From positions 2,723 through 66,722 of IMG/VR virus record IMGVR_UViG_3300034019_000586: DNA of 64,000 nt, one strand, 5' to 3'. This DNA comes from a virus. Positions 1 to 64,000 of this stretch are shown one piece after another (the first letter of the stretch is position 1; every line of letters begins with the position of its first letter). The notes under the pieces were generated by a model. It had not been told where the DNA came from. It made no database searches and saw nothing but the letters and a program-made list of their open reading frames with translations. Both the position numbers and the translations under genes were made by a program.

Positions 1-3000
1 ATCTACGAAAACAATGAGGAAACCACTTGGTCAATGTGGTCTAACCTTGCCTTGCCTACACAAAGCGAGTTTATATCTGGAAATAATTGGCCTGATTCAA
101 GTCAAGACAACGGTATAAGAATAACGCTTGCAACGGGAACGGAAGCGGTTAAGAGAATTAATTTAGCGGTTCAAACCTACGACGACAACAACGGTGGTGT
201 AGATGGTGGGTTTGGGATATTTATTCAGTTTAACAAGTCAGAACTTTCTATACCCAACAATAGCACGTTTACTTACGACTTCTACGGAAACGTAAACCTA
301 AAACCGATAAGTAATTTAGATGGCAACTACGATAGATTGCCGATATGGGCAAGATGTCAAAGCGTAGTTGACACTTCAAAGGTTGCATACACAAACTTGA
401 TTGAGGGCTATGACAAAGACGTGGAACTTGACGTAACCACAACACCAGTTTACAACGAAATAATTTGGAATCCGTTAAGTGGGGTTATTAATGTTTTGTC
501 GGCAAATACATCACCATCTTGTTCTCTTTCATGGGTAACTGACGCTGTTTTTACTGTTGCACAAGGAAATACTTTTTCAGGAAGTTTTACCCTTACAAAC
601 GGGCAAGTATTACTTTTAACCTATACTATTAATCAAACCGATATTGAAGAAGCACTTTTAGAGGCAACGCCCGAACTTCAAATGGACGTTATTTTAGAAA
701 TAATTCTCAATAATTTTGCGGAACAGGCAGAGGCAATATTAGGTGTTTCAGTAAGTGTGTCAGGCAATTTAATTAATTTAAGTGGCGGGCCTGAATGGGC
801 TGAAAATTCATTTCAAATGACGCCTCAAAGACAAACGCTTTCAACCCCGTCGTTTAAGGTTGGCGCAACGCACCCTTTTGGGATAGTTTATGGCGATGAG
901 GCTTTTCGTGATTCTACGGTAATTACAGGCAGCGGATTAAATATGTTCGTGCCTTGGTATGCTGATCTTGATTTAAGTTCGTTTACCGACCCTCGAAATC
1001 CATTTACTGTATCTGCGCAAATGACAATTAATCACTTGCCTCCAATATGGGCTAAGTATTATTGGATAGTTTGGCGTAAAGCGACTGAAATAGCTGATTT
1101 TTCGCAATGGATAATTAATGCTTTTATACCTGCGGGAGATGCTGCGGGAACGGCTATTGTGTCCGAAAGTAATAGGTTCGTAATATCACTTGATAAATTT
1201 TACATTGAAAATTACAACGGAGCGAGTATTAATCATGTACCGCAGAAAGGGGATGTTGCGCGGTTTATACGTCAGCGGCTTAATTCAAGTAGTGGCAACA
1301 TATCGGATTACGTGCCTACATTTTTTGAGTTAGAGGTAATGGAGTATCTTCCTTCGGCGGTTGGTTCAGATGGGCGGTCACAGATTATTGTTGAGATATT
1401 TGACAGGACTTTAGTTGACATTGATACTTGGACAGGTCAGTTGATTGAAATTTATACCCCACAGCCAACTTTGAACGAGGACGGAACTTTGTTTGTTGCT
1501 CCTTGGCGGGATGGAAGTGAAACACTTGAAATTATTAACCCACACACCAATAGCAGGGCGCATCAGGGTTCAGATGTTAGTGGTTTGGTTTCGTTTGATG
1601 GTGAAATTGGTGACGTTTCTTTTGTAACAACAACAGACCTTACAAACTATTTAGCAGACCCCTATAATGGATTAGTAACACTAACCAACAATGACAACGA
1701 AACAGAAACCGTTGAAACAGGCGCAATCGTTGATTTAGGTGGTGGTGATTTTAAGATAAACATTAACGGCACTCTTACTTTTGATTTTTCTTCGGCAAAT
1801 GGTGGCTCTTTTGTTTTAACTACAAGCCAACAAGTTTCAGATGGCGTTTCTTTACTTGCTGCAAAACTTAATATTAGTTGGGGCGACGTTTATGTTCGTC
1901 AAAGAAACTATGCTACGGGTTACAATACGGGTTCATTTGGTATTGGAACTAATGCTTTTTGGTTTATTGAAGACCCACACTATTCAGATTATTGGTTGAG
2001 TAATATTCACCAATACGGAAGGTTAAACATTGAACTTGATAACGCTAAACAGCAACACAGGATAGCGACTTCAATTCATTCTGATTCATATTTTACCGAC
2101 ACCGACATTAACGGAACTTCTTCTTTTTCATTGCTTAACGACAACATAATGGACATGAACCCGCTTTATGGCGAAGTTGTCAAAACAGTTGTTTCGGGAA
2201 GGGAAGAAAAAACGTTAAAATGTATTCAGGAACGGAAGGAGAACTCAATTTATATCAAGCACTATCCCGATGTTGCGCAAGTTCCTTCGGGTGATTTAAG
2301 AATAGATAGAGAAACCACGTTTTCAGCATGGTATCCGTTAAAAAGTATTTTTGGTTGTATTGATGCGGGAAGTGTTGTTTTATACCCTAACGGTGAAGTT
2401 TTCTACTACGATAGAATTAATGGCGTGTTTGTAAATTCAGGTGGTTCAGGTCAAGTAACTATATCCGAAAGGGATATGCTAACGGGCAGGGATTTTAAGT
2501 TCAGAACAAAGACAAAGGAGATAACGGCACGACTTAATTCAGCGGGAAGCGGAAGTTATGTAAGGAGTTACGTTGATGTTCTTAATCAAGAAGTTGCGTT
2601 TTGTTTTGCTTATGAGGAAGGCACTTCAAACTTTATTTATGAGATACTCACTTACGATGTATTAAGCAACAGATGGAGGAGCAGATATGACTATAACTTT
2701 GAATGGTTTGCTAACTTCGGACAAACACTTGTGGGTTGGGGTACTGACAGTCAAATGTATCTTCATAACCAATCCGATTCATTTACCTTTCATGGGGATG
2801 AATTTACTCAAAAACTTATCATTGTAAGTAATGAAGACCCGTTAAGAATAAAGAGGTTTCAGAACTTAATTCAGAGGGCGAACAAAACATTTAACACAAA
2901 AGCCTATACCGATTCAAACCAAAGCTACGGGGCGATGGAAACCGAAATGGCCGATTATCTTTTCAAGGTTTATGAAGGGTACTCAATGGGTTACTTTAGA

Positions 3001-3150
3001 CGTAATAAATTTAGCCCAAGATTTGCCACAGAAGAACTTGCAATGATGAACGGTGAAGAAATGAGGTCATACGGAATTACAATGGAATTAACATATACCC
3101 CAACTGATAGCGGTGCAGAACTTAATTCAGTTGAGGTGATAACGACATAA
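1..3150 (+). CDS. Tail stabilization/nozzle-like structural protein, 5'-truncated by the window
   Basis: The frame is open from base 1 (IYENNEETTWS precedes the called Met at 34). More than 1000 aa, beta-rich, with C-terminal motifs (YGEVVK, FGCIDAGSV, FYYDRING, RWRSRYDY, FHGDEF) resembling P22 gp10-like/crAss-like tail proteins. It precedes the ejection-type genes. Confidence 0.6.
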   Translation: MYENNEETTWSMWSNLALPTQSEFISGNNWPDSSQDNGIRITLATGTEAVKRINLAVQTYDDNNGGVDGGFGIFIQFNKSELSIPNNSTFTYDFYGNVNLKPISNLDGNYDRLPIWARCQSVVDTSKVAYTNLIEGYDKDVELDVTTTPVYNEIIWNPLSGVINVLSANTSPSCSLSWVTDAVFTVAQGNTFSGSFTLTNGQVLLLTYTINQTDIEEALLEATPELQMDVILEIILNNFAEQAEAILGVSVSVSGNLINLSGGPEWAENSFQMTPQRQTLSTPSFKVGATHPFGIVYGDEAFRDSTVITGSGLNMFVPWYADLDLSSFTDPRNPFTVSAQMTINHLPPIWAKYYWIVWRKATEIADFSQWIINAFIPAGDAAGTAIVSESNRFVISLDKFYIENYNGASINHVPQKGDVARFIRQRLNSSSGNISDYVPTFFELEVMEYLPSAVGSDGRSQIIVEIFDRTLVDIDTWTGQLIEIYTPQPTLNEDGTLFVAPWRDGSETLEIINPHTNSRAHQGSDVSGLVSFDGEIGDVSFVTTTDLTNYLADPYNGLVTLTNNDNETETVETGAIVDLGGGDFKININGTLTFDFSSANGGSFVLTTSQQVSDGVSLLAAKLNISWGDVYVRQRNYATGYNTGSFGIGTNAFWFIEDPHYSDYWLSNIHQYGRLNIELDNAKQQHRIATSIHSDSYFTDTDINGTSSFSLLNDNIMDMNPLYGEVVKTVVSGREEKTLKCIQERKENSIYIKHYPDVAQVPSGDLRIDRETTFSAWYPLKSIFGCIDAGSVVLYPNGEVFYYDRINGVFVNSGGSGQVTISERDMLTGRDFKFRTKTKEITARLNSAGSGSYVRSYVDVLNQEVAFCFAYEEGTSNFIYEILTYDVLSNRWRSRYDYNFEWFANFGQTLVGWGTDSQMYLHNQSDSFTFHGDEFTQKLIIVSNEDPLRIKRFQNLIQRANKTFNTKAYTDSNQSYGAMETEMADYLFKVYEGYSMGYFRRNKFSPRFATEELAMMNGEEMRSYGITMELTYTPTDSGAELNSVEVITT

Positions 3151-3157
3151 AATTTTA

Positions 3158-3165
3158 TACTTTTG
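3158..3165 (+). promoter_or_regulatory. Bacteroidota -7 promoter box (TACTTTTG)
   Basis: Matches TAnnTTTG and ends 5 nt before the ATG at 3171, suggesting a near-leaderless transcript. Confidence 0.5.
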
Positions 3166-3170
3166 CAGAT

Positions 3171-3953
3171 ATGGATCCGATTACAATAGCGATGTTAGGA
3201 GCGCAGCTTGTTGCGCCTACGATGCAATTTATTCAGGGTAGGAAGCAGGGTAAGCAAGCCGATGAATTAAGTAAGAACTTAACCGATCCTGTTTACAACA
3301 TTCCTTCGTCGGCTGAGGCGGCTTTAGCTAATGCGGAAGCAATGGCACGTTCGCGTTATATGCCCGGACAGACGGCCTTTCAAAACCGTATCGAGCAAAG
3401 TACAGCCAACGCAATGGGTGACGTAATGCGATTCTCCCGTAGCCCACAAGATGCTATGAGTGCTATTACGGCTATTGGGGCAAAGAACAACGATATGGAA
3501 CTTGATTTAGCGTCAAGGGCTGCAATGAGTTATCAGAACAGACAAGGTGATTTAAGACAGCAACAAGGTATCATGGCTGGTTATGAGGATAAGAAATGGA
3601 CAAATGATGTGTTGAATAAATTCCTTCGTGATAGTGCTGCTGCGAGTGCTTTGGAAAACGCTTCGATTCGCAATAAGTACGAGGCTGTAAAGGGCGCGGC
3701 TAATGCTGCGGGTACGTTTATGGGTGGTTTGAAAACGGGTAATGTGGACAGAGAATCAATTTCAACGGGAGTAGAGCCAATTAATTCAGTTGGCACACAA
3801 AATTTACAAGTACCACAATCAAACTCAATGAATACGCAAGGACTGATGGGGAACACCACTTCGCCCGTTGCGGCAAATGCAGCAGGGTTATCCCCTGAGC
3901 AACTGCAACAATTAATGCAAGCCCTTAATCAAGTAAACTTTAAAGCGTTTTAA
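3171..3953 (+). CDS. Putative ejection/pilot (internal virion) protein
   Basis: 260 aa, Ala/Gln/Met-rich and helical, with an MDPITIAMLG N-terminus typical of podovirus ejection proteins; follows the tail gene. Confidence 0.55.
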   Translation: MDPITIAMLGAQLVAPTMQFIQGRKQGKQADELSKNLTDPVYNIPSSAEAALANAEAMARSRYMPGQTAFQNRIEQSTANAMGDVMRFSRSPQDAMSAITAIGAKNNDMELDLASRAAMSYQNRQGDLRQQQGIMAGYEDKKWTNDVLNKFLRDSAAASALENASIRNKYEAVKGAANAAGTFMGGLKTGNVDRESISTGVEPINSVGTQNLQVPQSNSMNTQGLMGNTTSPVAANAAGLSPEQLQQLMQALNQVNFKAF

Positions 3954-3954
3954 T

Positions 3955-5265
3955 ATGGCAACTCCAAGTGCTGCACAGGTATTTACGGGTGTTTCGGGAG
4001 GCAGGGGTGATAATTCAGGCTCTGCTGCGGTTTTAGATACAGCCCAAGACTTTCAGCCCATTGCAGATGCTTTTTATCGAAAGAGGGAAGCCGAACAAGT
4101 AAGACGTGCTGCCGAGCAAAAAAAAGCAGATCAGGATTGGTTTAATCTTCAAAAAGGATTTAATCCCGAAGAAGTTGCACTACGCGATCAGGATGAAATT
4201 ATGAGTGGTGCAAACGAGTACAATGATATGCTTGTTGACTTAAAAATGTCGGGAGCAAATCCACAGGATTATTATTCAGACGCGGGAAAGAAAGCGCGGG
4301 AGAAGGAGTTTCAGATAAGAAATTTAACTAAGGCTTCTGGTGAAAATCAGAAGTACGATGGACTTGTTGCTGCTGCTATTGAAAAGAAAGACCCTTCGAT
4401 GGACAGGGCGTATGCAGTAGATTGGTTGAAGCGTTACCGTGCTTTACCAAGTATTGAAGCACAGGCAAAGATGAGGCAAGAGGAAAACCCGTTTAAGACG
4501 GTTTATTCATTTGACAACACGGTTGAAAGGGTTAAGCCTTTTACAAAAGACGTATTGGTAGAAAAAGGCAATAGAGCAGATCAGGTTTCGGGGTTGAACG
4601 AAGATGCTTACAGGGCTAAGGTAAGACTTGATTTACAGTCACCCGCAGGACAATCTGATTTTGAAATGTGGTCAAATACAGCAGGGAATGAGGGCAAGAC
4701 TGCAACTGATTATGAAAATGAAGTGGTTGAGTACGCCAAAGGAACTGTAAAAGAATCTGTAAAAACGACTTATGATGAACCGAGAGTTGGTTCGTCGGGT
4801 TCGGGTTCAGATGGTGGCGGTAGCGGTGGATGGCAAAACAAACTATCAATCAACATAGAAAGCGGAAAAGACGATAGACTGATTCAGGGAGTACCAAACA
4901 GCATAGATGTAAAAAGAAAAGGCACTAATGATGATTTGCCGCCCGTAGAAGTTATTGGTGAGGATGGCAAAACAACAATTGCGTTTCAACCCATACGTTT
5001 TTTGAAAACTAAAAACGGGTGGAAAGTTTACGGCAAAAGATTTTCAAAGTCATCAGCAGGGTCGTATATGCCACAAGAAACAACAGAATCCTATGAAACA
5101 GTTGACTACGACTTAAATCATGGTACTTTCGTTTCTCAAATGAACGGGTTTGATATTTACAAGGACGTTGAAGGTGCTACAAAAGAAAGTAAGTCGGGTG
5201 GAACGAAACAAAATTCAAGCAAGGGTAAAACAAAATTCACGGGAGTTCCCGAAGGAGGTTTTTAA
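3955..5265 (+). CDS. Putative internal virion protein
   Basis: 436 aa helical protein with a Gly/Ser linker, between the pilot-like gene and the giant protein; stop overlaps the next start. Confidence 0.5.
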   Translation: MATPSAAQVFTGVSGGRGDNSGSAAVLDTAQDFQPIADAFYRKREAEQVRRAAEQKKADQDWFNLQKGFNPEEVALRDQDEIMSGANEYNDMLVDLKMSGANPQDYYSDAGKKAREKEFQIRNLTKASGENQKYDGLVAAAIEKKDPSMDRAYAVDWLKRYRALPSIEAQAKMRQEENPFKTVYSFDNTVERVKPFTKDVLVEKGNRADQVSGLNEDAYRAKVRLDLQSPAGQSDFEMWSNTAGNEGKTATDYENEVVEYAKGTVKESVKTTYDEPRVGSSGSGSDGGGSGGWQNKLSINIESGKDDRLIQGVPNSIDVKRKGTNDDLPPVEVIGEDGKTTIAFQPIRFLKTKNGWKVYGKRFSKSSAGSYMPQETTESYETVDYDLNHGTFVSQMNGFDIYKDVEGATKESKSGGTKQNSSKGKTKFTGVPEGGF

Positions 5266-8200
5266 TGCCAAACAAGATATACGATTTCATGAAGTCAAAC
5301 GGCCTCACCACTAAGGATGAGGCTACGTTTTTAAAGGAGTATTCTACTCCTGAAAAGTCGCGTGAACTGCATAGGTTTATGACGGAAAATGAATTAACTA
5401 CAAAGGATGAAAATTCATTTTATTCAGAGTATTTTGCACCAAAGGGGGCATCATCAGAGGTTGGCGCGGCTTCTGGGGTAGATTCAAACGCGCCACAACA
5501 GCCTTCTATTCCGAGTGGAGCAAGTCCTGAATACCTAAAACAACTTAGTGAAAAGAATTTTGTAAAGAGGATTAACAACCCGTCTAAATTTATTAAAAAT
5601 GCCGACGGTAGTAAATCAACTCACAAAATGGCAACAGCCGAAGTTGATGGCAAACAAATTGCCTTTCCTACTATTGTAGAGCAAAACGGCAAACTTGTAG
5701 AATTACCAATAAATGAGGCTATTGATTTCGCCTTAAAAAACAATGAATTTGCTGAATTTGCCAAAGCTGAGGATGCTCAGTGGTACGCAGAAGGAGGATA
5801 TAAAAAAGGAACTCCGCTTGAAAATTTAGAAAAGTCGCCACAACAAGCGGATGGAAACACTTTATTGCCGAGTGGACTAACACTTGACGAGCAAAGACGG
5901 GCGGTATTAAGTCATGCTTCTAAAATTACTCCGCAACAGGATCGTAAATTAAGTTTTGTACAGGATAACGAAAAGATTCCTTTCAGCACAAGGCAAAAGG
6001 CATTAAAAGGAACGCAATTTGAATCAGTTGCGCCACTTTCGGAACAACCTATTGCGGGTGAAAGAAACAAGCAGTTAGAATCTCAGGTTAAACAAAACGA
6101 AAGGCAAAACGAAAAGAGTTCACTTGCGGTATTAGCAGAATCTCACAGAAACAACCTTTCAAAAGATGTTGACTATAAAACAACGCAAGAAAAGTTTAAT
6201 TCAGCTTATGAGAATTGGCAAAACGGACAAGGTTCTCCCGAAGATGTAAAACTTGCGGAATCAGAACTTAACAGTCAGCTTGAATTACTTGATCGTGACT
6301 ATATCGGTAACGAGGCAACTAAACGTGGTGCGCTTGCCTTTATGGAGAAAAAAGACAAGTACGACCAAATTACTTCTAAGGTAAAAGCGGGTGAATCAAT
6401 TTCCGAAACAGAAAAGAAATTTCTTTACGACCTAAGAAAAGACGCACTTTCGGCAAAAGCGGCATCAGAAAGGGTTGCCTTGATGGATATTGAAGATAGT
6501 GTTGATATAGACACATTCAATAAAGAAATGGCAACACTTTCGGCTATGCAGGGAAGTATGACGGCAGATGAGTACAACGCCAAAGTTCAAGAAATTACGC
6601 AAAGGACAGGTGTTAATCAGGATGTCATAAATTCACTTGATTTAGGGTATAAGGAGCTTGCTTCGACGGTTGAGTTATCTAAGGTCACAGAGGCACAAAA
6701 TAGAAACATAGAAACAGAACGCGGGTTAGACAAAATGCGTTCCGAACAAAGAAAAGAGGGTGCGTACATGATACCCGAAGCATTGCGCGGACTTGTAGGC
6801 GCAATGGGTACAATGACTTTGAGCGCAGCTAAACTACCAAAGTCGCTTATGGGCCTTGACGATGAAACAAAATACGATTGGACAGATAAGTTATATGACT
6901 TTGCGGAAAACGAAGTAGATGAAAGTCAGGGAACTTGGGGCGCATTACAAGATGCTCCTGCATATTTGAAATATTCTTATATGCTTGGTCAAGGCGTTGG
7001 TTCGGTTGCGATGTTTGCTGCGGGTGGTGGCGTTTCGGCTGCGGTTGGTATGCCTTCGACGGTTGGTACAATAGGCACGGCTTTTATCATGTCGCAGCCT
7101 GACAACTACACAGAGGGTATAAATAGCGGAATGAGCGCACAAGAGGCAAGAATATACTCTAATGTGGTTAGTTCTGCGGAAGCATTTGCGGAAGGAATTA
7201 TACCTGATTCAAACTACTTCAAAAACCAATTAAAAACAACAATACTTTCAGCATACAAAAAGACGGGCTCGGTAAAAGAAGCGTTAAAAGTTGTTCCAAA
7301 AGTAATTGAAGGAATGGCGGTTAGCGGAAGTAAAGAGGGTGCGGAAGAAGTTGTTCAGACTTTTGCGGGTGACGTAACAAAAAGTTTTCTTGACACCGTT
7401 GCAGGTAGTGAGTATTACAATTCTACTTGGAATACAGAATCGTATAAGGACGCTATTTTGTCGGGCGCACTTACGGGTGGATTTATGAAGATGTTTGGTT
7501 CTTCAAGCCCTAAGAGTGAAGATACGCTTAATGTAATGCGGGATATGATTGATTCAAGGGAATCCATTGTTTCTAACATTGCTAAGTTCAATCCTGAATT
7601 AAGTACGCAAGTTGACGAGGTTTTGTCTAAGGCAGAGGAAGCAAAGGCTGGATTGGAATCTCATTCAAAGTGGAATGATTTAACAACGGCAGCACAGAAC
7701 AAGGCACTTGATTTAGTGTGGCAGATGGAACTTGCGGAGGACGCTAAGAAAAGAGTTGAGCAGTTTGGTATTGTCGATGAAAATAGAAACAAAGAATCCG
7801 AAAGGCTTGCGAAGGAATTGAACGATGTTTTTACTGATGATGCAAACACAAAACGGTACGCAGACACAGTTATAAGACAACTTCAACAGGCCCGTGCTGA
7901 ATTAGGTGTTGAATTTGACCCAATGGAAGATTTACCTGAATCGGTTGTAAAAACATTTGATCGGGTGGATGAAGGGTTGCCTACCGACCCCGTTGCGGTA
8001 AAAGAAGCAAGTGATTGGCTTTACTCAAAGTACAAGCAGTTGTCTGAAATGAAAAATGACGACAACCGTAAATTAACTATTGAGCAAATTGAGGCAATTC
8101 AATTACAATTAGGAGAAGATATTGATAAACTTGAAAATTACAGAAATGAAAACGAGCAACAACAAAGAACAGAAGAAAAAACCCAACCTGAAACAGAGGC

Positions 8201-11200
8201 TACTGATGGCGCAATTACCGAAGCCGAAAAGCAACAAATCAGAGAAGAAATAATTACTCTTAAAGCACCTGAAATAACGGTAGAATCCAACACAGCTGAA
8301 GTACTTGAAGAAGTAAAGCAGGGTGAAGATGGAATCGTTGAACCAAAAACAGAATTAATTGATGGTGAAAGAATGAAAGATGATTTTCAGGACGAACCAT
8401 CACAAACACCAAAAACAGAATTAATTGATGGAGGTCAAACAGAAGAAATTAAGTCCACCGATAATGTTTCTGAAAGTAATACAGGCGGAGGCGTTGACGG
8501 GGGAAGTGGTGTTGATGGAGTATTGGAGGGCGGGGAGGATGTCAAAGCGGGAACGGAAGCGAAAGGTGAACAACCCGATGCAAGTGATGTAGAGACATTT
8601 GAATTAGTTGAAAACGAAGGCAAGTGGAAGGCAACAACTAAAACATATAAAGGTAGAGAAACGGGTAATTGGGTTTTTGACTTATTAGATAAAAAACAAA
8701 AAAGCGAATACGAAAAAATTAAAGATGAGGCAGATACCTATGGAACAAAAGAACAAGCGGAAGTAAACTTAAAAAAGTTGCAAGACTTTGAAAGTAAAAA
8801 CAAAGAAGCCTTTGTAAAAGCAAAAGAACAAATTGACAATTTTAAACAAGCAGAACAAAAAGAAAATAAAGATAAAGCGGATAGGCAAAAAGTATATGAC
8901 AAAACAGCTAATCAACTTTCTGAATTATCGGATTTGGAATTTGAAAAGTTAATAAATCTAATTGACAAAGATGTAAAATCAACTTTAGAAAAAAGATTTG
9001 GAGACCGTATTGAAAAGAAGCAATTATTTAAAAATAGAATTTCCGAAGCCTACCACCAAGCCAAAGCAGACGGAAGCAATCCCGAACTTGTAAAAGCAGT
9101 AGAATCCCTACTATCTAAAGAACCCTCGACAGAAAAGGAAAGCGAAGTTGTTTCCGAATCCGAGTTAAGCAAAGAAGGATTTACAGAATCAAAAGTTCTC
9201 AATCAACTTTATTCAGACACAAAGAAAAAATATGGTGATAAAAAAGGCGCGGCTATTTATGACGCGGCTACAAGATTGGTCAATCCTAATAAAAATGAAA
9301 TCGTTGAAATTAGGAGTAATGGTGTCGTGGTAAAGGAAGGTAACAAATTTATGTTGCTCCCATTTGGAAATACTGATGCCAATAGTAAGAAGTGGACTTT
9401 GTATAAAGGTATTGATGTTACCGATCAGTTTAACGTTTCGAAAGAACCCGCAAAAATCGACACGAAAACAGAACAGGTCGATCAGGTGGACGTGAACAAA
9501 ATAGAAACAAAAGCAAAAGAACTTCTTACAGGGTTAAACGAAGGAAAAAAGCAAAAAGATCAGTATGAATTAAATGAAGACATTGAAAATGTAGAGGGTT
9601 ACTATGTCATATCTGCAAAAAACAAAAAAGGCGAAGAAGTTTTCAACTTAGTTGATTCAGAAGGAAAAACTCCAAACGGAGCATCAGCCAATTGGAGAAC
9701 ATCAGAAATAGTGTCTCAAGATATAAGAGAGCTTACGGGAAAACAAGAACGGGTCGATCAGGTGGACACGAAGGTAGAAAACAGAGGAAATTCAAGCGAA
9801 ATAAAGTTTACTTCTGAAAAGAAAGTACCAACAACGTATAGGCTTATTGAGGCAGATGAATTACAGCCGTCACACCTTTCAAGTGGTGAGAGAAACCCAA
9901 TGCACCAAATAGCAAGTGCGCAGCCAAAGGAAAGAAACGACGCGGGAAGTAAAATGGCACAGGATAAAATTGCTAATGACCCAAACATAGCGGAAGTTGG
10001 TGAGTCGCCTAATGCTTACTTCGGTGCGCCAATAGTAAACAAAAGAGGTGAGGTAATTCAGGGTAACAATCGAAGTATCGGATTAAAAAAACATTACAGA
10101 GGGAACGGTAAAAAATACAAAGCAGACTTAGAGGCGACGGCTGAAAAGTTTGGATTTACCAAAGAGCAGGTTGCGGGAATGAAAAACCCAATACTTGTTA
10201 GGGAAGTTGACGTAAACGACCGGGAAGCAATTGAATTAGGTCAATACGATGTAAAAGACCTTGAAACAGGTGGCAAACAAAGAATAGACCCAATTGCTAC
10301 AAGTCGCAAGATAAGCCCGTCAGACAAGGCTAAAATTGCGTCTATTGTTTTTTCGGGTGACTTCAAAACCATAAAAGAATCTATACGGGCAAACTCTAAA
10401 AAAGTAGCAGAGGTATTAAAAGCATACTTGAATCCAGCACAAGGTAAAAACACATTTAATTCAGACGGAAGTTTTACTTCTCAGGGTATGGATGATGTTT
10501 CTGCTGTCATATCTAACTTCTTGTTTGACGGTGGAAAAGCAGTATTGCCCGAAGTGTTTGATAAATTACCATTTACGGCTAAAGAAGGTATTCAAAAGGC
10601 ATTACCATACATTCTTTCGGTATCAGATAACAAGTCCTTAAAAAGCCATGTTCAAAACGCTATGCTTGCTTTCTATGAATTTAATTCTTCGGGGCAAACA
10701 AATTTTGATGCGTGGTCAAATGAACTTGACTTATTTACGGGTGGAAGTCCCAAAGATGCTTTTTTACCAATTGAACTCGCTATTGCCAAAAAATTAATTG
10801 ATGCAAAAAGCCAAAATGAAATAAAGGATATATTTCAAAAATACGAGGCACTTACTTCTGACAAGCCAGCGGATATGTTTAATGAGGCACAGGAAGGAAT
10901 GAGCAAGGCAGACGCCATAAAACAACAATTTAACGTAGAATACAATGAAAACGAACAAAGAACAAACTCTAAACCACAGAGTGAAGTTAGCGGTGAAAGA
11001 GTTGATTCAGGAAAAAAAGCCGAAAAAACTCAATCAACAACAATCTTCACCGAACTTGACACAGCAGACAAAGGAAGATCAGTAAAAGCCCGTACAGAGG
11101 CTAAAAAAGCACTCAAAGAAAAATACGGTGACATAATCGAAAAAGCCAAAGACATAAATAAAAACTTTGATTCATACGTCGAAAAGCTAAAGGCAAAAGG

Positions 11201-11225
11201 AATAATAACTAAAGTTGAATGTTAA
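5265..11225 (+). CDS. Giant polyvalent internal virion protein with DdrB-like ParB domain
   Basis: 1986 aa. About 9830-10210 reads YRLIEADELQPSH...QPKER...GAPIVNKRGEVIQGNNR...MKNPILVR (ddrB-like ParB signature). Also has a hydrophobic Gly/Ala segment and internal repeats. Confidence 0.7.
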   Translation: MPNKIYDFMKSNGLTTKDEATFLKEYSTPEKSRELHRFMTENELTTKDENSFYSEYFAPKGASSEVGAASGVDSNAPQQPSIPSGASPEYLKQLSEKNFVKRINNPSKFIKNADGSKSTHKMATAEVDGKQIAFPTIVEQNGKLVELPINEAIDFALKNNEFAEFAKAEDAQWYAEGGYKKGTPLENLEKSPQQADGNTLLPSGLTLDEQRRAVLSHASKITPQQDRKLSFVQDNEKIPFSTRQKALKGTQFESVAPLSEQPIAGERNKQLESQVKQNERQNEKSSLAVLAESHRNNLSKDVDYKTTQEKFNSAYENWQNGQGSPEDVKLAESELNSQLELLDRDYIGNEATKRGALAFMEKKDKYDQITSKVKAGESISETEKKFLYDLRKDALSAKAASERVALMDIEDSVDIDTFNKEMATLSAMQGSMTADEYNAKVQEITQRTGVNQDVINSLDLGYKELASTVELSKVTEAQNRNIETERGLDKMRSEQRKEGAYMIPEALRGLVGAMGTMTLSAAKLPKSLMGLDDETKYDWTDKLYDFAENEVDESQGTWGALQDAPAYLKYSYMLGQGVGSVAMFAAGGGVSAAVGMPSTVGTIGTAFIMSQPDNYTEGINSGMSAQEARIYSNVVSSAEAFAEGIIPDSNYFKNQLKTTILSAYKKTGSVKEALKVVPKVIEGMAVSGSKEGAEEVVQTFAGDVTKSFLDTVAGSEYYNSTWNTESYKDAILSGALTGGFMKMFGSSSPKSEDTLNVMRDMIDSRESIVSNIAKFNPELSTQVDEVLSKAEEAKAGLESHSKWNDLTTAAQNKALDLVWQMELAEDAKKRVEQFGIVDENRNKESERLAKELNDVFTDDANTKRYADTVIRQLQQARAELGVEFDPMEDLPESVVKTFDRVDEGLPTDPVAVKEASDWLYSKYKQLSEMKNDDNRKLTIEQIEAIQLQLGEDIDKLENYRNENEQQQRTEEKTQPETEATDGAITEAEKQQIREEIITLKAPEITVESNTAEVLEEVKQGEDGIVEPKTELIDGERMKDDFQDEPSQTPKTELIDGGQTEEIKSTDNVSESNTGGGVDGGSGVDGVLEGGEDVKAGTEAKGEQPDASDVETFELVENEGKWKATTKTYKGRETGNWVFDLLDKKQKSEYEKIKDEADTYGTKEQAEVNLKKLQDFESKNKEAFVKAKEQIDNFKQAEQKENKDKADRQKVYDKTANQLSELSDLEFEKLINLIDKDVKSTLEKRFGDRIEKKQLFKNRISEAYHQAKADGSNPELVKAVESLLSKEPSTEKESEVVSESELSKEGFTESKVLNQLYSDTKKKYGDKKGAAIYDAATRLVNPNKNEIVEIRSNGVVVKEGNKFMLLPFGNTDANSKKWTLYKGIDVTDQFNVSKEPAKIDTKTEQVDQVDVNKIETKAKELLTGLNEGKKQKDQYELNEDIENVEGYYVISAKNKKGEEVFNLVDSEGKTPNGASANWRTSEIVSQDIRELTGKQERVDQVDTKVENRGNSSEIKFTSEKKVPTTYRLIEADELQPSHLSSGERNPMHQIASAQPKERNDAGSKMAQDKIANDPNIAEVGESPNAYFGAPIVNKRGEVIQGNNRSIGLKKHYRGNGKKYKADLEATAEKFGFTKEQVAGMKNPILVREVDVNDREAIELGQYDVKDLETGGKQRIDPIATSRKISPSDKAKIASIVFSGDFKTIKESIRANSKKVAEVLKAYLNPAQGKNTFNSDGSFTSQGMDDVSAVISNFLFDGGKAVLPEVFDKLPFTAKEGIQKALPYILSVSDNKSLKSHVQNAMLAFYEFNSSGQTNFDAWSNELDLFTGGSPKDAFLPIELAIAKKLIDAKSQNEIKDIFQKYEALTSDKPADMFNEAQEGMSKADAIKQQFNVEYNENEQRTNSKPQSEVSGERVDSGKKAEKTQSTTIFTELDTADKGRSVKARTEAKKALKEKYGDIIEKAKDINKNFDSYVEKLKAKGIITKVEC

Positions 11226-11715
11226 TACCATGAAAAAGTCACTTCTTACAGCAGAGTATAAAAAGCAAATTAATGAGGCAGCAGCTCGTGAATTACTTGT
11301 TTCAAATACCTATAAACAATTCTCTAATTGCATGGAGGGTGTGGGGTACTTCGGTTCAGCTAAATTTTTTAAGTCTGAATCAAGTGATGAACTTGAACAC
11401 TATCAAATATGGGCTGACTATGCAAATGACAGAGGTGATATTCTGGACGTATTAGCAGTTCCCGCAATAACAACAAAACCAAAGACTCTTAAAGAGGCTT
11501 TTACGGCCTACTGTGAACTTGAACTTAATTTAGGCAAGTTTTACAATGATTTATACGAAAACTGTGACGACGCCCCTATGCTTCAACAGTTGCTTACCTT
11601 TGTAGAGATACAGAGAAAGAGTGTAGGTGAAGCATTAGACTTTCTTGCTACACTTGATTTATGTGGAGATGATCGTTCAGCATTACTTCTATTTGACAAA
11701 GAATTAAATGGCTAA
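11215..11715 (+). CDS. Ferritin-like protein (likely start at ATG 11230)
   Basis: ELLVSNTY...GSAKFFKSESSDELEH...YANDRG...ELE...FVEIQ matches the ferritin four-helix ferroxidase pattern. Confidence 0.8.
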   Translation: MNVNTMKKSLLTAEYKKQINEAAARELLVSNTYKQFSNCMEGVGYFGSAKFFKSESSDELEHYQIWADYANDRGDILDVLAVPAITTKPKTLKEAFTAYCELELNLGKFYNDLYENCDDAPMLQQLLTFVEIQRKSVGEALDFLATLDLCGDDRSALLLFDKELNG

Positions 11716-14700
11716 AAATCCTTGTGTATATACTTTGAATGATGGTAGAACCTTGTCTTACGATGAGGTTCGTGCTTTTATGCTTGACAACTTCGACATG
11801 GTTTCGGAAGGAAAAACCGAGCCGACAGCCGAAGAAAAACCAATGTCAGCAGCCAGAAAGAAAGCCGAAGCCGCAAGAAAAAAAGCAGAGGAAATAAGAA
11901 AAGCAACGGGTGGAACTCTTATGTCCGCGCCTAAACTCGTCGCAGCAGCACTTGATTTGTATGCCACGCTTCTTGAAAAATACGACGATATTACTAAGGC
12001 ACTCAATGAATTTAGAAAGTCAAAAGAGTACACCGACCTTTCAGACGAGGATAAGAAAATAGTCGATCAGGAAATAGGAGATGAGGAAACGGATGAAACT
12101 GAAATTGATTTTGAAAAAGCGGAAGGCGAAACAGAACTTGCAAGCAGAGGTAAAAGAATTTCAGAAGACGATAAATTTAGAGAAAAACTTAATGGGTTTA
12201 ACAAGACCTATAAGTCAATAAATGTAGAAGCAGCAACAGCACTTGTTGATGCTTACTATTCTCAAAATGTATCAGGACAAGAAAACGGTGGTAAAAAGGC
12301 ATTAGAGTTTGCGAAATCACTTCTTATTCAAGATTTAGAAGATGGTATTGGTCAATCTGAATATGTTTTTTCAAAATCAGCATTTGGTGTGTTGCTTGCT
12401 CAAAAGGTGCTATCAGATGCGCAGTTGCTTGGTGACCTTGATTTGGCAACAGAGGCTAATAATTTCCTTGACCTCGTGGGTAGAAGTTCAGGTTTGAAAG
12501 TAGCGTTAATGCAAGCCAAAATAAGCCTTGACGCACTTGGTTCATACGCAACAGCCGAAGCAGCAAATCAAGAAAAGGTTGGTAACGAAACCGTATCTTC
12601 TGGTCGTAAGAAAAAAGACGTCGTAAAAGATATTAAGGAAGAATCCGACAAGGCAAAAGCAGAGGCCGCAGATGAGGTGTCAGAAAATTTAGACGTTACC
12701 GATATTATCGACAACTCAAAAGAGCCACCAAAACCACAGAGCAAAAAAGCAAGCGGTAAAAAGGCAGAACTTGAAAAGAAAAGAAAGGCTGCGATAGAAA
12801 GGGTAAAAAAGGCATTTGCCAATAAGGGTGCGGGTGTGCTTATGGCGGCAACTCCCGAAAATGCGGAGCGTGTGGCAGCACTTACCGAACTTGCAAAGGT
12901 TGAGATTGAATCAGGTTTATACACACTCAAAGAAGTAATTGCGAAACTTGCCAAAGACCTTAATGGCGTTCTTTCTAAAAAGCAAATCAGCAACGTATTG
13001 ATTGGCGAATGGAATGAACTTGCTAAGATAGCAGAGGAGGCTAAACGTACTGAATCAATTGAACTACTCAAAGACGCAATTGAGAACAAAGTAAGCGACA
13101 AGGCACTAAAAGCACTTGCGAAAGCATTGAAAATGGCTGACCCCGAATTTATCAAAACGATGAATAAGGGCAAGCGCATGAGTGACGCTCAGATCGTGGA
13201 GGAAATACTTAAAGACCCACAGAAAGCGCAAGACTTACTTTATGCGGCACTTGGGGCTTTAATTGATGATGTTAATTCAGGAAACCACTTGGATTCAGTT
13301 GGTGTAAGTAAGCCAAAGAGCATGAGTGATGAGGAGTGGGATGCAGTAAGAAAGAAGTACGTAATTAATAAATTCAAACAGTTTGTAGATACTCTTATCC
13401 CACTTGCAGATGAGAAGTCGGTATCAATGGCCGATCAAAAGCAAAAGCAGGAAGAAGAAAGTTTGGAACGGGCATGGTTGAAAGCAAAGGAAAGACGGGA
13501 CAAAGCCAAAGCCAACGCAGAGAAGCGATATGAAGATCGTGAAAAAGAGAAACTTGCAGAAGCCCAATTAGAAGCACGGGAAAAAGAACTTGCGGAAGCA
13601 GAAAGACTTTGGAATAACTTTATTAATCAAAAGGTCAAAGAAGTAGTTTCTAAGTTTTACAAAAACCCAAATTCAAATCAGACATTTGTTGAAGCACTTA
13701 TAGAAGCCATTCCTTCGCTATCTGTACAACAGGCAATTCAAATTGCAGAAAAGGTTCAGACACAGATCAACAAAAAACTTGACCAACGCGACAATAAGAG
13801 AATTAAAGAACTGATTAAAGAAATGACAGATGGCCGTGAAGATTCATCGGTTAATGAAGTCATGCAGAAAATCTTCTTTAATCGTGGCGCAATTAGTCAA
13901 TTCGGATTTACCAATATGCTTTCAAAGTATCTTGGGTATAAGGGGCTACCCCAATACGCTATTGCTCAGATAACACAACTTGCGCAACAGGCGGCAAGGA
14001 TGAAAGCGGGTGCGCTAAGAACGCAAATTATGAATCAAGCCAACACTATTGCGGCAAGTTATAGCAATACTGCATGGCAAAATTTATATGAGATACTAAC
14101 CGAAACACTTGTAAGAAACTTGCTTTCTAAAGTAAAGACTGCATTTACAGGTGGTTTCAGCGTTAGTTTCTTTGCTATACCCAACGCGATAAAAAAGACT
14201 TTAATTAATCGTCCTGCTAATACAATTAGGGCGTTAAAGTTTACGGGTAAGAATTTATACAATGGAAGATGGGGCGTTCGCAATGCCTTCATGGAATCAA
14301 TGTATAGACACAACGACCCATTTGCGCAAGCAACCGAACGTGCTGACAACATTTATTCAAAAGACAGGGCTTGGCAAAGAGCAAGAAAAGCGACATTCTC
14401 AGAGATTAAAAAACTATGGGGTGTTGACAAAGGCAGGGCTGCTTCGATGATCGCAGGTAGGGCTTTAATTGAGGGTACTTTTCAGGGTAAATTACCTATA
14501 ACCAATATCATTCCTGATGCTATGGCGTTTATGAACTACATAGCATATAAATTCATGCAGGATATGAATTTAGCTTATATGGCGCAGGACAAGACCATAA
14601 TGGAAGGTATTAAGCCGTCAGACCCTAAATTTAAAGATGAGTTCTTAAAGAAACTCTCAATGACACCTGCTCAGTTAAAGAGTATAGAAACGGCAGTTGA

Positions 14701-16390
14701 CAATGAAATAGCGCAAGCGGTATCACAAGGCGTTCCTGTTCCAAAAGGATTCAGAAAAGATCGTATCCGTGAAATGATTGCTCAGAACACAGACGAAATG
14801 TTGTTTCAACGAGCAATGGAACAATCGGTTTATGATATTGGTATGAACAATCCAAAAAGTGCGCTTGGTGCTTTTGCTTATGGTAATTTGAGAAAATTAA
14901 AGTTTAAACCACAGGTAGAAGGCCAACTAAGTTTCTTGGGAATGTCAATTAATTTACTTAGTACAACACTTGGACTTTTTAGCCGTCAGGCAATTGTTCT
15001 TGGTGAAAGGGCTGCTCAATATGCCCCAATTATCGGTACTGCTGCTTATTTGTATCCAAAAAGGTTTGATTACAAGGACAATAAATTAGTTGTGCTGAAA
15101 GATGATAAAGATAAGGCATATAATATGTATAAATCAGACCCAAAAGAAGCCGCATATCGCATTAGTGTTTCTGTTGCGGTACTTGGTCTTGCTGCTTATA
15201 TTTTGGCTAATTGGTGGGATGATGAAGAAATAATTGATCCCGCAACGGGCGAAAAAGTTGTTGACCCCGAAACAGGAAAGCCACTTACAAGACAAAGATA
15301 TTTAATGAATGGTAAGGTTGACTTCTTTGGGAGTTCTCCAAAAATAAGAAGGGAAGACAGAGGTATAGACCCGACTAATACCATGAGAATTTATTCAGAC
15401 GACGGAACTTTTAGGGACGTTCCGTTTGAGGCAATGGGTCAAATGTATGCCTTTGTAATGGGGCTTGGTCAATTAAGAGATCAACAGAGATATGGTGTTG
15501 AAAAAGTTGTGTTGGACGCAGACAAATTAAAAGACCCAACAACAATAAAAGCCGAACTTCAACAATCGGCTGAAATAGACTGGGCTTCACTTGCAACCGC
15601 TTCTGCTGCTAATGCTGCTAATACCGACTTTCAAACAGTATCGAAAATTGTAAAAGTGCTACAAGCAAGGGAAAAGGCCGATATACCCGCAGGACTATTT
15701 GACGTGCTTGTGATTAACCCCGCAAAAGGAACTGTGAATCCAGCCGTTGTAAGATCATTACAAGAGCAATATTACAATATGAGTGATAGGTATAAGACCT
15801 ACATTAAACTTGAAAGCGACGTACAAAATTTAGGAACATATCTTGCAAAAGACGTATGGTTCTTAGACCCGTGGATTGAAAACAGGAAGGACTATGAAAG
15901 CGTAGATATTTTTGGAAATAAAATAGCATACCCACCTATTTATAATGATTTTCTTGGTTCATTTGGAAGCACAACTAACTATGTAATGGCTAACCATGTG
16001 GAAAAAAACAAGGATATGTACAGTCTTTTCATGGTAGATGGTAAATACATTCCATATCCCGCAAGATACATTTATAGACCATCTAAATTTGATATGGCAG
16101 GGATGGACAAATCAGTTAAGGTTGAGGATAATCTTCAACGCATGATTTCTGATAAAACCTATGAAAACTTTGGTGCTGTCGTTAAGCAGAATATGGACTT
16201 AATTAAATCAGTCACCGATTACGACCAAAGAAGGGAATTACTTGATAATATGTTTGATTTTGCAAGTTATCAAGCTGTTTTATTTGCTTTTCCTAATTCA
16301 CAGCGTAAGCCGTCAGATACCGAAGTTAAAAAAACACCACAAGAAAAAGAGGCAATGAACTCATTTATAATATCAAATTTACCGAAATAA
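11708..16390 (+). CDS. Giant internal virion/ejection protein
   Basis: 1560 aa with a coiled-coil N-half and hydrophobic segments in the C-half; last gene before the lysis module. Confidence 0.55.
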   Translation: MAKNPCVYTLNDGRTLSYDEVRAFMLDNFDMVSEGKTEPTAEEKPMSAARKKAEAARKKAEEIRKATGGTLMSAPKLVAAALDLYATLLEKYDDITKALNEFRKSKEYTDLSDEDKKIVDQEIGDEETDETEIDFEKAEGETELASRGKRISEDDKFREKLNGFNKTYKSINVEAATALVDAYYSQNVSGQENGGKKALEFAKSLLIQDLEDGIGQSEYVFSKSAFGVLLAQKVLSDAQLLGDLDLATEANNFLDLVGRSSGLKVALMQAKISLDALGSYATAEAANQEKVGNETVSSGRKKKDVVKDIKEESDKAKAEAADEVSENLDVTDIIDNSKEPPKPQSKKASGKKAELEKKRKAAIERVKKAFANKGAGVLMAATPENAERVAALTELAKVEIESGLYTLKEVIAKLAKDLNGVLSKKQISNVLIGEWNELAKIAEEAKRTESIELLKDAIENKVSDKALKALAKALKMADPEFIKTMNKGKRMSDAQIVEEILKDPQKAQDLLYAALGALIDDVNSGNHLDSVGVSKPKSMSDEEWDAVRKKYVINKFKQFVDTLIPLADEKSVSMADQKQKQEEESLERAWLKAKERRDKAKANAEKRYEDREKEKLAEAQLEAREKELAEAERLWNNFINQKVKEVVSKFYKNPNSNQTFVEALIEAIPSLSVQQAIQIAEKVQTQINKKLDQRDNKRIKELIKEMTDGREDSSVNEVMQKIFFNRGAISQFGFTNMLSKYLGYKGLPQYAIAQITQLAQQAARMKAGALRTQIMNQANTIAASYSNTAWQNLYEILTETLVRNLLSKVKTAFTGGFSVSFFAIPNAIKKTLINRPANTIRALKFTGKNLYNGRWGVRNAFMESMYRHNDPFAQATERADNIYSKDRAWQRARKATFSEIKKLWGVDKGRAASMIAGRALIEGTFQGKLPITNIIPDAMAFMNYIAYKFMQDMNLAYMAQDKTIMEGIKPSDPKFKDEFLKKLSMTPAQLKSIETAVDNEIAQAVSQGVPVPKGFRKDRIREMIAQNTDEMLFQRAMEQSVYDIGMNNPKSALGAFAYGNLRKLKFKPQVEGQLSFLGMSINLLSTTLGLFSRQAIVLGERAAQYAPIIGTAAYLYPKRFDYKDNKLVVLKDDKDKAYNMYKSDPKEAAYRISVSVAVLGLAAYILANWWDDEEIIDPATGEKVVDPETGKPLTRQRYLMNGKVDFFGSSPKIRREDRGIDPTNTMRIYSDDGTFRDVPFEAMGQMYAFVMGLGQLRDQQRYGVEKVVLDADKLKDPTTIKAELQQSAEIDWASLATASAANAANTDFQTVSKIVKVLQAREKADIPAGLFDVLVINPAKGTVNPAVVRSLQEQYYNMSDRYKTYIKLESDVQNLGTYLAKDVWFLDPWIENRKDYESVDIFGNKIAYPPIYNDFLGSFGSTTNYVMANHVEKNKDMYSLFMVDGKYIPYPARYIYRPSKFDMAGMDKSVKVEDNLQRMISDKTYENFGAVVKQNMDLIKSVTDYDQRRELLDNMFDFASYQAVLFAFPNSQRKPSDTEVKKTPQEKEAMNSFIISNLPK

Positions 16391-16481
16391 ACTTTAATTA
16401 ATATTCAACCTTTATTTATATTTAATTTCGCATTATGGCTAAAGTGAAAGAAATAATTTTTTAGGAAACAACGTTGCAATT

Positions 16482-16853
16482 ATGAAAGAAAACCCCGACT
16501 TTTGGCTAATTGCCTATGAATCTTGGAAGTTACTTGTTAAGTGGTTTCCGACCATTGCGATAGGGATAATATCTTCATGGATAAGTGTTCAATTCCAGAT
16601 TCATAGAAAGAAGGTTGAAACCGTTAAACAGGCATGGGGAATAGGCGTTATGGCATTTCTTTTGTCGATGCTTGTAAATTATGTTGCGTCATTAAGGTTT
16701 GAGCCTTTTATAGCAAATGCGATGGGTATAGGTACGGCAATTTATGGTCGTGATTTGCTTTTATGGATATTTTCAAATTGGGATGGTGTTTTGCGCGGTA
16801 TCTTTGGTGTATTCAAGGTTAAGATACCTAAGAAAGACGAGGAACAAGATTAA
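16482..16853 (+). CDS. Putative holin
   Basis: 123 aa, about 3 transmembrane segments, charged C-terminus, upstream of the endolysin. Confidence 0.6.
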   Translation: MKENPDFWLIAYESWKLLVKWFPTIAIGIISSWISVQFQIHRKKVETVKQAWGIGVMAFLLSMLVNYVASLRFEPFIANAMGIGTAIYGRDLLLWIFSNWDGVLRGIFGVFKVKIPKKDEEQD

Positions 16854-16864
16854 TTTAGATCACA

Positions 16865-17074
16865 ATGAGTACAAGGGTAAAAACACCTAAAGAATTTTGG
16901 GACGTTAGAACGTCTAAAAAATTTAAGAAATTGGGAATAGTTCTTGGCGGTATGGGAACTGCTTTGATGGGTGCTTCGGCAGTTGGCTTGCCTAACATAG
17001 TTTCTGTTGCGGGGTTTGTGCTAATGGTTGGTGGCGGTGTTGTATCGAACATCTTTACCGACGAACCGAAGTAA
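16865..17074 (+). CDS. Small two-TM holin-like protein
   Basis: 69 aa; a KTPKEFW...KKFKKLG basic N-terminus followed by two hydrophobic helices. Confidence 0.55.
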   Translation: MSTRVKTPKEFWDVRTSKKFKKLGIVLGGMGTALMGASAVGLPNIVSVAGFVLMVGGGVVSNIFTDEPK

Positions 17075-17080
17075 AATGAA

Positions 17081-17116
17081 AACGCCACAGGGTGTTTTCA
17101 AGTTTCCTGTGGCGTT
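17081..17116. terminator. Hairpin, probable terminator
   Basis: AACGCCACAGG ... CCTGTGGCGTT, an 11-bp perfect inverted repeat after the holin-like gene. Confidence 0.55.
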
Positions 17117-17209
17117 CTTCAATTCTCATCTCCCGATTGCCTAAAGATTTGATATTCAAGCGCGAATTGCGATGCAAATATATACAAATAAACTAATTAA
17201 GCAAATAAA

Positions 17210-17590
17210 ATGCCATCAAGAAAAATCGAAGATTGCACCTACCTGCTTCAAAACGCATGGTGCGATACAAGGGAAAAGTTTATAGAAATGTACCCATACG
17301 CTCCCGAACCAATACTTACTTGTACATTCAGATCAAACGACGAGCAAGCTGATTTATATGCTCAGGGCAGAACAGAGCCGGGCAAGATCGTCACCAACAT
17401 AAAAGCAAACGGAAAGCACAACCGTAAACCCGCAGAGGCTTTTGATATTGCGTTTAGAAAAAAAGGAGGTAGTCTTGATTGGTCAGGTCAAAACTTTAGA
17501 AACTTTGCGGCTATAATGAGCGCAGAATATCCAATGGTGACTTGGGGTGGTAATTGGAAGATGAGAGATTTACCACACTTTGAGGAATAA
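17210..17590 (+). CDS. Endolysin, M15 family (L-Ala-D-Glu peptidase-like)
   Basis: TFRSNDEQADLYAQGRT...GKHN...AFDIAF...WGGNW...DLPHFE Zn-peptidase motifs. Confidence 0.9.
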   Translation: MPSRKIEDCTYLLQNAWCDTREKFIEMYPYAPEPILTCTFRSNDEQADLYAQGRTEPGKIVTNIKANGKHNRKPAEAFDIAFRKKGGSLDWSGQNFRNFAAIMSAEYPMVTWGGNWKMRDLPHFEE

Positions 17591-17608
17591 CAAATTAACA
17601 AACAAATA

Positions 17609-18103
17609 ATGTCGTTCCTACCCGAACAACCCATGCCGAACCCAATCCCCTACAATATTGACGGGGATAAAATTCTACACCTTAGAACGCCAAAACAGAT
17701 TTTTAAGTACCTTAAATCACTTAAATACCCAATAGAACCACTTGAAATCTTAATTCATAATCACAGGCGAAAAAAAGACCCCGTGACAAGGCAGTTCTTA
17801 TCGGCAACTCCCGAAGCAATTAAGCAAATGATATTTAGTGCCGCTCCGATTCCGATAGACCAAATTCAAGGTACAAGGGCAAGTCAAAAACAAAAACAAA
17901 AGATTGAGGAAGATGAGGCAAGGAAAGAAAAACAAATTCAGAAAAATCGTAAGCCCATGAGAACGGGTATAAAGTGGGTAGAGGCTAAAAGGTTGTGGAA
18001 GGATAAATTTAACCCCGAATTATTTGAAAACAAGTATCCTACCCTTGATGAATTTGTTACCTTTGCTCACGACAACGAACTAAATTTAGTCCCTCGTCAG
18101 TAA
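17609..18103 (+). CDS. Hypothetical protein
   Basis: 164-aa ORF co-oriented with its neighbours, with an A-rich start context. Confidence 0.55.
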   Translation: MSFLPEQPMPNPIPYNIDGDKILHLRTPKQIFKYLKSLKYPIEPLEILIHNHRRKKDPVTRQFLSATPEAIKQMIFSAAPIPIDQIQGTRASQKQKQKIEEDEARKEKQIQKNRKPMRTGIKWVEAKRLWKDKFNPELFENKYPTLDEFVTFAHDNELNLVPRQ

Positions 18104-18111
18104 AAAAAACA

Positions 18112-20154
18112 ATGGCTTCTATTTCGGTAACAAATATTCAGATCGGAAACAATGATACCGTACATTTTTACGACGGCTCAACCATTATTCAATCCGTTTC
18201 TCAAATTGTTCCCAATACGACACCATACATTTTAAGAGATGGACTAAACATTGTTATCATCAACCGAAATCCCGGCAATGATGTTCAACTAAAAGACGGT
18301 TCACGAGCCAACGATCATCTTGTGTTCAACACGATGTATGTTCTTAATGTTGGTTCAAGGTCATACACGCCCGTAAATCAAGCCTTACAAAATGCGGGTG
18401 ACTTAAATCTACAACGGGCAAGACAAATTTATTCTGAATTAGTTCTAAATGTTTTCAAGGGTTGTTGCGACTGTTCTGAAAACGGTGAGTGCGCTATTCA
18501 GTATCAATATAGTTCTGACCTTGAAACAGGTCAATTCTATACCATAAGCGGTAAATTGCTTATGAGCATGGATAGTTTTAACGGAACTGATTTTTCGGGG
18601 CTACTCAATCAACTTGGAAATAATTCATGGCTTTGGTTCACAAAGGATTCAGACCCTAATTCGTTTTTTATATATGAGATAAGCAATTACATTGTAATAA
18701 GCGGGCTTGCTGTATGGGATTACGTTTTAATTGATAGCAAGGGCGTTCTTTCCAATAGCGATATACTTTGTTTGGATATTAAGCCCGCTATTGGGGGCGG
18801 TGGTGGCGGTTCGGGAACAGTTACTTCGGTAGGGTTAACAATGCCAAGTGCTTTTACGGTAACAAATAGTCCTATTACATCAAGTGGAGATATAGCTGTA
18901 ACGGGTGCAGGATTAACATCTCAATACGTAAGAGGTGATGGCTCATTGGCTAACTTTCCTACATCAATAGGAGGGGGTGCATCGGTAAATTATTACCTTA
19001 ATGGCTCTGTTAATCAAGGTGTTTTTGGGGGTAATACTTATTACGAAATGAATAGAGTGCCTGTTATTGGATTAGGCACTAACTTTACAATAGCGACCAA
19101 CGGATATATAGCTCAGTTCATAACAGACGCAAATGATCCTTCTCAACTTAATATACCAGCGGGTAATTGGAATTTTGAGATGTATTTTCAAGCATCAAGT
19201 CCGGGAGGAAGCCCTTCATTTTATGTAGAATTATACAAATGGGATGGTGCAACTTTTACTTTAATAGCATCAAGTTCTGCTAATCCCGAAGGAATTACTA
19301 ATGGTACAGCAGTAGATTTATATCTTACTGCATTGAGTGTACCCGCAACTACTTTGGCTCTTACAGATAGATTAGCGGTAAGGGTGCGTGTAAATAATAG
19401 CGGTAGAACAATTACCCTACACACGGAAGACAACAATCTGTGTGAAGTTATAACCACTTTTACAACGGGTTTAACCGCATTGAATGGACTTACTGCACAA
19501 GTACAGAATTTAGCAGTAGGAACATCGGGAACTGACTTTAATATTAGTTCTGTTACAGCAACGCATACATTTAATTTACCAACAGCAAGTGCCGTTAATA
19601 GAGGTGCTTTAAGTTCATCTGATTGGACAGATTTTAATAACAAAGCTCCTTTAGCGTCCCCTGCTTTCACGGGCATACCGACAGCTCCTACTGCGGCAAT
19701 AGGAACTAATACAGCACAATTAGCAACTACTCAGTTTGTTCAAGCGGCAATTGCGGGTACAACAAAAATAACGGCATACGGAGTAAAAATGCCGGGTGTA
19801 GGTCTTACTGCGGGAGCTACAAACTTTACGGATTTTTACGGTAGTTCAGCATATAGCGCGACAGAATCTACAAGGTTTTGTGTTGCGGGAGTGACAGGAA
19901 CAATTCAAACTTTTGATATATACATTCAAGGCGCACAACCCGTAACGGGGTCGCTTACGGCTAATGTTCGTGTAAATGCCGTAACTTCTGGTTCTGCGCT
20001 AATAATAGCTGCGGGTTCTGCTGCGGGGGTATATTCTATAAGTGCGCTTGGCGTAGCTATTATTAGAACAGACGTTCTTAATTACAGGATTCAAAATTCT
20101 GCTCTTTCATCTTCGGCAGCAATTGTTTCAATAGCATCAACAATTACCACATAA
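18112..20154 (+). CDS. Tail fibre/spike protein
   Basis: 680 aa, Thr/Gly/Ser-rich. Contains the GGGGGGSGTVTSVG hinge and the APLASPAFTGIPTAPTAAIGTNTAQLATTQFV tail-fibre repeat. A TACCTTTG box lies at 18058-18065. Confidence 0.75.
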   Translation: MASISVTNIQIGNNDTVHFYDGSTIIQSVSQIVPNTTPYILRDGLNIVIINRNPGNDVQLKDGSRANDHLVFNTMYVLNVGSRSYTPVNQALQNAGDLNLQRARQIYSELVLNVFKGCCDCSENGECAIQYQYSSDLETGQFYTISGKLLMSMDSFNGTDFSGLLNQLGNNSWLWFTKDSDPNSFFIYEISNYIVISGLAVWDYVLIDSKGVLSNSDILCLDIKPAIGGGGGGSGTVTSVGLTMPSAFTVTNSPITSSGDIAVTGAGLTSQYVRGDGSLANFPTSIGGGASVNYYLNGSVNQGVFGGNTYYEMNRVPVIGLGTNFTIATNGYIAQFITDANDPSQLNIPAGNWNFEMYFQASSPGGSPSFYVELYKWDGATFTLIASSSANPEGITNGTAVDLYLTALSVPATTLALTDRLAVRVRVNNSGRTITLHTEDNNLCEVITTFTTGLTALNGLTAQVQNLAVGTSGTDFNISSVTATHTFNLPTASAVNRGALSSSDWTDFNNKAPLASPAFTGIPTAPTAAIGTNTAQLATTQFVQAAIAGTTKITAYGVKMPGVGLTAGATNFTDFYGSSAYSATESTRFCVAGVTGTIQTFDIYIQGAQPVTGSLTANVRVNAVTSGSALIIAAGSAAGVYSISALGVAIIRTDVLNYRIQNSALSSSAAIVSIASTITT

Positions 20155-20160
20155 AAAAAA

Positions 20161-20454
20161 ATGTACACAATAACATCAGAAATTGAAGAACAAACGGGTG
20201 AAACTATTTTGATTAAAATAGAATCTAATGGCGTTTTTATCATACTAAGTAATTTAATTGCTAACGCATATAGAAACGAACATTCTGCGATAATTAATTT
20301 GATAGAATCAAACAGAGTAAAGCTATTGCGTTTCTGTGATTTACTTGAATCAGACCCTAATACCGCGTTTGTAATATTCTGCGATGAGAATGATATTTAC
20401 ATTCACGATATTGACGGGGTTAATCCACCTGACGGATTGGTAAACGGAAATTAA
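20161..20454 (+). CDS. Hypothetical protein (possible fibre chaperone)
   Basis: 97-aa acidic ORF directly after the fibre gene; function inferred from position only. Confidence 0.4.
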   Translation: MYTITSEIEEQTGETILIKIESNGVFIILSNLIANAYRNEHSAIINLIESNRVKLLRFCDLLESDPNTAFVIFCDENDIYIHDIDGVNPPDGLVNGN

Positions 20455-20474
20455 ATTAAACACCCTATATAAAA

Positions 20475-21245
20475 ATGATTGAAGATTATTCAGACGAAAA
20501 AGTAGGTGTATTGCCTGAAAACGTACACCTAAAAGATCATGTGATGGTCGGCCTTGTCAGGTTCGGTCAACGCAGTGCTTCTGTACCCGTAAGAAAAGGT
20601 GACAGAACGATCAGAACAGAGAAAATTAATGTTGCCATTGCTGAGGACTACGGAGCGCAATCCCTTGTTGACGAGGACTTGCTTATCCAAAGACAAATCA
20701 GATCGGGTATTGACTTTAATTCAATCCCTCACAAGGGCGGTCATATCCTTGACTTCGGTTCGGTTTGGTACTACACCCGTAAAGCAAAGCCATTTGAATT
20801 TCATTCGCTCAATGCTTACTTGTCACGGGAGGGCAACACGATTTACAACAATACCTTTGTTCAGCAGACATTCTACAAAGACTGGTTTGCGGCAAATCCT
20901 GTAAGTCAATGGAGAATGCCTTTCAGTCCTGAATCAGTTTCAAATTTTGCCGTAAGCTGGCAACTCATTGACGCTAACGGAGGCAAATGGGAATGTGTCG
21001 CACCACAGCTTCAAAAGCCAAATTGGATTCCGCGACTTACTCATTTTTCGATAGCGAACCCAAAATCGGAATCGGTCAATATCGTTGAGGGCGCAAATCC
21101 GGGTTACGATGAGGCCACTCATTCATTCATTGTTCAGCCGGGTTGCAAGATCAGGCTATTCTTCATTAACTCTCCAATGGGACAAAAAGAGTTTTCTGAT
21201 GAAGTTGAATTTGACTTGGATAGCAATAAAATAAATCTAATCTAA
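20475..21245 (+). CDS. Hypothetical protein
   Basis: 256-aa ORF with no recognised motif. Confidence 0.55.
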   Translation: MIEDYSDEKVGVLPENVHLKDHVMVGLVRFGQRSASVPVRKGDRTIRTEKINVAIAEDYGAQSLVDEDLLIQRQIRSGIDFNSIPHKGGHILDFGSVWYYTRKAKPFEFHSLNAYLSREGNTIYNNTFVQQTFYKDWFAANPVSQWRMPFSPESVSNFAVSWQLIDANGGKWECVAPQLQKPNWIPRLTHFSIANPKSESVNIVEGANPGYDEATHSFIVQPGCKIRLFFINSPMGQKEFSDEVEFDLDSNKINLI

Positions 21246-21736
21246 TCGTTTAAATTATCAGACTTAGGGAGATTGTTGTGGGTTAGTCCTTGCTCCCTAA
21301 GTCTTTTTCTGTATTTTTTTAAGGATTCTGAATTTTTAAGCCTGCTTTCAATTGTCCATTTGGGCTTTTTCCATAAATTGTTTTGATGAACATGATTGAT
21401 GTTTTCTTGTCTTGTACACCACTCTAAATTGTCTTTATGGTTATTGGCCTTATTTGCATCTTTATGATTAACCTCTGGCTTTCTTTCTGTATTTTCAATG
21501 AAGTGCATACAAACAATACGGGAAAGCCTAAAAGAAGTTCCTTTATTGTTTTTTGACAGTTTTACAGCATAGTATCCTTTTTTACTGATTGATGGCTTTA
21601 AGATTGTTTTTGGCTTTTTTATTTTCATTCCGTTTTTACAAAGTACGGTTCGGTCTAAAGCCATTATTCTACCGTGAGAACTTACCATATAAAGCCCCTC
21701 ATACCCAACAACGTCTTTCCAAATTTCTTCTTCCAT
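21242..21736 (-). CDS. NUMOD4-HNH homing endonuclease
   Basis: EEIWKDVVGYEGLYMVSSHGRI (NUMOD4) and EVNHKDANKANNHKDNLEWCT (HNH). Confidence 0.92.
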   Translation of the reverse strand: MEEEIWKDVVGYEGLYMVSSHGRIMALDRTVLCKNGMKIKKPKTILKPSISKKGYYAVKLSKNNKGTSFRLSRIVCMHFIENTERKPEVNHKDANKANNHKDNLEWCTRQENINHVHQNNLWKKPKWTIESRLKNSESLKKYRKRLREQGLTHNNLPKSDNLND

Positions 21737-21847
21737 AATAAAAAAAATAACCCCTACGGCAAGTGGCTTGTAGTCGTACCAATAAGGAGACTCACTTACT
21801 TTCGGGGAAATAATATTTTTTTAATAAAAGCACAACTACAAGCGGAA

Positions 21848-21874
21848 CAAAAGTAGTAAATTCAATTATCTTTG
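21848..21874. promoter_or_regulatory. Back-to-back Bacteroidota -7 boxes
   Basis: TACTTTTG on - (21848-21855) faces the HNH gene; TATCTTTG on + (21867-21874) faces ORF 21895. Confidence 0.55.
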
Positions 21875-21894
21875 TCAAATAAATTTAATTTAAG

Positions 21895-22356
21895 ATGATT
21901 ACAGCAACACCAAACGGTAAAACGCTTTCTGTTCAGGTTGAACAAGGGGCGACAACATACATTGCAGCAGAAAATCCTGTATTGGACGGGGTATTTGTTG
22001 CTCAAATTCCTGAGAGCAGTATTCGTCAATCGTTTACGGTTACGGACTGTTTAGATGGAACTTCGGCAGACGAATATCTGAAATACGATGGCGACCACGT
22101 TATTTTGACTTCTCGTGTAGTTAATGGTAAAAATGAATTTGAGGGCTTGAAGATTGGCCTAACTAATTCAGAGAGTGGAGATCGTTTCACAGTAGGCGAA
22201 TACTTGCCTCATGCCGAATGTATCAAGTTGAGGACGACGAAGGAAAACGGCATTGTGATTACGACTCGTTACTCTGATTTAGCGAATGTGTCTAAGTCTG
22301 AGGAAACGCGGAGGGCTTATTTCGAGGCTATCCGTAAAGCAGTTATTTTTGAGTAG
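21895..22356 (+). CDS. Hypothetical protein
   Basis: 153-aa ORF with its own promoter box, followed by a terminator. Confidence 0.55.
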   Translation: MITATPNGKTLSVQVEQGATTYIAAENPVLDGVFVAQIPESSIRQSFTVTDCLDGTSADEYLKYDGDHVILTSRVVNGKNEFEGLKIGLTNSESGDRFTVGEYLPHAECIKLRTTKENGIVITTRYSDLANVSKSEETRRAYFEAIRKAVIFE

Positions 22357-22397
22357 GATTTTGATTTTTAGAAATAAAATGTTTAGTGTGATTAAAT

Positions 22398-22428
22398 GAA
22401 AAGCCCCTCAAACGTGAGGGGTTTTTTC
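22398..22428. terminator. Bidirectional intrinsic terminator
   Basis: GAAAAGCCCCTCA-AACG-TGAGGGGTTTTTTC between converging gene blocks. Confidence 0.8.
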
Positions 22429-22460
22429 ATCCATATCTAAAAGTATTAATTAATTCACGT

Positions 22461-22847
22461 TCAAAAAGGAAGATCATCGCTTTCATTTGGAACATTGGTG
22501 TTAAAACTCTCGTTGGGCTTCATCGCTGGCCGCTGATTCGTAGTGGCATCTTCTTTCGGCTTACACGTCCATCCCGTCAATTGAGTGAAGAACTTTCCTT
22601 GCCATTCTCTTCCAGTGACTTCGGCTTGAATTTCGACTTCCTGGCCGATTGTTGCTGCGTCGATTTCCCCGATTCTTTGGTTGCTGAACTGAATCTGGAT
22701 AAGGTGTGTTTTCGACCTCCCGTTTGTCCATGATTCAAAGACGGATATTACTATGTCTTTGGCCGAGAAGTTGTCGGTGACTTGTTTTGTTTCGGACAGT
22801 TGGTGAACTTTGCCGATGATGGTTACTTTTCTGTTTGTGTTTGACAT
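22461..22847 (-). CDS. DUF3127-family putative ssDNA-binding protein
   Basis: OB-fold-like pattern, GREWQGKFF motif, acidic DDLPF tail. Confidence 0.8.
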   Translation of the reverse strand: MSNTNRKVTIIGKVHQLSETKQVTDNFSAKDIVISVFESWTNGRSKTHLIQIQFSNQRIGEIDAATIGQEVEIQAEVTGREWQGKFFTQLTGWTCKPKEDATTNQRPAMKPNESFNTNVPNESDDLPF

Positions 22848-22859
22848 TTGATTTATTCA

Positions 22860-23483
22860 TTAAGTGTAAATACCTATTCTTTCTTGATATTCTTTCCGTA
22901 GTTCAATTCTTTCTTGCGTGGTGAATGTTTTCCCCGCCGCTGTTAATTCCTTCGCTATTTGCCTCGCTATTACAATCTTCTCCTTTAATTCAGGAATTGA
23001 CAATTTGATAAATGGATACTGCCTGACAATGCCCTCGTTTATGTTCAGCCAAAATCCAAATCCGAACAGTTCTTTTAATCCTTTGTCGTACCCCGACCTA
23101 TTGGAAGATTGATACCCATTGCAATGTTCGTCTTGTAGCCAGATATTGAACAGGTGATAACGCAGTGAATTATTTGAGCCGACTGAATGGTAGTGACCTG
23201 CATTCTTTTTCTTTGGAGGTTTCTGACACGAAATGCAGTTGTGCCCCGCATCAATTAATCTTACAATAGTATTAATTTCAGTCTGCAATAAATTCTCATA
23301 ATCACCATGCGTTCTATGCTTTTCTCTAACTTCCTTCTTCCATGAATTAAAGCTATCACGTTCAACTTTCTTAATTAATTTAGGGTTGTCTTTCGCGTAC
23401 TGAATAGCACAAACAGCACTACAACACGACTGCATCGGGTATCTTGCTTCAAACGGTATTTTACAGTTTTTACACTTGGGCAT
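22860..23483 (-). CDS. ninG: NinG/Rap-like recombination nuclease
   Basis: N-terminal CxxC...CCSxxC; CISC...AGHYHSVG...LRYHLFNIWLQDEHCN. Confidence 0.8.
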   Translation of the reverse strand: MPKCKNCKIPFEARYPMQSCCSAVCAIQYAKDNPKLIKKVERDSFNSWKKEVREKHRTHGDYENLLQTEINTIVRLIDAGHNCISCQKPPKKKNAGHYHSVGSNNSLRYHLFNIWLQDEHCNGYQSSNRSGYDKGLKELFGFGFWLNINEGIVRQYPFIKLSIPELKEKIVIARQIAKELTAAGKTFTTQERIELRKEYQERIGIYT

Positions 23484-23526
23484 TTAATTAATGTTTTGAT
23501 TCATGGTGTTTCATTTTATCTATAAA

Positions 23527-24339
23527 TTAATCAGTACAAAAACCTGCTTGACAACCTGATCCTGTGCCAAAGAAAAAATCTTGCTGTAATCCAATTTTCT
23601 TGATGTTGTCGTATGACATTTCTTTTTTGAATGTGCGCTTCATTTTGCGTTCCATTTCTGCAAACCATCGCATCTTTTGTGGCTCGTCTTCCCAATTCTT
23701 TCTAAGTTGCTGATACGGTTTCCAAAAACAGCCTACGCAATTACTATCAGGAGGGAATATAAGCCCTATTGAATTAGCCCATTTCTTAACTTCAAAATGT
23801 GTCTTTTTTGATTCAATAAGCGGAAATCGCCCTATCCTCCAATTAAAGTCTTGCCATTTGTTGTTTCCGTTTTCGTGCTTTCCAACTTTTATCTTGATGT
23901 CTGTTTTGAATCGGTCTGCGCGTTCCTTTTCATCGTATCTAAACCCGACTTGCATACATATTTTTTCACCAATGTTTTTATGCCACCATTCCGCAATTGG
24001 AAACATTTTTAATTCAGTTGTACAAAATCGCTGCATCAAGTTTGGAAGTGCTTTTCTTTTTTTAATAAGGGTTTCAAACGTATCGCCCGTCACCCAAATT
24101 ATTTCTTTCCCAATCAACTGTTCCAAATCACGCATGACGTAAAGCGTTTTATCACTTTCGGCAGTTGCGATAAAGTCCATCCCTATCTTATCGCTTGCGT
24201 ACTTTACAATACTTTCGTCTTTAGGCTTGCAGTAATCCGCTTCAATTCTAACCAATGCAAAAATATTGTAGTCCACAGGGTGATGAGCAGCCATGTAGGA
24301 AGACGTTTTACCGCCAGATAATGAATTTACTGTAATCAT
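23527..24339 (-). CDS. PAPS-reductase-like (adenine nucleotide alpha hydrolase) protein
   Basis: SLSGGKTS PP-loop, RFCTTELK, GFRYDE and SNCVGCF Cys cluster. Confidence 0.75.
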   Translation of the reverse strand: MITVNSLSGGKTSSYMAAHHPVDYNIFALVRIEADYCKPKDESIVKYASDKIGMDFIATAESDKTLYVMRDLEQLIGKEIIWVTGDTFETLIKKRKALPNLMQRFCTTELKMFPIAEWWHKNIGEKICMQVGFRYDEKERADRFKTDIKIKVGKHENGNNKWQDFNWRIGRFPLIESKKTHFEVKKWANSIGLIFPPDSNCVGCFWKPYQQLRKNWEDEPQKMRWFAEMERKMKRTFKKEMSYDNIKKIGLQQDFFFGTGSGCQAGFCTD

Positions 24340-24737
24340 AGCGCAAATGATTTTAGGTAGCTAACACCACTTTCTAAATCTTCAAAAACAATATCGGATA
24401 CCTGAGTTATGAATGACAAGTATGCGTCTTTAATCGTTTCGTGGTTGGGTTCTAAAACAGTTATGACTGTTTTTCCCAATCCTTTTGCATAACCCGCCTC
24501 GCAACACAAACCAATGCAACTTGTATTTGTTCTTTCGACGTACACAAAAACAATATCGCACTGCTTAATGAAATGCAAATCCCATTTTCCGTATTCATTT
24601 ACATTCATCACAATTCGTTCCCCGTTCTTAAATTCTTTATCTTTTGGGTTTATCCATTGGAAATTATCAGAACTCTTTTTCACTTCACTTGCCCAGTCGC
24701 TTTTAAAGCCGCCCGCTAAGTACACTTTTTGTTTCAT
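24336..24737 (-). CDS. Nucleoside 2-deoxyribosyltransferase-like protein
   Basis: KVYLAGG...WINP...WDLHFIKQCDIVF...G...EAGYAKGLGK pattern. Confidence 0.75.
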   Translation of the reverse strand: MKQKVYLAGGFKSDWASEVKKSSDNFQWINPKDKEFKNGERIVMNVNEYGKWDLHFIKQCDIVFVYVERTNTSCIGLCCEAGYAKGLGKTVITVLEPNHETIKDAYLSFITQVSDIVFEDLESGVSYLKSFAL

Positions 24738-24861
24738 GGTGTTTCATTTTATCTCGGCAGATCAGATTCAAGTTCTTCTTTCCATGCTTGCATTGCTTCT
24801 GTGAAAGTACCGTCAGTATTTGCTTCGAGGTACTTCATTATTGTTGTTTCTTCCATCTGAA

Positions 24862-25047
24862 TTAAAAGTTATTGGTTGGTATGAATTGACTTGATTTAGT
24901 CCAGTGTTTTTGCCCGTCAGCAAGTACACAAACCTTGTCTTTATGCCATGACATAATTTGGTATATGTGTCCTTTTTTGAGCATTGGGTCGTGGTCTGAG
25001 TTGCAGATAGCGTGACCATACGCGGGTGTGTCGGAGGGTGTTATCAT
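24862..25047 (-). CDS. Hypothetical protein
   Basis: 61-aa ORF tiling the leftward operon. Confidence 0.4.
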   Translation of the reverse strand: MITPSDTPAYGHAICNSDHDPMLKKGHIYQIMSWHKDKVCVLADGQKHWTKSSQFIPTNNF

Positions 25048-25052
25048 CTTGT

Positions 25053-25391
25053 TTATGTGTTTTGTTTCTCAATAGTTATCTCACCTGACTTGATTCCCTT
25101 AATCACTTCAATCGACATTAGCAACTCAGCCGTCGAAGATGAACCAAGAAGGGTAAATAGTTCTTCAAATATATTCAAAACTTCTGAATTTACTGCCTCA
25201 CCACCCTCAACATTCCATAAAGTCGCAATATTCTTCCCGTGCTTCTTTACAATTAATTCAGACAGCCTATTTGATAGCATCCTGACATCGTGCAATGGCG
25301 TTTTGGATTCAGTTAATTCATCTATGCTGAAAACCGTCATTTGAAGCAATGCGTAGGTCTTAAACAGTCTTATTTTTTCTTCGTGGGTCAT
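25053..25391 (-). CDS. Hypothetical protein
   Basis: 112-aa ORF tiling the leftward operon. Confidence 0.55.
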   Translation of the reverse strand: MTHEEKIRLFKTYALLQMTVFSIDELTESKTPLHDVRMLSNRLSELIVKKHGKNIATLWNVEGGEAVNSEVLNIFEELFTLLGSSSTAELLMSIEVIKGIKSGEITIEKQNT

Positions 25392-25392
25392 A

Positions 25393-25563
25393 TTAAACTT
25401 TATAGATATTGTTTCCTGTCAATTCATAGAGTTGATTCATAACTTCCCTTGTCCTTCCGTTGTCTTCAATAGTTGGTTTAAGCGATCTTCTCCCGTTGAG
25501 CGCAATTAGTTCTTCTAAAAGTTGTGATTTTAGTTGTTTTTGTTCTGAATTAAGTTCGGTCAT
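25393..25563 (-). CDS. Small hypothetical protein (56 aa, not in ORF track)
   Basis: MTELNSEQKQLKSQLLEELIALNGRR...NNIYKV; fills the gap, with an ATGA overlap to the upstream gene. Confidence 0.5.
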   Translation of the reverse strand: MTELNSEQKQLKSQLLEELIALNGRRSLKPTIEDNGRTREVMNQLYELTGNNIYKV

Positions 25564-25949
25564 AAGTAAAACAATGATTTAACGTGCGATATGCAATTTG
25601 TAAAATGAGTAGAGCAACAATTTGTTTTATACCTCGTGTCGCTATATCCTTCTGATGAGAAATAATCCCATTGAAACCTTTTAGCCATATCTGTTATCTG
25701 TTTTAATTCCTGAGCAACGGAATACTGTTCTAAAAAATCAGAAACCAAAAGTTCCTCAAAAACGCAATTCATGGAAAACTTAATTAATTCACAAAAAACT
25801 ATGTTTTCCCCATCTGACTTGTAGCATATCTGAATCCGCTTGCCATCTTGCTTGCGAATACAGTCGGAAACAATAAATCCTTTTTTAATGGCTAACGATG
25901 CCTTAATTGAAAATCCGACAAAGGCCGTTGGTATCTCAGAATATGTCAT
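25560..25949 (-). CDS. Hypothetical protein
   Basis: 129-aa ORF overlapping the DnaB stop. Confidence 0.5.
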   Translation of the reverse strand: MTYSEIPTAFVGFSIKASLAIKKGFIVSDCIRKQDGKRIQICYKSDGENIVFCELIKFSMNCVFEELLVSDFLEQYSVAQELKQITDMAKRFQWDYFSSEGYSDTRYKTNCCSTHFTNCISHVKSLFYL

Positions 25950-27330
25950 TTTGTTGTGTTGGTGTTTGAACTCGTGTGTATAGGTGTGTGTTTAACAGGT
26001 CTGCATCCCTGTATTCAATTTTGCCTGACTCCCAATGAGCGAAGGCACTAATGTTTGGTGTTCCTGATCTGTTTTTAGCGAAAATAAATTCAATGATGCC
26101 GTCAAGCGGTTGTTTGTTAATGGGGTCTATAAATTCACTGTATTGCCCCCTAAACTTTTCAGCATAATATAGCAGTACTACTGTATCAGCATCGGCTTCT
26201 ATGTTTCCAGACTCCCTTAAATCACTTGCTGTTGGTCGTCCGAATGGTCTGCTATCGGCTGATTTGCCTACCTGCGCAAGAAGTATTATCGGTATATCTA
26301 ATTCATTAGCAATAGCTTTAAGCGACCTTGTAATGAATCCAAGAGCTTGATCTCGTGTCTGATTTTTATTCTGTTCGGTTGACATTATCTGCAAGTAATC
26401 AACCATTGCCCATCCAATTGAAAATCTCTTTTTGTGGTACTTAATTTTGGCAATGATCTGATGGGCAGACATTCCCGCTGTGGGGTCAATGTATAGGTTC
26501 GATGCTTTAGCTTTTTGAGCAGCATTAAGAACGGTATTAAATTCACCATCACTAAGCTGTGATCTCTGCATTTTGCTGTACCTAATACCTGAATTAGTTG
26601 TTAATTGCCTATACGTTGTTTGGTCAGCCGACATTTCAAGCTGTGCTATGTAGCCTGCCGATTGTTTTTCCGCGTTTTGGGCTATAAACATACTGATTTC
26701 GCTTTTTCCTGTACCGGGTCGTCCCGCAAATACGTGAAGCCCTGTTTGTAAGCCGCCCATAACGTAATCTATTGAAGTTAGTCCCGTAGATATCCCTGAA
26801 ACTCCGTCACTATTCAAACCTTTTGCAATTTTCGCCACTGCGTTATCAATTCTTTTTCCTGTGTCCATAATCATCATTCCTGACCTCGTAGAGCCTATTT
26901 CGATAAACTTCATGTGAAATTCATCCATGACGTCCGAAATATTGCCTGTATAGGCTTCTAATGCGTATTTCTGACATAAGTCAATAAATACTCTTGCATC
27001 ACGTAGATTTTTTGCAAGCGAAACCCAGCTTTCAATATTTGGAAATTGTAGGCCTTTTGTAAGTTCAGAAAGTTTTAGCGCAATGTTCTGCGGCATATCC
27101 CTTTCGATTTGTGCCGTTCGCTGTCTTACGGAAATAATATCGGGTTCAATTCCTTCTTTGTGAAGTTCCTCAACCGCTATCCAAACTGATTTATAGAAAG
27201 GGTGTGAAAAATATGAATCGTCTATGATAGACACGCAATACAACAGAATTTCATTGTTTATGATGCAGTGTCCAAGAATTGTCTTTTCCAATTCATGGTC
27301 ATAGGGTACTATTTTTTCGGGTTGCTTCAT
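25936..27330 (-). CDS. dnaB: Replicative DNA helicase, DnaB family
   Basis: AGRPGTGKS Walker A, LEMS, VDYLQ, LAQV, SDLRESGNIEADAD and AKNRSG. Confidence 0.95.
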   Translation of the reverse strand: MKQPEKIVPYDHELEKTILGHCIINNEILLYCVSIIDDSYFSHPFYKSVWIAVEELHKEGIEPDIISVRQRTAQIERDMPQNIALKLSELTKGLQFPNIESWVSLAKNLRDARVFIDLCQKYALEAYTGNISDVMDEFHMKFIEIGSTRSGMMIMDTGKRIDNAVAKIAKGLNSDGVSGISTGLTSIDYVMGGLQTGLHVFAGRPGTGKSEISMFIAQNAEKQSAGYIAQLEMSADQTTYRQLTTNSGIRYSKMQRSQLSDGEFNTVLNAAQKAKASNLYIDPTAGMSAHQIIAKIKYHKKRFSIGWAMVDYLQIMSTEQNKNQTRDQALGFITRSLKAIANELDIPIILLAQVGKSADSRPFGRPTASDLRESGNIEADADTVVLLYYAEKFRGQYSEFIDPINKQPLDGIIEFIFAKNRSGTPNISAFAHWESGKIEYRDADLLNTHLYTRVQTPTQQNDIF

Positions 27331-27336
27331 AAACTC

Positions 27337-28185
27337 TTAGTCGTTGTCCATTCCTCTGCGGGTTGACATTGCTTTTACGGCTTCATCGTATTCTCGTTGA
27401 CTGTACGTTACACCTGCGGGAAGTTTTGAGCCTGAATTGGTTTTTGTAGTTTTTAATTTTTCAAGAAAAACGTCAATGTACATAATCCCGTCCTTGTTCT
27501 TTTGTCTTAATTTCAAAGGTGAAAGAAAGTTTTTTGTCCAAAATTCATCTTCTCTTGCCCATGTTACTGCATCTGTGATCTGCTTTTTTTCCTTTTTGTC
27601 TATTCGGATTAATTTATCGTATTCCTGTCCCCATTTGTCAAGATCAGATTGACTTGGTTTTATGCTTTCGGGTTTCATTTTTTCATTAAACCATTGAGCG
27701 AACTTTCTTCCGTCATCCGAAATTTCCAATTTTGGAGGAAAGGATTCTTTTTCATTTTCTTTACTTTCTTTTACTTTCCTTTCCTTTATAGCATTGCCTT
27801 CGGATTGCGTTGGCACTAATTTCGCATTAGATTCGCTATGCGTTCGCATACTTTCCCAACGTTTACGGGCACTTTCACGAGCCTTGTCAGACTTAGCGTT
27901 TCGCTCATTTAACCTTCTTTCTACCGAACTGCTACCAAAAGTTTCACCATCAATGACGAATAAATCAAATTCAGTAATAACAGACTCCACTATATTTTTA
28001 TCTGAACGAATATCAAACGCAATGCTATCGTAATCCGTTGGCAATGCGTTCGCATTATTGTATAAGTCTTCAACTATTGCCCAAAAGATACCGTAACCAG
28101 CCATCCCGTGTTTGGAAATAAGCCTTTTGATTTTAATATCAGTACGAGCGTTGTAGTCGTGACTGAAATAATAAGTTTCTTTCAT
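27337..28185 (-). CDS. DUF4373/Lin1244-like phage replication initiator
   Basis: YFSHDYNARTD...GYGIFWAIVEDL N-terminus and FWTKNFLSPLKLR C-terminus; directly upstream of DnaB, as in lambda O/P. Confidence 0.8.
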   Translation of the reverse strand: MKETYYFSHDYNARTDIKIKRLISKHGMAGYGIFWAIVEDLYNNANALPTDYDSIAFDIRSDKNIVESVITEFDLFVIDGETFGSSSVERRLNERNAKSDKARESARKRWESMRTHSESNAKLVPTQSEGNAIKERKVKESKENEKESFPPKLEISDDGRKFAQWFNEKMKPESIKPSQSDLDKWGQEYDKLIRIDKKEKKQITDAVTWAREDEFWTKNFLSPLKLRQKNKDGIMYIDVFLEKLKTTKTNSGSKLPAGVTYSQREYDEAVKAMSTRRGMDND

Positions 28186-28533
28186 TGAAAAATAAACCCA
28201 TCATTACACGCAAGGGCTATCCGTCGCTCGGTTGAGCTTTTTGGCAATGCGGCAATGATGGGGTTTATAAAATTCTTCATAACAGATAGCGGTACAATAA
28301 TACGACTTCAATCATCAGAAGTCAAGTAAGGCGAAAGGAGTTATTAACTAAATTCAGATCATTCCTCCCCTTCGTGTCCTGTTGTAATAGCCGGATATTC
28401 TCTAAGGTTTCGGATAACGACGTTTTTGTATTTCAGATCGTGTTGCTTTTTCAGATAAAGACGGGTGAGTTTTGCTACATACTTGTAGAGAAAAACTTCT
28501 CTTTTTGATTGCGGTCGGTTACGGGTCATAACC

Positions 28534-28995
28534 TTAATTTAGTTTGTTAGCCACTATAAACCCTCCGACAAAAGCTGCGGGTACAAATACGGCAATTCCG
28601 AATTTCAATGCCTTGTTGCCCCTTGTTAGCTTCTTATTCTTGTGAATTGCCTGGTCTAATTCAAATTTGTATTGTTCTGCAACATCGTTCTTGATCTCAA
28701 ACGCCTGAATTAAGTCCTGAGTACTTCTTGCTGCTATGCCTGTTTGGTTCTCATACTCTTTGATGATAGCCATGTTAATCGAATCCCTTTCCTCACAGAT
28801 TGAACGTAATTCATATTCGTAAAGCATCCGGCCAAATGAAACGGTGAATCTCCATTTTAAGGCATCGTTTGAATTACTTTGTGACAAAGAATCCTGACTG
28901 CCAAAGGGAGTCGAACTCATGAACTGACCGCTCATAGACTTGATTAAAAGTAGAGGTATCAGCAGGGCTGTTATTCGTAATATACTTCGTAACAT
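28534..28995 (-). CDS. Membrane-anchored coiled-coil protein (spanin-like)
   Basis: N-terminal signal-like segment, coiled coil and C-terminal TM; overlaps the upstream ORF by 122 nt. Confidence 0.45.
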   Translation of the reverse strand: MLRSILRITALLIPLLLIKSMSGQFMSSTPFGSQDSLSQSNSNDALKWRFTVSFGRMLYEYELRSICEERDSINMAIIKEYENQTGIAARSTQDLIQAFEIKNDVAEQYKFELDQAIHKNKKLTRGNKALKFGIAVFVPAAFVGGFIVANKLN

Positions 28996-29266
28996 ATCGG
29001 TTAAAAATTTGGGGTTGTTTTTCGATTATTGTTTGTCTTTGCTCGGATAGTTCCTGAATCTTTAAGTTGCTTTCCTGAATTAATTCACGGTATTTCTCCT
29101 GCATTTTAAGCAAGGAATCTGCCTTTTGATCGTACTTCTCCATGAAGTCAACCTTTATGTTGTCAGTCCTGACCGAACTAATCACAAAGGCCACAATCAT
29201 TATTACAAGCAGCGACCAAAAGGCTGAATTAATCCACTTTGTTGTTTTCTCTTTATTCATCTTCAC
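28874..29266 (-). CDS. N-terminal TM coiled-coil protein (i-spanin-like)
   Basis: Single N-terminal TM followed by a coiled coil. Confidence 0.45.
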   Translation of the reverse strand: MKMNKEKTTKWINSAFWSLLVIMIVAFVISSVRTDNIKVDFMEKYDQKADSLLKMQEKYRELIQESNLKIQELSEQRQTIIEKQPQIFNRYVTKYITNNSPADTSTFNQVYERSVHEFDSLWQSGFFVTK

Positions 29267-30281
29267 CTCCTGTTTCTATTTCCTGACTTGACAACGACTT
29301 GATAAATTTCCTCGTTTCAAATTCGTCCTGAGCGTACTTGTGAAAATATCGGCTTACTTCGCAGCTTTCCTTAATCTTGTCCTCATCCCGCTCCACAACA
29401 AATTCATAGTATTTGTCCTCATCGGGTATCGGAATAAAGGAATGATAAACCGCTAAAACCTCGCTACCGTCGTTCTTTGGGTCGATATCCAATCCTGCTA
29501 AATAGGCATCAAAGTTCTGTTCCGTGTACACCATATCCTTTACAGCCATGACCTGCGCCCACTTCGGCATTTCGCCATCCCAATCACCAAATGTTTGCTT
29601 CTTAATTTCGTCAAGTACCTGCATATATGGTGTATCGGTCAAACAAAAACAAATCTTGTGTCTTTCTGCTCCTGTCAAGTGCATATAGTCAACTCCCTGC
29701 CAATCGTAAACGGGCTTTAATTTAGCCGTTATGCTGTCATAAAAAGTGATAATATCCCATGAACATTTAACGTCCAAAGTTTCCTTGCATCCAATCAGTT
29801 TTTCACCAACGTACAAGTCAACTTCTCCTGTTGTCCTGTTCTCATGATCGTACAACCGTTCTTCGTTTTTCCTGAAATAGGCGTCATTCATCAAAGAAAC
29901 AAGCGTAATCCCCTTTTCCTCATTCAGCTTTCCTTTCTTCGTGTACTTGTTGCTGATTTCCTTGCTCCTGTCATACTTCCAACTTACCCACTGCCGACGT
30001 GCTGACTTCAAAGCCGTTGCAGATATGTGAGGCTCGTTTAATTTAAGCTCTAAGGTCTGCTTTTCTAAATTCATTTTCTGAATCCTCGCAAGAAGATTTT
30101 GGGCGGTTTTTGTTTCCTTGTTAGCCGTAGATGCGTAGGTTGAATTAGCGGTAACTAATTTAGACGCTACTTCATCGTACTTCTCTTTAGGCGACTTCCC
30201 TCGTGGTTTCGTCAGTAGTTCAGACTTCGCGGAGGCTCGGAAATAGAGTCCTCCGTCTGATTGGTTTGTGATGTTGCTCAT
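29253..30281 (-). CDS. YqaJ/lambda-exonuclease-like nuclease
   Basis: FRAS..., KGKLNEE, TGEVD...DVKCSWD...YDWQGVDYM PD-(D/E)xK pattern. Confidence 0.75.
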   Translation of the reverse strand: MSNITNQSDGGLYFRASAKSELLTKPRGKSPKEKYDEVASKLVTANSTYASTANKETKTAQNLLARIQKMNLEKQTLELKLNEPHISATALKSARRQWVSWKYDRSKEISNKYTKKGKLNEEKGITLVSLMNDAYFRKNEERLYDHENRTTGEVDLYVGEKLIGCKETLDVKCSWDIITFYDSITAKLKPVYDWQGVDYMHLTGAERHKICFCLTDTPYMQVLDEIKKQTFGDWDGEMPKWAQVMAVKDMVYTEQNFDAYLAGLDIDPKNDGSEVLAVYHSFIPIPDEDKYYEFVVERDEDKIKESCEVSRYFHKYAQDEFETRKFIKSLSSQEIETGGEDE

Positions 30282-30511
30282 GGTTCAAGTGATTGAATTA
30301 GTTCTGTTTTGGTTCTGAACACCTTGTCTTCTGTAAGAATAATTAAGTCCGACGGTGAACCTTCTTTTGCAAGCTGAAACCAATACTTAATGACACCACT
30401 GACTTTAGATATTTCCGTATCTATTCTGTAAACTAATTGGCGTCTTATCTTGCTGTTATTATCCAAGAAAAACAATGGTTCGTCTAAGTCGTATGCTGTT
30501 GTGATTGTCAT
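30278..30511 (-). CDS. Hypothetical protein
   Basis: 77-aa ORF coupled to its neighbours. Confidence 0.55.
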   Translation of the reverse strand: MTITTAYDLDEPLFFLDNNSKIRRQLVYRIDTEISKVSGVIKYWFQLAKEGSPSDLIILTEDKVFRTKTELIQSLEP

Positions 30512-30517
30512 TTTGTT

Positions 30518-31594
30518 TTACTTTTTAGAATTAGCGTGTTCAATTGTCTTTTGAAGCAATGTTTCAACGTCTGATTTAGCCTTTTTAAATTTAGCTGATT
30601 TAAACTCATATTTTCCGATAAGTGCCTGAATGTCGGAAATAAGCGCGTCGAACTTTTCAGCGTCACCACGAGATAGCAATGCTTCTTTTTCTGCTTCAAG
30701 ACGTGCTGTTTCGGCAATCTTAGCTTCTTCTCTTGCTTTTAATTCGTCTGCAATTCGTTTCCGTTCAGCTTCTAATTCAGCTTGTGCCTCACGAGCAATG
30801 CGTTCTACTTCTTCGCGTTCTCTTTTCGCCTTTTCATCTGCCTTGCGCTGCTCTTCTGCAATACGTTTGCGCTCTGCCTCCGCTTCGGCTTCTTTTGCCC
30901 TTAATTCAGCCTCATGCTTTTCGCGCAATTCTCTTTCCTTTCGTTCCTGTTCGGCACGTTCGGCGGCAAGTTCTCTTTCCCTTTGTTCCGCTTCTGCCTT
31001 CAATCTTTCATTCTCTATACGGATTCTTTCACGTTCCTCTGCCTCAGCCTTTTCTTTAGCAATATGGGCCTCATAAGCCTCTCTTTCAGCCTTTTCCCTC
31101 GCTTCTTTTGCCAACTTCAATCCCTCAACAAGATTCTGAAACGCATCTTCTGTCAATGTTTCTGAATTATAGTTTTCCGGCATTTCCACAATTTCAGAAA
31201 GTACCGCAATTCGATCTGCTTTCAGTTTTGCAAGTCGTTCGCGCTCGATGTTCTCAAAGTGTTTTTCGATTGATTCAAGTTTTGTTTCAATACCTTCTGA
31301 GGCGAATAGTTGCGCGTTCTTCCACCCGTCAATGTACCGTCCTGCCGCAAGGTAAAAAGCCTTTTGTTGCTTGTGAATTTCGGCTGTACCCGTACGAACT
31401 TTAACGTACTTCAACCTGAGTGCCTTTGCTTTTGTGCAGGTTTCTTTATCAACTGGAAGTTGAACAATTTCATTGTATTCGTTTTCAAGTTCAACCATTT
31501 TTTCCAGCATTGGTTTGAACTGTTCTGCAATTTGTGTTGCTTTTGATTCCTCAATTCCGAATTGAGAAGGATCAAGTTTTACGATTTCTGTCAT
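30518..31594 (-). CDS. Long coiled-coil protein
   Basis: 358 aa with an E/K/A/R-rich heptad region; located in the recombination module. Confidence 0.6.
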   Translation of the reverse strand: MTEIVKLDPSQFGIEESKATQIAEQFKPMLEKMVELENEYNEIVQLPVDKETCTKAKALRLKYVKVRTGTAEIHKQQKAFYLAAGRYIDGWKNAQLFASEGIETKLESIEKHFENIERERLAKLKADRIAVLSEIVEMPENYNSETLTEDAFQNLVEGLKLAKEAREKAEREAYEAHIAKEKAEAEERERIRIENERLKAEAEQRERELAAERAEQERKERELREKHEAELRAKEAEAEAERKRIAEEQRKADEKAKREREEVERIAREAQAELEAERKRIADELKAREEAKIAETARLEAEKEALLSRGDAEKFDALISDIQALIGKYEFKSAKFKKAKSDVETLLQKTIEHANSKK

Positions 31595-31623
31595 TTTGTT
31601 TTTCTTATTTGATTTATGTGTTA

Positions 31624-32559
31624 TTACTCCTTTACAAACGATTCACGTTTAGCGTTGATCTGATCGGCATACTTCTGTTTCAAGTCGTCATTAAAGGATT
31701 CAACCCTTTTGTTAAGTGATGCAAGTGATTTAGATTCCTCGATTAATTTTAAGATGCGGGATTCTTCTTCTTCGGCTGTTGACGGAGTTTGATTTACGTT
31801 GTCAGTTGTCTTATTTCGTCTGAAAGCTGATTCAACCGTTGTATCACCGTCTTTTAAGGCCGTTCCGATACCGATCAATGTCGCAATATCGTCTGCATCA
31901 ACAAAGTCAATTGAAGCCTTTCCTATTGCACTCAACACTTCTTCTTCGGTCACGTTGAACGTTCCCATTAATTTGTCCACCACCTGACGGGCTTTTTTCT
32001 TGCGCTTTTCGTCGTCTGAAACATCACCCGTTAAAACGTTCAATGCAGCAGTATAGACGCTATCCACAATCGGACGCGGTATAACGGAAAGTATTGCGTT
32101 TCTTAGCGCAATAGCGTTGGCCGCATTGCCCGTGACAACAATCATATCTTCTTTGTACCGCTTGCCGTACTTGTCAAGTATGGATTTTTTTACCTGAGTC
32201 TTAATCGCAATGTTGGCTTCAAGATCAAAGCAAACCGCCTCGCTTGTAATCTGTGTTGCAGATACATCAACCACTTTTGCCTCAATCCTTAAATTTCCCC
32301 AAGTCTGAGCAAGGATTTTAGCAAGGTGAACCGATGGCCCTGTAATTGATTTACCACCACGAGGAACGGAATAAGTGCAGGTTTGAGCAGTTTGTTGGTC
32401 AATTGTGACAATATCGGTCGCGTTTTTCTTTGCTCGTTGAATATTCCGAGGGAAGGATTTTGCAGTCGCGATCTGGACGTCAATTGCTGCCTTGTCTTGT
32501 TGATAAACAAGTTCTGTTGCTGTTGTGATGATTACTTCATCGTTTGTTTCTTCTGACAT
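31624..32559 (-). CDS. Putative ssDNA-annealing/recombination protein
   Basis: IDVQIATAKSFPR...YSVPRGGKSITGPSVHLA...WGN family; function inferred from proximity to the YqaJ-like nuclease. Confidence 0.5.
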   Translation of the reverse strand: MSEETNDEVIITTATELVYQQDKAAIDVQIATAKSFPRNIQRAKKNATDIVTIDQQTAQTCTYSVPRGGKSITGPSVHLAKILAQTWGNLRIEAKVVDVSATQITSEAVCFDLEANIAIKTQVKKSILDKYGKRYKEDMIVVTGNAANAIALRNAILSVIPRPIVDSVYTAALNVLTGDVSDDEKRKKKARQVVDKLMGTFNVTEEEVLSAIGKASIDFVDADDIATLIGIGTALKDGDTTVESAFRRNKTTDNVNQTPSTAEEEESRILKLIEESKSLASLNKRVESFNDDLKQKYADQINAKRESFVKE

Positions 32560-32613
32560 AATGTTTATTGTTTTGAATTAATTTATGTTTTATTGATTTG
32601 GTTCTCCGTTAGG

Positions 32614-33081
32614 TTATGTGTTTTGTCCTAAGATTTCTTTTTTATAGTCAACAAATTCTACGCCTGTGATCTTTTCTAAAATTGCGTTTTTCTGTAAACG
32701 CAATTCTTCAATTTGTTCATCAATTTTAGCCGCTTCAATTTTATGCTTTTCGTTTTTTTCATCGTAAAGAATGTAGTCTTTTTCCTTATGTTCAGGTAAC
32801 TGTATCTTTTCGCCTTTCGAGTTTTCATAAACAAAACTTCCATCTTTTCTGATGCCGATAAGCTTAATCATTTTTTCTCCGTATGATTTCGGTTTAGATT
32901 CAACCCAAATAGGTTTAAAAACCTCATTCTCTTTTATGAAATCGTCAATCCACTTTTTTGTTGAAGCAAATGATTTTTTAGATTCATTTCTATCCCATTG
33001 TTCAGAATGGCAGTAAAATGTTTCTTTTTTGGTGTCAAATGATATTGACCAACCTCTGTAAACTTGAATTTCTATTTTCAT
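32614..33081 (-). CDS. Hypothetical protein
   Basis: 155-aa ORF. Confidence 0.55.
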   Translation of the reverse strand: MKIEIQVYRGWSISFDTKKETFYCHSEQWDRNESKKSFASTKKWIDDFIKENEVFKPIWVESKPKSYGEKMIKLIGIRKDGSFVYENSKGEKIQLPEHKEKDYILYDEKNEKHKIEAAKIDEQIEELRLQKNAILEKITGVEFVDYKKEILGQNT

Positions 33082-33096
33082 TTTGTTGTAATTAAT

Positions 33097-33348
33097 TTAT
33101 ATTCTACCTTGACTTTTATAGAACTGCCTGAGAGCCATTTTAACGGCTATTCCTTCGGTGCATCCAAAGTCGTTTGAATCTTGTTTAATGCAGTTTCCTA
33201 CATCTTCGGGTATATCGCTTACCCTTACGTCGTATCTTCCTTCGGGAAGTGTTTTTTCTGTCTTTCTCATCGCTTTTCGTTTCAATCTGACTTGATCTAA
33301 ATTTTGTCTGTTTTCTTTGTTTCTCATATCGTCCGCAATTTTACGCAA
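33097..33348 (-). CDS. Small putative DNA-binding protein (RHH-like)
   Basis: YDVRVSDIPEDV...AVKMALRQFY beta-alpha-alpha pattern; the real start is probably downstream of 33348. Confidence 0.4.
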   Translation of the reverse strand: MRKIADDMRNKENRQNLDQVRLKRKAMRKTEKTLPEGRYDVRVSDIPEDVGNCIKQDSNDFGCTEGIAVKMALRQFYKSQGRI

Positions 33349-33389
33349 TTTAACACGATTAATGCAAGTTTATTTCAAAATAAATTTAT

Positions 33390-33824
33390 TCACAAAGTGG
33401 TTTTTGCATGAATTTTCAATTCACCCATCTTGTAATTCCCTGACTTCTCCTTCTGTTTCTTCAAGGTTATCAGCTTTGAATAGTCACCCGAACCAACCGT
33501 TTCGATTAGCCCTCCTGACCTACTGAAATAACCCAAGACAAACATCGGTGAAATGTTTCCCGCAACTTCTAATAAATCAAGTTTCTCCGACAACTGTCCT
33601 GACTTCCATAGACAAAATTTAGAACTGTCAGCAACCCTGAAAATCTTCTTCGTAGTCGGGTACAAATCCCATTTACCGTTAATCCGAAAGTGATAATCAG
33701 TCACCTTCTCAACCCTGAATTTTGATTGATTAAGAGCCATGATTTCATTAGTTGCGCTCATCATTTTATCCGATTTTCTCTCCTTAGAAAGCCTTGTAAA
33801 TTCTTTGTAGTCTTCTGAATCCAT
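33390..33824 (-). CDS. Hypothetical protein
   Basis: 144 aa, containing YHFRINGKWDLYPTTKK. Confidence 0.55.
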   Translation of the reverse strand: MDSEDYKEFTRLSKERKSDKMMSATNEIMALNQSKFRVEKVTDYHFRINGKWDLYPTTKKIFRVADSSKFCLWKSGQLSEKLDLLEVAGNISPMFVLGYFSRSGGLIETVGSGDYSKLITLKKQKEKSGNYKMGELKIHAKTTL

Positions 33825-33904
33825 TGTTATTGTTTTTTCGTTAATTAATCCATATCCGCGAACACTTGTTGAATATGTGCAGTAAAATCATCCATAGCTG
33901 GTAG

Positions 33905-34141
33905 TTAGGTGCAAGGCTCGTACAACGGACAAGCTGCATCCTTACATTTAATCTTTAGCAAACCATTATCAGTTCGGTTGCTTTTCCGAACTCCGCAATA
34001 TTGAAAAACCTTGCTGTTACATTCCCACCGTTGGCGATGCTCACAAGAATTACAAGTAAGCCCAGCACCTAACAATGGTTTTGCGTCAGGCAGGCTGAAC
34101 AGCGTTGGTTGAACATTTGTGGTTAAATCATCTTTATTCAT
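33905..34141 (-). CDS. Cassette 1 ORF, small Cys-rich protein
   Basis: 78 aa with CxxC...C...C. Starts in the attC1 loop; the stop is the TAA of the core at 33905-33907. Confidence 0.65.
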   Translation of the reverse strand: MNKDDLTTNVQPTLFSLPDAKPLLGAGLTCNSCEHRQRWECNSKVFQYCGVRKSNRTDNGLLKIKCKDAACPLYEPCT

Positions 34142-34199
34142 TCTATTGAAATTTAGTGGTTAAAATCCTGCCCGAACGCAAAGCCATCGGACGTTAGCT
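34067..34199 (+). repeat. attC-like site 1
   Basis: ACCTAAC-A-ATGGTTTTGCGTCAGGCAGG ... CCTGCCCGAACGCAAAGCCAT-CGGAC-GTTAGCT. Confidence 0.85.
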
Positions 34200-34403
34200 G
34201 CCATTGTAATGTGACACCACACAAGGGCATCTTTTACCATAATCAGGCATAATAACTTTATCGCATAGATTTACACTTACACCACATAAGCAAGTTTGTT
34301 TTACCTTGCTGTAATCTACCTCCGATTGAGGAGGAATAACGGCAGCTAACAAGCGGTTAGCGTCATTGCCGTTTTCGTGTTTTATTAAATTTTCTGTTTT
34401 CAT
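34194..34403 (-). CDS. Cassette 2 ORF, small Cys-rich protein (69 aa from ATG 34403)
   Basis: MKTENLIKHENGNDANRLLAAV...CLC...C...CPC. Starts in the attC2 loop and stops in the core TAA. Confidence 0.6.
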   Translation of the reverse strand: MKTENLIKHENGNDANRLLAAVIPPQSEVDYSKVKQTCLCGVSVNLCDKVIMPDYGKRCPCVVSHYNGS

Positions 34404-34477
34404 ATCAAATTTATTTTTAAAGTTAAAGTTTTGTGTTCCAAAGTCGGCAACGAACGCCAACCGCCAAAACGTTAGGC
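34344..34477 (+). repeat. attC-like site 2
   Basis: AGCTAAC-AA-GCGGTTAGCGTCATTGCCG ... CGGCAACGAACGCCAACCGC-CAAAAC-GTTAGGC. Confidence 0.85.
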
Positions 34478-34495
34478 GATATGCCAACAGACACC

Positions 34496-34930
34496 CTACA
34501 ACGGTTGAGTGATTTGATTACGAAGTATATCATAAAATACATTTCGTGACAAAGCACCCAAACAAATAAAATCGGGCTTCATTTCATTTAAAGCTAATAT
34601 TTCAGGAATAGCAATAAATAAATCTTCATCAGTAAGTTTTTTAATTAAATCACAATCCATTTCTATAACAGTACCTTTTGTTTTGAAATATCTTTGTTGT
34701 AAGTATTTTGTATATGCTTGTGTAGCATCTGCAATTACACCATACGTTTCGTTTGGGTTTTGCCTTGTAGCCCAACAAACGAAAGCACCTTTAAAATCAT
34801 TTATCATTAAATGAAATTTATCATTCAAATAATTTGCCGAAATGTCAGCGTTTGTCAATTTGTGAACTGACTTGTCTTTAATTTGTTTTGGAGTTAAGTC
34901 AATAACTTCTTTTTGATTTTCTGTACTCAT
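34496..34930 (-). CDS. Cassette 3 ORF, hypothetical protein
   Basis: 144 aa, wholly inside the cassette body, with an AT-rich leader. Confidence 0.65.
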   Translation of the reverse strand: MSTENQKEVIDLTPKQIKDKSVHKLTNADISANYLNDKFHLMINDFKGAFVCWATRQNPNETYGVIADATQAYTKYLQQRYFKTKGTVIEMDCDLIKKLTDEDLFIAIPEILALNEMKPDFICLGALSRNVFYDILRNQITQPL

Positions 34931-34973
34931 TTTATATTTATTTAAAGTTTAAAATTTTAATAAAGGCACAATC

Positions 34974-35105
34974 GCCTAACATCGGTTTTGTGCAAGTGGG
35001 GCTGAATTGCTAAATTCAACAGCGGTAATTCTAATCGGCTTTTGTGCTGAATTGAAACTTTCGTGTTCCAAATCCCCACCTGCACAAAGCCGCAACACGT
35101 TATAG
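34974..35105 (+). repeat. attC-like site 3
   Basis: GCCTAAC-AT-CGGTTTTGTGCAAGTGGGG ... CCCCACCTGCACAAAGCCG-CAACAC-GTTATAG. Confidence 0.85.
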
Positions 35106-35576
35106 GGCATTTAACCGAGCCACCACATCAGCAGACGTATGACCGTCAAACTCAAATAATGCTCTATCCTTTGCAGGTATTTTGAATAAATCCCAATCTT
35201 TCAATTCATAGTGGTTTGATATTTGACCTGTTGGCAATACTGCAACAACGATAAACCAACCACCACCAAAGCAATATTCTCCATCGTGATGCCTAATTGA
35301 TTTGTGAACATTGTATTGTGGTATATCAAACTTTGCCCACTCATTGAATAGTGCAGCATTGTAAGTTTTCCTAAACTCATACAATTCATTAAATGTCTGA
35401 TAACCGTCAGAGTAGTTTCCCCTAACATCAGCAGGTGTATTATCAATACCCTTTTGAACTGATAAAATAATTCCGTTTTGTCCTTGCATTTTTGTGTAAA
35501 ATAAACGCCCTATAACATACGCTATACAAAAGCAGGGGCGAACTGCTAATACAAGCGGTGTGCATCTATTTTTCAT
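35100..35576 (-). CDS. Cassette 4 ORF, conserved phage protein (WDGH-like)
   Basis: SDGYQTFNELYEFR...HKSIRHHDG...GWFIV...LPTGQISNHY...FDGHT. Stops in the core TAA; alternative start at ATG 35489. Confidence 0.7.
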   Translation of the reverse strand: MKNRCTPLVLAVRPCFCIAYVIGRLFYTKMQGQNGIILSVQKGIDNTPADVRGNYSDGYQTFNELYEFRKTYNAALFNEWAKFDIPQYNVHKSIRHHDGEYCFGGGWFIVVAVLPTGQISNHYELKDWDLFKIPAKDRALFEFDGHTSADVVARLNAL

Positions 35577-35639
35577 TTGTGGTAGGCTGAAAGGGAGTGC
35601 ATCTTAACCCCTGCCTTCGTATAGCGTCAGCCGTTAGCC
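35510..35639 (+). repeat. attC-like site 4
   Basis: CTATAAC-AT-ACGCTATACAAAAGCAGGGG ... CCCCTGCCTTCGTATAGCGT-CAGCC-GTTAGCC. Confidence 0.85.
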
Positions 35640-36431
35640 GCAATACGCAGACACCCGACTGACGGCAATTTCAAAATACTTTTCATCTTTTTCTATTCCG
35701 ATAAAGTGGCGACCTGTTTTTTTACAAGCGACACCTGTTGTTCCAGAACCCATGCAATTATCTAAAACAGTTTCGCCTTCGTTTGTATAAGTATTAACTA
35801 AGTAATCAAATAAAGCTATTGGTTTTTGGGTTGGATGAAATTTTCCATCAAATTCAGCAGTCGTAAAATACTGTACACTTCTCGGCAATCTCATGCCATC
35901 CTCTGATTTTCTTATGTGGCTATGGTAGTTCGGTATGTTATTTGAAACTTCGGGGTTATCGTGTTTCTCTTTTACACCACCTCTGTAATATGGTTTCCCT
36001 TGTGTTTTTTGTGGATAATAATTGGGAGTTCCGTTAGCAAATACAAGTACATTTTCGTGTGCTTTCAATGGCTGTTTTTTAGCCAGCAAAAAATTACTTG
36101 CTTTGCTTTTTTCCCAAATCCATTCGTATTTAAACATCTTTGGATTACTCATTACTAAGGCACTTGTAAAAGGCTGCGAAGCCGTTAAAACTATTGCACC
36201 ATTATCTTTTATAACTCTTTCGTAATGTTTCCAAAGTGGTTCAAAAGGTATTACACTATCCCACTTGCAAGCAGTAGTTCCATAAGGCAAATCACACAAA
36301 ATCATATCCACACTTTTATCTTCAATCTTATCCATTTCTACAAGGCAATCACCCTGATAGAATGTACTGCGGCTAACATTGCATTGCTGAACATTGCCAG
36401 CTTCATCGGTAATTTGAACTTTGTATTCCAT
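35634..36431 (-). CDS. Cassette 5 ORF, N6A/N4C DNA methyltransferase (beta class)
   Basis: GDCL, ILCDLPYG (motif IV), HPTQKP and VLDNCMGSGTTG (motif I). Starts in the attC5 loop and stops in the core TAA. Confidence 0.92.
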   Translation of the reverse strand: MEYKVQITDEAGNVQQCNVSRSTFYQGDCLVEMDKIEDKSVDMILCDLPYGTTACKWDSVIPFEPLWKHYERVIKDNGAIVLTASQPFTSALVMSNPKMFKYEWIWEKSKASNFLLAKKQPLKAHENVLVFANGTPNYYPQKTQGKPYYRGGVKEKHDNPEVSNNIPNYHSHIRKSEDGMRLPRSVQYFTTAEFDGKFHPTQKPIALFDYLVNTYTNEGETVLDNCMGSGTTGVACKKTGRHFIGIEKDEKYFEIAVSRVSAYCG

Positions 36432-36504
36432 ATCAACTTTTTATTTTAAATTAAACATTTTTGCTTCTAAATTGGCAACGTCAGCAATACGCAAACCGTT
36501 ATGT
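36371..36504 (+). repeat. attC-like site 5
   Basis: GGCTAAC-AT-TGCATTGCTGAACATTGCCA ... TGGCAACGTCAGCAATACGCA-AACC-GTTATGT. Confidence 0.8.
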
Positions 36505-36509
36505 GCCAT

Positions 36510-36674
36510 TTAATCGACACGCTCCTCAACTATCTTTGTTAATGCCCCACCAACTCTCATCTCATTAAGTTGCTTTTCACTTTCAATCGCTTTCTCCATT
36601 GTGGAATTTACACTCCAAATAACATCTTTTGGGGGTGCTTCACAATCAAGAACAATATAAACGGCACATAACAC
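36510..36674 (-). CDS. Cassette 6 ORF, small hypothetical protein (54 aa, not in ORF track)
   Basis: GTG start overlapping the attC6 core: (M)LCAVYIVLDCEAPPKDVIWSVNSTMEKAIESEKQLNEMRVGGALTKIVEERVD. Spans the cassette body. Confidence 0.45.
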   Translation of the reverse strand: MLCAVYIVLDCEAPPKDVIWSVNSTMEKAIESEKQLNEMRVGGALTKIVEERVD

Positions 36675-36761
36675 GTGCTATAAGCAAGTTTGCCAATAAC
36701 ATTTGTGCTAAATTTGAACATTTCTGCAAGGCAAACCTGCTCATAGCACCATACGTTAGCG
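36666..36761 (+). repeat. attC-like site 6 (short, 96 bp)
   Basis: ACATAAC-AC-GTGCTATAAGCAAGTTTGCC ... GGCAAACCTGCTCATAGCAC-CATAC-GTTAGCG. Confidence 0.85.
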
Positions 36762-36765
36762 GCAA

Positions 36766-37044
36766 TTAAAAAAACCACCGCACCAAATCCATTCCGCTTG
36801 ACTTATAATTTTGTTTTTCCATTAAATCAAATGGTATTTTTTTAACCATTGCATCAGGCAATCTTAAATTGGTGTATTGAGTGTATCTTTCTAATTTAAG
36901 TGTTCTTCCATCGCCTGAACAAAATTGATAACAAGCTCCATTATAGAGAATGTAATCTCCTTTTTTCACTGTGTATTCTTTTCGCCCAATCTTAACTGCC
37001 GCTAACAAGCGGTTAGCGTCATTGCCGTTTTGTGTTTCGTTCAT
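36766..37044 (-). CDS. Cassette 7 ORF, hypothetical protein
   Basis: 92 aa; the N-terminus MNETQNGNDANRLLAAV is encoded by the attC7 half-site. Confidence 0.65.
   Translation of the reverse strand: MNETQNGNDANRLLAAVKIGRKEYTVKKGDYILYNGACYQFCSGDGRTLKLERYTQYTNLRLPDAMVKKIPFDLMEKQNYKSSGMDLVRWFF
37000..37031 (+). repeat. Truncated attC-like site 7 (left arm only)
   Basis: 37001-37031 is identical to 34345-34375 (31 bp); no complementary right arm follows. Confidence 0.8.
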
Positions 37045-37322
37045 ACTCTACTCAATTTATCGTTCAACTCTTTTCTTATTTCATCCGTTCCTTCGATGTT
37101 CTCATCGCTGTCGGGCATAGTCAGTTCAAACACATCAAGGCTGCATTGATACATATCAGTGTATTCATCGTAACCAAACACGGTTAATTCCATGTAGATG
37201 TTAACGCCTTCAAACGTGCTTTCAATAGTGAACGATTCGTTGTCGTTAACGGTGTCAAGGTTTTTGCAGATCAGCGACCAGGAGTAGTCTGTCATTGTTT
37301 CGGTGTTCATACTTCCTCCCAT
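37041..37322 (-). CDS. Hypothetical acidic protein
   Basis: Within ORF-track 37041..37382; the probable start is MGGSM or MNTET. ATGA overlap with the cassette 7 ORF. Confidence 0.5.
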   Translation of the reverse strand: MGGSMNTETMTDYSWSLICKNLDTVNDNESFTIESTFEGVNIYMELTVFGYDEYTDMYQCSLDVFELTMPDSDENIEGTDEIRKELNDKLSRV

Positions 37323-37323
37323 G

Positions 37324-37563
37324 TTATTGTTCTGTTTTAGTTTCGAGTTCTTTGAGTAGTGCGTCGGTATGTGAAATTGCACATTTTACAATATCTTCCA
37401 TTTTCATCATAAAATCTCTGTCTCCCGCCAACAACCCTTGCATCGCCATCGCCGCAAAATATTCGCGTTTTGTAAGGCCGATGTAACTAATATCAGGATA
37501 GCTATCAAGCCTGTATTTGTCATCCTCGTTAATTGGGTAAATTGGTTGGTCTGAATTTTTCAT
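37324..37563 (-). CDS. Conserved small phage protein
   Basis: GLTKREYFAAMAMQGLLA...ALLKEL, a widespread phage motif. Confidence 0.7.
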   Translation of the reverse strand: MKNSDQPIYPINEDDKYRLDSYPDISYIGLTKREYFAAMAMQGLLAGDRDFMMKMEDIVKCAISHTDALLKELETKTEQ

Positions 37564-37581
37564 GTTATTAAGTTTTGATCG

Positions 37582-37881
37582 TTAAACAAAATTCACTTGT
37601 TCTTTTTTCAGATTAGCCAAAACGGTTTCTTCGATGGTTGAGGCCATTCTGCTAATTTCCTGATTTGCTTTCTGCCTTAATTCATCCGTGTCGGCTAAGT
37701 CGTATTCAATTTCCTGTTTGATTTGATTTAGGTCAGCTTCAACCTCATCTTTTGTTTCTCCGTTTACTGATCGCATGAGGATAAAATTCCATTCGGTGTT
37801 ATCAATGCCGGGAAAACAGATCGTTGCCTTTCCCTTGAAAAAATCCGTCTTTTTGTATGCTTTTGCATCAATTCTTATCAT
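37582..37881 (-). CDS. Hypothetical protein
   Basis: 99-aa ORF in the early region. Confidence 0.5.
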   Translation of the reverse strand: MIRIDAKAYKKTDFFKGKATICFPGIDNTEWNFILMRSVNGETKDEVEADLNQIKQEIEYDLADTDELRQKANQEISRMASTIEETVLANLKKEQVNFV

Positions 37882-37918
37882 GTTGGTTCATTTTATATGC
37901 TTTCGCATTGGTTTGAAT

Positions 37919-38137
37919 TTATTTGTTTTTGAATTTGATATAAAAACTACTCTGTTTAGTTGGCTTTTCTTCCGTTATTTCGATGTCCCCCAGCTTAGTC
38001 ATCACTTCCATCTTCCATTGAACAAAGACTGAAAGATTGGCGGCAAAACAGTTTTTTGAGCCTGTTTTAGGATTCGGCTCAACCCTTTGCAGCAGATACC
38101 CCCTGCACTCGTCGAATGTCAATTCAGATACTTTCAT
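37919..38137 (-). CDS. Hypothetical protein
   Basis: 72-aa ORF in the early region. Confidence 0.5.
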   Translation of the reverse strand: MKVSELTFDECRGYLLQRVEPNPKTGSKNCFAANLSVFVQWKMEVMTKLGDIEITEEKPTKQSSFYIKFKNK

Positions 38138-38342
38138 TTGCTTTAATTTTTGACTTAATTAATTTATTCCTGTGCCTTACCATTTTTAAGTAAAGCCGTT
38201 GCAGTTCGTTAATCCTGTGGTGGTTTATTACCGAACCGTTTTTTTTTGATTCAGCGACTTCAATGGAAAGTTCTTTGAACAGTAGCCCGCAAAGAAATTC
38301 AGTATCTTCGGGCATTAGGTAAGTTAAGTGTGGGTTGGTCAT
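38124..38342 (-). CDS. Hypothetical protein
   Basis: 72-aa ORF in the early region. Confidence 0.5.
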   Translation of the reverse strand: MTNPHLTYLMPEDTEFLCGLLFKELSIEVAESKKNGSVINHHRINELQRLYLKMVRHRNKLIKSKIKANESI

Positions 38343-38802
38343 CGTCCTGTTTATTTGTTTGCACCTTCAAACCCCGTGTCGGGTTTCATTCCAATCACGG
38401 GGAGAAGGTTTAATCAAACCAACTTAACACAAAATTACACAGAATTTTTTAGCATTAAAATAAATACAGCAGCACAGATAATTAAGAATATATCTACCTC
38501 TGTGATGCTTATGGGGTTTATTCGTTTGTCTTTCATAGCTTCTAAATTAATTTAGTTCGTCCGTGTCCGTTTCTTCCAAATCAACAATTTCAGGTGATTC
38601 AGGGCAGTCCTCGAAATCTTCATCGTCAGGCCAAAATTTACCCCAGTCATAATCATGTCGGGAATGTTCGCCTGTTATCGTTCGTCGCTCTCCTGTTTGA
38701 TCTTCTGTATCAATAGTTCCGAAGAAGGTTTGATCTCCTGTGAACGCTCCCGAAATTCAGACAACTCGTTCAACGTGCTTGTGTGTGGTCATGTGGTGGG
38801 GG

Positions 38803-39027
38803 TTATTTGTTTATGAATTGTTCAAAGTCAAAATTAGCCGTTAGCTGTTCCATCATGTATCGCCCCAATATTTCAGGGTTAATGCTCAACCAATCTTCAA
38901 AAGTTAGAATGTCTTTTCGTGTTTCATACGTGGCAATAATTTCTTTACCGTAGTCGTGGTCTATTTTTTCTAAAACTTGCTCAACATTCCATTGAAACAA
39001 GTCCTCCTGTGTTATTACTTTGTTCAT
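38803..39027 (-). CDS. Hypothetical early protein
   Basis: 74 aa, tightly tiled with neighbours. Confidence 0.55.
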   Translation of the reverse strand: MNKVITQEDLFQWNVEQVLEKIDHDYGKEIIATYETRKDILTFEDWLSINPEILGRYMMEQLTANFDFEQFINK

Positions 39028-39037
39028 GTGTCGGGGT

Positions 39038-39250
39038 TTATTTGTTTGTAAATTTCAATGCTTTTCTAAAGCCTAATAAAAAATGGTTAGCTTCTGTGTA
39101 GTCCATAACGGGGCTAATTGTTGCAACACCTTTCTGAATAAAAAATCGCGCAACTGTTTTTCGTTTGTCATCCGATTGTTTTTGATGTACTTCTACACCA
39201 AGACCTTCTGCCATGTTTTTAAGTGCTTCGTGTTCTGTTATCGTGTTCAT
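39038..39250 (-). CDS. Hypothetical early protein
   Basis: 70 aa, tightly tiled with neighbours. Confidence 0.55.
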   Translation of the reverse strand: MNTITEHEALKNMAEGLGVEVHQKQSDDKRKTVARFFIQKGVATISPVMDYTEANHFLLGFRKALKFTNK

Positions 39251-39260
39251 GTGTCAAAAT

Positions 39261-39470
39261 TTATTTGTTTAAAATATTGTGCTGCTCTACAATGTCGCTA
39301 CCTTCATTGCAAACGATCAAAACTACTCCTCCTGCATAATCGGGAAAATAAGATTCGTTTGTTCCGTTGTGTCTTTGTATGTAGCTTTGGCAATACTCCA
39401 GCGATTCAGAAAAACCCTTTCTATTGCTGCTTTGGCTGTCGTGAAAAACTACGTCAAATGTTTTTTCCAT
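39261..39470 (-). CDS. Hypothetical early protein
   Basis: 69 aa, tightly tiled with neighbours. Confidence 0.55.
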   Translation of the reverse strand: MEKTFDVVFHDSQSSNRKGFSESLEYCQSYIQRHNGTNESYFPDYAGGVVLIVCNEGSDIVEQHNILNK

Positions 39471-39485
39471 GTTATTAAGATTTAT

Positions 39486-39707
39486 TTATTTGTTTGATTT
39501 AAAAAATGCTTTGATTTTGTCCGTGTAGGTTATGTCTTTGAACGGATTCCCATCCAGATCGAAACCGTATAACTGCATAACGTGGCAAATGTCTGCATCG
39601 GTTCGCTCCGTGTGCTGAACTGCTTGTTTTGCCGCCATGTAATTTATATGGCTGAATATGCTGACCGCTATCCAGGCGGCTGCAATGATGGTTAGAATTG
39701 ATTTCAT
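39486..39707 (-). CDS. Small protein with N-terminal signal/TM segment
   Basis: Hydrophobic N-terminus MKSILTIIAAAWIAVSIFS. Confidence 0.5.
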   Translation of the reverse strand: MKSILTIIAAAWIAVSIFSHINYMAAKQAVQHTERTDADICHVMQLYGFDLDGNPFKDITYTDKIKAFFKSNK

Positions 39708-39730
39708 GTTGTTTGTGTTATTTGTTAGAA

Positions 39731-40129
39731 TTAATTCAGAGCCTTGTGCATATTTACTGAACGTGGCAAGTTGTGTTCTTTGGCCTTCATTTTCATAAAT
39801 TCATCATTGGTCACAACTTCAAATGAGTAGCCAGACAGTGAGATATAAGTGTCGCCATTTCTACCAACAATATTTCTTCCGTTTCCAGCTCTACCAACTC
39901 CGTTATCAGCATGAAAATAGATTGTTGAATTGTTTGTTTCAAAAGAGTATTGCCAACTTCCTTCGCCCGAATCTGCAAGCATCTTCGCTTCTCTAAAAAG
40001 AAGTTTTTTTGCTGCTGCCAAAGTCAAATTTTCAAAAACTCTTCCTATTTCAAAGTAAGATGTTCCGTTGTCGATCTGTTGTGAGGTGCCAGTATGTGAC
40101 TTCTCTACTACGGTGAATGTGTTGTTCAT
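39731..40129 (-). CDS. Hypothetical early protein
   Basis: 132-aa ORF. Confidence 0.55.
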   Translation of the reverse strand: MNNTFTVVEKSHTGTSQQIDNGTSYFEIGRVFENLTLAAAKKLLFREAKMLADSGEGSWQYSFETNNSTIYFHADNGVGRAGNGRNIVGRNGDTYISLSGYSFEVVTNDEFMKMKAKEHNLPRSVNMHKALN

Positions 40130-40160
40130 GTTGTTGTTGTTTTAAAATTGTTTGATTAAA

Positions 40161-40346
40161 TTAATGATTTCGTTTACACTTCATATACTTGCCGCGTTCA
40201 TTGTTTCGTTTATAGGTCGCGTTTCGCTTCTGGTGGGCTTTGTAATTGTAACCGCTTTTGGCTTTTTTAGGCTTAGGCCCGTCGAATGATGCAGAAGCAT
40301 TGAAGCACAGCGAGAAGGCAAGGATGATAAGAAGTAGATTTTTCAT
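40161..40346 (-). CDS. Small secreted basic peptide
   Basis: MKNLLLIILAFSLCFNASA signal peptide followed by a Lys/Arg-rich tail (internal ATG of ORF 40161..40385). Confidence 0.5.
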   Translation of the reverse strand: MKNLLLIILAFSLCFNASASFDGPKPKKAKSGYNYKAHQKRNATYKRNNERGKYMKCKRNH

Positions 40347-40444
40347 GTTATTGAATTTGATTAATTTATAAATTGATTTTTGCACCCCGAAACCCCGCTA
40401 AACCTGTCACAGTTAATAGCGGGGCGGGAGGGAGTTATTGAGGC

Positions 40445-40648
40445 CTAAACAATTATTTCAGCCCTTTCAACTTCTGCCATGAGATCAAACGGGCCACAAC
40501 CAACGTTAAACACTTTTCCCGCAGCGAAATATTCCAGCATTTCTTCGTCTGTCAAATTCGCCGCCATGTTTACGGCTTGGCAAAAAGGGCCGTTATCCTT
40601 GCCTCCATTTTTATAGTAAACGCATATTTCGCGCAATTGTGTTTTCAT
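40445..40648 (-). CDS. Hypothetical early protein
   Basis: 67-aa ORF. Confidence 0.55.
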   Translation of the reverse strand: MKTQLREICVYYKNGGKDNGPFCQAVNMAANLTDEEMLEYFAAGKVFNVGCGPFDLMAEVERAEIIV

Positions 40649-40675
40649 TTTCTTGTGTGTTATGGGTTATGCTGA

Positions 40676-41713
40676 TTATTTCGACTCGTTAAACTGTCTG
40701 ATGTCCGCAAGAAGTTTTACCGCGCTTACTTGTCCTACGTTATCTGCCGCCCATCCTGAATGATATTTAGTTGGCAGGGGCTGAACCGTTTTTATGTAGT
40801 AACATTTGCGCGTTCCCTGACCAAAAGCGGAAACAAATTTCACCACGTCGATATTGAAACGATCTTTAAAATACTTCTTAACCTCTTTTTTGCTCAGTTC
40901 GTTTTTTACGTCCGTATGTGTTATTTGGCCCGATTCAGTACGTTGAATAGTTAATTCATTCAAAGCATCTTGAAAAAATTCCAACTTTTCAAAGGCGGTT
41001 TCATAGTAATTCATACGAGCCATTAACCAGACTTTAAACTCTTGGTTTTGCGCGTCAATGTTTTCAAGTTCGGAGGCATACCGCACAACGAATTTATCAA
41101 ACATTCGCACCGCTTTTTCACCTTCCTTTACTCGATTAATTAAGTATGATTCGTTTTTCAATTCCGATTCAGAAGCTGAGCGGCGCAACTCTTCTGCGCG
41201 TTGTTTGTGTGCTTCAGCTTTTTGAAGTGATTCAAACCCGCGTTCATATCTGTTATACACTTTTTCGCGTTGACGACTAAATGCGCGGCCACCGCTTGTA
41301 TTTACGTTGGGTTGAGTTAGCCAGCTCCAATCTTGGCGCAGTTTGTTAAATTCAGACTGTAAACTTTTCGCCTCTTGTTCACGGCTTGCGGCGTAATTGT
41401 CGTACCTGTCCGCCTTGTGTTCGGCGCGTTCTATTTTCTGTTCACGGGCTTCTGTGTATTCTTTACGCTCCTGTGCTTCTCTAAATTCAATACCGTATTC
41501 CTTAACCCTGTAAGGGATGCCGCAATCCTTTGAACGGCTAACCCATGCGCCACGCTGACGCCCCCAGATAAACGCGCTTTTTATGTCGGCCTTAACTGAT
41601 TCAGGGAGTGACGAGTATGCGTCCCTGCCGTCTAAATGCAGCTCAATTTTATTGTCTGAATTTAGGATAAAAAAGGCATTTTGCAGCCCCTTGATTGTTT
41701 CTACTGTGTTCAT
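40676..41713 (-). CDS. DUF3560-like domain protein
   Basis: ERAEHKADRYDNYAASR...QPNVNTSGGRAFSRQREK...KAEAHKQRA pattern, seen in early/leading-region proteins of mobile elements. Confidence 0.65.
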   Translation of the reverse strand: MNTVETIKGLQNAFFILNSDNKIELHLDGRDAYSSLPESVKADIKSAFIWGRQRGAWVSRSKDCGIPYRVKEYGIEFREAQERKEYTEAREQKIERAEHKADRYDNYAASREQEAKSLQSEFNKLRQDWSWLTQPNVNTSGGRAFSRQREKVYNRYERGFESLQKAEAHKQRAEELRRSASESELKNESYLINRVKEGEKAVRMFDKFVVRYASELENIDAQNQEFKVWLMARMNYYETAFEKLEFFQDALNELTIQRTESGQITHTDVKNELSKKEVKKYFKDRFNIDVVKFVSAFGQGTRKCYYIKTVQPLPTKYHSGWAADNVGQVSAVKLLADIRQFNESK

Positions 41714-41756
41714 TGTCTTATGTATTTAAGTTGTTATTGATTGATTACTGAGTGAA

Positions 41757-41971
41757 TTAAAATTCGTCTTGCAAAAACTGGTTAGCCATTCTTAATGCAA
41801 CTTGTTCAGAATTTATCTCGGTTTTTTGTTTGTAGTTTTCGTTCAAAACCCAGTTACCGAATAAATCTAACGTAAGAACTAACAGAAAATATTCGTGCCC
41901 TTTTTTTGTTGGGTTTTTTTGACGATAAATATGAACTTTTCTGCGTTTATTTTCAATTTTTTTGTGTAGCA
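41757..41971 (-). CDS. Hypothetical protein, first gene of the leftward operon (start approximate)
   Basis: MLHKKIENKRRKVHIY..., downstream of the promoter box at 42012-42019. Confidence 0.45.
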
Positions 41972-42011
41972 TTTTTTTTGTTTTTTTAAGTGTTGTTATT
42001 GATTGACAGGG

Positions 42012-42042
42012 CAAATATACGCACCTTACCACAATTGTCAAG
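42012..42042 (-). promoter_or_regulatory. Leftward early promoter
   Basis: TATATTTG (-7) on the - strand with CTTG 19 nt upstream; heads the 20-kb leftward block. Confidence 0.6.
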
Positions 42043-43234
42043 TATTTTCTATAAATTTTTTTGTTAAAATTTATATTGCGCTGTGAATTAATTAGTTACT
42101 AATGAATAAAATTTAAGATTTAACATTTAAACCGTGAAATAATGAGCGGAAAAATGGATTTAGAGAATGACTTATAGAGTATCTGACTAACAAAATTTAG
42201 AGGGTAGGAATAAGTGAAAAGACAACACGCTGCACTGGTGCGCGGAGCGCAAAAAAAAAACTATCTGAACTCGTTTAGATAAAATTCATACAAATCAAAC
42301 GATCAAAAGTCCGCACGCGCGAAAGATAAACCGAAATAAAGACCACAGAACGCATTGAAACAAATTCAGGGTGTAAACTATCATCAGATGAGATAAACTT
42401 AATTTAAAGACCATAGAAACTCTAATACAACAAACAACAACCCACCGCACCGGCACGGGCGTAGCCCGTAACAAACAACCCCAAAAAAAAACAACCTCAA
42501 AACAATTTTAACCAAAAATTCAATCAATTCGCTAAAATTCAACAACTTACACAGGCTAACAGGATAATTGATAAAGGGAAAAATGAGGCGTTCCAAACCC
42601 TTTCTCCTCATTATCAGCTCTTTACGTTTATTATCTGAACTTGTTGTTTAACCATATTGTGTTAACTTGCTGAATTGTAACGGATTGGTAAAAGTTAGTG
42701 AACCGTCGAAGCCTGTGTAGTTGTTGTGTTGCGTTGGTTTATTATTGGATTTCAGACGAAGCAGTGGTGCGAAATGTTCCCGATTGGAGACAGTTTTTTA
42801 TGGGTTTTTTTTTGGTTATGTTTTATGGTTATCAGTTAGTTAAGGTTTGGGGTTATTATTGGATTCTTATGGCGTGTATATTGGTGGTGGTGGTGGTTGC
42901 TCCGCTTCGGTGGTTGGCTCAGTTGCGTGCATTGGTTTACGTTGTATGTGTTAAGTTATTGTTTATCATTACATTACCTTGCCTTACTTCAATCATTGGT
43001 CCACTTCGATTGTTGGCTATACTCTACTCAATACACTGTTATTCAATTAATTATATTCTTTAACCTGAACAAAAGGATTAAAATACAGGGTTAATACATT
43101 AAAAATTAATTAGATAGGCTGAGAAAACAAGCCCACCCCATTCGCAAAAACGGGTTCGGGGAATGATGCAGGGGCGGTGGGTGATAGGGGGTGACCCCAT
43201 CCCTTTGTGGTTATTGGATTATCTGATTTCGGGT

Positions 43235-43353
43235 TGTATAGTGGTTGTGCTATACGTTTCTGTATAGTGCTATACGTTTTGTAGGTAATTTGTTGGTATT
43301 TGTATAGCACCTGTATAGTGGTGTGTATAGTGGTGTATAGTACTTTTGTATAG
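43235..43353. repeat. TGTATAG repeat cluster (operator/iteron-like)
   Basis: Seven TGTATAG (43235, 43261, 43301, 43312, 43324, 43334, 43347) plus two inverted CTATAC (43250, 43270). Confidence 0.75.
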
Positions 43354-43396
43354 CAGATGGTAATGTTGCTGTTTGTGTAAAAATAAGATTAATGTT

Positions 43397-43864
43397 ATGG
43401 CACAGGTAAATTTCAGGGTTGATGATTCATTTTTGGTTGAGGTTAAGGGTTATGCTGATTTGAGGAAGATTAGTTCTTCGGATGTTTTCAGGGATGGAGC
43501 GAGGTTGTTGATGGATGGTGGAGTTGGTGATGGTATAAGTGATGGTATAAGTGAGGGAGTAAAGTTGCCTACGGTGGTTGAGTCGGTGGTTAAACCGAGG
43601 GTTGGTGTAAATCCATTGGTTGAGGAGTTGCGTGCGAAGATGGGAGGTATGTTGATTAGGGCGAGTGAGTTGGGTGATGTTGGGATTGTGAATAAGCCAT
43701 TTGGGGATGTTGGTTCTTCGGTTGTTGGCTCGTCGGAGTTTATTGGTGAGAAGGGTGTTTTGCTTGAACGGTTTAAGGGGTTGTTGCGAGTGAGTGCCGA
43801 TGGTGGGTTAAAGGAGATTAAGGCGTTGTTATCAGGATTGGAGGACAGGATAGATAGTTTGTAA
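43397..43864 (+). CDS. Ribbon-helix-helix DNA-binding protein
   Basis: N-terminal RHH pattern MAQVNFRVDDSFLVEVKGYADLRKISSSDVFRDGARLLM. Confidence 0.6.
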   Translation: MAQVNFRVDDSFLVEVKGYADLRKISSSDVFRDGARLLMDGGVGDGISDGISEGVKLPTVVESVVKPRVGVNPLVEELRAKMGGMLIRASELGDVGIVNKPFGDVGSSVVGSSEFIGEKGVLLERFKGLLRVSADGGLKEIKALLSGLEDRIDSL

Positions 43865-43877
43865 ATAAATAAATGAA

Positions 43878-44081
43878 ATGAAAGCGATCTTAGAATTTGA
43901 TTTACCAGAGGATCAGGATTTGTTGAAATGGTCGATGAGGGGTTCGGAGTATCATTCGGCTTTGCTTGCTATTAAGGAAAATTTACGGAGGCGGGTTAAA
44001 GATTCTCCGAGGAGAAACCGGGAGTTGATGGATGCCTATGAATTTGTTTGCGAACTTACTTCGGAGGTTGGGGTTGACTAA
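43878..44081 (+). CDS. Conserved small phage protein
   Basis: MKAILEFDLPED N-terminus, common in phages. Confidence 0.6.
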   Translation: MKAILEFDLPEDQDLLKWSMRGSEYHSALLAIKENLRRRVKDSPRRNRELMDAYEFVCELTSEVGVD

Positions 44082-44205
44082 TAGCTAAATTGCTTATAGA
44101 TTGGTTTTTAAGCCAATTCGCTTATTGTCTTAAAGTTAATTTATTTCTGTATAAATTTTGCTAATTGGTTGGAGTTCTTATTTTTGTCAAAACAAAACAC
44201 TTAAT

Positions 44206-44499
44206 ATGGCTGCACCGAGAAAAAAACCTGTTGGGATTGAATTACTTCCTGAGGATATACAGTTTGATGTATTGGTACATGGGAAGGATAAGCCTGAGTT
44301 TTTAATTCATTTTGTGTGGGCGCATAACATTTACAGAATATCGGAGAGTATTGAGCATCGCAATATGGCCTGTGTTTGGGTGACTGGTGAAAATCCTGAA
44401 TTTCCTCTTATTGTAAACTGTAATGTAGTCGACTTGTATCAGATATGGGTTGAGGTTAGAAAGAACATTTATCAAAACCAAATAACGTTAAACCAATGA
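44206..44499 (+). CDS. Hypothetical protein
   Basis: MAAPRKKP start, downstream of a TATTTTTG box at 44179-44186. Confidence 0.5.
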   Translation: MAAPRKKPVGIELLPEDIQFDVLVHGKDKPEFLIHFVWAHNIYRISESIEHRNMACVWVTGENPEFPLIVNCNVVDLYQIWVEVRKNIYQNQITLNQ

Positions 44500-45473
44500 A
44501 ACCAATTGATGTCTGCGCTACGTATAGGCGAAAGTTTCCAAACACTCCGACGCTTACGTTGGCTAAAAAGATTTGCAAAGAAAATCCCGCGCTGTATGTG
44601 AATGTTGAGAGTTGCAGAACCGCACTTCGTGGTTTAGAAGGAAAAGGAAGCACTGTAAGGGCTGAATTAATTAAAGAGTTTAAACGCGAGGCGCGGCCAC
44701 ACAACCCGTTCGAGGACATTCCTAAATCAAGTGCAAAAGATCGCAACCACGTCACGGTAGAAGGAAATAGAATCCTGTTTTTAACCGACATTCACTTCCC
44801 ATACCACAACGAAAAAGCATTAAACATTGCGCTGAATTACGGAAAAGATCATGATGCAGATTGTATCTATCTCAATGGCGATATCATAGACTGCTATCAG
44901 TTGTCATCGTTTGAGAAAGACCCCAAGAAAAGAAGGTTCAGCCAAGAACTTGCACAAGTCCACAAGTTTTTTGAGATACTTCGCAGGGAATTTCCAAAAG
45001 CAAATATCTACTTCAAAGAAGGAAACCACGAGGAGAGGTATTGGAGGTTTATGCGAATCAAAGCCCCTGAATTACTTGACATCGAAGCGTTCACTCTTTC
45101 ATCACTACTAAACTTGCCAAAATTTAATATTCAATACATAAGCGGAAGAACAAAAGCAAACATAGCTAAGCTATCAGCGTTTCACGGTCACGAATTTGGA
45201 TCATCTACCTTTTCCCCTGTCAACGTCGCCCGTGGCCTTTACATGAGGGCAAAGGCGACATCTATCTGCGGACACAGCCATCAGACATCAGAACACACAG
45301 AACGCGACGTTAATGACAAAATGATTACGACATGGAGCGTGGGGTGCTTGTCTGAATTGTCCCCTGATTACGCGCCCTATAACAAGTGGAATCACGGTTT
45401 TGCGTTTATTGTTCGCGAAGGCTCTGACTTCCACGTTAAGAACATGAGAATTTACAAAGGACGAATTGTTTAA
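44496..45473 (+). CDS. Calcineurin-like metallophosphoesterase
   Basis: DIHFP, GDIID, GNHE, HGH and GHSH motifs. Confidence 0.9.
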   Translation: MKPIDVCATYRRKFPNTPTLTLAKKICKENPALYVNVESCRTALRGLEGKGSTVRAELIKEFKREARPHNPFEDIPKSSAKDRNHVTVEGNRILFLTDIHFPYHNEKALNIALNYGKDHDADCIYLNGDIIDCYQLSSFEKDPKKRRFSQELAQVHKFFEILRREFPKANIYFKEGNHEERYWRFMRIKAPELLDIEAFTLSSLLNLPKFNIQYISGRTKANIAKLSAFHGHEFGSSTFSPVNVARGLYMRAKATSICGHSHQTSEHTERDVNDKMITTWSVGCLSELSPDYAPYNKWNHGFAFIVREGSDFHVKNMRIYKGRIV

Positions 45474-45528
45474 TATAGATTTTCATTTATGTTTGTATCC
45501 TAAATTCACCCAATAAAAAATTAAAAAA

Positions 45529-45912
45529 ATGGCAGAAACAATTGTAAATTTTGGAACAGGCGTAGGAACATTGAAGTCCCGCGCATTTTTTTTGACTCCC
45601 GTAGATGGAACAGGAGCAGAAGCACCTTTTGAAGCAGGAACAGCGGTTTTGAACATTCTCACACCGGGTACTGTAAACGGTATTATTGAATCAGTTGAAA
45701 ACAACACAATAAAAGTTGTTTTTGAAAAAGGCGATCTTGGAGGTCTTCCTGCATCAACTACTGAAATCGAAGTAACTGCTGACGCAGATCAGACAAGCGG
45801 GATAAAGACTATCAGTCAGAAGTTTATTCTGAATCACGTCGCTGCTGAGGCCGTTGGTTTCGGTGTTAAAGAAGGTGAGTCAACTTTTGAAGAAGAAGTA
45901 CCTGCTGTTTAA
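45529..45912 (+). CDS. Acidic beta-rich (Ig-like?) protein
   Basis: 127 aa, Thr/Val/Gly-rich, with AEAVGF near the C-terminus. Confidence 0.5.
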   Translation: MAETIVNFGTGVGTLKSRAFFLTPVDGTGAEAPFEAGTAVLNILTPGTVNGIIESVENNTIKVVFEKGDLGGLPASTTEIEVTADADQTSGIKTISQKFILNHVAAEAVGFGVKEGESTFEEEVPAV

Positions 45913-45920
45913 TTCATTGA

Positions 45921-46292
45921 TTGATGAATAACAGAACATCTAAAATCCCACCACGAACATCGCCCGTAAGAGGAGAAATATATCTCTACTTACGTGGTGG
46001 TTACGTGATTAAGATTTCAAGGGAGTTTACTATGCCTGTTGGGGTAATAGTTGACCTTGAATTAAGTGAGGCCGAATCGGTTGTTAAGTCCGATTGGTAT
46101 TTCAACAACGATGAGGTTTTAGATTTTCGGGTATCTGAAAACGGTAAAAAGGTTTCGATAAAGTCATTAAGTCTTGGAGAATGTAAGGTTTTGATACGCT
46201 CAATTAATTTAGAGCTTATTATTACTGTAACGGGTTCTGAGGCTGTTGGATTTGAAATTAACTCAGACCCATTAGATGATAGGTTTGAGTAG
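45921..46292 (+). CDS. Beta-rich (Ig-like?) protein
   Basis: 123 aa; WYFNNDEVL...V...SLGECKV resembles Big_2-type folds; SEAVGF near the C-terminus. Confidence 0.45.
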   Translation: MMNNRTSKIPPRTSPVRGEIYLYLRGGYVIKISREFTMPVGVIVDLELSEAESVVKSDWYFNNDEVLDFRVSENGKKVSIKSLSLGECKVLIRSINLELIITVTGSEAVGFEINSDPLDDRFE

Positions 46293-46319
46293 TCTTGGTT
46301 TTAAGGTTTATTGTTATTG

Positions 46320-46354
46320 AAAAACCCGCAGGAAACGTCTTACGGGTTTTTTTT
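46320..46354. terminator. Bidirectional intrinsic terminator
   Basis: AAAAACCCGCAGGA-AACG-TCTTACGGGTTTTTTTT between converging genes. Confidence 0.75.
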
Positions 46355-46363
46355 ATGAATTAA

Positions 46364-46681
46364 TCACCAATGATTTGTGATAAAAAAGTCGTAAAGCTGC
46401 TTTTCAGATTTTATTTTCTTGGTTTCTCCATTTGGCATCGTGGCTTCAAGTCCTTTTTTGCCAAAGTCGTTTTCAAAGACGTACCATGCAATCCAATTTT
46501 CTCTATCCCCGACCGATTCTTCAAGTAATTTGATGTAATCGTCTATAAATTTATTCCCGAACTCACAAACACTTGTACCGCTTGGGGAAATAATTTTTAA
46601 AGCCGCATCAAGTTTATCCTGTTCTTCCATGAACTTTTTCAAAGCCTGAATTGCGTCGTAGAATTTTTCGTATTTCAGCAT
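46364..46681 (-). CDS. Hypothetical phage protein
   Basis: 105 aa, containing NWIAWYVFENDFG...QLYDF. Confidence 0.6.
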   Translation of the reverse strand: MLKYEKFYDAIQALKKFMEEQDKLDAALKIISPSGTSVCEFGNKFIDDYIKLLEESVGDRENWIAWYVFENDFGKKGLEATMPNGETKKIKSEKQLYDFFITNHW

Positions 46682-47100
46682 TTTTTTTTAATTTTTATGT
46701 TTAATCTATTTGTAATATTTATTCTTTTTAGACAAATGAGTTGTGGGTTGTGGTCACAGCTTTCCCATCCTCGCTTGTTAAACGAGGTGAGCGGAAAACA
46801 ATCCTTTTTAGCGCAAATTGAGCGTTGGGAGTGTTCACGCGAAACGTATGCAGCCGTTCGCTTAAGGGCTTCTTTGAAGTCTTTTCTCTGCCTCGACCTC
46901 TGACTTGCGACATCCCTTTTGCCTATCGCCATAGCTTCGTCAATCCAACAGTGCTATGTTATTTGCTCTCTACTGCTGCCGTTAACCAAACCAGCCTCAC
47001 CTGTCTTACGTGACAGTTTATTGTTAGAGTAGCTTTATTTGTTATCTGAAAAATTATCCGTGTTCTAAGTGCTCAGAGAATGCGCGGAAATTTTACCCAA

Positions 47101-47228
47101 CAAAAAAGCCACTTGTTGCGGGCAAGTGGCTTAATTGATTATCGTGTAGGAGAAGTGTTTTAACTCTCCTCCACTTATTCATGCCCGCAACATCAATAAG
47201 TGGTGGTTAATTAACCATACGAAGGTAC
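47101..47228 (-). ncRNA. Candidate structured RNA/leader with kissing loops
   Basis: Three hairpins, two with exactly complementary 7-nt loops. On the - strand a U-tract follows the last hairpin and a TACCTTCG promoter-like box lies upstream. Confidence 0.45.
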
Positions 47229-47471
47229 ATTACAAAGAACACCTTCCGTTGAAGGATCGCAGCAAAAGTAAAACACCCGAAAGTGAAAATCCAAATTTAT
47301 TTTGAATTATTTTTATAAAACCAAACGGCCACCCGTTAGAATGGCCGCTGGACAAATAAATAAAACAAAACCTGTGTGAGCCTAAAAACAGAAAAAAGAA
47401 CTCACCGCTACATAGAACAAGGCAAAGGTAAATCTTCAATTTTCGTGAATGTGAAAAAATCTTTGAATTAA

Positions 47472-47504
47472 TTTGTTTTGTATTAAAATAAATTTATATC
47501 TTTG
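47472..47504 (+). promoter_or_regulatory. Bacteroidota promoter
   Basis: TTTG (47472-47475), 21 nt, TATCTTTG (47497-47504). Confidence 0.65.
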
Positions 47505-47522
47505 TCGGGTAAATAAAAACCA

Positions 47523-47777
47523 ATGCAGAAACCAAAGCATAAATACGAATTTAAGGTTTACAACGGAAGGGTAAAAGTGTGCGTGGACGGATATGTTTTA
47601 TTCTGTTTTAACCAAATTGATTTTGTCGGATATTATTTTTTTAAGGACGACACGACCCTGTACGGCATGACATTACATTTTTTAAGAGAAGGTGCAGGAG
47701 CAAGTCAATGGGACGTTTACTTTAAGAGCAAAGCTACGTGGTTGGCCATTAACCGACTGCTTGATGAGAATATGTAA
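47523..47777 (+). CDS. Hypothetical protein
   Basis: 84 aa, directly after the promoter. Confidence 0.55.
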   Translation: MQKPKHKYEFKVYNGRVKVCVDGYVLFCFNQIDFVGYYFFKDDTTLYGMTLHFLREGAGASQWDVYFKSKATWLAINRLLDENM

Positions 47778-47795
47778 ATTAAACGAACAAAACCT

Positions 47796-48137
47796 ATGGA
47801 ATACAGACTTAAAATACCAAAACTAACAGATCAAGATTTTCATTGCCCGTGCAGCAAATTTGTTTGTGAAATCGGAGCGTGTGCCTGTCATAATTTAAAA
47901 AGCGCAAGGAACTATGATTTAAGAAGTTGTGATATTTACGTGGATTCAAGAATGAAACTTGTTTTACCCGAAATAAAAGGAGAACAAATGTATGTCTATA
48001 CTTACAGAGGGGGCAGTAAACCGAAGTCGTTAGATGAATTAAAGTTAGATCATCCAGCGAGTTATTACGCTTCTAATGGAGGTGACGTGGTAAAAAGCCT
48101 TAAAGAGCAATACGCTGAATTAAAACAAAACAAATAA
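47796..48137 (+). CDS. Hypothetical Cys-rich protein
   Basis: CPC...C...CAC cluster. Confidence 0.5.
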   Translation: MEYRLKIPKLTDQDFHCPCSKFVCEIGACACHNLKSARNYDLRSCDIYVDSRMKLVLPEIKGEQMYVYTYRGGSKPKSLDELKLDHPASYYASNGGDVVKSLKEQYAELKQNK

Positions 48138-48148
48138 ACCGCAAAACA

Positions 48149-48544
48149 ATGGCAATTAAAAAACACATCATTAGGGTTGTTTCAGACCTTGAATTTCTTT
48201 CCGATTTCAACGGGGATGAACAAAGACAATGGATTGACAAAATGCTGAATTTAGGCACAGAAGTATTTGACCTAAATCAGAAAAACCTAAAACTTGAAGA
48301 AGGAATAGCGCAACTACAATCCGCGTGTAATCAATTCACAAGTGAAAACAAGCAACTAAGAGAGCAGCTTTCAACTCACGTTCAAGTAATGGCCGAAAAC
48401 GTCACCCTGCACAAACGGATTGAGGAACTTAATTCAAAGGTTGAATCCGAAATCAGAAAACAGTCACCCGCGACCGATACTTTTACGGCAAAGTTTTCGG
48501 GAGGTGCGGAAATCAATTTAGTAATACCACAAAAACAGCAGTAA
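48149..48544 (+). CDS. Coiled-coil protein
   Basis: 131 aa with a heptad pattern. Confidence 0.5.
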   Translation: MAIKKHIIRVVSDLEFLSDFNGDEQRQWIDKMLNLGTEVFDLNQKNLKLEEGIAQLQSACNQFTSENKQLREQLSTHVQVMAENVTLHKRIEELNSKVESEIRKQSPATDTFTAKFSGGAEINLVIPQKQQ

Positions 48545-48547
48545 TTC

Positions 48548-48946
48548 ATGGAAGCAGTAACAATTAAAGGAACGGTCTATAAAATCCTTGAAAAGAAACA
48601 GATCAGCAATAACTTTACAGCGCAAGATATTGTGATTATGGTCAAGGAAACATACCGAAACGGAAACACGAAAGACCACTACATCCCGATTCAATTTAGT
48701 AACCAACGTTGCGACGAAATTGAGAAGGTTACAGAAGGTCAGGAAGTCGAGGTCAAGTTTAATTTACAAGGCAATGAATGGCAGGGTAAATTCTTTTTGA
48801 AGGCAAGCGGATGGGTAATTAATCCTTCGTCGGTTGGTTCAAGTTTGCCACAGCCGCAAAAAAGTAATTGGCCGAATAACCAGGGGACAAGCAATCAAAA
48901 TCAAGTGGTAACTACTCAAAGCAACGATCAAGATTTACCATTTTAA
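48548..48946 (+). CDS. DUF3127-family putative SSB (second paralog)
   Basis: IQFSNQR...GQEVE...EWQGKFF shared with 22461..22847; DLPF tail. Confidence 0.8.
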   Translation: MEAVTIKGTVYKILEKKQISNNFTAQDIVIMVKETYRNGNTKDHYIPIQFSNQRCDEIEKVTEGQEVEVKFNLQGNEWQGKFFLKASGWVINPSSVGSSLPQPQKSNWPNNQGTSNQNQVVTTQSNDQDLPF

Positions 48947-49027
48947 TCTACATCTGCAAACAAAGAAAAAGGGTAAAGCCGCCCCGTCAAAAGGCTAAGG
49001 ATAGGTTTTGGTTTTTAAGTTAAGGTG

Positions 49028-49060
49028 AAAGCCCTCGAAACGTCGGGGGTTTTTATTTTT
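49028..49060 (+). terminator. Intrinsic terminator
   Basis: AAAGCCCTCGA-AACG-TCGGGGGTTTTT. Confidence 0.75.
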
Positions 49061-49150
49061 GTTAAAAACCCGTTAGAAACCGATAATGAACATTTTTATA
49101 CATAAAATAAAATAGGCTTAAATTTGTAGTGAAATAAAAACAAAATTAAA

Positions 49151-49294
49151 ATGGGAAGAAAACCAGTTGATTCAGAACTAAAGAAAAAAACAGTAACTCT
49201 TGGGGTTCAGACAAAACACATTGATGCTTGGGGCGGTGAACAGAACTTGAAAGAAAAGATCATGGAATTTATTGAGGCAGGAGTTAAAGCATGA
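49151..49294 (+). CDS. Small putative DNA-binding protein (47 aa, not in ORF track)
   Basis: MGRKPVDSELKKKTVTLGV...; follows a TAAATTTG box (49119-49126) and has an ATGA overlap with the next gene. Confidence 0.5.
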   Translation: MGRKPVDSELKKKTVTLGVQTKHIDAWGGEQNLKEKIMEFIEAGVKA

Positions 49295-49572
49295 TTAGGC
49301 CACACGACTACTCCATTGTTGTTCGCCCCGAAACACAAAGCGAAACAACGGAATCGGGATTAATTTATATCCCTGACGTTTCAAAATCACCCATGTTATA
49401 TGGCGAAGTTTTGATGATTGGTGATGAGATTAATTCAGATGAAACGGTTTTGGTTGGGGAAACGGTTTATTTCCTAAAGGGTAAATATGTTTCAGACGAC
49501 GACGGAAACGTTATTATTTCGGTATCTGCGGTAATTGATTTTAGCGGAAAGAAGATAGTTGTAACTGACTAA
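49291..49572 (+). CDS. GroES-like co-chaperonin
   Basis: IRPHDYSIVVRP...TTESGLIYIP...GEVLMIG...VLVGETVYF matches the Cpn10 pattern. Confidence 0.75.
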   Translation: MIRPHDYSIVVRPETQSETTESGLIYIPDVSKSPMLYGEVLMIGDEINSDETVLVGETVYFLKGKYVSDDDGNVIISVSAVIDFSGKKIVVTD

Positions 49573-49787
49573 TGGCTACAAAGGTTGAAATTTACCGAAG
49601 GTGCATAGAGTTGGTGGAGAGATTAATTTTGGAAGAAATACCACTAACAGCCATGATGAAAACGGTTGACCCCGTTGGGCAGGTATCTTCGAGGAAGTTA
49701 ATTAATACCGATACCGAAATTACAATGGCGGATTTGGATAGGATTGACAAGGCGATTGATAAAGTATGCTTACAAAAGCGAACATAA
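49572..49787 (+). CDS. Hypothetical protein
   Basis: 71 aa, coupled to neighbours. Confidence 0.5.
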   Translation: MATKVEIYRRCIELVERLILEEIPLTAMMKTVDPVGQVSSRKLINTDTEITMADLDRIDKAIDKVCLQKRT

Positions 49788-50053
49788 ATTTATATCTTGG
49801 CATTATGGCGGTTTATGACTTCTATATTGAACAACATAAAGTGCCAAAGGTCAATCATGCAGAGTTAATTAATCACCCCAAAAGCATTGAGGCATATCCA
49901 TTAATTAGGTCAAGGGATATTCAATGCCGGAGATTTAACCATAAGCGTAAGATAACAAAAACAGTTCTAAATAAATATAAATTAATTCTACAAGCAGCAC
50001 ATGAATGCAGAGCAGCAAAAATTGGTGAGCCAAAGGGTTCAAAGAGATCGTGA
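49766..50053 (+). CDS. Hypothetical protein
   Basis: 95 aa, overlapping both neighbours. Confidence 0.45.
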   Translation: MLTKANINLYLGIMAVYDFYIEQHKVPKVNHAELINHPKSIEAYPLIRSRDIQCRRFNHKRKITKTVLNKYKLILQAAHECRAAKIGEPKGSKRS

Positions 50054-50264
50054 CTTCGCCAACATCTTTATGGGCGAGGTTATGGCTAAACGCAAAATGA
50101 GAATGGACGCCATTGAAACATCTATTCGAGTAGCGCAAAACGCAAAAGAAACGCCCGACACGGACAAGATGTTGACGGACGCTGAAAAGATTTACCAATA
50201 CCTGATTAAAGACGGTCAGCTTTCAGACCTTGCCGAAGGCGGCAGCAACCTTAGACTTTCTTAA
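50001..50264 (+). CDS. Hypothetical protein
   Basis: 87 aa, containing MLTDAEKIYQYL. Confidence 0.5.
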   Translation: MNAEQQKLVSQRVQRDRDFANIFMGEVMAKRKMRMDAIETSIRVAQNAKETPDTDKMLTDAEKIYQYLIKDGQLSDLAEGGSNLRLS

Positions 50265-50277
50265 TTAATTTAGCAGC

Positions 50278-51138
50278 ATGAAGCTAACGAAAGATGAGTT
50301 TGAAAAGGTAAGATTTATTCGTGAGTGCGTGGTGGAAATACCATCGCTACAAACCAACATTGTAAAAGTCGGTGACACCGAAATTGAGATTGTCACCGAC
50401 TATACTTTGTCGGAAGAAACTAAATCTATTGAGCGTAAAAAATGGTTTGAACTTGGGGCTAAACTTGCGTCCATGCCGCGAGAAACAGAAGAAAAGAAAG
50501 CACTTCGCAAGGAATACATTGAGATAAAAAACAGACTGAGGCAGAAAGGTGAGGAAAGAGAAACAGAACAGGTTTCCAAAAACAGAAATGCCACAAGAAA
50601 AGGAAAGTTAATTAAGTTGCCCCTAAGCACAAACATTGTTGACGGCAACATATTTAGCTGTGAACTTGACTGCAAAGAAGGTGACGAGGTTTACTTTGAT
50701 GCCTTTTGGACGCAGCAGGAAATCGCAAAAAAGTTTGACGCCAAAACGGGCGACGACTACATAATTCATGTTGAGGACAAAATTTATTTGAGAGTTCCTG
50801 CGGTGTCCTTGTTTTGTAGTGTGGATGCAGAAGGTAATTACAAGGGACTAAACGGGTTTTTGGTTGCCGAGCCACTTGACGCAGACAACACCATGATTAC
50901 GGAAGGTGGCATTATAATTAATTCAGAGCCTAAAAACTTACCGAGAGCGAGGGTTGTTGGCGTATCTTCTTACTTGCCTAAATTCAGAAACGCTTCGGTA
51001 TTTATGAATACAAAGGTTAAGAAAGGAGATATTGTGTACACCGAGCCGAGATACCAAACGTGGCTTGACAAAACAAGCGGAGGTAAAAACTCACTTGTGA
51101 GAATACCAAACTTTAAGATTTTGAAAATTGAAGATTGA
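50278..51138 (+). CDS. Extended GroES-like protein (probably two GroES-like domains)
   Basis: CKEGDEVYF and GLNGFLVAEP...TEGGIII...ARVVGV...VKKGDIVY segments. Confidence 0.55.
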   Translation: MKLTKDEFEKVRFIRECVVEIPSLQTNIVKVGDTEIEIVTDYTLSEETKSIERKKWFELGAKLASMPRETEEKKALRKEYIEIKNRLRQKGEERETEQVSKNRNATRKGKLIKLPLSTNIVDGNIFSCELDCKEGDEVYFDAFWTQQEIAKKFDAKTGDDYIIHVEDKIYLRVPAVSLFCSVDAEGNYKGLNGFLVAEPLDADNTMITEGGIIINSEPKNLPRARVVGVSSYLPKFRNASVFMNTKVKKGDIVYTEPRYQTWLDKTSGGKNSLVRIPNFKILKIED

Positions 51139-51775
51139 GGGCATCATAACGTCTTACAACAGGCACGACCTACTTTATCAAACGCTAAAGTCGATTAAGG
51201 AATTTATGTTTGACGAAATTTCGACACTGTACGTTGTCGAAGATAGCGAACACACCAATTCTTTTTTATCCGTTTGTTCGGAATTTTCAGAATTTGTTCA
51301 GCCGTTGCCGCTTGATATGCACACAGGTCACGTTTACGCCATAGACTATGCAATGCAAAAAGTCACTACGAAATACTATTTTCATGGCGAAGATGATTTT
51401 CAATGTATAAAGTCAGGTTTTACAAGTTTTACAGGGCTTCTTGAATACGGAAACGGTGTTTTAGAGGTAAACGGCAGGGGGAGGGATAGAAAGGCGGTTA
51501 ATCATCATCCAATTAATTCAGAAGGTATTTTGTCAACGGACTATCACGGGTGGACGGGCAAGATGTGGTCGCCATGTATATGCAGATTAAGTGAGTACAA
51601 GAAACTTGGGCGTTATTCAGATCATGTTACTTTTGATGCGACAAGGCCGTTTATGGCAGAAAAGGAAATAGGAAAAAAAATGATGAAGGAATTTAACGGG
51701 TGCTACGTCACGGAATCACCTTATTTTGAACATATAGGCGAAAATAGATCAACTTCTAAATTTATTAAGCAATGA
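51128..51775 (+). CDS. Glycosyltransferase, GT-A fold (GT2-like)
   Basis: IITSYNRHDLL...VVEDS...YYFHGEDDF...HIG. Confidence 0.75.
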   Translation: MKIEGIITSYNRHDLLYQTLKSIKEFMFDEISTLYVVEDSEHTNSFLSVCSEFSEFVQPLPLDMHTGHVYAIDYAMQKVTTKYYFHGEDDFQCIKSGFTSFTGLLEYGNGVLEVNGRGRDRKAVNHHPINSEGILSTDYHGWTGKMWSPCICRLSEYKKLGRYSDHVTFDATRPFMAEKEIGKKMMKEFNGCYVTESPYFEHIGENRSTSKFIKQ

Positions 51776-52383
51776 AGATACCACACATTATGCCGTTTCA
51801 GTTAGAACCGTTTAACGGGGATAAATTTATTGAAGCGGAATTTATATTGCTAAAAAACAAGTTCGGGCTTAATACAGCTTTTGAAACAGGTACTTGTTTT
51901 GGTAGCAGCACATTGTTCCTTTCGGATAACTTTGATAGGGTTGTGACAATAGAAAACAATATTGAATATCTAAATATTGCTCACCAAAGACTAAAGGAAG
52001 GAGAGCGCACAAACGTCAAAACCGTTTTTGGAGATAGCGGGGAAGTCACATACGACGCAATAGTTGATAACCTTGTTGATGACAAAACAATGTTTTTTCT
52101 TGATGCGCATTTTAATTCATATTGCCCGCTTCGGGACGAGTTAAAAGCAATTGCACTTGCGGGAATTAAACCCGTGATAGCAATACACGATTTCAAAGTT
52201 CCTGAGCAAAGCGGGCTTGGATTTGATTCATATAACGGGCAAGACTTTGAATTGGCTTGGATATTTTCAGACCTAAACGAAATTTATGGTCAGGGCGAAT
52301 GGGAGTATCATTACAACACAGAAGAAAATTCAGCGGGTGCAAAACGAGGAATAATTTATATCTATGGTAAGGTTACTGATTAA
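51772..52383 (+). CDS. Class I SAM-dependent methyltransferase-like protein
   Basis: FETGTCFG, VVTIE, GDS and FFLDAH. Confidence 0.75.
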   Translation: MKIPHIMPFQLEPFNGDKFIEAEFILLKNKFGLNTAFETGTCFGSSTLFLSDNFDRVVTIENNIEYLNIAHQRLKEGERTNVKTVFGDSGEVTYDAIVDNLVDDKTMFFLDAHFNSYCPLRDELKAIALAGIKPVIAIHDFKVPEQSGLGFDSYNGQDFELAWIFSDLNEIYGQGEWEYHYNTEENSAGAKRGIIYIYGKVTD

Positions 52384-53008
52384 TTACTACGTTGACCCCG
52401 ATTTTGAAAGGAACGAGGAGTTGTTGATTTGCCTTGCCAATAACTGTCAAAATTCAGAGATAGACGAGGTTTGTTGTTTTACGGAAGTAGAGCCGCCCGA
52501 CTTTGGTTCGGTTGAAAAAGTGAACTTTGGTGGTCGGCCAACTTTTGAGGACTTCTTTCACTACATAAACAGGGTTGCAGAACCTAATGATATTTCGATT
52601 ATCTGCAATTCGGATATATTCTTTAACTCAAAAGACGTGAAGATGATTAAGGCCAATCTTCAAACACACGAATGTTATACCTTATCAAGATATGATTTAG
52701 ATGAAAAGGGAAACGCGGTATTGTTTGACCGAGCAGATAGTCAAGACGCTTGGGTATTTCGCGGAAGGGTAAAAACCCCGAAGTCATGTAGGTATCACAT
52801 GGGAAAACCCGGCATTGATAACGCAATAGCAGAAAGACTTCAAACCGCAGGGTACACGGTAAAAAACCCCTCAAAGTCAATCAAGTCATATCATGTTCAC
52901 GTAACTAATTTAAGGCGGTATAACAGGGTAGAAACGATTGAAAAGCCGTATCTATTAATTACACCGCATCTTATCGGAGAAACACCACAATATAGAACAA
53001 TACAATGA
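52364..53008 (+). CDS. Putative glycosyltransferase
   Basis: ICNSDIFF...LSRYD...SQDAWVF...G.PGIDN...NPS...HVH GT-A-like pattern. Confidence 0.6.
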   Translation: MVRLLINYYVDPDFERNEELLICLANNCQNSEIDEVCCFTEVEPPDFGSVEKVNFGGRPTFEDFFHYINRVAEPNDISIICNSDIFFNSKDVKMIKANLQTHECYTLSRYDLDEKGNAVLFDRADSQDAWVFRGRVKTPKSCRYHMGKPGIDNAIAERLQTAGYTVKNPSKSIKSYHVHVTNLRRYNRVETIEKPYLLITPHLIGETPQYRTIQ

Positions 53009-53664
53009 GTTGGATTAAGGAAATTAAAGACATAAGAAAAAAGGGCGGTTCGGGTCAGTTTGAGGAATCCGAAATCATTGCTTTTATTTTTGAAAACATA
53101 GGAACTATCAATAAATTCTTAGTTGATTTAGGTTGTGGGGCTTACGGTGACGCAACCATGAGCAACACCCGCGACATGATGAATAGTGGTTGGAAGGGAT
53201 TTGGCGTTGACATGAATCTGGTGGCAGATGAGTGGGTGGTTCAAAGTTTTATCCAACCACAAACTATTGTCACCTTATTAAACGGAAAGGAAACACCAAA
53301 AGAATTTGACTTTCTGAATTTAGATATTGATTCATCAGACTTTTGGGTTCTTAAAAACATTCTTGAAGCAGGATTTAAGCCGCGACTAATTTGTGCGGAG
53401 TACAACGGAACATTAGACCCCAATAAATCACTTGTGCTTGAATACGAAGAAGTATATACGTGGGACGGAACTAACAAGTACGGTTTTTCTCTTGGTGCGG
53501 GAAAAAAGCTATTAAAAAAACACGGCTACACCATAATTTACTGTCAGCACGACACCAATCTATTTGCTATACCGACAGAACTTGTAAATGAACAAGTCGA
53601 ACTTAATGCGAAACAAAATTTATATCATCCAATCAATCCAAACGCGGTTTGGGTAAATTACTAA
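53005..53664 (+). CDS. FkbM-like methyltransferase
   Basis: VDLGCG...SNT...GWKG...FDFLNLDIDSSDFW...PRLICAEYN. Confidence 0.7.
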   Translation: MSWIKEIKDIRKKGGSGQFEESEIIAFIFENIGTINKFLVDLGCGAYGDATMSNTRDMMNSGWKGFGVDMNLVADEWVVQSFIQPQTIVTLLNGKETPKEFDFLNLDIDSSDFWVLKNILEAGFKPRLICAEYNGTLDPNKSLVLEYEEVYTWDGTNKYGFSLGAGKKLLKKHGYTIIYCQHDTNLFAIPTELVNEQVELNAKQNLYHPINPNAVWVNY

Positions 53665-53668
53665 TACT

Positions 53669-54595
53669 ATGCGCCTACTTAATATTGGAATGTTTAACCG
53701 TCACGAGGGTCAGGAATCCATGCGGATGGCTCTTGAAAGCATAAGCACTTACTACGAGGAATACAGTTTTGAGAACAACCTTGCTTCGGCAGTTGACGCA
53801 TATCGAAAGGCTGCGGGAAAGTTTGATGTAATATTTCTCCATGTTCAAAGAGATGGCGTAATACCGCTTGACAGAACAAAGTTCTTACATTCACAAGGTG
53901 TTAAAATTTACAACTTTACAGGCGACGTAAGACAACCTATACCGAGGTGGTATCACGAACTTGCGCCATACGTCACTACACTATTTTCTAACCTAACAGA
54001 CGCGGAGGTATTTAATTCATTGGGGTTTAAGGCACATTATTTTCAAGTGGGTTACAACGAGCATTACTACAATAAAGACGTTGCAGCCAATCCAAAATCA
54101 CCCGAAATTGTGTTTATGGGGAATAACTACAACAACACATTTCCTCTTGGTGGATTAAGAAAAGAAATGGTTGAGAACCTAAGAAAAAGATACGGAAACA
54201 GGTTTGAAGTATTTGGTTGTGGATGGGGCAAATCACAAAATCTTAATCAACTTCAACTTGAAGAAGCCCGTATTTATCGTGGTTGCAAGATTGCAATTAA
54301 TTTATCGCACTTCAACCTAAAGCGGTATTCGAGCGATAGACTTTTTAGAATACTGGCTTGCGGAACTTTCTGCCTTACTCATAGGTACAAACAGATTGAA
54401 ACCGAATTTACAGATGGGGAAGACCTTGTTTGCTTTGATAGTCTTAATCACCTTTATGAATTGATTGATAAATACTTGGAGTTGCCCGAAGAAAGACACA
54501 GAATTGCAATGAACGGAAACAGAAAGTGTGAATCCGAATTTACTTGGGGCGCAAGGATGCAGCAACTTGTTTCCATAATTAATTCAAATGGATAG
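53669..54595 (+). CDS. CgeB-like glycosyltransferase (GT-B)
   Basis: IVFMGN...R...FGCGW...YRGCKIAIN...SDRLFRILACGTF...RHRIAMNG. Confidence 0.8.
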   Translation: MRLLNIGMFNRHEGQESMRMALESISTYYEEYSFENNLASAVDAYRKAAGKFDVIFLHVQRDGVIPLDRTKFLHSQGVKIYNFTGDVRQPIPRWYHELAPYVTTLFSNLTDAEVFNSLGFKAHYFQVGYNEHYYNKDVAANPKSPEIVFMGNNYNNTFPLGGLRKEMVENLRKRYGNRFEVFGCGWGKSQNLNQLQLEEARIYRGCKIAINLSHFNLKRYSSDRLFRILACGTFCLTHRYKQIETEFTDGEDLVCFDSLNHLYELIDKYLELPEERHRIAMNGNRKCESEFTWGARMQQLVSIINSNG

Positions 54596-55232
54596 TTGTT
54601 TTATAGTACCATATCGAAAACGTGAAGAACACTTAAAAAAGTTTGTTTCGCATTATTCCAAAATAATGCCTGACACTCCTATTTATGTAATTGAACAAGC
54701 AGACGACAACCCATTTAACAGGGCTAAATTATTCAACGTTGGGTTTGATCTTTTACGGCAGAACTATGGTAACTTCATATTCCATGATGTTGACCAATTG
54801 ATTGATGTCAAACGTTGTGACCCAATCACAGCCTATGCAAGTACCGATAACGTAGTTCATTTGGGTACAAAATTAGAACAGTTTGGATATAAATTACCTG
54901 ACAAAGAGTTTTTTGGAGGCATCACCATATTTTCAAGGTCAGCAATGGAAAAAATTAATGGATGGAGTAATTTGATATGGGGATGGGGCAGTGAGGCCGA
55001 AATGGTTCGTGACGACTTAATTAAGAAGGGAGTGCCGATTGAATCAAGGGAGGCTTACTACAAATCACTACCGCACGAAAGGAGTTACATATCACATGAA
55101 TTAATCAAGGCGGGGTGCGCCATAAGACAAGCGGGAAAGAACGATGATGTTGACGGACTTTCACACCTTCAATACAAAGTGAATGGTGCGAAACTTAATG
55201 TTAAGCACACCGTAATAAAAGTAGAACTGTAA
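54588..55232 (+). CDS. Beta-1,4-galactosyltransferase-like protein (GT7)
   Basis: IVPYRKREEHL...IEQ...PFNRAKLFNVG...FIFHDVD...FFGG...INGWSN..WGWG.E. Confidence 0.88.
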   Translation: MDSCFIVPYRKREEHLKKFVSHYSKIMPDTPIYVIEQADDNPFNRAKLFNVGFDLLRQNYGNFIFHDVDQLIDVKRCDPITAYASTDNVVHLGTKLEQFGYKLPDKEFFGGITIFSRSAMEKINGWSNLIWGWGSEAEMVRDDLIKKGVPIESREAYYKSLPHERSYISHELIKAGCAIRQAGKNDDVDGLSHLQYKVNGAKLNVKHTVIKVEL

Positions 55233-55243
55233 AATAAAGACAG

Positions 55244-55891
55244 ATGGAGTACGAAAAAATGCAATATTTTATAGAAAACGTTCCCGACAACGAAAGTGTT
55301 ATTGAGCGTTTTCCCGACCTACTTGCACAGGCGCACGTCTTTATGAGTGAATCAGACCTTCCATCAGATGTTTCGGCTGACAAGGTTATGAGGTACTTAA
55401 TTTATATGTACGACCCCAACACACCACTAAGACGCGAAATACCCGACATAAAGAAAAGAAAGCAGTTTACCCTGACTAAATTAAACATAGTCAAGTTGGG
55501 CGACACCGAAGTTCCCGAAGGTTATTCCGAAATGTGCGGGATGAATAAGGATTGGATAGTGACACGATTTATAGCCTTTACTAAATTTTTTAAGTCAATG
55601 GCGTATGAGAAACTTCTTGTGGCAGAGGAACGATACGCGCAGATGAACAACCTTATTTTGACTTCTGTAATTGACAAGGCTACGGATGACAAAAACCTAC
55701 AAACAGGTAGAAAGGCTTGGTATGACGACATTAAGGAAGCCTTGCAAGAAATAATGGATGGCGAAAGTTCCAAAAGACTTGAAGAAAGCATTGTGTTTAC
55801 GGTGAAGATGGAAAGCATGGGGTTAAGACCCGAAGAATACAGCAGACAATACAGGGAAACAGGAAATTTATTTAGCGACATTGTGCCATGA
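55244..55891 (+). CDS. Hypothetical protein (possible terminase small subunit)
   Basis: 215-aa helical protein with an ATGA overlap to the terminase gene; call is positional only. Confidence 0.4.
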   Translation: MEYEKMQYFIENVPDNESVIERFPDLLAQAHVFMSESDLPSDVSADKVMRYLIYMYDPNTPLRREIPDIKKRKQFTLTKLNIVKLGDTEVPEGYSEMCGMNKDWIVTRFIAFTKFFKSMAYEKLLVAEERYAQMNNLILTSVIDKATDDKNLQTGRKAWYDDIKEALQEIMDGESSKRLEESIVFTVKMESMGLRPEEYSRQYRETGNLFSDIVP

Positions 55892-58368
55892 GTAGTGTAG
55901 TTGATTTATATGAGAAGGAAGATGAATACGTTATCCTCAATGATAGGGATGAGGACTTGTTTCCAATACCCATAAAACTTCCATCACTAACGGAGTGGTA
56001 TAGCAAGTATCTTGGTAGAGAAGTGTCTTGGGGCGAGGCCATAACCTATGTGGACGGATACGGCCTACACCCAAACGATCAGGTTTTTAAGCACCAGCAA
56101 GTTCCCGAAAGAATCAAGTTAATTTATGAAACCACTTTCAATAAATTAAAGATAAAAAAGAAGTACAAGGAAATTACAGAAGTTTCGCAAGAAGACTTGT
56201 ACGATGAAATAGAATCAAACCCGATATACTACAAAGAAGAGATTAAGTGGATGAAAACCCAAATTAAGCGGGTTATCTACACGGGATATTGGTGTTTTAT
56301 CAAGGGTAAACCGACATACCTTAATCCACCATTTTACTTCTTTCTCAACTTTTGGAAACTAAAAAACAAGAACAGAAAAGATAGTTTGCCCGACTACCGA
56401 AACTATCAAAGAGAAATGTTTACGGGGCTTTACTACGCCCATACCACAGATGATTTATTCTATAAGCACAGAGTGGTTTGGAGAGGCGACGACTTGGCAC
56501 AACAGGAAACGCTTTTTAACGAATTTCAGTCAATGATTGACTTTGAGCGTGAATTAAAGCAGAAAGGAATTGCTTGTTTTCATCAGGCAGAAGTCACGGG
56601 AGGTATATGGCGTAAAAATCCAAACGGAAGAACTTGTAATGGAATTAATTTAATATCAGGTCGTCGTATTGCTAAAACAGATAGCGCGTGTTGTTTTGGC
56701 TATTGGGCTACAATTAGAATACCCGAACAATTATTTGTGATTCAGGGATTGAACAAGGAGCAAGCCGTTGACAAGGTTTTCATTCAGAAAATTCAAGTTC
56801 CTGTAAGTAAGTTGCCATTCTTTTTTAGACCGCATATCAGAGGTAGAGAAGACGCAAAAGCGGGTATGACGTTTTTATACGATGGAGAAACACTTGCATC
56901 ATATCGTGCAGGTGTTATTCCTGAACCGCACGGTGGCAGGATATTACCGCTTTCAAGTAACGAAAGGGCGGCAGACGGAGAGGAGGCCAATATTGTTTAC
57001 ATTGATGAACCCGGTAAGCGACTTGATAAAAAAGCACAAGAAAGGGATATACCTTCTTTGTGGTACGAGGTATTGAAACCCGCAACCGAAATTGGTTCGG
57101 AGATCGTTGGAACTTGCATCATGCCTACGACGGTTGGCGAAATGGAATCAGGTGGTGGAGATCAGTTTTTGCGAATTGTAAACGATTCGCACTTTGACGA
57201 CAGAACCGATAACGGCACTACGGTGTCAGGGCTTTTGAATATATTTTTAAGTGGTTACTACGCCATACCCGGATTTATAGACAAGTGGGGATTTACGGTA
57301 ATGGAAACACCTAAATTTCCCGTAATATCCAACACAGGTAAGTCAATAACAATGGGTGCAAGAGAGTGGCACGAAAACCAAATTAGGCACTTTGAAAAGA
57401 ACAAACAATGGGAGAAGCTGAACACGCACAACCGAAACTTCCCACCATCATTTAAGGCAGCGTTTCAATTAAACATGAAGGGTATGGGCATGACTGAAAT
57501 CACCCTTCAAAAGATGAAAAACAGGGTAAGTGATTTAAGGTTTAGCAAGTCAGCACCGCCATATTCACGAATAGACTTTACGTTTATACCTAATTCTGAA
57601 AACGTAATGACCGAAATACATGATTTAGGTCGTTGGGTGTATTCATACTTGCCGCCAAAGCAAATGTGGAATCAGAAAACAGTCGTAACCGAAGACGAAG
57701 GATACACAAGGCTTGGAACAAAAGGGCAGATTTACGCACCACACACTTCGGTAGCTAACAAATTCGTTATATGTTTTGACCCCGTTAAATTTGATAAAAT
57801 GAACCGTAGGGGAAGCGGCAGTTCAACTCCTGCTGCTGCGGTTTACTACAAAAGAGATATGACCGTTGATCCCGACACAAAACCGAGAGATGAATGGGTT
57901 AGCGAGGACTATGTTGCTTTGATAGCACATAAAACAGACTTTAAGGAGGAAATTTATGAGGAGGTATTAAAGGCTGCAATACTTTATGGCGCATATATTT
58001 ATCCCGAAGCCAATGACGCCAATGACTTTATGCAGTGGATTCGCAAAAAGGGATATGATGGGTATTTACTAAGAGATATTGATGAGAAAGGAAAACTTGC
58101 AGCCGTTCCCGGTGTTTGGGCAGACGCAAATACCATTGGTGACATGGTAACGAAAATGGTTGACTATTTCGCTCATAATGTGTCTTACATGAAGATACCG
58201 CACATAATTGAGGATTGGTTAAAGATGAAGGGTGTTGATGATTTGACAAACCGAGATATTGCGGCTGCAACGGGATGGTGTCAGAGAGCGTCAGCACAAA
58301 GAACGGGTGAAGTTTATAAAGATTGGTATGGTGAAGTAGAGATAGATGATGAACCCGATATGTTTTAA
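55888..58368 (+). CDS. terL: Terminase large subunit
   Basis: 826 aa with a GRRIAKT Walker A variant, IVYIDEPGK Walker B, and a nuclease domain (ICFDP...E.N...D); precedes the portal. Confidence 0.8.
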   Translation: MSSVVDLYEKEDEYVILNDRDEDLFPIPIKLPSLTEWYSKYLGREVSWGEAITYVDGYGLHPNDQVFKHQQVPERIKLIYETTFNKLKIKKKYKEITEVSQEDLYDEIESNPIYYKEEIKWMKTQIKRVIYTGYWCFIKGKPTYLNPPFYFFLNFWKLKNKNRKDSLPDYRNYQREMFTGLYYAHTTDDLFYKHRVVWRGDDLAQQETLFNEFQSMIDFERELKQKGIACFHQAEVTGGIWRKNPNGRTCNGINLISGRRIAKTDSACCFGYWATIRIPEQLFVIQGLNKEQAVDKVFIQKIQVPVSKLPFFFRPHIRGREDAKAGMTFLYDGETLASYRAGVIPEPHGGRILPLSSNERAADGEEANIVYIDEPGKRLDKKAQERDIPSLWYEVLKPATEIGSEIVGTCIMPTTVGEMESGGGDQFLRIVNDSHFDDRTDNGTTVSGLLNIFLSGYYAIPGFIDKWGFTVMETPKFPVISNTGKSITMGAREWHENQIRHFEKNKQWEKLNTHNRNFPPSFKAAFQLNMKGMGMTEITLQKMKNRVSDLRFSKSAPPYSRIDFTFIPNSENVMTEIHDLGRWVYSYLPPKQMWNQKTVVTEDEGYTRLGTKGQIYAPHTSVANKFVICFDPVKFDKMNRRGSGSSTPAAAVYYKRDMTVDPDTKPRDEWVSEDYVALIAHKTDFKEEIYEEVLKAAILYGAYIYPEANDANDFMQWIRKKGYDGYLLRDIDEKGKLAAVPGVWADANTIGDMVTKMVDYFAHNVSYMKIPHIIEDWLKMKGVDDLTNRDIAAATGWCQRASAQRTGEVYKDWYGEVEIDDEPDMF

Positions 58369-58401
58369 GATAAAAGAAAAATAAATTTTAATGCTAAAAC
58401 A

Positions 58402-58434
58402 TTTGTTTTTAGTTAATTAAATAACATAGTTTTG
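58402..58434 (+). promoter_or_regulatory. Bacteroidota promoter
   Basis: TTTG, 21 nt, TAGTTTTG, ending 7 nt before the portal ATG. Confidence 0.6.
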
Positions 58435-58441
58435 CGTTTCG

Positions 58442-60850
58442 ATGTATCTAATCCCATTAAGTTCAGGATTTGCGTTTCCCGACGATAGTGTTTCGGAAAA
58501 GGAAAAGGCAGATGTTAAATTTGGCTCAAAAGTCGCTCGTGCTTTGTGGGCTAAATTTTGTCTTGGAGGCACTTATGGTTGGGGCTATAACGATTTACAG
58601 AACATAAAACTTATTCGTGATTACGGTGACGGTGTTCAGGATGAGAGAATTTATAGGGATTGGCACACCAATGGATCACCGATAGGCGGTGGAAGGATTA
58701 ATCAAGGAAACGGCAATCAGGGTGGAAGACACGCGAGGCTTGCAGCAACACAGATGCGCGGGGCAATGGTTAATATTTCTTACAAGCCATTTAGCCCAAT
58801 ACCTAAATTTAGTTCAACGGTAATTTCAATGCTTTCTGGCAACGATTACTTTGTTGAATTTACTTCGGTAAATAAAAACGCCATTGATGAAAAGACGAGG
58901 AAAAAACTAAAACTGTTTTATGCCTCAACAATGGTAAACCCACTTGTTAAAGAACTTGGGCTTCCTGAAATACCGATTCCGTTTCAGCCAAAGGATGAGA
59001 GAGAACTTGAAATGCTCGAAAAACAGGGCGCGTTTAAGTCAGATATAGAGAGATCGTTGGAGCAGGTAGCGGAAACAGGATTTAAGTTGTCTAATTGGCC
59101 GTATAAAATTCGTAGAAAGTGCAATAAGGACGCTATTGACTTTAATTTAAGATGCGCTAAACTTTACACGGAAGCAAGCGGAGCGGTTAAATGGAGATAC
59201 GTTGATGTGACAAGAATGATTGTTCTTTGGAACGACAATGACGATGAACCCGTTGGTATTGGTGACGTAAGGCTTGTAGATATTCAGTCTATTTACAAAG
59301 ATTTAGTTGATTCAGGATATACCGAAGACGAAATTAAGGGCATTGCTAAAACGTATCAGGGTCAACAAATTGCGCAATGGGCAAATGATTCAGTAATTTT
59401 TGAAAGGAAAGACCCACTAACAAACCGTTGGATGTGGCTTGACTTCAAAGTTCCTGTAATGGATTTTGATTACCTATCAACTGACTATCATCAGTTTGTA
59501 AAAGGAAAAGACAAAAAAGGAAAGACTTTTTACGAAAGAAACGAAAAGGTTGTTTCCGATAAGGAAAAAAGCAAGGACAGAGAATACGATGATTACCAAT
59601 GTAATTTTTGGTATGAGGGAAGTTATATTGTCGGAACGGACAAAACATTTAATTGGAGAAAGAAGCCAAATCAGGTTCAAGGTTCTAAATTAAACCCATG
59701 TAGTTCATACGTTTTTGACAGAGCATCGGATAACGGACAAGCACTTACACAAAGGGCTATTCCTATTGAAGATGAATTAATGTTTTCTGTTATTAAGAAA
59801 CGTGCTGCGGTTGCCGCTTCTGCGCCAAAGGGCTACATTGTTGACGTAGGTGATAGCGGCAGAATAATGATTGGAGGTTCAGAGTATAGCGTTTTTGACT
59901 TAATTCATATGCACCGTCAAAACGGTATCATGTTGAAGAAAACAAGCGTAAACGCAGCAACGGGAAAGCAGACATCGACACCAATTATAGAACTTGAAAA
60001 CGGTCTTGGGAAGCAAGGGGATGAATGGCTAAGAGAAATTGCGGCTAATGTTTTCAACCTTGCAAGCACGTTTGGAATTACCGACGCCACAGCCGCCCAA
60101 ATGGAAACAAGTGGTGAAAAAGCCGTAGGGGTCTGGGAGGGTGAAATCCAATCAACTAACCACGCAATTTACCCGCTAAAGGTGTCTGAAATGGCTTTTA
60201 AGGAAAAACTTGCAGCGAGATATGCTTTGCAGGTACGGGTGAATATAAAGTACGATGATAGGTGTCGTGAATTTTATGAGAACCAACTTGGTAAGCACGT
60301 CATTGGTGTACTTGATTCAATAGATGAGATTTGCCTTGAAGACATAGGTGTAGTGGCAAAAGCACTTCCAAATGAGAAGAAGAAAGATCAAATCTTGATG
60401 AGGGCGGTTGAAATGAGTAAAATCGCAACCCGTGATGGAAGCACTTATTTAACACCCGCAGACGTTGAAAGGGTTAGTGAATTTCTTGAAAACGATGATA
60501 TTGAGGGCGCACGTCAGTATATGTACGACCGTGAAAGGTTTAACAGGGAGAACGCGGAAAGGGTGGCGCAGGAAAGTATGCAAATGACTATTAAAGGTCA
60601 ACAAGAATCTGCAATGATCGCGGAACAAGCCAAACAGCAAACTATTCAAGTTGAACTTCAATCACAACTTGCAAAAATCGAAGCTGAAAAGCAAAAAGAA
60701 ATTGAGGTAATGAATTTGAAGTACGAACTTGAAAACAGAAACAAGGTAACAGAAATCAGAGAAAAAGGCAGCGAGGACATGAATCAGTTGCTTGTGGAGA
60801 TCGAAGGTGAAAAACAAACAGGAACAAATATTAGAAACGATAAAACATAA
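58442..60850 (+). CDS. Portal protein
   Basis: 802 aa with FPDDSVSEKEK, NISYKPFSPIPKF and a long C-terminal coiled coil as in crAss-like/P22-like portals; lies between terminase and capsid genes. Confidence 0.8.
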   Translation: MYLIPLSSGFAFPDDSVSEKEKADVKFGSKVARALWAKFCLGGTYGWGYNDLQNIKLIRDYGDGVQDERIYRDWHTNGSPIGGGRINQGNGNQGGRHARLAATQMRGAMVNISYKPFSPIPKFSSTVISMLSGNDYFVEFTSVNKNAIDEKTRKKLKLFYASTMVNPLVKELGLPEIPIPFQPKDERELEMLEKQGAFKSDIERSLEQVAETGFKLSNWPYKIRRKCNKDAIDFNLRCAKLYTEASGAVKWRYVDVTRMIVLWNDNDDEPVGIGDVRLVDIQSIYKDLVDSGYTEDEIKGIAKTYQGQQIAQWANDSVIFERKDPLTNRWMWLDFKVPVMDFDYLSTDYHQFVKGKDKKGKTFYERNEKVVSDKEKSKDREYDDYQCNFWYEGSYIVGTDKTFNWRKKPNQVQGSKLNPCSSYVFDRASDNGQALTQRAIPIEDELMFSVIKKRAAVAASAPKGYIVDVGDSGRIMIGGSEYSVFDLIHMHRQNGIMLKKTSVNAATGKQTSTPIIELENGLGKQGDEWLREIAANVFNLASTFGITDATAAQMETSGEKAVGVWEGEIQSTNHAIYPLKVSEMAFKEKLAARYALQVRVNIKYDDRCREFYENQLGKHVIGVLDSIDEICLEDIGVVAKALPNEKKKDQILMRAVEMSKIATRDGSTYLTPADVERVSEFLENDDIEGARQYMYDRERFNRENAERVAQESMQMTIKGQQESAMIAEQAKQQTIQVELQSQLAKIEAEKQKEIEVMNLKYELENRNKVTEIREKGSEDMNQLLVEIEGEKQTGTNIRNDKT

Positions 60851-60855
60851 ACAAA

Positions 60856-61878
60856 ATGGCAGAGGAAAACGGAAAAGTACAGACGGATGAAGTTGTAACA
60901 ACAGAAACTACAACCACCGAAACAACACAAACACAAGATCAACCTTATTATTCACAGTTTGGTGAATTTAGTTCAGAGGATGAATTTAAGTCATGGGTTG
61001 ATGAGGCAAAAACGGTAGTTAATTCAAAGAGTGAGATTGAAAGGGTTAAATCGGAGTACGAAAACCAACTTCGGTTTTTGGGTGAGGCAGAGGTAGATAT
61101 TGACCCCGAAATTTCCACGCTTAATGAATTTAAGAAAAAAGGAATAAGCATTGATATTGCGACAAGAGTTACTTCATTTGACGCAGAAAAGTCTAATGAC
61201 AACCCACTTGCAACACTTATTCTTGCGGAGGCTGTGTCAAACCCAAACAAGTTCAACAAACTTGGTCACGCAGGTATTGAGGCCGCGATAAGAGAAAAAT
61301 ACGGACTTTCAGAGGATGGTGAATACACGCCAACAGCACTTATGAAGTCCGATTCAATAGACGCAATAGAAAAAATTCAAAGTGTAAAAAATTCTATTGC
61401 GGAAATAAAAAACCCAATTAAATTTGCAAAAGAAGAACTTCAAAAAAGAAGTCTTACTTTCGAGGAAGGTAAAAAAGCATCATTACAACTTTTTGAATCA
61501 GTTGTGAAAGAGATCAGCGAGATTACCGACACTCATGGCGAAGTCAAGTTTACCTACAAAGTATCGGAGGAAGAACGACAAATAGCCATGAACTTGAAAG
61601 AGCAAATTGCTTCACAGTTCCCCGCCACAAAAGAAGGCAGAGAACAAATGTCACAGTATGTAAACAATTACTTGCGCATTCAAAAGTACCTGAGTGGCGA
61701 AGTTTACAAAGAGTGGCAAAACAGTCTTGCAGCAGACGTGAGGCAGCAAGCGGTCAAAGAAGTCCTAAATGGAGGCAGGGTAGTAACCCCCAACCGTTCA
61801 GGAAATCCAAAATCCACAAACGAAAAAGACTCACCTATTTACAGGCAAGCCGTTCGTGATGGAAAAATTAAAGAATAA
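60856..61878 (+). CDS. Putative scaffolding protein
   Basis: 340 aa, acidic and helical, between portal and capsid. Confidence 0.55.
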   Translation: MAEENGKVQTDEVVTTETTTTETTQTQDQPYYSQFGEFSSEDEFKSWVDEAKTVVNSKSEIERVKSEYENQLRFLGEAEVDIDPEISTLNEFKKKGISIDIATRVTSFDAEKSNDNPLATLILAEAVSNPNKFNKLGHAGIEAAIREKYGLSEDGEYTPTALMKSDSIDAIEKIQSVKNSIAEIKNPIKFAKEELQKRSLTFEEGKKASLQLFESVVKEISEITDTHGEVKFTYKVSEEERQIAMNLKEQIASQFPATKEGREQMSQYVNNYLRIQKYLSGEVYKEWQNSLAADVRQQAVKEVLNGGRVVTPNRSGNPKSTNEKDSPIYRQAVRDGKIKE

Positions 61879-61902
61879 CAACATTAAAAAAATTAAAAGA
61901 AA

Positions 61903-63306
61903 ATGAGCAATTTAATTCCTCAGTCCATACAAGGTGGGATGACCTACCAAATATTGGATCAATGGTCTGCCATGATGGAAGATAAATCAGCAACGCTGTA
62001 CTTTCCGTTTGGAGATCAAAACGCCCGTACTATTACGGCAATTCGCAACGGTATAGGCCAGTTGCAACAAATTAAGCAAGCACGTTGGTCATGGTTTGAA
62101 GAAGACCGTGCGCAAGTGCCTTTTACGGTTGAATCGGTTACAAACGCATCAGGTGTTTACACCATTACTATTCCTTCGGACGAAGTTGACCCTGCTACGG
62201 GTAATTCATGGCCGAACAAGTTTGATGTGTTTCAGCACGTAGAGTCAGGCCGTAACTTCTACATTTCTGACAAACCAGCAGCGGATGAACTCGTGGTTAA
62301 GCCCGTGAACAACACAGGTGCAAACCTTATTTCTATCGTTGCGGGAGATACGTTCTTCTACATTGGTCAAGTATCAAAAGAGGGTTCAACAGAGGTAATA
62401 CCTAAGTTTTACTTCTCAACTGAGTACACAGTAGGTACACAGATCGTTCGTCACAACGAGCAGTCAACAGGTAGTGCCTTGTTTAATCAACTTTGGTACG
62501 ATCAGTTGCAAAGCAGAGTTTCGATTCCTTACAGCAACTCTCAGGACGTAATGAAGTTGCAGCGTATTCACAACCTTGCCTTCGTAAACTCGTTCTTTGC
62601 TAATGAGTTGTCAAACAACCTTAGCGCGGCTGAAAACTTCAACACCACTTCGGCAACAGAGGGTATGTATAATGGTCTTTACAAGACTATTTTTGGTCGT
62701 GGTCAGAAGCAGGACACGGGCGGTACTCCGGGCGTAAGTGATTTTTACGCACTTGAAGCATTGCTAAGTCAGCAGGATTCAAGCATCAGAAGCTATTCTG
62801 TATGGACAGGTGGCGCGGTTTACTCACAGGTTTCACAAGCCATGCTTGAATATTTGAAGCAGACCTATGTTGATACCACCGTGCAGGAATACCGTGACTT
62901 GTTCTACAACGGTAGCCTTGATACTAATTCAATGCGTACCACTCTTGATTTTCAGTACATGACTTTTCAGGGTAAAAACTTTGGATTGAGTCGTATTGAT
63001 ATTCTTGATAACCCGACAACTTTCAATGCGGGTTCAGGTTTGCAGACCACTAAGCCTTGGCAGAACGTGGCGTTTTTCATTCCGCTTGGTAACGGTGCTG
63101 ACGATGGTAACGGAAATCTTGGTAAGTATGTTCGTATCTGCCACAAAGGAGATACAACAAGCCGCTTTATGAAGATGTGGTACACAGGTGCTATGTCGCC
63201 AAATGGCAATCAGACAGCAGAAGATACCTTGCGTATTGATATTCTGTCAGAATACACACTTGGATTCCTTATGGCGAACAACTACGGTATGTTCTACAAA
63301 GCATAA
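61903..63306 (+). CDS. Major capsid protein
   Basis: 467 aa with WSWFEEDR, TQIVR, TEGMYNGL and ILSEYTLG motifs; followed by a strong terminator. Confidence 0.75.
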   Translation: MSNLIPQSIQGGMTYQILDQWSAMMEDKSATLYFPFGDQNARTITAIRNGIGQLQQIKQARWSWFEEDRAQVPFTVESVTNASGVYTITIPSDEVDPATGNSWPNKFDVFQHVESGRNFYISDKPAADELVVKPVNNTGANLISIVAGDTFFYIGQVSKEGSTEVIPKFYFSTEYTVGTQIVRHNEQSTGSALFNQLWYDQLQSRVSIPYSNSQDVMKLQRIHNLAFVNSFFANELSNNLSAAENFNTTSATEGMYNGLYKTIFGRGQKQDTGGTPGVSDFYALEALLSQQDSSIRSYSVWTGGAVYSQVSQAMLEYLKQTYVDTTVQEYRDLFYNGSLDTNSMRTTLDFQYMTFQGKNFGLSRIDILDNPTTFNAGSGLQTTKPWQNVAFFIPLGNGADDGNGNLGKYVRICHKGDTTSRFMKMWYTGAMSPNGNQTAEDTLRIDILSEYTLGFLMANNYGMFYKA

Positions 63307-63313
63307 TCTACTT

Positions 63314-63346
63314 GAAAGGGGGACGTAATACTCCCCCTTTCTTTTT
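63314..63346 (+). terminator. Intrinsic terminator after capsid gene
   Basis: GAAAGGGGGA-CGTAATAC-TCCCCCTTTCTTTTT. Confidence 0.75.
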
Positions 63347-63368
63347 AATAAATTAAATACAAAACAAT

Positions 63369-64000
63369 ATGTTATTCGACAACAGCAAACCCTATGTAAT
63401 CCCTGAAACGGGTGACTATTCGCGGGAAATGTTAAAGCAAGCATTCCCTGAATTTTATGCAGGAAAAACAGTAAAAATTAATGCACTTGAACACCTTTGG
63501 GTAACTTCTAAAATGGTGAACAAGGACAGAATGAGTGTGGGTATTCGTAAAGACCCGCCTAAACCAACAGGACACAAAGCACAGGCAAACCTATTGATTG
63601 ACGGAAAGCAGGTTAATTTACAATGGAGTGATTCAATGCCTTCTGTAAACGATAAAGGAAACGCCACTTTTACATATCCATCTAATCAGATCATGCTGAA
63701 AAATGGGTATCAAATTTCACCTGAAAGAGGGCAAGAGGACTTGCTTTATTTCTTGTATTTTGGTGCTTCTTTTATCAGTAATTCATATAAGCCCGGACGT
63801 ACACCACAGTATGAATTTGTTAAGCCCGAAGTTAAGGCGGCAGAGCGTATTGAGGCGTTTAAGAAGGCTACGGAGTATGAAAACCGTATTTTGATTCAGT
63901 TGACTGATGAGAAAGTTAATTACGCATTGAAGGGACTTGGCATGGATGTCAAGGATAATTCAGATATTAATCGTGTTGCGCTTTTGGATAAGGTTAAGCG
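63369..64000 (+). CDS. Structural-module protein, 3'-truncated by the window
   Basis: ATG at 63369 (MLFDNSKPYVIPETG...) stays open to the window end. Confidence 0.6.
   Translation, partial: MLFDNSKPYVIPETGDYSREMLKQAFPEFYAGKTVKINALEHLWVTSKMVNKDRMSVGIRKDPPKPTGHKAQANLLIDGKQVNLQWSDSMPSVNDKGNATFTYPSNQIMLKNGYQISPERGQEDLLYFLYFGASFISNSYKPGRTPQYEFVKPEVKAAERIEAFKKATEYENRILIQLTDEKVNYALKGLGMDVKDNSDINRVALLDKVK

Follow-up and report, generated by a model that had tools for sequence, protein, structure and literature searches.

What kind of element occupies positions 33904-37044 of the window (the whole 64-kb stretch of DNA that was analysed), which derives from a lake-water phage of Bacteroidota? The region holds seven small gene cassettes, separated by six TAAC-hairpin-GTTA sites and one truncated site, and is an integron-like array. 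A first-pass annotation had noted six palindromes here; re-read from TAAC to GTTA they lie no more than 3 nt from the places it gave, and the half-site that it put at 37000 is present, with its TAAC at 37003. Sites of the attC type are imperfect palindromes of 57-141 nt with an inverse core (...AAC) and a core (GTT...), and the six window sites measure 90-128 nt with TAAC...GTTA cores. When both strands of the window were scanned for TAAC...GTTA with arms whose duplex reaches -14 kcal/mol or lower, only the six array sites were recovered, one of them under two entries, since a further TAAC stands at 34337. R1, a covariance model built from 49 hairpins of 25 sources, recognised the six sites at 59-124 bits (E 6e-12 to 3e-27) and found nothing else in the window below E = 0.9. 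Searched against Rfam 15, the sites yielded no more than a chance match to a microRNA (E 1.6).

On the minus strand, which is the gene strand, each unit reads C-G-(4-5 nt)-arm-loop-arm-T-GTTA-gene-TAA, and TAA|C (plus strand G|TTA) is the point at which one unit meets the next, head to tail. The two ends of every unit had been said to pair with one another, and all the quoted end pairs are found in the window: cassette ends are mutually complementary in seven of seven units, each pair consisting of GTTA plus 5-6 nt and 5-6 nt plus TAAC. The chance of five additional matched bases is about 1 in 1000 per unit, and four of the seven pairs stay 87-93% complementary out to 15 nt.

On its attI-proximal side the array has a bare GTTA core (33904..33907, plus strand; crossover G|TTA) with no hairpin arm beside it, and all cassettes and hairpins lie on the minus strand. 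Cassette 1 (33905..34193, 289 nt) carries a gene (33905-34141) for a 78-aa Cys-rich protein with no family match, and the ATG of this gene falls within the loop of its own hairpin (34070..34196, 127 nt; R1 108.4 bits), the minus strand of which folds better. In cassette 2 (34194..34471, 278 nt; gene 34194-34403, 69 aa) the arm of hairpin 2 (34347..34474, 128 nt; 124.2 bits) supplies the codons for the protein N-terminus, ...NGNDANRLLAAV. Cassette 3 (34472..35099, 628 nt; hairpin 34977..35102, 126 nt, 122.5 bits) encodes a 144-aa protein (34496-34930) with a weak, sub-threshold match to Pfam Tad5 (22.4 bits against a cut-off of 27). Cassette 4 (35100..35633, 534 nt; hairpin 35513..35636, 124 nt, 81.8 bits) bears the gene for a 130-aa WDGH-domain protein (35100-35492; PF25311, 1.3e-32), and cassette 5 (35634..36498, 865 nt; hairpin 36374..36501, 128 nt, 100.9 bits) that for a 265-aa N6/N4 DNA methyltransferase (35634-36431; PF01555, 2.1e-30), whose ATG is also within the hairpin loop. 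Cassette 6 (36499..36755, 257 nt) contains a possible 54-aa ORF of uncertain coding status (36510-36674) that would start from a GTG at the core; its hairpin (36669..36758, 90 nt; 59.2 bits) belongs to a short class and has a 20-bp mismatch-free stem on the minus strand. The distal cassette 7 (36756..37044; gene 36766-37044, 92 aa) has a hairpin that ends within the loop, and its ATG overlaps the stop of an upstream 113-aa gene as ATGA (37041-37044). This truncated attC (37003..37044) still has its TAAC core, a single arm and some of the loop, and the arm is 95% identical to that of hairpin 2 over 39 nt.

The stem of these hairpins is conserved as structure, not as sequence. Across the 49 hairpins 90.6% of stem cells pair, as against 65.0% in shuffles, and pairing drops to 36-47% when the partners are slid. 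Both sides have changed in 15 of the 20 stem pairs, with 243 such cells against 82.7 in shuffles and a covariation score of 0.584 against 0.156; not one of 500 shuffles reached the observed pairing or the observed number of two-sided changes. The TAACG/TGTTA pairs are invariant in all 49 aligned members of the family. G.T pairs number 98 and A.C pairs 15 among the 980 cells, or 49 and 15 when the invariant TAACG/TGTTA pair is left out, and it is mainly from the G.T pairs that the strand asymmetry arises, the minus strand folding better by 1.9 to 6.4 kcal/mol at six of six window sites. In integron sites the bottom strand is marked by an unpaired central spacer and by extrahelical bases, two or three in number. 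Here the canonical pair of extrahelical bases is absent from the hairpins, and the folding strand carries instead a one-sided bulge of 4-5 nt after TAAC together with the G.T pairs; a single bulged T or C is seen at three of the six window sites and not at the other three.

Comparison with other viral contigs bears out the proposal that the cassettes are discrete units joined at G|TT. Cassette 2 recurs at 99.6% identity in contig L021, where the common stretch of 284 nt is bounded by TAAC on each side, the next hairpins differ and the DNA on both sides is unrelated; it is also present in L037 and L235 at 92% identity. The WDGH cassette is found in L132 at 96.1% over 540 nt, exactly window 35637-35099, from core to core, and the matches of L133, L134 and L135 to the window end at 35099/35097. 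The flanks of both recurring cassettes change exactly at TAA|C, and L033 equals L022 plus one cassette, its own hairpin first, inserted at TAA|C. In these comparisons (L021, L033/L022, L132) the mobile unit is a hairpin with the gene downstream of it. Contigs from other lake-water samples break at cores as well, at 36668/36758 (X8), 35509/35638 (X4, X9) and 34474 (X9); no excision product or circular junction appeared among the lake-water sequences compared, which are contigs and not reads. Two close relatives with flanks about 90% alike differ from the window in what they hold at this locus, L303 having one other cassette and L305 two, each with its own end repeats, and their homology with the window resumes exactly at 33907/8. 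The first-pass annotation had held that a fixed gene order among related phages would speak against it; their cassette content in fact differs, with the boundary at the core. In 42 other viral contigs a hairpin was detected at either end of 84 units; the ends of 60 of these form a perfect inverted repeat of at least 9 nt and those of the other 24 do not. In bacterial arrays unit ends are complementary in 13 of 18 cases.

These comparisons bear on the alternative that the array is a fossil: site-specific recombination would once have put the cassettes together, whether in a bacterium or in an ancestral phage, but they would now be fixed, and relatives would differ through homologous recombination between conserved hairpins and loops. 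We consider this improbable. It would suit the loss of one arm from the distal cassette and the missing recombinase in the record, as well as the hybrid hairpins in L008 and L039 and the distal junction of three relatives, where homology stops at 37027/8, within a loop-derived segment and not at the core. Given these hybrid hairpins and this junction, ordinary recombination also reshapes phage arrays. However, the proximal boundary falls exactly at the core in three relatives, and the near-identical cassettes in unrelated contexts, broken at TAAC on both sides, indicate recent precise transfer. Homologous exchange between different hairpins would moreover erode the unit-specific end repeats that 60 of the 84 units have kept.

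Which enzyme might act on these sites? A covariance-model search of the kind that had been proposed returned R1 matches in Bacteroidota, on whose chromosomes hairpins of this family stand in arrays next to an Xer/IntI-like tyrosine recombinase. An R1 match lies within 1.5 kb in 18 of 29 loci holding a recombinase homologue (44-65% identity), beyond the 3' end of the recombinase gene in 17 of these 18, and arrays stand beside the recombinase in all 11 loci examined at length. Similar sites do therefore occur next to an integrase-type gene, a point on which the first-pass annotation could have failed. The 65 R1 matches in the 11 longer loci are all on the strand opposite to the recombinase gene, and as many as 21 hairpins lie beside it within 15 kb, in L295. 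L072, the one bacterial locus read in detail, starts with a 377-aa recombinase, after which come two direct repeats and then CTAG|TTATAGCC, an attI-like site 100 nt past the recombinase stop; two genes and GGCTATAAC-hairpin-GTTA follow. The window counterpart is the bare GTTA at 33904, with no enzyme gene.

The linked recombinase P0001 scored 212.5 bits on TIGR02249, in two stretches and against a cut-off of 265. Aligned with IntI4 (2a3v), its residues 107-282 and 299-375 correspond to 8-183 and 242-318, and the IntI-specific segment (I2 helix region) is absent, with 16 residues in place of the 58 in IntI4. Its best matches were NF040815 (224 bits) and, in one block, PDB 4a8e and 5hxy, and it has an additional N-terminal region of approximately 100 residues. 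Since the linked enzyme is Xer-like and without the IntI-specific segment, the earlier designation 'integron-type' denotes a manner of working rather than strict membership.

The window had been described as free of tyrosine recombinases, and none (PF00589) was found in the whole 66,722-bp phage record either, by a search that was positive in 14 of 14 control genomes. A CALIN, as defined in the IntegronFinder papers, is a cluster of two or more attC sites that has no integron integrase in its vicinity, and here six full sites occur in a record with no PF00589 match. Only 2 of 34 other array-bearing viral records hold a recombinase, and the phage array L045 adjoins one of 271 aa and Xer type. 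Given the lack of such a gene in the whole record, service in trans is the natural inference, and the phage array is probably serviced in this way. We conclude that the region is very probably an orphan integron-like cassette array. Each hairpin would serve as an attC-type site whose folding ('bottom') strand is the minus strand, and a tyrosine recombinase may cut within the 5' core of the folded strand, at AA|C. Circular cassettes would then enter at the bare core at 33904 and be excised between two hairpins, by an Xer/IntI-like enzyme that might come from the host or a co-infecting phage.

With the folding strand taken as the bottom strand, phage units comprise 54 bottom, no top and 31 unclassified genes, so that every classifiable phage cassette (54/54) has its gene on the folding strand. 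The bacterial arrays next to the recombinase show the opposite, nine cassette genes being top, one bottom and eight unclassified. Cassette genes of integrons lie on the top strand, followed by attC, and for the most part lack expression signals of their own. Top-strand genes with a downstream attC are accordingly found in the bacterial arrays and not in the phage cassettes, in which the attC, because the gene is on the folding strand, lies upstream of the gene. In long phage hairpins the loop provides an A-rich leader, the ATG and the first ~20 codons, and the longest ATG-started ORF begins within the hairpin in 22 of 33 long hairpins.

Such starts within hairpins, together with a better-folding phage strand that is mRNA-sense and has G.U-compatible pairs, would also fit RNA elements, that is, processing sites of early transcripts, terminators or translation controls, with genes shuffled between intergenic repeats. 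Gene shuffling by recombination between the promoter-stem-loop repeats of T4-like phages has been proposed. We regard this reading of the array as very unlikely, given that the bacterial structure is antisense to the recombinase gene (65/65) and to most cassette genes (9 top against 1 bottom); with its folding strand mostly non-coding, the structure is kept whatever the direction of transcription. RNA elements would have no role for unit-specific complementary ends or a fixed TAA|C boundary, and the site family is tied to a tyrosine recombinase (18/29 loci) and to an attI-like site (one locus). The hairpins could have a secondary RNA role in phages. A last alternative, scarcely credible, is that each hairpin is a miniature transposable element, a palindromic one of MITE or IS200 type, which has landed at a TAAC target between genes. 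Terminal inverted arms flanked by TAAC/GTTA, hairpin-only, core-bounded similarity between the window and MAG contigs and also lake contigs, and a census (PMC11602168) that links Flavobacterium genomes and phages by common 'MITEs' would agree with it. A MITE, however, is non-coding, self-moving and target-duplicating, whereas the unit common to genomes is here a hairpin with a gene, the sequence outside each hairpin pairs with the opposite end of the adjacent gene, unlike a target duplication, and the linked enzyme is a tyrosine recombinase and not a transposase.

As an orphan integron-like array, the locus resembles classical integrons, especially sedentary chromosomal ones with homogeneous attC, in its imperfect palindromes with AAC...GTT cores and G|TT crossover, in cassette ends that pair together when the flanks of one hairpin do not, in head-to-tail arrays that in bacteria start from a bare core adjoining the gene of a tyrosine recombinase, in strand-specific folding and in very diverse, mostly unknown small cargo. 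It differs from them in a linked recombinase without the IntI-specific segment, in hairpins where a one-sided bulge of 4-5 nt and, at TAACG/TGTTA, an invariant G.T take the place of two extrahelical bases, in a bacterial recombinase gene that has the same direction as the array top strand, and in phage genes that are on the folding strand. Recombinase and cassette genes running in the same direction in the bacterial arrays recall the Treponema denticola integron, with its 'inverted' integrase orientation, although that has a true IntI. In sequence the linked recombinase comes closest to XerA and XerC-XerD, which act at dif; however, Xer enzymes use a single double-stranded site, at which they resolve dimers of the chromosome, whereas the gene here sits beside multi-hairpin arrays and its product has the added N-terminal region.

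Together these data lead us to suggest, tentatively, a second kind of integron in Bacteroidota and their phages, in which an Xer-like recombinase without the I2 segment would recombine folded single-stranded hairpins. The phages would have their own pool of inverted cassettes, with the site doubling as 5' leader, start codon and N-terminal peptide, and a borrowed enzyme of the host or a co-infecting phage might swap counter-defence genes such as methyltransferases during infection. If this is so, the segment held to permit single-strand recombination would not be required, or the solution would be independent or ancestral, and Bacteroidota and their viruses would have in common an integron-like gene-exchange system run by an enzyme without the segment thought to define integron integrases.

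Phage attC clusters have already been published; we did not find this hairpin family in the literature. Qi et al. 2023 (PMC9892861) describe CALINs in virulent phage genomes, attC arrays without integrase and with 2-3 sites under standard attC models, whose cargo includes DNA methyltransferases and of which one example is the flavobacterium phage Polaribacter phage P12002L. Integrase-less attC-type arrays and methyltransferase cargo are shared with our locus, which differs in its seven cassettes, in a dedicated site family across many uncultivated phages and in uniformly inverted genes. P12002L gave no significant match to the family model (best E 0.058), and hairpin 2 had no blastn match in 50,697 GenBank phage records. 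Among homologues of the cargo in viral contigs, 77 of 79 WDGH loci and 63 of 80 methyltransferases have no such hairpin within 1.5 kb. The 3' arm of hairpin 2 (28 nt) has exact matches in 42 IMG/VR contigs.

Within 33904-37044 there are six imperfect palindromes, 90-128 nt long and of the form TAAC...GTTA, at 34070-34196, 34347-34474, 34977-35102, 35513-35636, 36374-36501 and 36669-36758 (hairpins 1 to 6), together with a seventh that retains one arm only. When both strands of the 64 kb were scanned for TAAC...GTTA with pairing arms, these six sites alone were recovered. The first-pass annotation had claimed that the two ends of every intervening unit are complementary, and this proved exact: in 7/7 cases the sequence following a GTTA is complementary to that preceding the next TAAC, over 15 nt in four of them, and the two outer flanks of any one hairpin are not complementary. 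Absence of a tyrosine recombinase, also claimed, holds for the whole record, which is 66,722 bases long (64,000 of them in the window) with a CheckV completeness of 100% and no end repeats. Only 2/34 other array-bearing viral records have a tyrosine recombinase; the phage array L045, which shares its contig with locus L005, adjoins a 271-aa Xer-type recombinase. The enzyme acting on the window's array would come from the host or from a co-infecting phage. Together these data confirm the observation of a phage array with seven cassettes and no integrase, and support its integron-type interpretation; we consider it very probable that the locus is an orphan integron-like cassette array. As an attC cluster from which the integrase is absent, it is what has been defined as a CALIN.

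The complementary ends are compatible with two mobile units, a hairpin with the gene that follows it or a gene with the hairpin that follows it, and contig comparisons decide for the former. Contig L033 equals contig L022 plus one extra cassette, inserted at TAA|C with its own hairpin first; the hairpin adjoining the downstream cassette is kept and the new hairpin adjoins the upstream cassette. Likewise, the 278-nt unit at 34194-34471 recurs with 99.6% identity in contig L021, from the TAAC before the hairpin to the TAAC after the gene, with unrelated flanks and a different hairpin after the shared cassette. These two comparisons reject the unit of gene plus downstream hairpin, which read along the gene strand would have its crossover at the 3' GTTA. 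A further contig, L132, contains the WDGH cassette over exactly 35637-35099, and in three others the match to this cassette stops at 35099/35097. The comparisons bear out the crossover at G|TTA on the plus strand that had been proposed at first pass; the bottom strand of integron terminology corresponds here to the minus strand. A blastn search of the array against 97 loci of 542,552 bases (96 MAG or bacterial loci and the phage record L102) found hairpins and distant methyltransferase similarity in common, and no shared cassette bodies.

Close relatives of the phage differ in what lies between the array boundaries. The window, the IMG/VR contig L303 and the metagenome contig L305 have both flanks in common at ~90% (another relative, L001, stops short of the array), and this flank homology picks up at 33907/8, which is the last TAAC, and ceases at 37027/8. 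Between these positions the window holds seven cassettes, L303 one of ~250 nt and L305 two with one full hairpin, and each L303 or L305 cassette has complementary ends of its own. Such differing content among related phages favours the cassette locus that the first-pass annotation had described. Four sequencing runs were also compared, all as contigs whose uncovered parts are uninformative, and no excision product was seen; contigs of other lake samples stop at cores (36668/36758, 35509/35638 and 34474). In run X4 one contig (side 66) joins 33908 to 37027. This joint fits a relative with other cassettes in between and does not amount to an empty site. Logan contigs skip hairpin loops at 34094-34161 in three lake-water runs and at 35532-35614 in two, which probably reflects how palindromes are assembled or aligned rather than biological deletion.

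The distal junction lies in a loop and not at a core, and the distal cassette nonetheless varies among relatives. The end of homology among the three (window 37027-37044; L303 85-130; L305 1088-1130) falls within ATGAAYGAAMCACA, a segment derived from a loop and overlapping the upstream gene's stop, and beyond it each has its own truncated hairpin and its own distal cassette. Our guess is that recombination within the conserved loop segment accounts for the distal cassette differences. At the other end, a mini-ORF of 16 codons, MDDFTAHIQQVFADMD (33843-33893, minus strand), starts 11 nt past the array's last TAAC and is conserved in L303 and L305. Across 16 phage array ends, three of which are undetected short or truncated hairpins, no shared attI-like sequence was found beyond TAAC followed by T/A in most.

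The hairpins belong to a family with a conserved structure. Exact copies of a 28-nt arm of hairpin 2 were found in 42 further IMG/VR contigs, which range from 4 to 191 kb; the sequence there is wholly different immediately outside TAAC and GTTA, and a site scan of these contigs gave 124 sites with 103 distinct sequences. In an alignment of 49 hairpins drawn from these sites (110-135 nt, TAACG start, the commonest type limited to six), TAACG and TGTT are invariant and both-sided changes occur in 15/20 stem pairs. Paired cells amount to 90.6%, as against 65.0% for shuffled alignments (0/500 shuffles reach 90.6%) and 36-47% with slid partners. R1, the covariance model built from the 49 hairpins, scores the six window sites at 59-124 bits, with no further match below E 0.9 in the 64 kb. 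An Rfam search of 33000-38000 in E-value mode gave MIR168 at E 1.6 only, blastn of hairpin 2 against GenBank phages gave no match, and megablast of 31000-40000 against the same phages gave only 197-240-nt pieces of methyltransferase gene in 23 Flavobacterium phage records. A hybrid hairpin, identical in L008 (2020-2174) and L039, combines the 5' arm of one type with a loop and 3' arm taken from the commonest type; its arms no longer pair, which is evidence of crossing-over inside loops.

Folding favours one strand. The minus strand is the better folder at 6/6 window sites, and family-wide the folding strand has 98 G.T pairs against 15 A.C pairs, which indicates a single folding strand that in the phage is the gene strand. 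Among units on viral contigs the gene lies on the folding strand in 54, on the opposite strand in none and ambiguously in 31. In arrays adjoining the bacterial recombinase the gene is on the top strand in 9 units, on the bottom strand in 1 and ambiguous in 8, and small Flavobacterium MAG contigs resemble the phage type (40 bottom and 2 top, both top units being in L072). Since the strand-specific structure persists in sense as well as antisense orientation relative to the genes, it serves primarily in DNA; it may have an additional role in phage RNA. Among the public runs listed as containing the window stretch, which are lake-water metagenomes, there was no RNA run. In phage units the longest ATG-started ORF begins within the hairpin in 22/33 cases for long hairpins and 3/21 for short ones. 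The N-terminus ...NGNDANRLL is thus common to otherwise unrelated small phage proteins because the recombination site encodes it, a point of use in annotation.

Three short MAG contigs, with the labels Flavobacterium, Bacteroidia and Chitinophagales, contain a 25-nt piece of hairpin 2, and in the respective MAGs there are 88, 18 and 11 R1 sites. The 88 matches of the Flavobacterium MAG (G035) are mostly on small contigs within 1.3-12 kb with phage-type gene orientation, which could represent pieces of a chromosomal array or else phage DNA that was binned with the MAG. On L072, a Bacteroidia MAG contig, the gene for a 377-aa tyrosine recombinase is followed after its stop by an attI-like region (5550-5660) with two direct repeats, TTATGGCGCCTATA, and then CTAG|TTATAGCC, the start of the first cassette; two genes, GGCTATAAC-hairpin-GTTA and further sites come after it. 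L072 is a complete integron-like platform. In addition, a chromosomal contig of the Flavobacterium MAG, with carB adjacent, carries a stump of a recombinase gene of the 377-aa type, then a gene, then a hairpin.

Matches to the L072 recombinase at E <=1e-60 were found in 101/401 sampled Bacteroidota genomes, and homologues at E <=1e-100 were listed in 29/401, apart from genome G036 itself. The first-pass reading called for similar sites beside an integrase gene, and an R1 site does lie within the 1.5-kb flanks of an integrase-type gene at 18 of the 29 best loci (44-65% identity), in 17 of the 18 past the 3' end of the recombinase gene. Twelve longer stretches were fetched and 11 searched, L299 (2,274 nt, at a contig end) being omitted. 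The reach of this one hairpin family is such that arrays stand beside the recombinase gene in 11/11 of these longer Bacteroidota loci, with 65 sites in total, a maximum of 21 per 15 kb, and 65/65 on the strand opposite the recombinase gene.

The best family of the L072 recombinase is NF040815 (XerA / integron integrase), at 224 bits; against TIGR02249 (integron integrase) it scores 212.5 bits in two stretches, the cut-off being 265. Its alignment with Vibrio IntI4 (2a3v) likewise falls into two stretches, 107-282/8-183 and 299-375/242-318, with 16 residues in place of 58 in IntI4; the enzyme aligns with XerA and with a XerC-like protein in a single block. This indicates that the enzyme is without the IntI-defining segment, which fits hairpins that appear to lack the usual extrahelical bases and have a one-sided bulge and G.T pairs as their marks instead. 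According to PMC7790495, integron integrases acquired single-strand recombination through the I2 helix as an innovation, and an I2-less enzyme linked to attC-like hairpins allows a direct test of that idea. The system functions as integrons do, but the phage locus differs from the classical family on two counts: it has no IntI-specific segment, and its genes do not lie on the top strand.

Clusters of attC sites in phages were already published in 2023 (PMC9892861); the Polaribacter phage P12002L, taken from that paper, is without the hairpin family of the window, as R1 gave nothing significant there (best E 0.058). Integrons have been regarded as essentially absent from Bacteroidota, and IntegronFinder 2.0 (PMC9024848) is reported to have found almost nothing there, namely In0 elements and a single complete integron, that of Salinibacter. 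In a census of MITEs common to prokaryote and viral genomes (PMC11602168), 66 unknown viral sequences are attributed to Flavobacterium phages on the basis of shared 'MITEs', and hairpins of the TAAC-GTTA family might have been scored there as MITEs. We found no account in the literature of the hairpin family or of an I2-less Bacteroidota integron recombinase; the supplementary CALIN and MITE tables of these three papers could list such sites.

One cassette product is an N6/N4 DNA methyltransferase, another has a WDGH domain, a third (144 aa) has a Tad5 match below threshold, and four more are small proteins without a Pfam family match, one of which (92 aa) weakly matches a PHROG of unknown function. 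We treat an anti-defence role of this cargo as a lead only. A co-oriented hairpin is present at 2/79 WDGH and 17/80 methyltransferase homologue loci, compared with 1/79 and 3/80 in reversed-sequence controls; with so few such loci, both genes must be far more widespread than the cassettes. A cassette currency common to phages of 34 to 191 kb, with methyltransferase and possible anti-defence cargo, would provide a mechanism by which phage genomes come by their mosaic 'accessory' regions and also a route of virus-host gene flow. In this phage, minus-strand genes extend from ~21 kb to 43 kb and include those for a DnaB-type helicase, NinG and an HNH endonuclease. In the same early region a 164-aa ORF (21242-21736, minus strand) carries NUMOD4 and HNH_3 domains and is homing-endonuclease-like.

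What the first reader, a model, noticed from the sequence alone, without database searches (positions are those of the whole stretch)
33905..37044. All cassette genes are inverted relative to attC polarity
Seen: arm mismatches are mostly A-C on the + strand, hence G-T wobbles on the - strand. Examples are attC4 ACGCTATACAAAAGCAGGGG vs CCCCTGCCTTCGTATAGCGT and attC6 GTGCTATAAGCAAGTTTGCC vs GGCAAACCTGCTCATAGCAC. A C-A pair also recurs at position 11 of the cassette-end pairing. The - strand is therefore the better-folding one. Established: IntI recombines the folded bottom strand, and cassette ORFs normally lie on the top strand. Here all seven ORFs lie on the folding strand, co-directional with the phage's leftward operon. 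Inference: this is a class of reverse cassettes carrying phage-type genes. They would be antisense and silent in a host array but expressed in the phage, which bears on the open question of where cassettes originate.
Basis: partly seen in the sequence, partly recalled or inferred. Interest (0 to 1): 0.85.

Follow-up and report, generated by a model that had tools for sequence, protein, structure and literature searches.

The report
Phage gene cassettes flipped versus host arrays
This lake-water phage carries seven small swappable gene cassettes bounded by folding DNA hairpins of a family that also fills Flavobacterium chromosomes, but every phage gene faces the opposite way to the host genes, so one gene-swapping system seems to serve two separate gene pools.

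Summary
In the window's six full hairpin sites the - strand folds better in 6 of 6. Arm mismatches are A-C on + in 11 cases against 4 G-T. The position-11 C-A pair occurs in 6 of 7 cassettes. All clear ORFs lie on the - strand.

The polarity call is right, but the decisive evidence is comparative, not the wobble argument. In five cultured Flavobacterium phages and a Flavobacterium chromosome, a gene body travels with the hairpin on its right, and homology breaks at G|TTA. The same site family gave at least 120 hits in bacterial genome contigs and at least 119 in viral contigs.

Among strong ORF-strand calls, host loci put the ORF on the top strand in 44 of 52. Viral loci did so in 0 of 118. 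Four of the eight host exceptions lie in one prophage.

These are not classical attC sites. Their unpaired bases lie on the arm opposite to a class 1 control, and the host array recombinase lacks the IntI-specific insertion. The window's phage encodes no tyrosine recombinase.

Silencing in host arrays is untested. This scan has noted the same system on at least 13 other genomes.

The parts
33826..33904 (+). Conserved array boundary with no hairpin (attI-like). It ends in the G of the first G|TTA.
   Evidence: Homology with relative L001 runs through this stretch and breaks exactly at TAAC|TA, which is GTTA 33904. The same 56-65 nt occur at 88-98% identity in L001/L008, L003, L004, and twice in L005/L006.
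33905..34193 (+). Cassette 1. The - strand ORF is 33905-34141 (78 aa, Cys-rich). Its start lies in the hairpin loop and its stop TAA lies in the TTA of the boundary. Site 1 is 34059-34193.
   Evidence: No Pfam match.
34194..34471 (+). Cassette 2. The - strand ORF is 34194-34403 (69 aa). Site 2 is 34336-34471.
   Evidence: A lake-metagenome contig breaks right after GTTA at 34474.
34472..35099 (+). Cassette 3. The - strand ORF is 34496-34930 (144 aa), wholly inside the body. Site 3 is 34966-35099.
   Evidence: The Tad5 (PF25190) match is weak: E 1.4e-4, 22.4 bits, below the 27-bit cut-off.
35100..35633 (+). Cassette 4. The - strand ORF is 35100-35489 (129 aa, WDGH domain). Site 4 is 35502-35633.
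   Evidence: PF25311 at E 1.3e-32.. A contig breaks after GTTAGC at 35638.
35634..36498 (+). Cassette 5. The - strand ORF is 35634-36431 (265 aa, N6/N4 DNA methyltransferase) and starts in the loop. Site 5 is 36363-36498.
   Evidence: PF01555 at E 2.1e-30. DNA is 74-78% identical to methyltransferase genes of Flavobacterium and Polaribacter phages..
36499..36755 (+). Cassette 6, short. It holds only a doubtful - strand frame, 36510-36674. Site 6 is 36658-36755, with an 82-nt hairpin.
   Evidence: A contig breaks right after GTTA at 36758.
36756..37044 (+). Cassette 7. The - strand ORF is 36766-37044 (92 aa). Its site is a half site (36992-37031): core, left arm and loop ATG only. It is fused by an ATGA overlap to the stop of the upstream phage gene (37041-37382).
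   Evidence: (repeat D3: 34337-34375 and 36993-37031, 95%).

Best explanation
Window 33905-37044 is an integron-like array of seven cassettes inside the leftward early/accessory operon of a Flavobacteriia-type phage.

Each cassette, written on the + strand, is TTA..body..TAAC-hairpin-G. The site sits at the right end and the crossover lies at G|TTA. The + strand is therefore the 'top' strand in integron terms, and the better-folding - strand is the 'bottom' strand. By analogy with integrons, the bottom strand would be the one that folds and is exchanged (inferred, not shown).

In Bacteroidota chromosomes the same sites follow top-strand genes, beside a short Xer/IntI-like tyrosine recombinase. 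In phages every gene is on the bottom strand. The site then precedes its gene, often supplies the start codon and first residues, and supplies the stop codon from the TTA of the boundary. Phage cassettes are thus complete gene units that read with the phage operon.

This phage has no recombinase of its own. Cassette gain, loss and exchange would therefore depend on a recombinase from the host, a prophage or a co-infecting phage (inferred).

The flip keeps phage and host cassettes in two pools that share one recombination chemistry. A cassette that crossed over would lie antisense to its new operon (inferred).
For: Setting. The window is a phage: DnaB-like helicase, replication initiator, tail fibre and large terminase. 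The record is 66.7 kb and rated complete. The integron-integrase model finds no tyrosine recombinase in it, although that model rings in 14 of 14 control genomes. tblastn with the host array recombinase also finds none.

Site family. Five cultured Flavobacterium phages carry 10-14 co-oriented sites each, with their genes on the opposite strand. Across 43 distinct sites the left spacer is 1-3 nt and the right spacer 4-7 nt. There are 22 extra bases in the right arm against 2 in the left. C is at position 11 in 41 of 43 sites, opposite A in 41 of 43.

Crossover side in phages.
- Eight bodies keep the same right hairpin in every phage that has them, while five of those eight have variable left hairpins.
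- One phage has an extra unit [body B20 + right hairpin h23]. Three have an extra [B19 + h22].
- Two methyltransferase-cassette alleles diverge up to a sharp break at the base before GTTA.

Crossover side in a host. In the F. wongokense array, three duplicated cassettes have 100% identical bodies. Their right hairpins are 0.99-1.00 identical and their left hairpins 0.64-0.87.

This phage lineage. Relatives hold 1, 1, 3 or 7 cassettes between the same flanking genes. Lake-metagenome contigs diverge right after GTTA at 34474, 35638 and 36758.

Spread. A 22-base pattern gave at least 120 stretches in genome contigs, most titled as Bacteroidota. It gave at least 119 in viral contigs.

Orientation. 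Strong calls are 44 same / 8 opposite in genome loci and 0 / 118 in viral loci, Fisher p 6.5e-33. By locus: 30 only-same, 4 only-opposite and 1 mixed in genomes; 60 only-opposite in viral contigs. Locus L052, which holds 4 of the 8 opposite calls, is flanked by virion genes at E 1e-160 to 5e-65.

Recombinase.
- In 3 of 3 genomes where it shares a contig with the array, it lies at the left end of the top-strand array and is co-directional with the host genes.
- Nine of the 119 viral loci from the pattern scan encode a homologue (34-43% identity). The search also covered L001-L014 and the window, with no hit there. In 7 of the 9 it lies 0.3-1.2 kb from the same left end but on the bottom strand, co-directional with the phage genes. 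One locus is mixed and one recombinase is 8 kb away.

Folding bias. The bottom strand is more stable in 181 of 240 genome-locus sites (mean -1.81 kcal/mol) and in 331 of 396 viral sites (mean -2.05). That is the same sign and size as the 2.12 kcal/mol reported for classical bottom strands (Nivina 2016, PMC5027507, passages read).
Against: - The classical primary strand marker disagrees. In classical attC the extrahelical bases lie on the arm opposite the AAC triplet of the bottom strand. A class 1 control parsed by my script shows spacers of 5/6 and two extra bases in the left arm. Here the extra bases and the long spacer lie on the AAC arm of the - strand.
- No recombination was observed. Which strand is cut, and by which enzyme, is inferred.
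- Not every rearrangement fits a G|TTA crossover. In two cultured phages a body is joined to a foreign hairpin, with the break 7 nt left of the C of TAAC, and its ends no longer pair. One low-depth contig joins 36668 to 37003, a TAAC-to-TAAC deletion.
- Four relatives carry four different terminal cassettes, all cut off at the same half site. G|TTA exchange alone does not explain that.
- The loci were sampled with one sequence pattern that matches only 7 of 43 known sites when it ends ...NNNNNNNGTTA, without the C before GTTA. I did not re-count the submitted version, which adds that C. The scans were capped, and many loci are related, so the cassette counts are not independent events.
Confidence: 0.8

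Rival explanations
1. Polarity is mis-assigned. The + strand is the recombining bottom strand, because it carries the extra bases opposite its 5' AAC arm as in classical attC. On this view the phage genes lie on the top strand in the ordinary integron orientation, and the chromosomal arrays are the reversed ones.
For: The side of the extra bases and the spacer asymmetry match a classical bottom strand on +. Two events have breaks on the TAAC side: the hybrid cassette and the 36668-37003 joint.
Against: The extra cassettes in sniff9-1, hemulen6-1, mymlan6-1 and filifjonk9-1 are [body + right hairpin] units. The three duplicated host cassettes share the right hairpin only. Allele divergence ends sharply at GTTA and fades gradually on the other side. 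The recombinase lies at the left end in hosts (3 of 3) and in phages (7 of 9). Folding favours the - type strand. Even if the strand names were swapped, phage and host arrays would still be opposite to each other.
Confidence: 0.06
2. The hairpins are phage regulatory RNA or DNA elements, such as processing sites, translation-start structures, or promoter-terminator motifs like the PeSLs of T4-type phages. Genes between them shuffle by ordinary homologous recombination at the repeats, with no dedicated site-specific recombinase.
For: In phages the transcribed strand is the better-folding one, with G-U-type pairs. Start codons sit in the loops. This phage has no recombinase. PeSL-mediated shuffling is a precedent (PMC2839356 and PMC4122927; search listing and first lines of the abstracts only).
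Against: The same sites fill chromosomal arrays where they are transcribed in the other sense, next to a tyrosine recombinase. Each cassette has its own 10-15 nt end complementarity, with compensating changes between cassettes. That follows from cutting a hairpin in a circular intermediate, not from homologous exchange. The only invariant letters at the crossover are about 5 nt. A Bacteroidota-type -7 motif (TAnnTTTG) on the coding strand occurs in only 5 of 337 phage loops.
Confidence: 0.07
3. This is an ordinary CALIN: classical attC sites left in a phage by a classical integron and recombined by classical IntI enzymes. The gene orientation is an accident of phage mosaicism.
For: Qi et al. 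2023 (PMC9892861; passages read) report 17 CALINs in 10,705 phage genomes. One is in Polaribacter phage P12002L and carries methyltransferase genes. IntI1 recombined the bottom strand of one of its sites. P12002L has at least one site of the present family, at 38879-38933 next to methyltransferase gene gp54.
Against: The unpaired features mirror a class 1 attC. The array-linked recombinase lacks about 35 residues where the IntI-specific insertion lies, and scores 189-203 bits against the 265-bit integron-integrase cut-off. The inversion is uniform, 0 of 118 strong calls, not accidental. IntegronFinder 2.0 reported only In0 elements and one complete integron (Salinibacter) in Bacteroidetes (PMC9024848, passage read).
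Confidence: 0.07

Closest known systems
Sedentary chromosomal integrons (IntI, attI, arrays of cassettes with uniform long attC sites such as the Vibrio cholerae repeats)
   Same: Both have rows of single-gene cassettes separated by imperfect hairpins of about 55-125 nt with AAC/GTT cores. The crossover is at G|TT at the far end of the site, and the cassette ends pair with each other. Sites are near-uniform within a host array, and a tyrosine recombinase sits at one end. The bottom strand folds about 2 kcal/mol better.
   Different: The recombinase lacks the IntI-specific insertion and has an unmatched N-terminal extension of about 75-110 aa. Spacers are 1-2 nt against 5-6 nt, and the bulged base lies on the arm next to the crossover, the mirror of a class 1 attC. 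End pairing runs 10-15 nt with a fixed C-A at position 11. The host recombinase gene is co-directional with the cassettes. In phages all genes are on the bottom strand.
Phage CALINs (clusters of attC sites lacking an integrase), Qi et al. 2023, Front Microbiol, PMC9892861
   Same: Both are attC-type sites without an integrase in virulent phages of environmental bacteria, with DNA methyltransferase cassettes. A Polaribacter (Flavobacteriia) phage is among them.
   Different: In the passages I read, the paper treats the sites as classical attC. It notes 'divergent directions' for P12002L. It does not describe a uniform inversion of phage genes, the mirrored site geometry, or Bacteroidota chromosomal arrays with a short recombinase.
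Reverse-oriented cassettes inside classical integrons (for example toxin-antitoxin cassettes with their own promoters)
   Same: In both, a gene lies on the bottom strand of a cassette and reads away from its attC.
   Different: There they are a minority inside top-strand arrays. That is recalled knowledge; Nivina 2016 says only that most cassettes are promoterless with few exceptions. Here 118 of 118 strong calls in viral contigs are reversed, and the start codon often lies inside the site.
PeSL mobile regulatory cassettes of T4-type phages (PMC2839356, PMC4122927; listing and first lines of abstracts only)
   Same: Both involve accessory phage genes flanked by repeated stem-loop motifs and shuffled as modules between close relatives.
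   Different: PeSLs are promoter-terminator motifs that recombine by homology. Here there are fixed AAC/GTT crossover cores and cassette-specific end pairing. The same sites stand beside a recombinase in host chromosomes.

Membership tests
Classical integron | Integron integrase carrying the IntI-specific additional domain | tested here: not met
   The window's phage has no tyrosine recombinase. Host array recombinases score 189-203 bits on TIGR02249 (cut-off 265), in two stretches that skip profile positions of about 185-237. Against IntI1 of plasmid R100 they are 30% identical, with gaps of 25 and 10 residues in that region.
Classical integron | attC hairpin closed by inverse core ...AAC and core GTT... 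| tested here: met
   TAAC and GTTA were required by my scanner, so their presence is by construction. Beyond that, C precedes GTTA in 43 of 43 sites and A follows TAAC in 43 of 43. The full GTTRRRY consensus is not always kept; GTTATAG is one example.
Classical integron | Extrahelical bases on the L'' arm (opposite the AAC arm of the bottom strand), with a roughly symmetric 5-6 nt central spacer | tested here: not met
   There are 22 extra bases in the right arm against 2 in the left, and spacers of 1-3 against 4-7 nt, in 43 sites. The larger sets show the same bias: 79 against 17 and 118 against 42. The control attC of aadA1 has spacers of 5/6 and two extra bases in the left arm. The rule is as stated in Nivina 2016.
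Classical integron | Crossover at G|TT of the R' end, so that a cassette is the body plus the site that follows it on the top strand | tested here: met
   cultured phages; host duplicates; contigs that diverge after GTTA at 34474, 35638 and 36758. The exact bond within GTTA cannot be resolved from sequence.
Classical integron | Bottom strand folds better and holds more G-T pairs | tested here: met
   6 of 6 in the window. 181 of 240 genome-locus sites and 331 of 396 viral sites. G-T on the bottom strand 381 against 250 and 607 against 330.
Classical integron | Cassette genes on the top strand, reading towards their attC | tested here: not met
   Not met in the window or in viral loci, 0 of 118 strong calls. 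Met in host genome loci, 44 of 52 strong calls.
CALIN (cluster of attC sites lacking an integrase) | Two or more attC sites called by IntegronFinder or HattCI, with no integrase nearby | not testable with these tools
   Neither program nor its attC model is on hand. Rfam has no matching family: 0 hits at gathering thresholds in the window.
PeSL-type phage regulatory cassettes | Repeat made of an early promoter plus a terminator stem-loop on the coding strand | tested here: not met
   The Bacteroidota -7 motif TAnnTTTG (motif recalled, not from a call) occurs on the coding strand in 5 of 337 phage loops. It is followed by an ATG within 25 nt in 5. No U-tract terminator was examined.

The most novel reading that the evidence does not exclude
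A single integron-like recombination system in Bacteroidota serves two cassette pools held apart by orientation. Host cassettes carry the gene before the site on the top strand. Phage cassettes carry the site before the gene on the bottom strand. A cassette captured across the divide would then be antisense and silent.

In phages the flip also places the folding strand on the non-template strand of the early operon. Early transcription could therefore itself drive hairpin extrusion and fast reshuffling of counter-defence genes such as methyltransferases.
Probability: 0.25. Interest if true: 0.9.

Novelty: new variant of a known kind. Interest (0 to 1): 0.8.

Why it matters
Integrons are known as bacterial gene-capture devices with one fixed gene orientation. 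Here the same kind of site is used in both orientations, and the orientation tracks who owns the cassette. The split is complete in this sample: 0 of 118 against 44 of 52.

This bears on three points.
- How phages swap accessory and likely counter-defence genes such as orphan methyltransferases.
- What the minimal parts of an integron are. This one works with a short recombinase and mirrored unpaired bases.
- How cassettes are built. In phage cassettes the site is part of the gene's 5' end.

The system can be tested at the bench, because cultured Flavobacterium phages and their hosts carry it.

Tried and rejected
- Rfam at gathering thresholds gave 0 hits in the window. tRNA search gave 0.
- My first scanner found no sites in relatives L001-L004 and L008. 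It found only weak or unrelated hits in L007, and one true site in each of L005 and L006. L003, L004 and L001 turned out to hold a single cassette with only a half site.
- I first read polarity from the side of the extra bases, which made the + strand the bottom strand. I dropped this reading after the unit analysis.
- I proposed that each loop carries a Bacteroidota promoter for the reversed gene. This was rejected: 5 of 337 loops carry the motif on the coding strand.
- No RNA holder was listed for the stretch, so nothing can be said about expression.
- The four laid runs are short contigs. Parts without cover mean nothing. The joints that skip the loops (34094-34161, 34091-34164, 35532-35614) come from related sites. 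The 36668-37003 joint rests on one contig at depth 2 with 25 letters on the shorter side.
- Genome G002 gave only an 89-aa fragment as its best recombinase hit. The G003 recombinase lies on another contig than its array. For F. caseinilyticum I could not tell whether the recombinase shares a contig with the prophage array.
- Searches for prior description were. Apart from Qi et al. 2023, none of the listed titles or abstract openings described Bacteroidota arrays with a short recombinase or a uniform inversion in phages. I read only the listings, except for the three papers named above.
- I built no covariance model, folded no protein and sent no complex job.

Full report
WHAT IS THERE

The window is a phage. 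It encodes a DnaB-like helicase, a replication initiator, an exonuclease, a tail fibre, a large terminase and virion proteins. It lies in a 66.7-kb IMG/VR record rated complete.

Between 33904 and 37044 the + strand reads as a row of units, GTTA..body..TAAC-hairpin-GTTA. My scanner finds six full hairpin sites, all in this stretch, and none elsewhere in the 64 kb. A seventh site keeps only the core, the left arm and part of the loop.

All long ORFs are on the - strand.
- Cassette 5 encodes an N6/N4 DNA methyltransferase and cassette 4 a WDGH-domain protein.
- Cassette 3 has only a sub-threshold Tad5 match.
- The others match no Pfam family.
- Cassette 6 has no convincing ORF.

THE OBSERVATION

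- The quoted arms are at the stated places.
- Arm mismatches are A-C on + in 11 cases and G-T on + in 4.
- The two ends of each cassette pair perfectly over 10 nt in 7 of 7 cassettes.
- Position 11 is A opposite C in 6 of 7.
- Folded as single-stranded DNA, the - strand is the more stable in 6 of 6 sites, by 2.0 to 6.4 kcal/mol.

IS THE POLARITY RIGHT?

The hairpin with its AAC/GTT cores is nearly symmetric, so the strand names need outside evidence. The classical literature gives two markers (Nivina et al. 2016, PMC5027507, passages read).
- The bottom strand folds better and has more G-T pairs.
- The extrahelical bases lie on the arm opposite its AAC triplet.

Here the two markers disagree. 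The - strand folds better. But the one-base bulge and the long spacer lie on the AAC arm of the - strand. A control attC (aadA1 of plasmid R100), parsed by the same script, shows the classical layout: spacers of 5 and 6, with two extra bases in the left arm. The sequence of the sites alone therefore could not decide.

COMPARATIVE EVIDENCE

The methyltransferase gene led to cultured Flavobacterium phages. These carry 10-14 sites of the same family, all co-oriented, with their genes on the other strand.

I cut five such arrays into bodies and hairpins and clustered them.
- Eight bodies keep the same right-hand hairpin in every phage that has them. Five of those eight have left-hand hairpins that vary.
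- sniff9-1 has one extra unit made of a body plus its right hairpin.
- hemulen6-1, mymlan6-1 and filifjonk9-1 have another such extra unit.
- Two alleles of the methyltransferase cassette differ over the hairpin. They become identical again exactly at GTTA, while on the other side the difference fades inside the gene.

One exception is a hybrid in mymlan6-1 and filifjonk9-1. Its break lies 7 nt left of the C of TAAC, and its ends no longer pair.

The crossover is therefore on the GTTA side. That makes the window's + strand the top strand in integron terms and puts the phage genes on the bottom strand.

THE WINDOW'S OWN LINEAGE

The window's own lineage agrees.
- Relatives carry 1 (L001, L003, L004), 3 (L005, L006) or 7 cassettes between the same two flanking genes.
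- Homology at the left breaks exactly at the first GTTA.
- Contigs from lake metagenomes that share a site diverge right after GTTA at 34474, 35638 and 36758.

A 22-base pattern from the sites matched twice in the window against 0.00 expected. It gave at least 120 stretches in bacterial and archaeal genome contigs and at least 119 in viral contigs. Most genome titles name Bacteroidota. A few name Saccharibacteria, Ignavibacteria/Chlorobi or Proteobacteria bins.

Sites within a locus are almost always co-oriented: 126 in the - orientation, 116 in the + orientation and 3 unoriented, in 120 loci.

For each body between two co-oriented sites I asked which strand holds the long open frame. A call was 'strong' if one strand covers at least 80% of the body and the other under 60%.

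| Loci | Strong: top strand | Strong: bottom strand | Weak: top | Weak: bottom | Skipped |
|---|---|---|---|---|---|
| Genome | 44 | 8 | 36 | 18 | 20 |
| Viral | 0 | 118 | 23 | 120 | 30 |

Fisher's test on the strong calls gives p 6.5e-33. By locus the split is 30 only-top, 4 only-bottom and 1 mixed in genomes, and 60 only-bottom in viral contigs.

Four of the eight genome exceptions are in locus L052, which is flanked by three virion genes and so is a prophage.

I compared proteins from 326 phage-side cassettes with proteins from 106 genome-locus cassettes. There were 37 matches. All went to bottom-strand cassettes and none to top-strand ones. Host arrays therefore do not share the phage orientation, and the finding is not refuted.

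WHAT THE HOST ARRAYS ARE

In three genomes the best tyrosine recombinase lies on the same contig as the array. It sits at the left end of the top-strand array and is co-directional with the cassette genes. In F. wongokense it is followed by an array of at least 29 near-uniform sites over 17 kb, and each ORF is followed by a site. Three duplicated cassettes there share the right hairpin (0.99-1.00) but not the left (0.64-0.87), so the crossover side is the same in hosts.

The recombinase is close to both Xer and IntI proteins.
- It scores 213-222 bits on the XerA/integron-integrase model (cut-off 220).
- It scores 189-203 bits on the integron-integrase model (cut-off 265).
- It is 30% identical to IntI1.
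- It lacks about 35 residues where the IntI-specific insertion lies.

Nine of the 119 viral loci encode a homologue. In seven it lies 0.3-1.2 kb from the same end of the array, but on the bottom strand, co-directional with the phage genes. Site polarity relative to the recombinase end is thus conserved, and only the genes are flipped.

The - type strand folds better in 181 of 240 genome-locus sites and in 331 of 396 viral sites, by about 2 kcal/mol.

HOW IT MOST LIKELY WORKS

Shown:
- the cassette unit and the crossover side;
- the shared site family;
- the opposite gene orientation in phages and hosts;
- the absence of a recombinase in this phage.

Inferred:
- the folded - strand is the substrate;
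- a host, prophage or co-infecting phage recombinase does the exchange;
- the flip keeps two cassette pools apart and lets phage cassettes ride the phage operon.

In the phage layout the site precedes its gene. The start codon of cassettes 1, 2, 5 and 7 lies in the loop, and the stop of cassettes 1, 2, 4 and 5 is the TAA made by the boundary TTA. Each cassette is therefore a complete gene unit.

My idea that the loop also carries a promoter failed. It is untested: no RNA holder was listed.

COMPARISON WITH WHAT IS KNOWN

The system works like a sedentary chromosomal integron. It fails two defining tests, the IntI-specific domain and the side of the extrahelical bases.

Phage CALINs are in print (Qi et al. 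2023, PMC9892861, passages read). They include a Polaribacter phage with methyltransferase cassettes, one of whose sites IntI1 could recombine. That phage holds at least one site of this family. In the passages I read, the paper notes only 'divergent directions'.

IntegronFinder 2.0 reported almost no integrons in Bacteroidetes. My five literature searches listed nothing on a uniform inversion or on these host arrays.

Earlier follow-ups of this scan describe the same system on at least 13 other genomes, one of them as 'flipped'. I reached the polarity and orientation results before reading them.

WHAT REMAINS UNEXPLAINED

- The distal half site is the same kind of truncation in four relatives with four different terminal cassettes.
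- A few events break on the TAAC side.
- It is not known why the unpaired bases are mirrored.

VERDICT

This is a new variant of a known kind. Interest 0.8.

Noticed in passing
window 36992-37044; L001 about 60-125; L003 4756-4822; L005 3647-3690: The cassette furthest from the attI-like end always has only a half site: core, one arm and the loop ATG. It is fused by an ATGA overlap to the stop of the same upstream phage gene. Yet the four relatives carry four different terminal cassettes with four different arms. A single deletion cannot explain this, so some exchange must occur inside the loop or at the TAAC side.
   Followed up: partly
window 33826-33904; L005 4289-4345 and 4589-4650: A conserved element of about 60 nt, with two ATGGAT repeats, ends every array of this phage lineage. 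It is present twice in L005/L006, on both sides of a small cassette that lacks a good hairpin.
   Followed up: partly
window 34337-34375 and 36993-37031: Cassettes 2 and 7 share a 39-nt stretch (95%) that covers the core and the left arm. As a result, two unrelated proteins begin with the same peptide (NGNDANRLLAAV).
   Followed up: partly
hairpin loops of viral loci L135-L253, cultured phages, and genome loci L015-L134: The motif TAnnTTTG is far commoner on the top strand of the loops (62 of 337 phage loops, 45 of 226 genome loops) than on the bottom strand (5 and 5). It may be an outward promoter for the next host cassette, or a bias of composition.
   Followed up: no
L013 about 5210-5400 and L014 about 7230-7420: A hybrid cassette. 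A body known from snork9-1 and sniff9-1 is joined to a foreign core plus hairpin, with the break 7 nt left of the C of TAAC. Its two ends no longer pair.
   Followed up: partly
L254 1228-2271 (-), L255 1207-2250 (-), L256 1168-2325 (+): The host array recombinases have an N-terminal extension of about 75-110 aa that matches no model. They end in a motif like the IntI1 C-terminus (SPFD against SPLD).
   Followed up: no
L016, L033, L044, L049, L070 (genome contigs): A few pattern hits lie in contigs titled Saccharibacteria, Pseudidiomarina, Gammaproteobacteria or Proteobacteria. These may be mis-binned phage contigs or a wider host range. The L033 cassette proteins match phage cassette proteins.
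   Followed up: no
L119 (Flavobacterium calami contig) 3006-5731; L127 5295-5798: Two chromosomal arrays mix top-strand cassettes with a few bottom-strand ones. These had no match among the phage cassette proteins I held.
   Followed up: no

What the first reader, a model, noticed from the sequence alone, without database searches (positions are those of the whole stretch)
34060..37044. Recombination sites double as translation starts, N-terminal leaders and stop codons
Seen: ATGs at 34141, 34403, 35576, 36431 and 37044 lie in attC loops and read through the arm and core into the cassette body. They give leaders such as LPDAKPLLGAG, NGNDANRLLAAV, PCFCIAYVIGR and AGNVQQCNVSRS. Two otherwise unrelated proteins (cassettes 2 and 7) share NGNDANRLLAAV because of a 31-bp identical arm (34345-34375 = 37001-37031). 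Four ORFs stop exactly on the TAA of the core (33905, 34194, 35100, 35634). Inference: the attC supplies a portable start module and stop codon, so captured DNA becomes a translatable gene. The mRNA hairpin may also couple or attenuate translation between cassettes.
Basis: partly seen in the sequence, partly recalled or inferred. Interest (0 to 1): 0.8.

Follow-up and report, generated by a model that had tools for sequence, protein, structure and literature searches.

The report
Phage cassette genes start inside attC
In this lake phage, small swappable integron-type gene cassettes are written backwards, so most genes begin inside the loop of their own hairpin recombination site and often end on its neighbour's core, which makes the recombination sites part of the proteins.

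Summary
All five ATGs, the four leader peptides, the 31-nt shared arm and the four stops on a core TAA are at the stated coordinates.

The sites are six full attC-type hairpins plus one truncated site, in a 66.7-kb phage record with no integrase.

Comparison with 201 viral loci supports translation from the loop ATG for ORF1, ORF2, ORF5 and ORF7. It does not for ORF4, whose relatives start at its internal ATG, 35489.

An ATG-headed frame open from loop through core occurs in 38 of 66 viral long attCs. The figure is 23 of 139 for bacterial attCs of the same family.

The "portable start" reading is only partly right. Phage genes lie on the strand opposite to the one used in Bacteroidota chromosomal arrays (57:1 against 6:59). 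The start-bearing attC is inherited with the gene that starts in it (15:0), so each ORF sits wholly inside its own cassette.

Leader and body have nevertheless been swapped at the core in at least 10 contexts, always in frame.

No expression data exist. Other agents of this scan reported the same design in other phages. I found no paper describing it.

The parts
33904..33912 (+). Left array boundary. A bare core G|TTAGGTGC with no hairpin to its left. Its TTA (33905-33907) is ORF1's stop codon on the minus strand.
   Evidence: no attC to the left in the scan
33905..34141 (-). ORF1, 78 aa, Cys-rich (TCNSCEHRQRW...). Its ATG lies in the loop of attC A, and it has no in-frame ATG in the body.
   Evidence: Pfam: no family
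34065..34201 (+). attC A (TAAC..GTTA 34070-34196, 127 nt). Cores are GCACCTAAC and GTTAGCTGC.
34194..34403 (-). ORF2, 69 aa from the loop ATG of attC B. It stops on the core TAA of attC A.
   Evidence: relative with the same attC in L028
34342..34479 (+). attC B (128 nt). Its left arm equals the arm of the truncated site G.
34496..34930 (-). ORF3, 144 aa, with its own ATG outside the attC. It has a weak Tad5-like hit below Pfam's cut-off.
34972..35107 (+). attC C (126 nt). There is no minus-strand ATG in its loop.
35100..35489 (-). ORF4, a WDGH-domain protein. The likely CDS runs from the internal ATG at 35489 (129 aa). The open frame extends to the loop ATG at 35576.
35508..35641 (+). attC D (124 nt).
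   Evidence: (I13)
35634..36431 (-). ORF5, an N6/N4 DNA methyltransferase of 265 aa. Its ATG lies in the loop of attC E and it stops on the core TAA of attC D.
36369..36506 (+). attC E (128 nt).
36507..36663 (.). Body of cassette 6, with no convincing gene. It holds only a 54-codon GTG frame on the minus strand.
36664..36763 (+). attC F, the short type (90 nt).
36766..37044 (-). ORF7, 92 aa. Its ATG lies in the remnant loop of the truncated attC G and overlaps ORF8's stop (ATGA).
36998..37044 (+). Truncated attC G. It keeps the core GCCGCTAAC, one arm and 13 nt of loop, and has no second arm or closing core.
37041..37382 (-). ORF8, a phage gene outside the array. It is context only.

Best explanation
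**What it is.** The stretch is a seven-cassette integron-type array with no integrase (a CALIN) in a lake-water phage of a Bacteroidota-like host. Its roughly 125-nt attC sites belong to a family that also fills chromosomal arrays next to an IntI/Xer-like recombinase gene in Flavobacterium and other Bacteroidota.

**How the genes lie.** In phages the cassette genes lie on the attC bottom strand, the mirror image of the bacterial arrangement. Each gene therefore abuts its own attC with its 5' end.

**Start.** An A-rich, G-poor initiation region and the ATG sit in the unpaired terminal loop. The first 13-23 codons are read from the loop, one arm and the inverse core. The frame then runs into a body that is 5'-truncated relative to non-cassette homologues.

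**Stop.** The ORF ends at or just before the other cassette boundary. In 4 of 7 cases here it ends on the TAA that is the complement of the first three cassette bases (G|TTA).

**Consequences.** Every ORF lies wholly inside its own cassette and keeps its start and stop wherever the cassette goes. Leaders are dictated by hairpin structure, so unrelated proteins with the same attC type share them. Over evolutionary time attC modules have also been exchanged at the core between leader and body, and only in-frame products are seen.

**Shown versus inferred.**
- Shown: anatomy, frames, comparative junctions, strand bias.
- Inferred: translation from the loop ATG, recombination by a host IntI-like enzyme, and the benefit of placing the start in an unpaired loop.
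For: **1. No alternative ATG.** ORF1, ORF2, ORF5 and ORF7 have no in-frame ATG between the core and their conserved residues. In the methyltransferase, the codons just after the core (STFYQGDC) differ between phages mostly at third positions (read by eye; not counted by a script). Polaribacter phage P12002S, read from the sequence, has an equivalent stretch (LIQGE) behind a Met of its own.

**2. Truncated bodies.** Non-cassette relatives carry their own short N-termini: ORF1 family M(E)KLFEIEE..TC in L170-L183; ORF7 family MAAITMSE/MKE before KIGR in L196-L200.

**3. Same body, different leaders, always in frame.**
- The methyltransferase body sits behind at least 4 arm types.
- ORF1's body sits behind 3 leaders.
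- ORF7's body sits behind 3 leaders.
- One attC type (MIDRITEQPFCQTR) precedes two different methyltransferase bodies.

**4. Enrichment.**
- Among 48 non-redundant long attCs, the gene frame is open from a loop ATG in 27. The other frames are open in 10 of 96.
- 38 of 66 viral long attCs have such a frame, against 5 of 66 on the mirror strand. For bacterial attCs the figures are 23 of 139, and 19 of 139 on the mirror strand.

**5. Leader survives loss of the hairpin.** When the hairpin is destroyed, the ATG and leader are kept. Examples are site G with its ATGA overlap, and L167.

**6. Independent annotation.** The GenBank annotation of cultured Flavobacterium phage snork9-1 starts its methyltransferase CDS inside the attC loop.

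**7. Polarity.**
- Gene strand relative to attC asymmetry: viral 57 against 1, bacterial 6 against 59.
- In 10 of 11 bacterial arrays with the recombinase gene, the bacterial gene strand reads away from the recombinase end.
- Long attCs stay with the body on their short-spacer side in 15 cases against 0.
- In 7 of 8 tight long-attC clusters there is a single downstream context but several upstream ones.
- The array ends fit: a bare G|TT at 33904 and a truncated last attC at 36998-37044.

**8. Initiation region.** A is the commonest base at -10 to -13, with 15-17 of 24 sites. As RNA, five of the six full hairpins fold at z -3.8 to -5.0; attC E, the site that holds the methyltransferase's ATG, reaches only z -1.97, with 8 of 200 shuffles folding as well.
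Against: - No transcript, ribosome or peptide data exist.
- ORF1, ORF2 and ORF7 have an in-frame TTG spanning the core, which sequence alone cannot exclude as a start.
- ORF4 and ORF3 use their own starts. 20 of 48 long attCs precede genes that start in the body.
- The published rule for strand polarity places unpaired bases on the arm opposite AAC in the bottom strand (Nivina 2016, PMC5027507, passages). It points the other way for these sites, whose extra bases lie mostly on the long-spacer arm.
- Body and attC were separated at the short-spacer core in 10 long-attC contexts.
- attC detection and orientation rest on my own heuristic, not on IntegronFinder.
- Loci were retrieved through homologues of the window's genes, and many pairs are not independent.
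Confidence: 0.7

Rival explanations
1. Genes are on the attC top strand. Each attC belongs to the upstream cassette and lends its loop ATG and leader to whichever start-less cassette is inserted downstream. It would be a truly portable start module.
For: - Leader and body are joined exactly at the core.
- The same body occurs behind different attC types: the methyltransferase behind at least 4, ORF1 behind 3, ORF7 behind 3.
- In 10 long-attC contexts the similarity between loci breaks at that core.
- The extra unpaired bases lie on the arm where the published rule would place them if the gene strand were the top strand.
Against: - Long attCs are inherited with the downstream body, not the upstream one: 15:0; 37 pairs against 5; 7 of 8 clusters.
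- Bacterial arrays of the same attC family carry genes on the other strand, and that strand reads away from the recombinase gene.
- Under this model the array would begin with half an attC and end with a bare inverse core, which needs two deletions.
- Random joining would be out of frame about half the time. Yet only 3 attCs show an open leader in frame 0 or 1 that is not the gene's frame, against 27 in the gene's frame.
Confidence: 0.15
2. The loop ATGs are ORF-calling artefacts. Real starts lie at or after the core, at an internal ATG or at the TTG/GTG codon that spans the core, and the leaders are not made.
For: - ORF4's relatives start at the internal Met, and its leader frame is not conserved.
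- ORF1, ORF2 and ORF7 have an in-frame TTG at the core.
- Background: 17% of bacterial attCs of this family also show an open ATG-headed frame by chance.
Against: - The methyltransferase cassette has no ATG, GTG or TTG between the core and its conserved STFYQGDC.
- The viral rate is 58%, against 8-17% in controls.
- The A-rich initiation context precedes the loop ATG, not the core, which lies in a stem.
- Leaders are kept, with the ATG, after the hairpin is lost.
Confidence: 0.1
3. The hairpins are not integron sites. They would be another kind of phage intergenic repeat, such as a terminator or regulatory stem-loop, and their overlap with starts would be incidental.
For: - No integrase or any tyrosine recombinase is found in the phage record.
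- The central spacer is strongly asymmetric and most sites lack stem bulges, unlike textbook attCs.
Against: - Cores are RYYYAAC and GTTRRRY.
- Each body is bracketed by perfect 9-nt inverted core extensions.
- Arrays are unidirectional.
- The same family fills arrays next to an IntI-like gene in Bacteroidota chromosomes.
- An attC from a Polaribacter phage was recombined by IntI1 at G|TTRRRY (Qi 2023, PMC9892861, section 3.4 read).
Confidence: 0.05

Closest known systems
Clusters of attC sites lacking an integrase (CALINs) in virulent phages (Qi et al. 2023, Front Microbiol, PMC9892861; abstract, section 3.4 and searched passages read)
   Same: Both have attC sites and gene cassettes in phage genomes without intI. 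Methyltransferase cassettes occur in both, including in a Polaribacter phage. A sister phage, P12002S, carries the same attC family as this window.
   Different: That paper reports two attCs in P12002L. In its text, "start codon", "translation", "initiation" and "leader" occur 0 times. Here there are arrays of 6-13 sites, genes systematically on the bottom strand, and starts inside loops.
ORF-11, ORF-17 and ORF-18 in attI1, and short ORFs inside attC sites of class 1 integrons (as summarised in review PMC8876359; passages read)
   Same: A recombination site carries an initiation region and an ATG that help translation of a cassette lacking its own. The core supplies an in-frame stop codon. attC hairpins influence translation.
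   Different: Those are short separate peptides that act by termination-reinitiation, on the top strand, and belong to attI or to the preceding cassette. Here the frame continues into the body as one protein, on the bottom strand, within the gene's own attC.
[quoted passage not shown]
   Same: Cassette proteins acquire foreign N-termini through junctions at recombination sites.
   Different: Those are rare accidents caused by attC loss. Here it is the regular design of about half of the long-attC cassettes.
Synthetic attC sites embedded in protein-coding sequence (Nivina et al. 2020, Sci Adv, PMC7439510; passages read)
   Same: A functional attC hairpin and a reading frame share the same DNA.
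   Different: That case was engineered, and internal to lacZ or to peptide linkers. Here it is natural, at the N-terminus, with the start codon in the terminal loop.
Bacteroidota chromosomal attC arrays next to an IntI/Xer-like recombinase (for example Flavobacterium wongokense, locus L330; found here)
   Same: The attC family is the same: about 120-128 nt, with a 5-nt against 1-2-nt central spacer and 9-nt core extensions bracketing each body.
   Different: Bacterial genes are on the other strand and have their own starts after the upstream attC. Only 7 of the 175 bacterial long attCs classified have a gene starting in the loop on the phage-sense strand.

Membership tests
Integron attC recombination site | Inverse core RYYYAAC and core GTTRRRY at the two ends | tested here: met
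   All six full sites have this, for example GCACCTAAC...GTTAGCTGC. The scan gave 7 hits against 0 in each of 5 shuffles.
Integron attC recombination site | Imperfect inverted repeats (L boxes) forming a hairpin with an unpaired central spacer and a variable terminal loop | tested here: met
   DNA and RNA folds. Spacer medians are 5 nt against 2 nt, which is more asymmetric than the 5-6 nt per arm described for classical sites.
Integron attC recombination site | Extrahelical bases in the L box that set strand choice | tested here: inconclusive
   62 of 88 viral and 105 of 186 bacterial long sites show no stem indel. Where extra bases exist, they lie mostly on the long-spacer arm: 26 against 10, and 70 against 18.
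Integron attC recombination site | Recombined by an integron integrase at G|TT | not testable with these tools
   Only indirect evidence. IntI1 recombined P12002L_attC2 (Qi 2023). Comparative junctions here fall exactly at the cores.
Complete integron | intI gene and attI next to the array | tested here: not met
   No TIGR02249 or PF00589 match in the 66.7-kb record. The array is therefore a CALIN.
Canonical integron gene cassette | A promoterless ORF on the attC top strand, with its own start after the 5' boundary, followed by its attC | tested here: not met
   Phage genes are on the strand opposite to that of bacterial arrays of the same attC family (57:1 against 6:59). The attC is inherited with the gene that starts in it (15:0).
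ORF-11-type coupling ORF | A short ORF in the att site that terminates at or near the core, so that ribosomes reinitiate at a separate cassette start | tested here: not met
   The frames run on from loop ATG to the end of the body with no stop: 78, 69, 265 and 92 codons.

The most novel reading that the evidence does not exclude
Start-bearing attC modules would be a phage-specific device that turns any gene into a self-expressing mobile cassette. The hairpin is grafted onto a 5'-truncated gene at the inverse core and brings the initiation region, the ATG and a structure-dictated leader. Because these sites mostly lack strand-selecting bulges, both cores recombine. The same system would then move whole genes and also swap N-terminal modules in frame. 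That amounts to a natural, recombinase-driven domain-shuffling system for phage accessory and anti-defence genes across Bacteroidota phages.
Probability: 0.3. Interest if true: 0.85.

Novelty: new variant of a known kind. Interest (0 to 1): 0.7.

Why it matters
**For integron biology.** Cassettes are normally seen as promoterless ORFs followed by a non-coding recombination site. Here a large family of phage cassettes uses the site itself as a 5' expression module and as coding sequence, on the opposite strand.

**For annotation.**
- Pipelines that discard ORFs overlapping attC by more than 50 nt will truncate or lose these genes. One such pipeline is Pereira et al. 2020 (PMC7370490, methods passage).
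- Shared N-terminal peptides on unrelated phage proteins can be misread as homology.

**For phage biology.** The cassettes include a DNA methyltransferase and other candidate counter-defence genes. The design suggests how phages of Bacteroidota trade such genes using a host recombinase.

**For engineering.** It gives natural examples of attC sites compatible with coding sequence, something so far shown only by design (PMC7439510).

Tried and rejected
**Readings and analyses I dropped**

- I first assigned polarity from the side that carries the unpaired bases, which made the gene strand the top strand, and read the leaders as lent by the upstream cassette. I dropped this after the linkage, bacterial-orientation and recombinase-geometry results.
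- Clustering of flanks at 62% identity collapsed into one cluster and was unusable. I used the 5-nt core extensions and BLAST breakpoints instead.
- The BLAST breakpoint test on bacterial loci gave only 7 informative events: 5 breaks at the long-spacer core, 1 at the short-spacer core, and 1 attC kept with its short-spacer body. That is too few to carry weight.

**Laid lake-metagenome contigs**

- Contigs leave the window sequence at 34185 (3 runs), 36668 (2 runs) and 36758/36766 (3 runs), that is, at or next to cores.
- These are low-depth contigs. The single joint 36668->37003 (1 contig, depth 2, side 25) is too weak to count as an excision.
- Parts without cover mean nothing.

**Checks with a null or weak result**

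- Searches for an integron integrase or any Phage_integrase domain in the phage record found nothing.
- The hit at 47161-47209 in the loose scan (score 21) is a short hairpin outside the array and was left aside.

Rfam, covariance models, structure prediction, complex prediction, the search for homologous proteins and the search of protein representatives were not used. IntegronFinder and HattCI were not available.

**Literature limits**

- My statement that the design is not in print rests on searches and on word searches inside PMC9892861.
- Subscription papers were not searchable. These include the original ORF-11 and attC-translation papers, which I know only through the review.
- Supplementary tables of Qi 2023, which hold attC sequences and strands, could not be seen.

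Full report
**What is there**

The window is a 64-kb part of a 66.7-kb IMG/VR virus record that CheckV rates as complete. It has no integron integrase and no Phage_integrase domain.

Between 33.4 and 42 kb all genes lie on the minus strand. Its closest DNA matches among named phages are Flavobacterium and Polaribacter phages. The stretch itself recurs in lake-water metagenomes.

Between 34065 and 36763 there are six imperfect inverted repeats bounded by ...YTAAC and GTTA.... Five are 124-128 nt long and one is 90 nt. A seventh site at 36998-37044 keeps only the core, one arm and 13 nt of loop. A bare core, GTTAGGTGC, stands at 33904.

My scan found these six sites and nothing comparable in five shuffles of the window.

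Every gene body is bracketed by perfect 9-nt inverted core extensions, for example GTTAGCCGC...GCGGCTAAC around the methyltransferase. The same holds in related loci. This is what integron cassettes look like.

**The observation**

ORF7's ATG overlaps the stop of the upstream phage gene as ATGA.

**Is the loop ATG the real start?**

I fetched 80 viral loci through the methyltransferase (ORF5), 80 through ORF4, 30 through ORF1 and 8 through ORF7. I also took three named phage regions. Together with the window this makes 202 sequences. My scan finds 128 attC-like sites in them, against 8 in shuffles.

*Methyltransferase.*
- The body begins ...|VSRSTFYQGDC and has no ATG, GTG or TTG between the core and these conserved residues.
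- It is found behind at least four different arm types with different leaders: MEYKVQITDEAGNVQQCN, MQKSLFENEMLNIVQKPTLHKTD, MQKTLFENENLIEPLTPAFCIGA and MKMSTQVDLFTTVEPTSVSPAIAKPF. All have the ATG a multiple of three from the core.
- DNA similarity to the Flavobacterium phage genes ends at window 36378, which is the core.
- GenBank annotates the snork9-1 gene as starting inside the loop.

*ORF1.*
- The body (|LGAGLTCNSCEHRQRW) occurs behind three leaders.
- More than a dozen non-cassette relatives begin M(E)KLFEIEE...TC, so the cassette form is 5'-truncated.

*ORF7.*
- The body (|L[LS]AVKIGRKEY) occurs behind three leaders.
- Its non-cassette relatives begin MAAITMSE or MKE.

*ORF2.* Its leader type also heads other bodies, in L012 and L174.

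*ORF4 is the exception.*
- Relatives L086 and L087 begin at its internal Met (ATG 35489).
- In L084 and L085 the leader is in another frame.

**Statistics**

- Among 76 non-redundant viral sites, long attCs (>=110 nt, n=48) have an ATG-headed frame open from loop to core in the gene's frame in 27 cases. The other two frames have one in 10 of 96 cases.
- Short attCs (n=28) show no such excess: 4 of 28 against 8 of 56.
- In a wider count, 38 of 66 viral long attCs have such a frame, against 5 of 66 on the mirror strand. Bacterial attCs of the same family give 23 of 139, and 19 of 139 on the mirror strand.
- The 25 nt before the loop ATGs are A/T-rich and G-poor. A is the commonest base at -10 to -13, with 15-17 of 24 sites. 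From my own recollection this fits initiation regions without a Shine-Dalgarno sequence in Bacteroidota; no call here tested that.
- As RNA, five of the six full hairpins fold at z -3.8 to -5.0; attC E reaches only z -1.97, with 8 of 200 shuffles folding as well.

**Whose attC is it?**

I began with the opposite view because the unpaired bases lie where the published rule would put them if the gene strand were the top strand. Four independent lines say otherwise.

1. *Inheritance.*
   - Among pairs of attCs with >=75% identical inner parts, 37 share only the flank downstream in gene sense. Five share only the upstream flank, and all five are short attCs. 19 share both flanks and 72 share neither.
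   - Of 8 tight long-attC clusters seen in several contexts, 7 have a single downstream core extension while the upstream one varies.
   - BLAST breakpoints, counting each long attC once, keep the attC with the body on its short-spacer side in 15 cases and with the other body in 0.
2. *Bacterial arrays.*
   - A pattern built from the arms finds at least 120 stretches in bacterial genomes. Almost all are Bacteroidota, and they include Flavobacterium sp. LMO8. These loci hold 193 sites, against 3 in shuffles.
   - There, 59 inter-attC bodies carry their gene on the strand with the short spacer on the 5' arm, and 6 on the other strand.
   - In viral loci the counts are 1 and 57.
   - Set aside in that count: 25 bacterial and 19 viral bodies had no ORF over 60% of the body, 9 and 13 had bodies outside 180-3000 nt, and 2 and 2 had discordant sites.
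3. *Recombinase geometry.*
   - In Flavobacterium wongokense an IntI/Xer-like gene adjoins an array of at least 18 sites. It scores 203 bits on TIGR02249 (below the 265 cut-off) and 214 bits on NF040815 (below 220).
   - All five further genomes searched have homologues at 42-65% identity.
   - In 10 of 11 arrays where I could see both, the bacterial gene strand reads away from the recombinase end. The exception, L279, has only a 31%-identical recombinase.
4. *Array ends.* With the plus strand as top strand, the window's array starts with a clean G|TT junction at 33904 and ends with one truncated attC. Under the other reading it would need two deletions.

With the plus strand as top strand, each ORF lies wholly inside its own cassette:

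| ORF | ORF coordinates | Cassette coordinates |
|---|---|---|
| ORF1 | 33905-34141 | 33905-34193 |
| ORF2 | 34194-34403 | 34194-34471 |
| ORF5 | 35634-36431 | 35634-36498 |

**Stops**

- In 105 non-redundant viral sites, 100 have an upstream ORF of >=40 codons.
- 36 of these end exactly on the core TAA, 63 end 6-88 nt before it, and 1 ends inside the attC.
- Given the canonical crossover G|TT, that TAA is the complement of the cassette's own first three bases. The crossover position is established knowledge and was verified for phage attCs by Qi 2023.
- An attC overlapping the stop codon is already known to be the rule in resistance cassettes (PMC11511950, passage).

**What stays portable**

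Leader and body have been separated exactly at the short-spacer core in 10 long-attC contexts.

The two cultured phages snork9-1 and hemulen6-1 differ only in the two arms of the attC ahead of an otherwise near-identical methyltransferase. The flanks are identical, the loop centre is conserved and the ATG-to-core distance is kept at 69 nt. I cannot explain that concerted arm swap.

Most sites lack stem bulges. Classical sites that lose their extrahelical bases recombine on both strands (Nivina 2016, passages). Relaxed strand choice is therefore a plausible, untested reason why both cores act as junctions.

**What is known**

- CALINs in virulent phages, methyltransferase cassettes, and recombination of a Polaribacter phage attC by IntI1 are published (Qi 2023).
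- Short ORFs in attI and attC, stop codons in cores and hairpin effects on translation are known for class 1 integrons (review PMC8876359).
- attC sites inside coding sequence have been engineered (Nivina 2020).
- I found no paper describing natural cassettes that start in their own attC loop or the phage/bacterium strand inversion (searches; word search).
- Other agents of this scan have reported the same design in other phage genomes. Those are unchecked AI notes, seen after my own analysis was complete.

**Verdict**

The best reading is self-contained, mirror-image cassettes whose attC is also the 5' end of the gene. This is a new variant of a known kind, and it still lacks any expression evidence.

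Noticed in passing
L001 3180-3560 and L002 2680-3060 (minus strand): Two cultured Flavobacterium phages differ only in both arms of one attC. Each arm pair is self-complementary, while the flanks, the loop centre and the 69-nt ATG-to-core distance are conserved. It looks like a concerted arm swap.
   Followed up: partly
attC loops in the window (34096-34166, 34376-34444, 36404-36472) and in L001, L002, L007, L011, L168: A motif close to TTTGAAAACGAAA recurs in many attC types. It appears both upstream of the loop ATG and again inside the leader, where it reads LFENE. It looks like a DNA or RNA signal rather than a peptide.
   Followed up: no
L330 19-11268 (Flavobacterium wongokense); L331 1-2817 (Flavobacterium sp. 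LMO8): These are chromosomal arrays of the same attC family next to an IntI/Xer-like recombinase that reads towards the array. The recombinase does not align to positions 185-237 of the integron-integrase model. In LMO8 it is the C-terminal part of a 580-aa protein.
   Followed up: partly
L240 1296-2276: An IS1595-family transposase gene sits inside the F. wongokense attC array.
   Followed up: no
window 34496-34930: The cassette 3 protein has a weak match to Tad5, a Thoeris inhibitor (E 1.4e-4, 22.4 bits, below the 27-bit cut-off). It is a possible counter-defence cargo.
   Followed up: no
window 34094-34161: In 3 of the 4 lake-metagenome runs laid, a contig joins the two arms of attC A with the 66-nt loop skipped or replaced. 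Relatives with the same arms and another loop therefore exist in the population.
   Followed up: no
window 36507-36663: Cassette 6 has full attCs on both sides but no convincing gene. It holds only a 54-codon GTG frame.
   Followed up: no
window 47161-47209: A short TAAC...GTTA hairpin outside the array scored just under my threshold. It is probably unrelated to the attC family.
   Followed up: no
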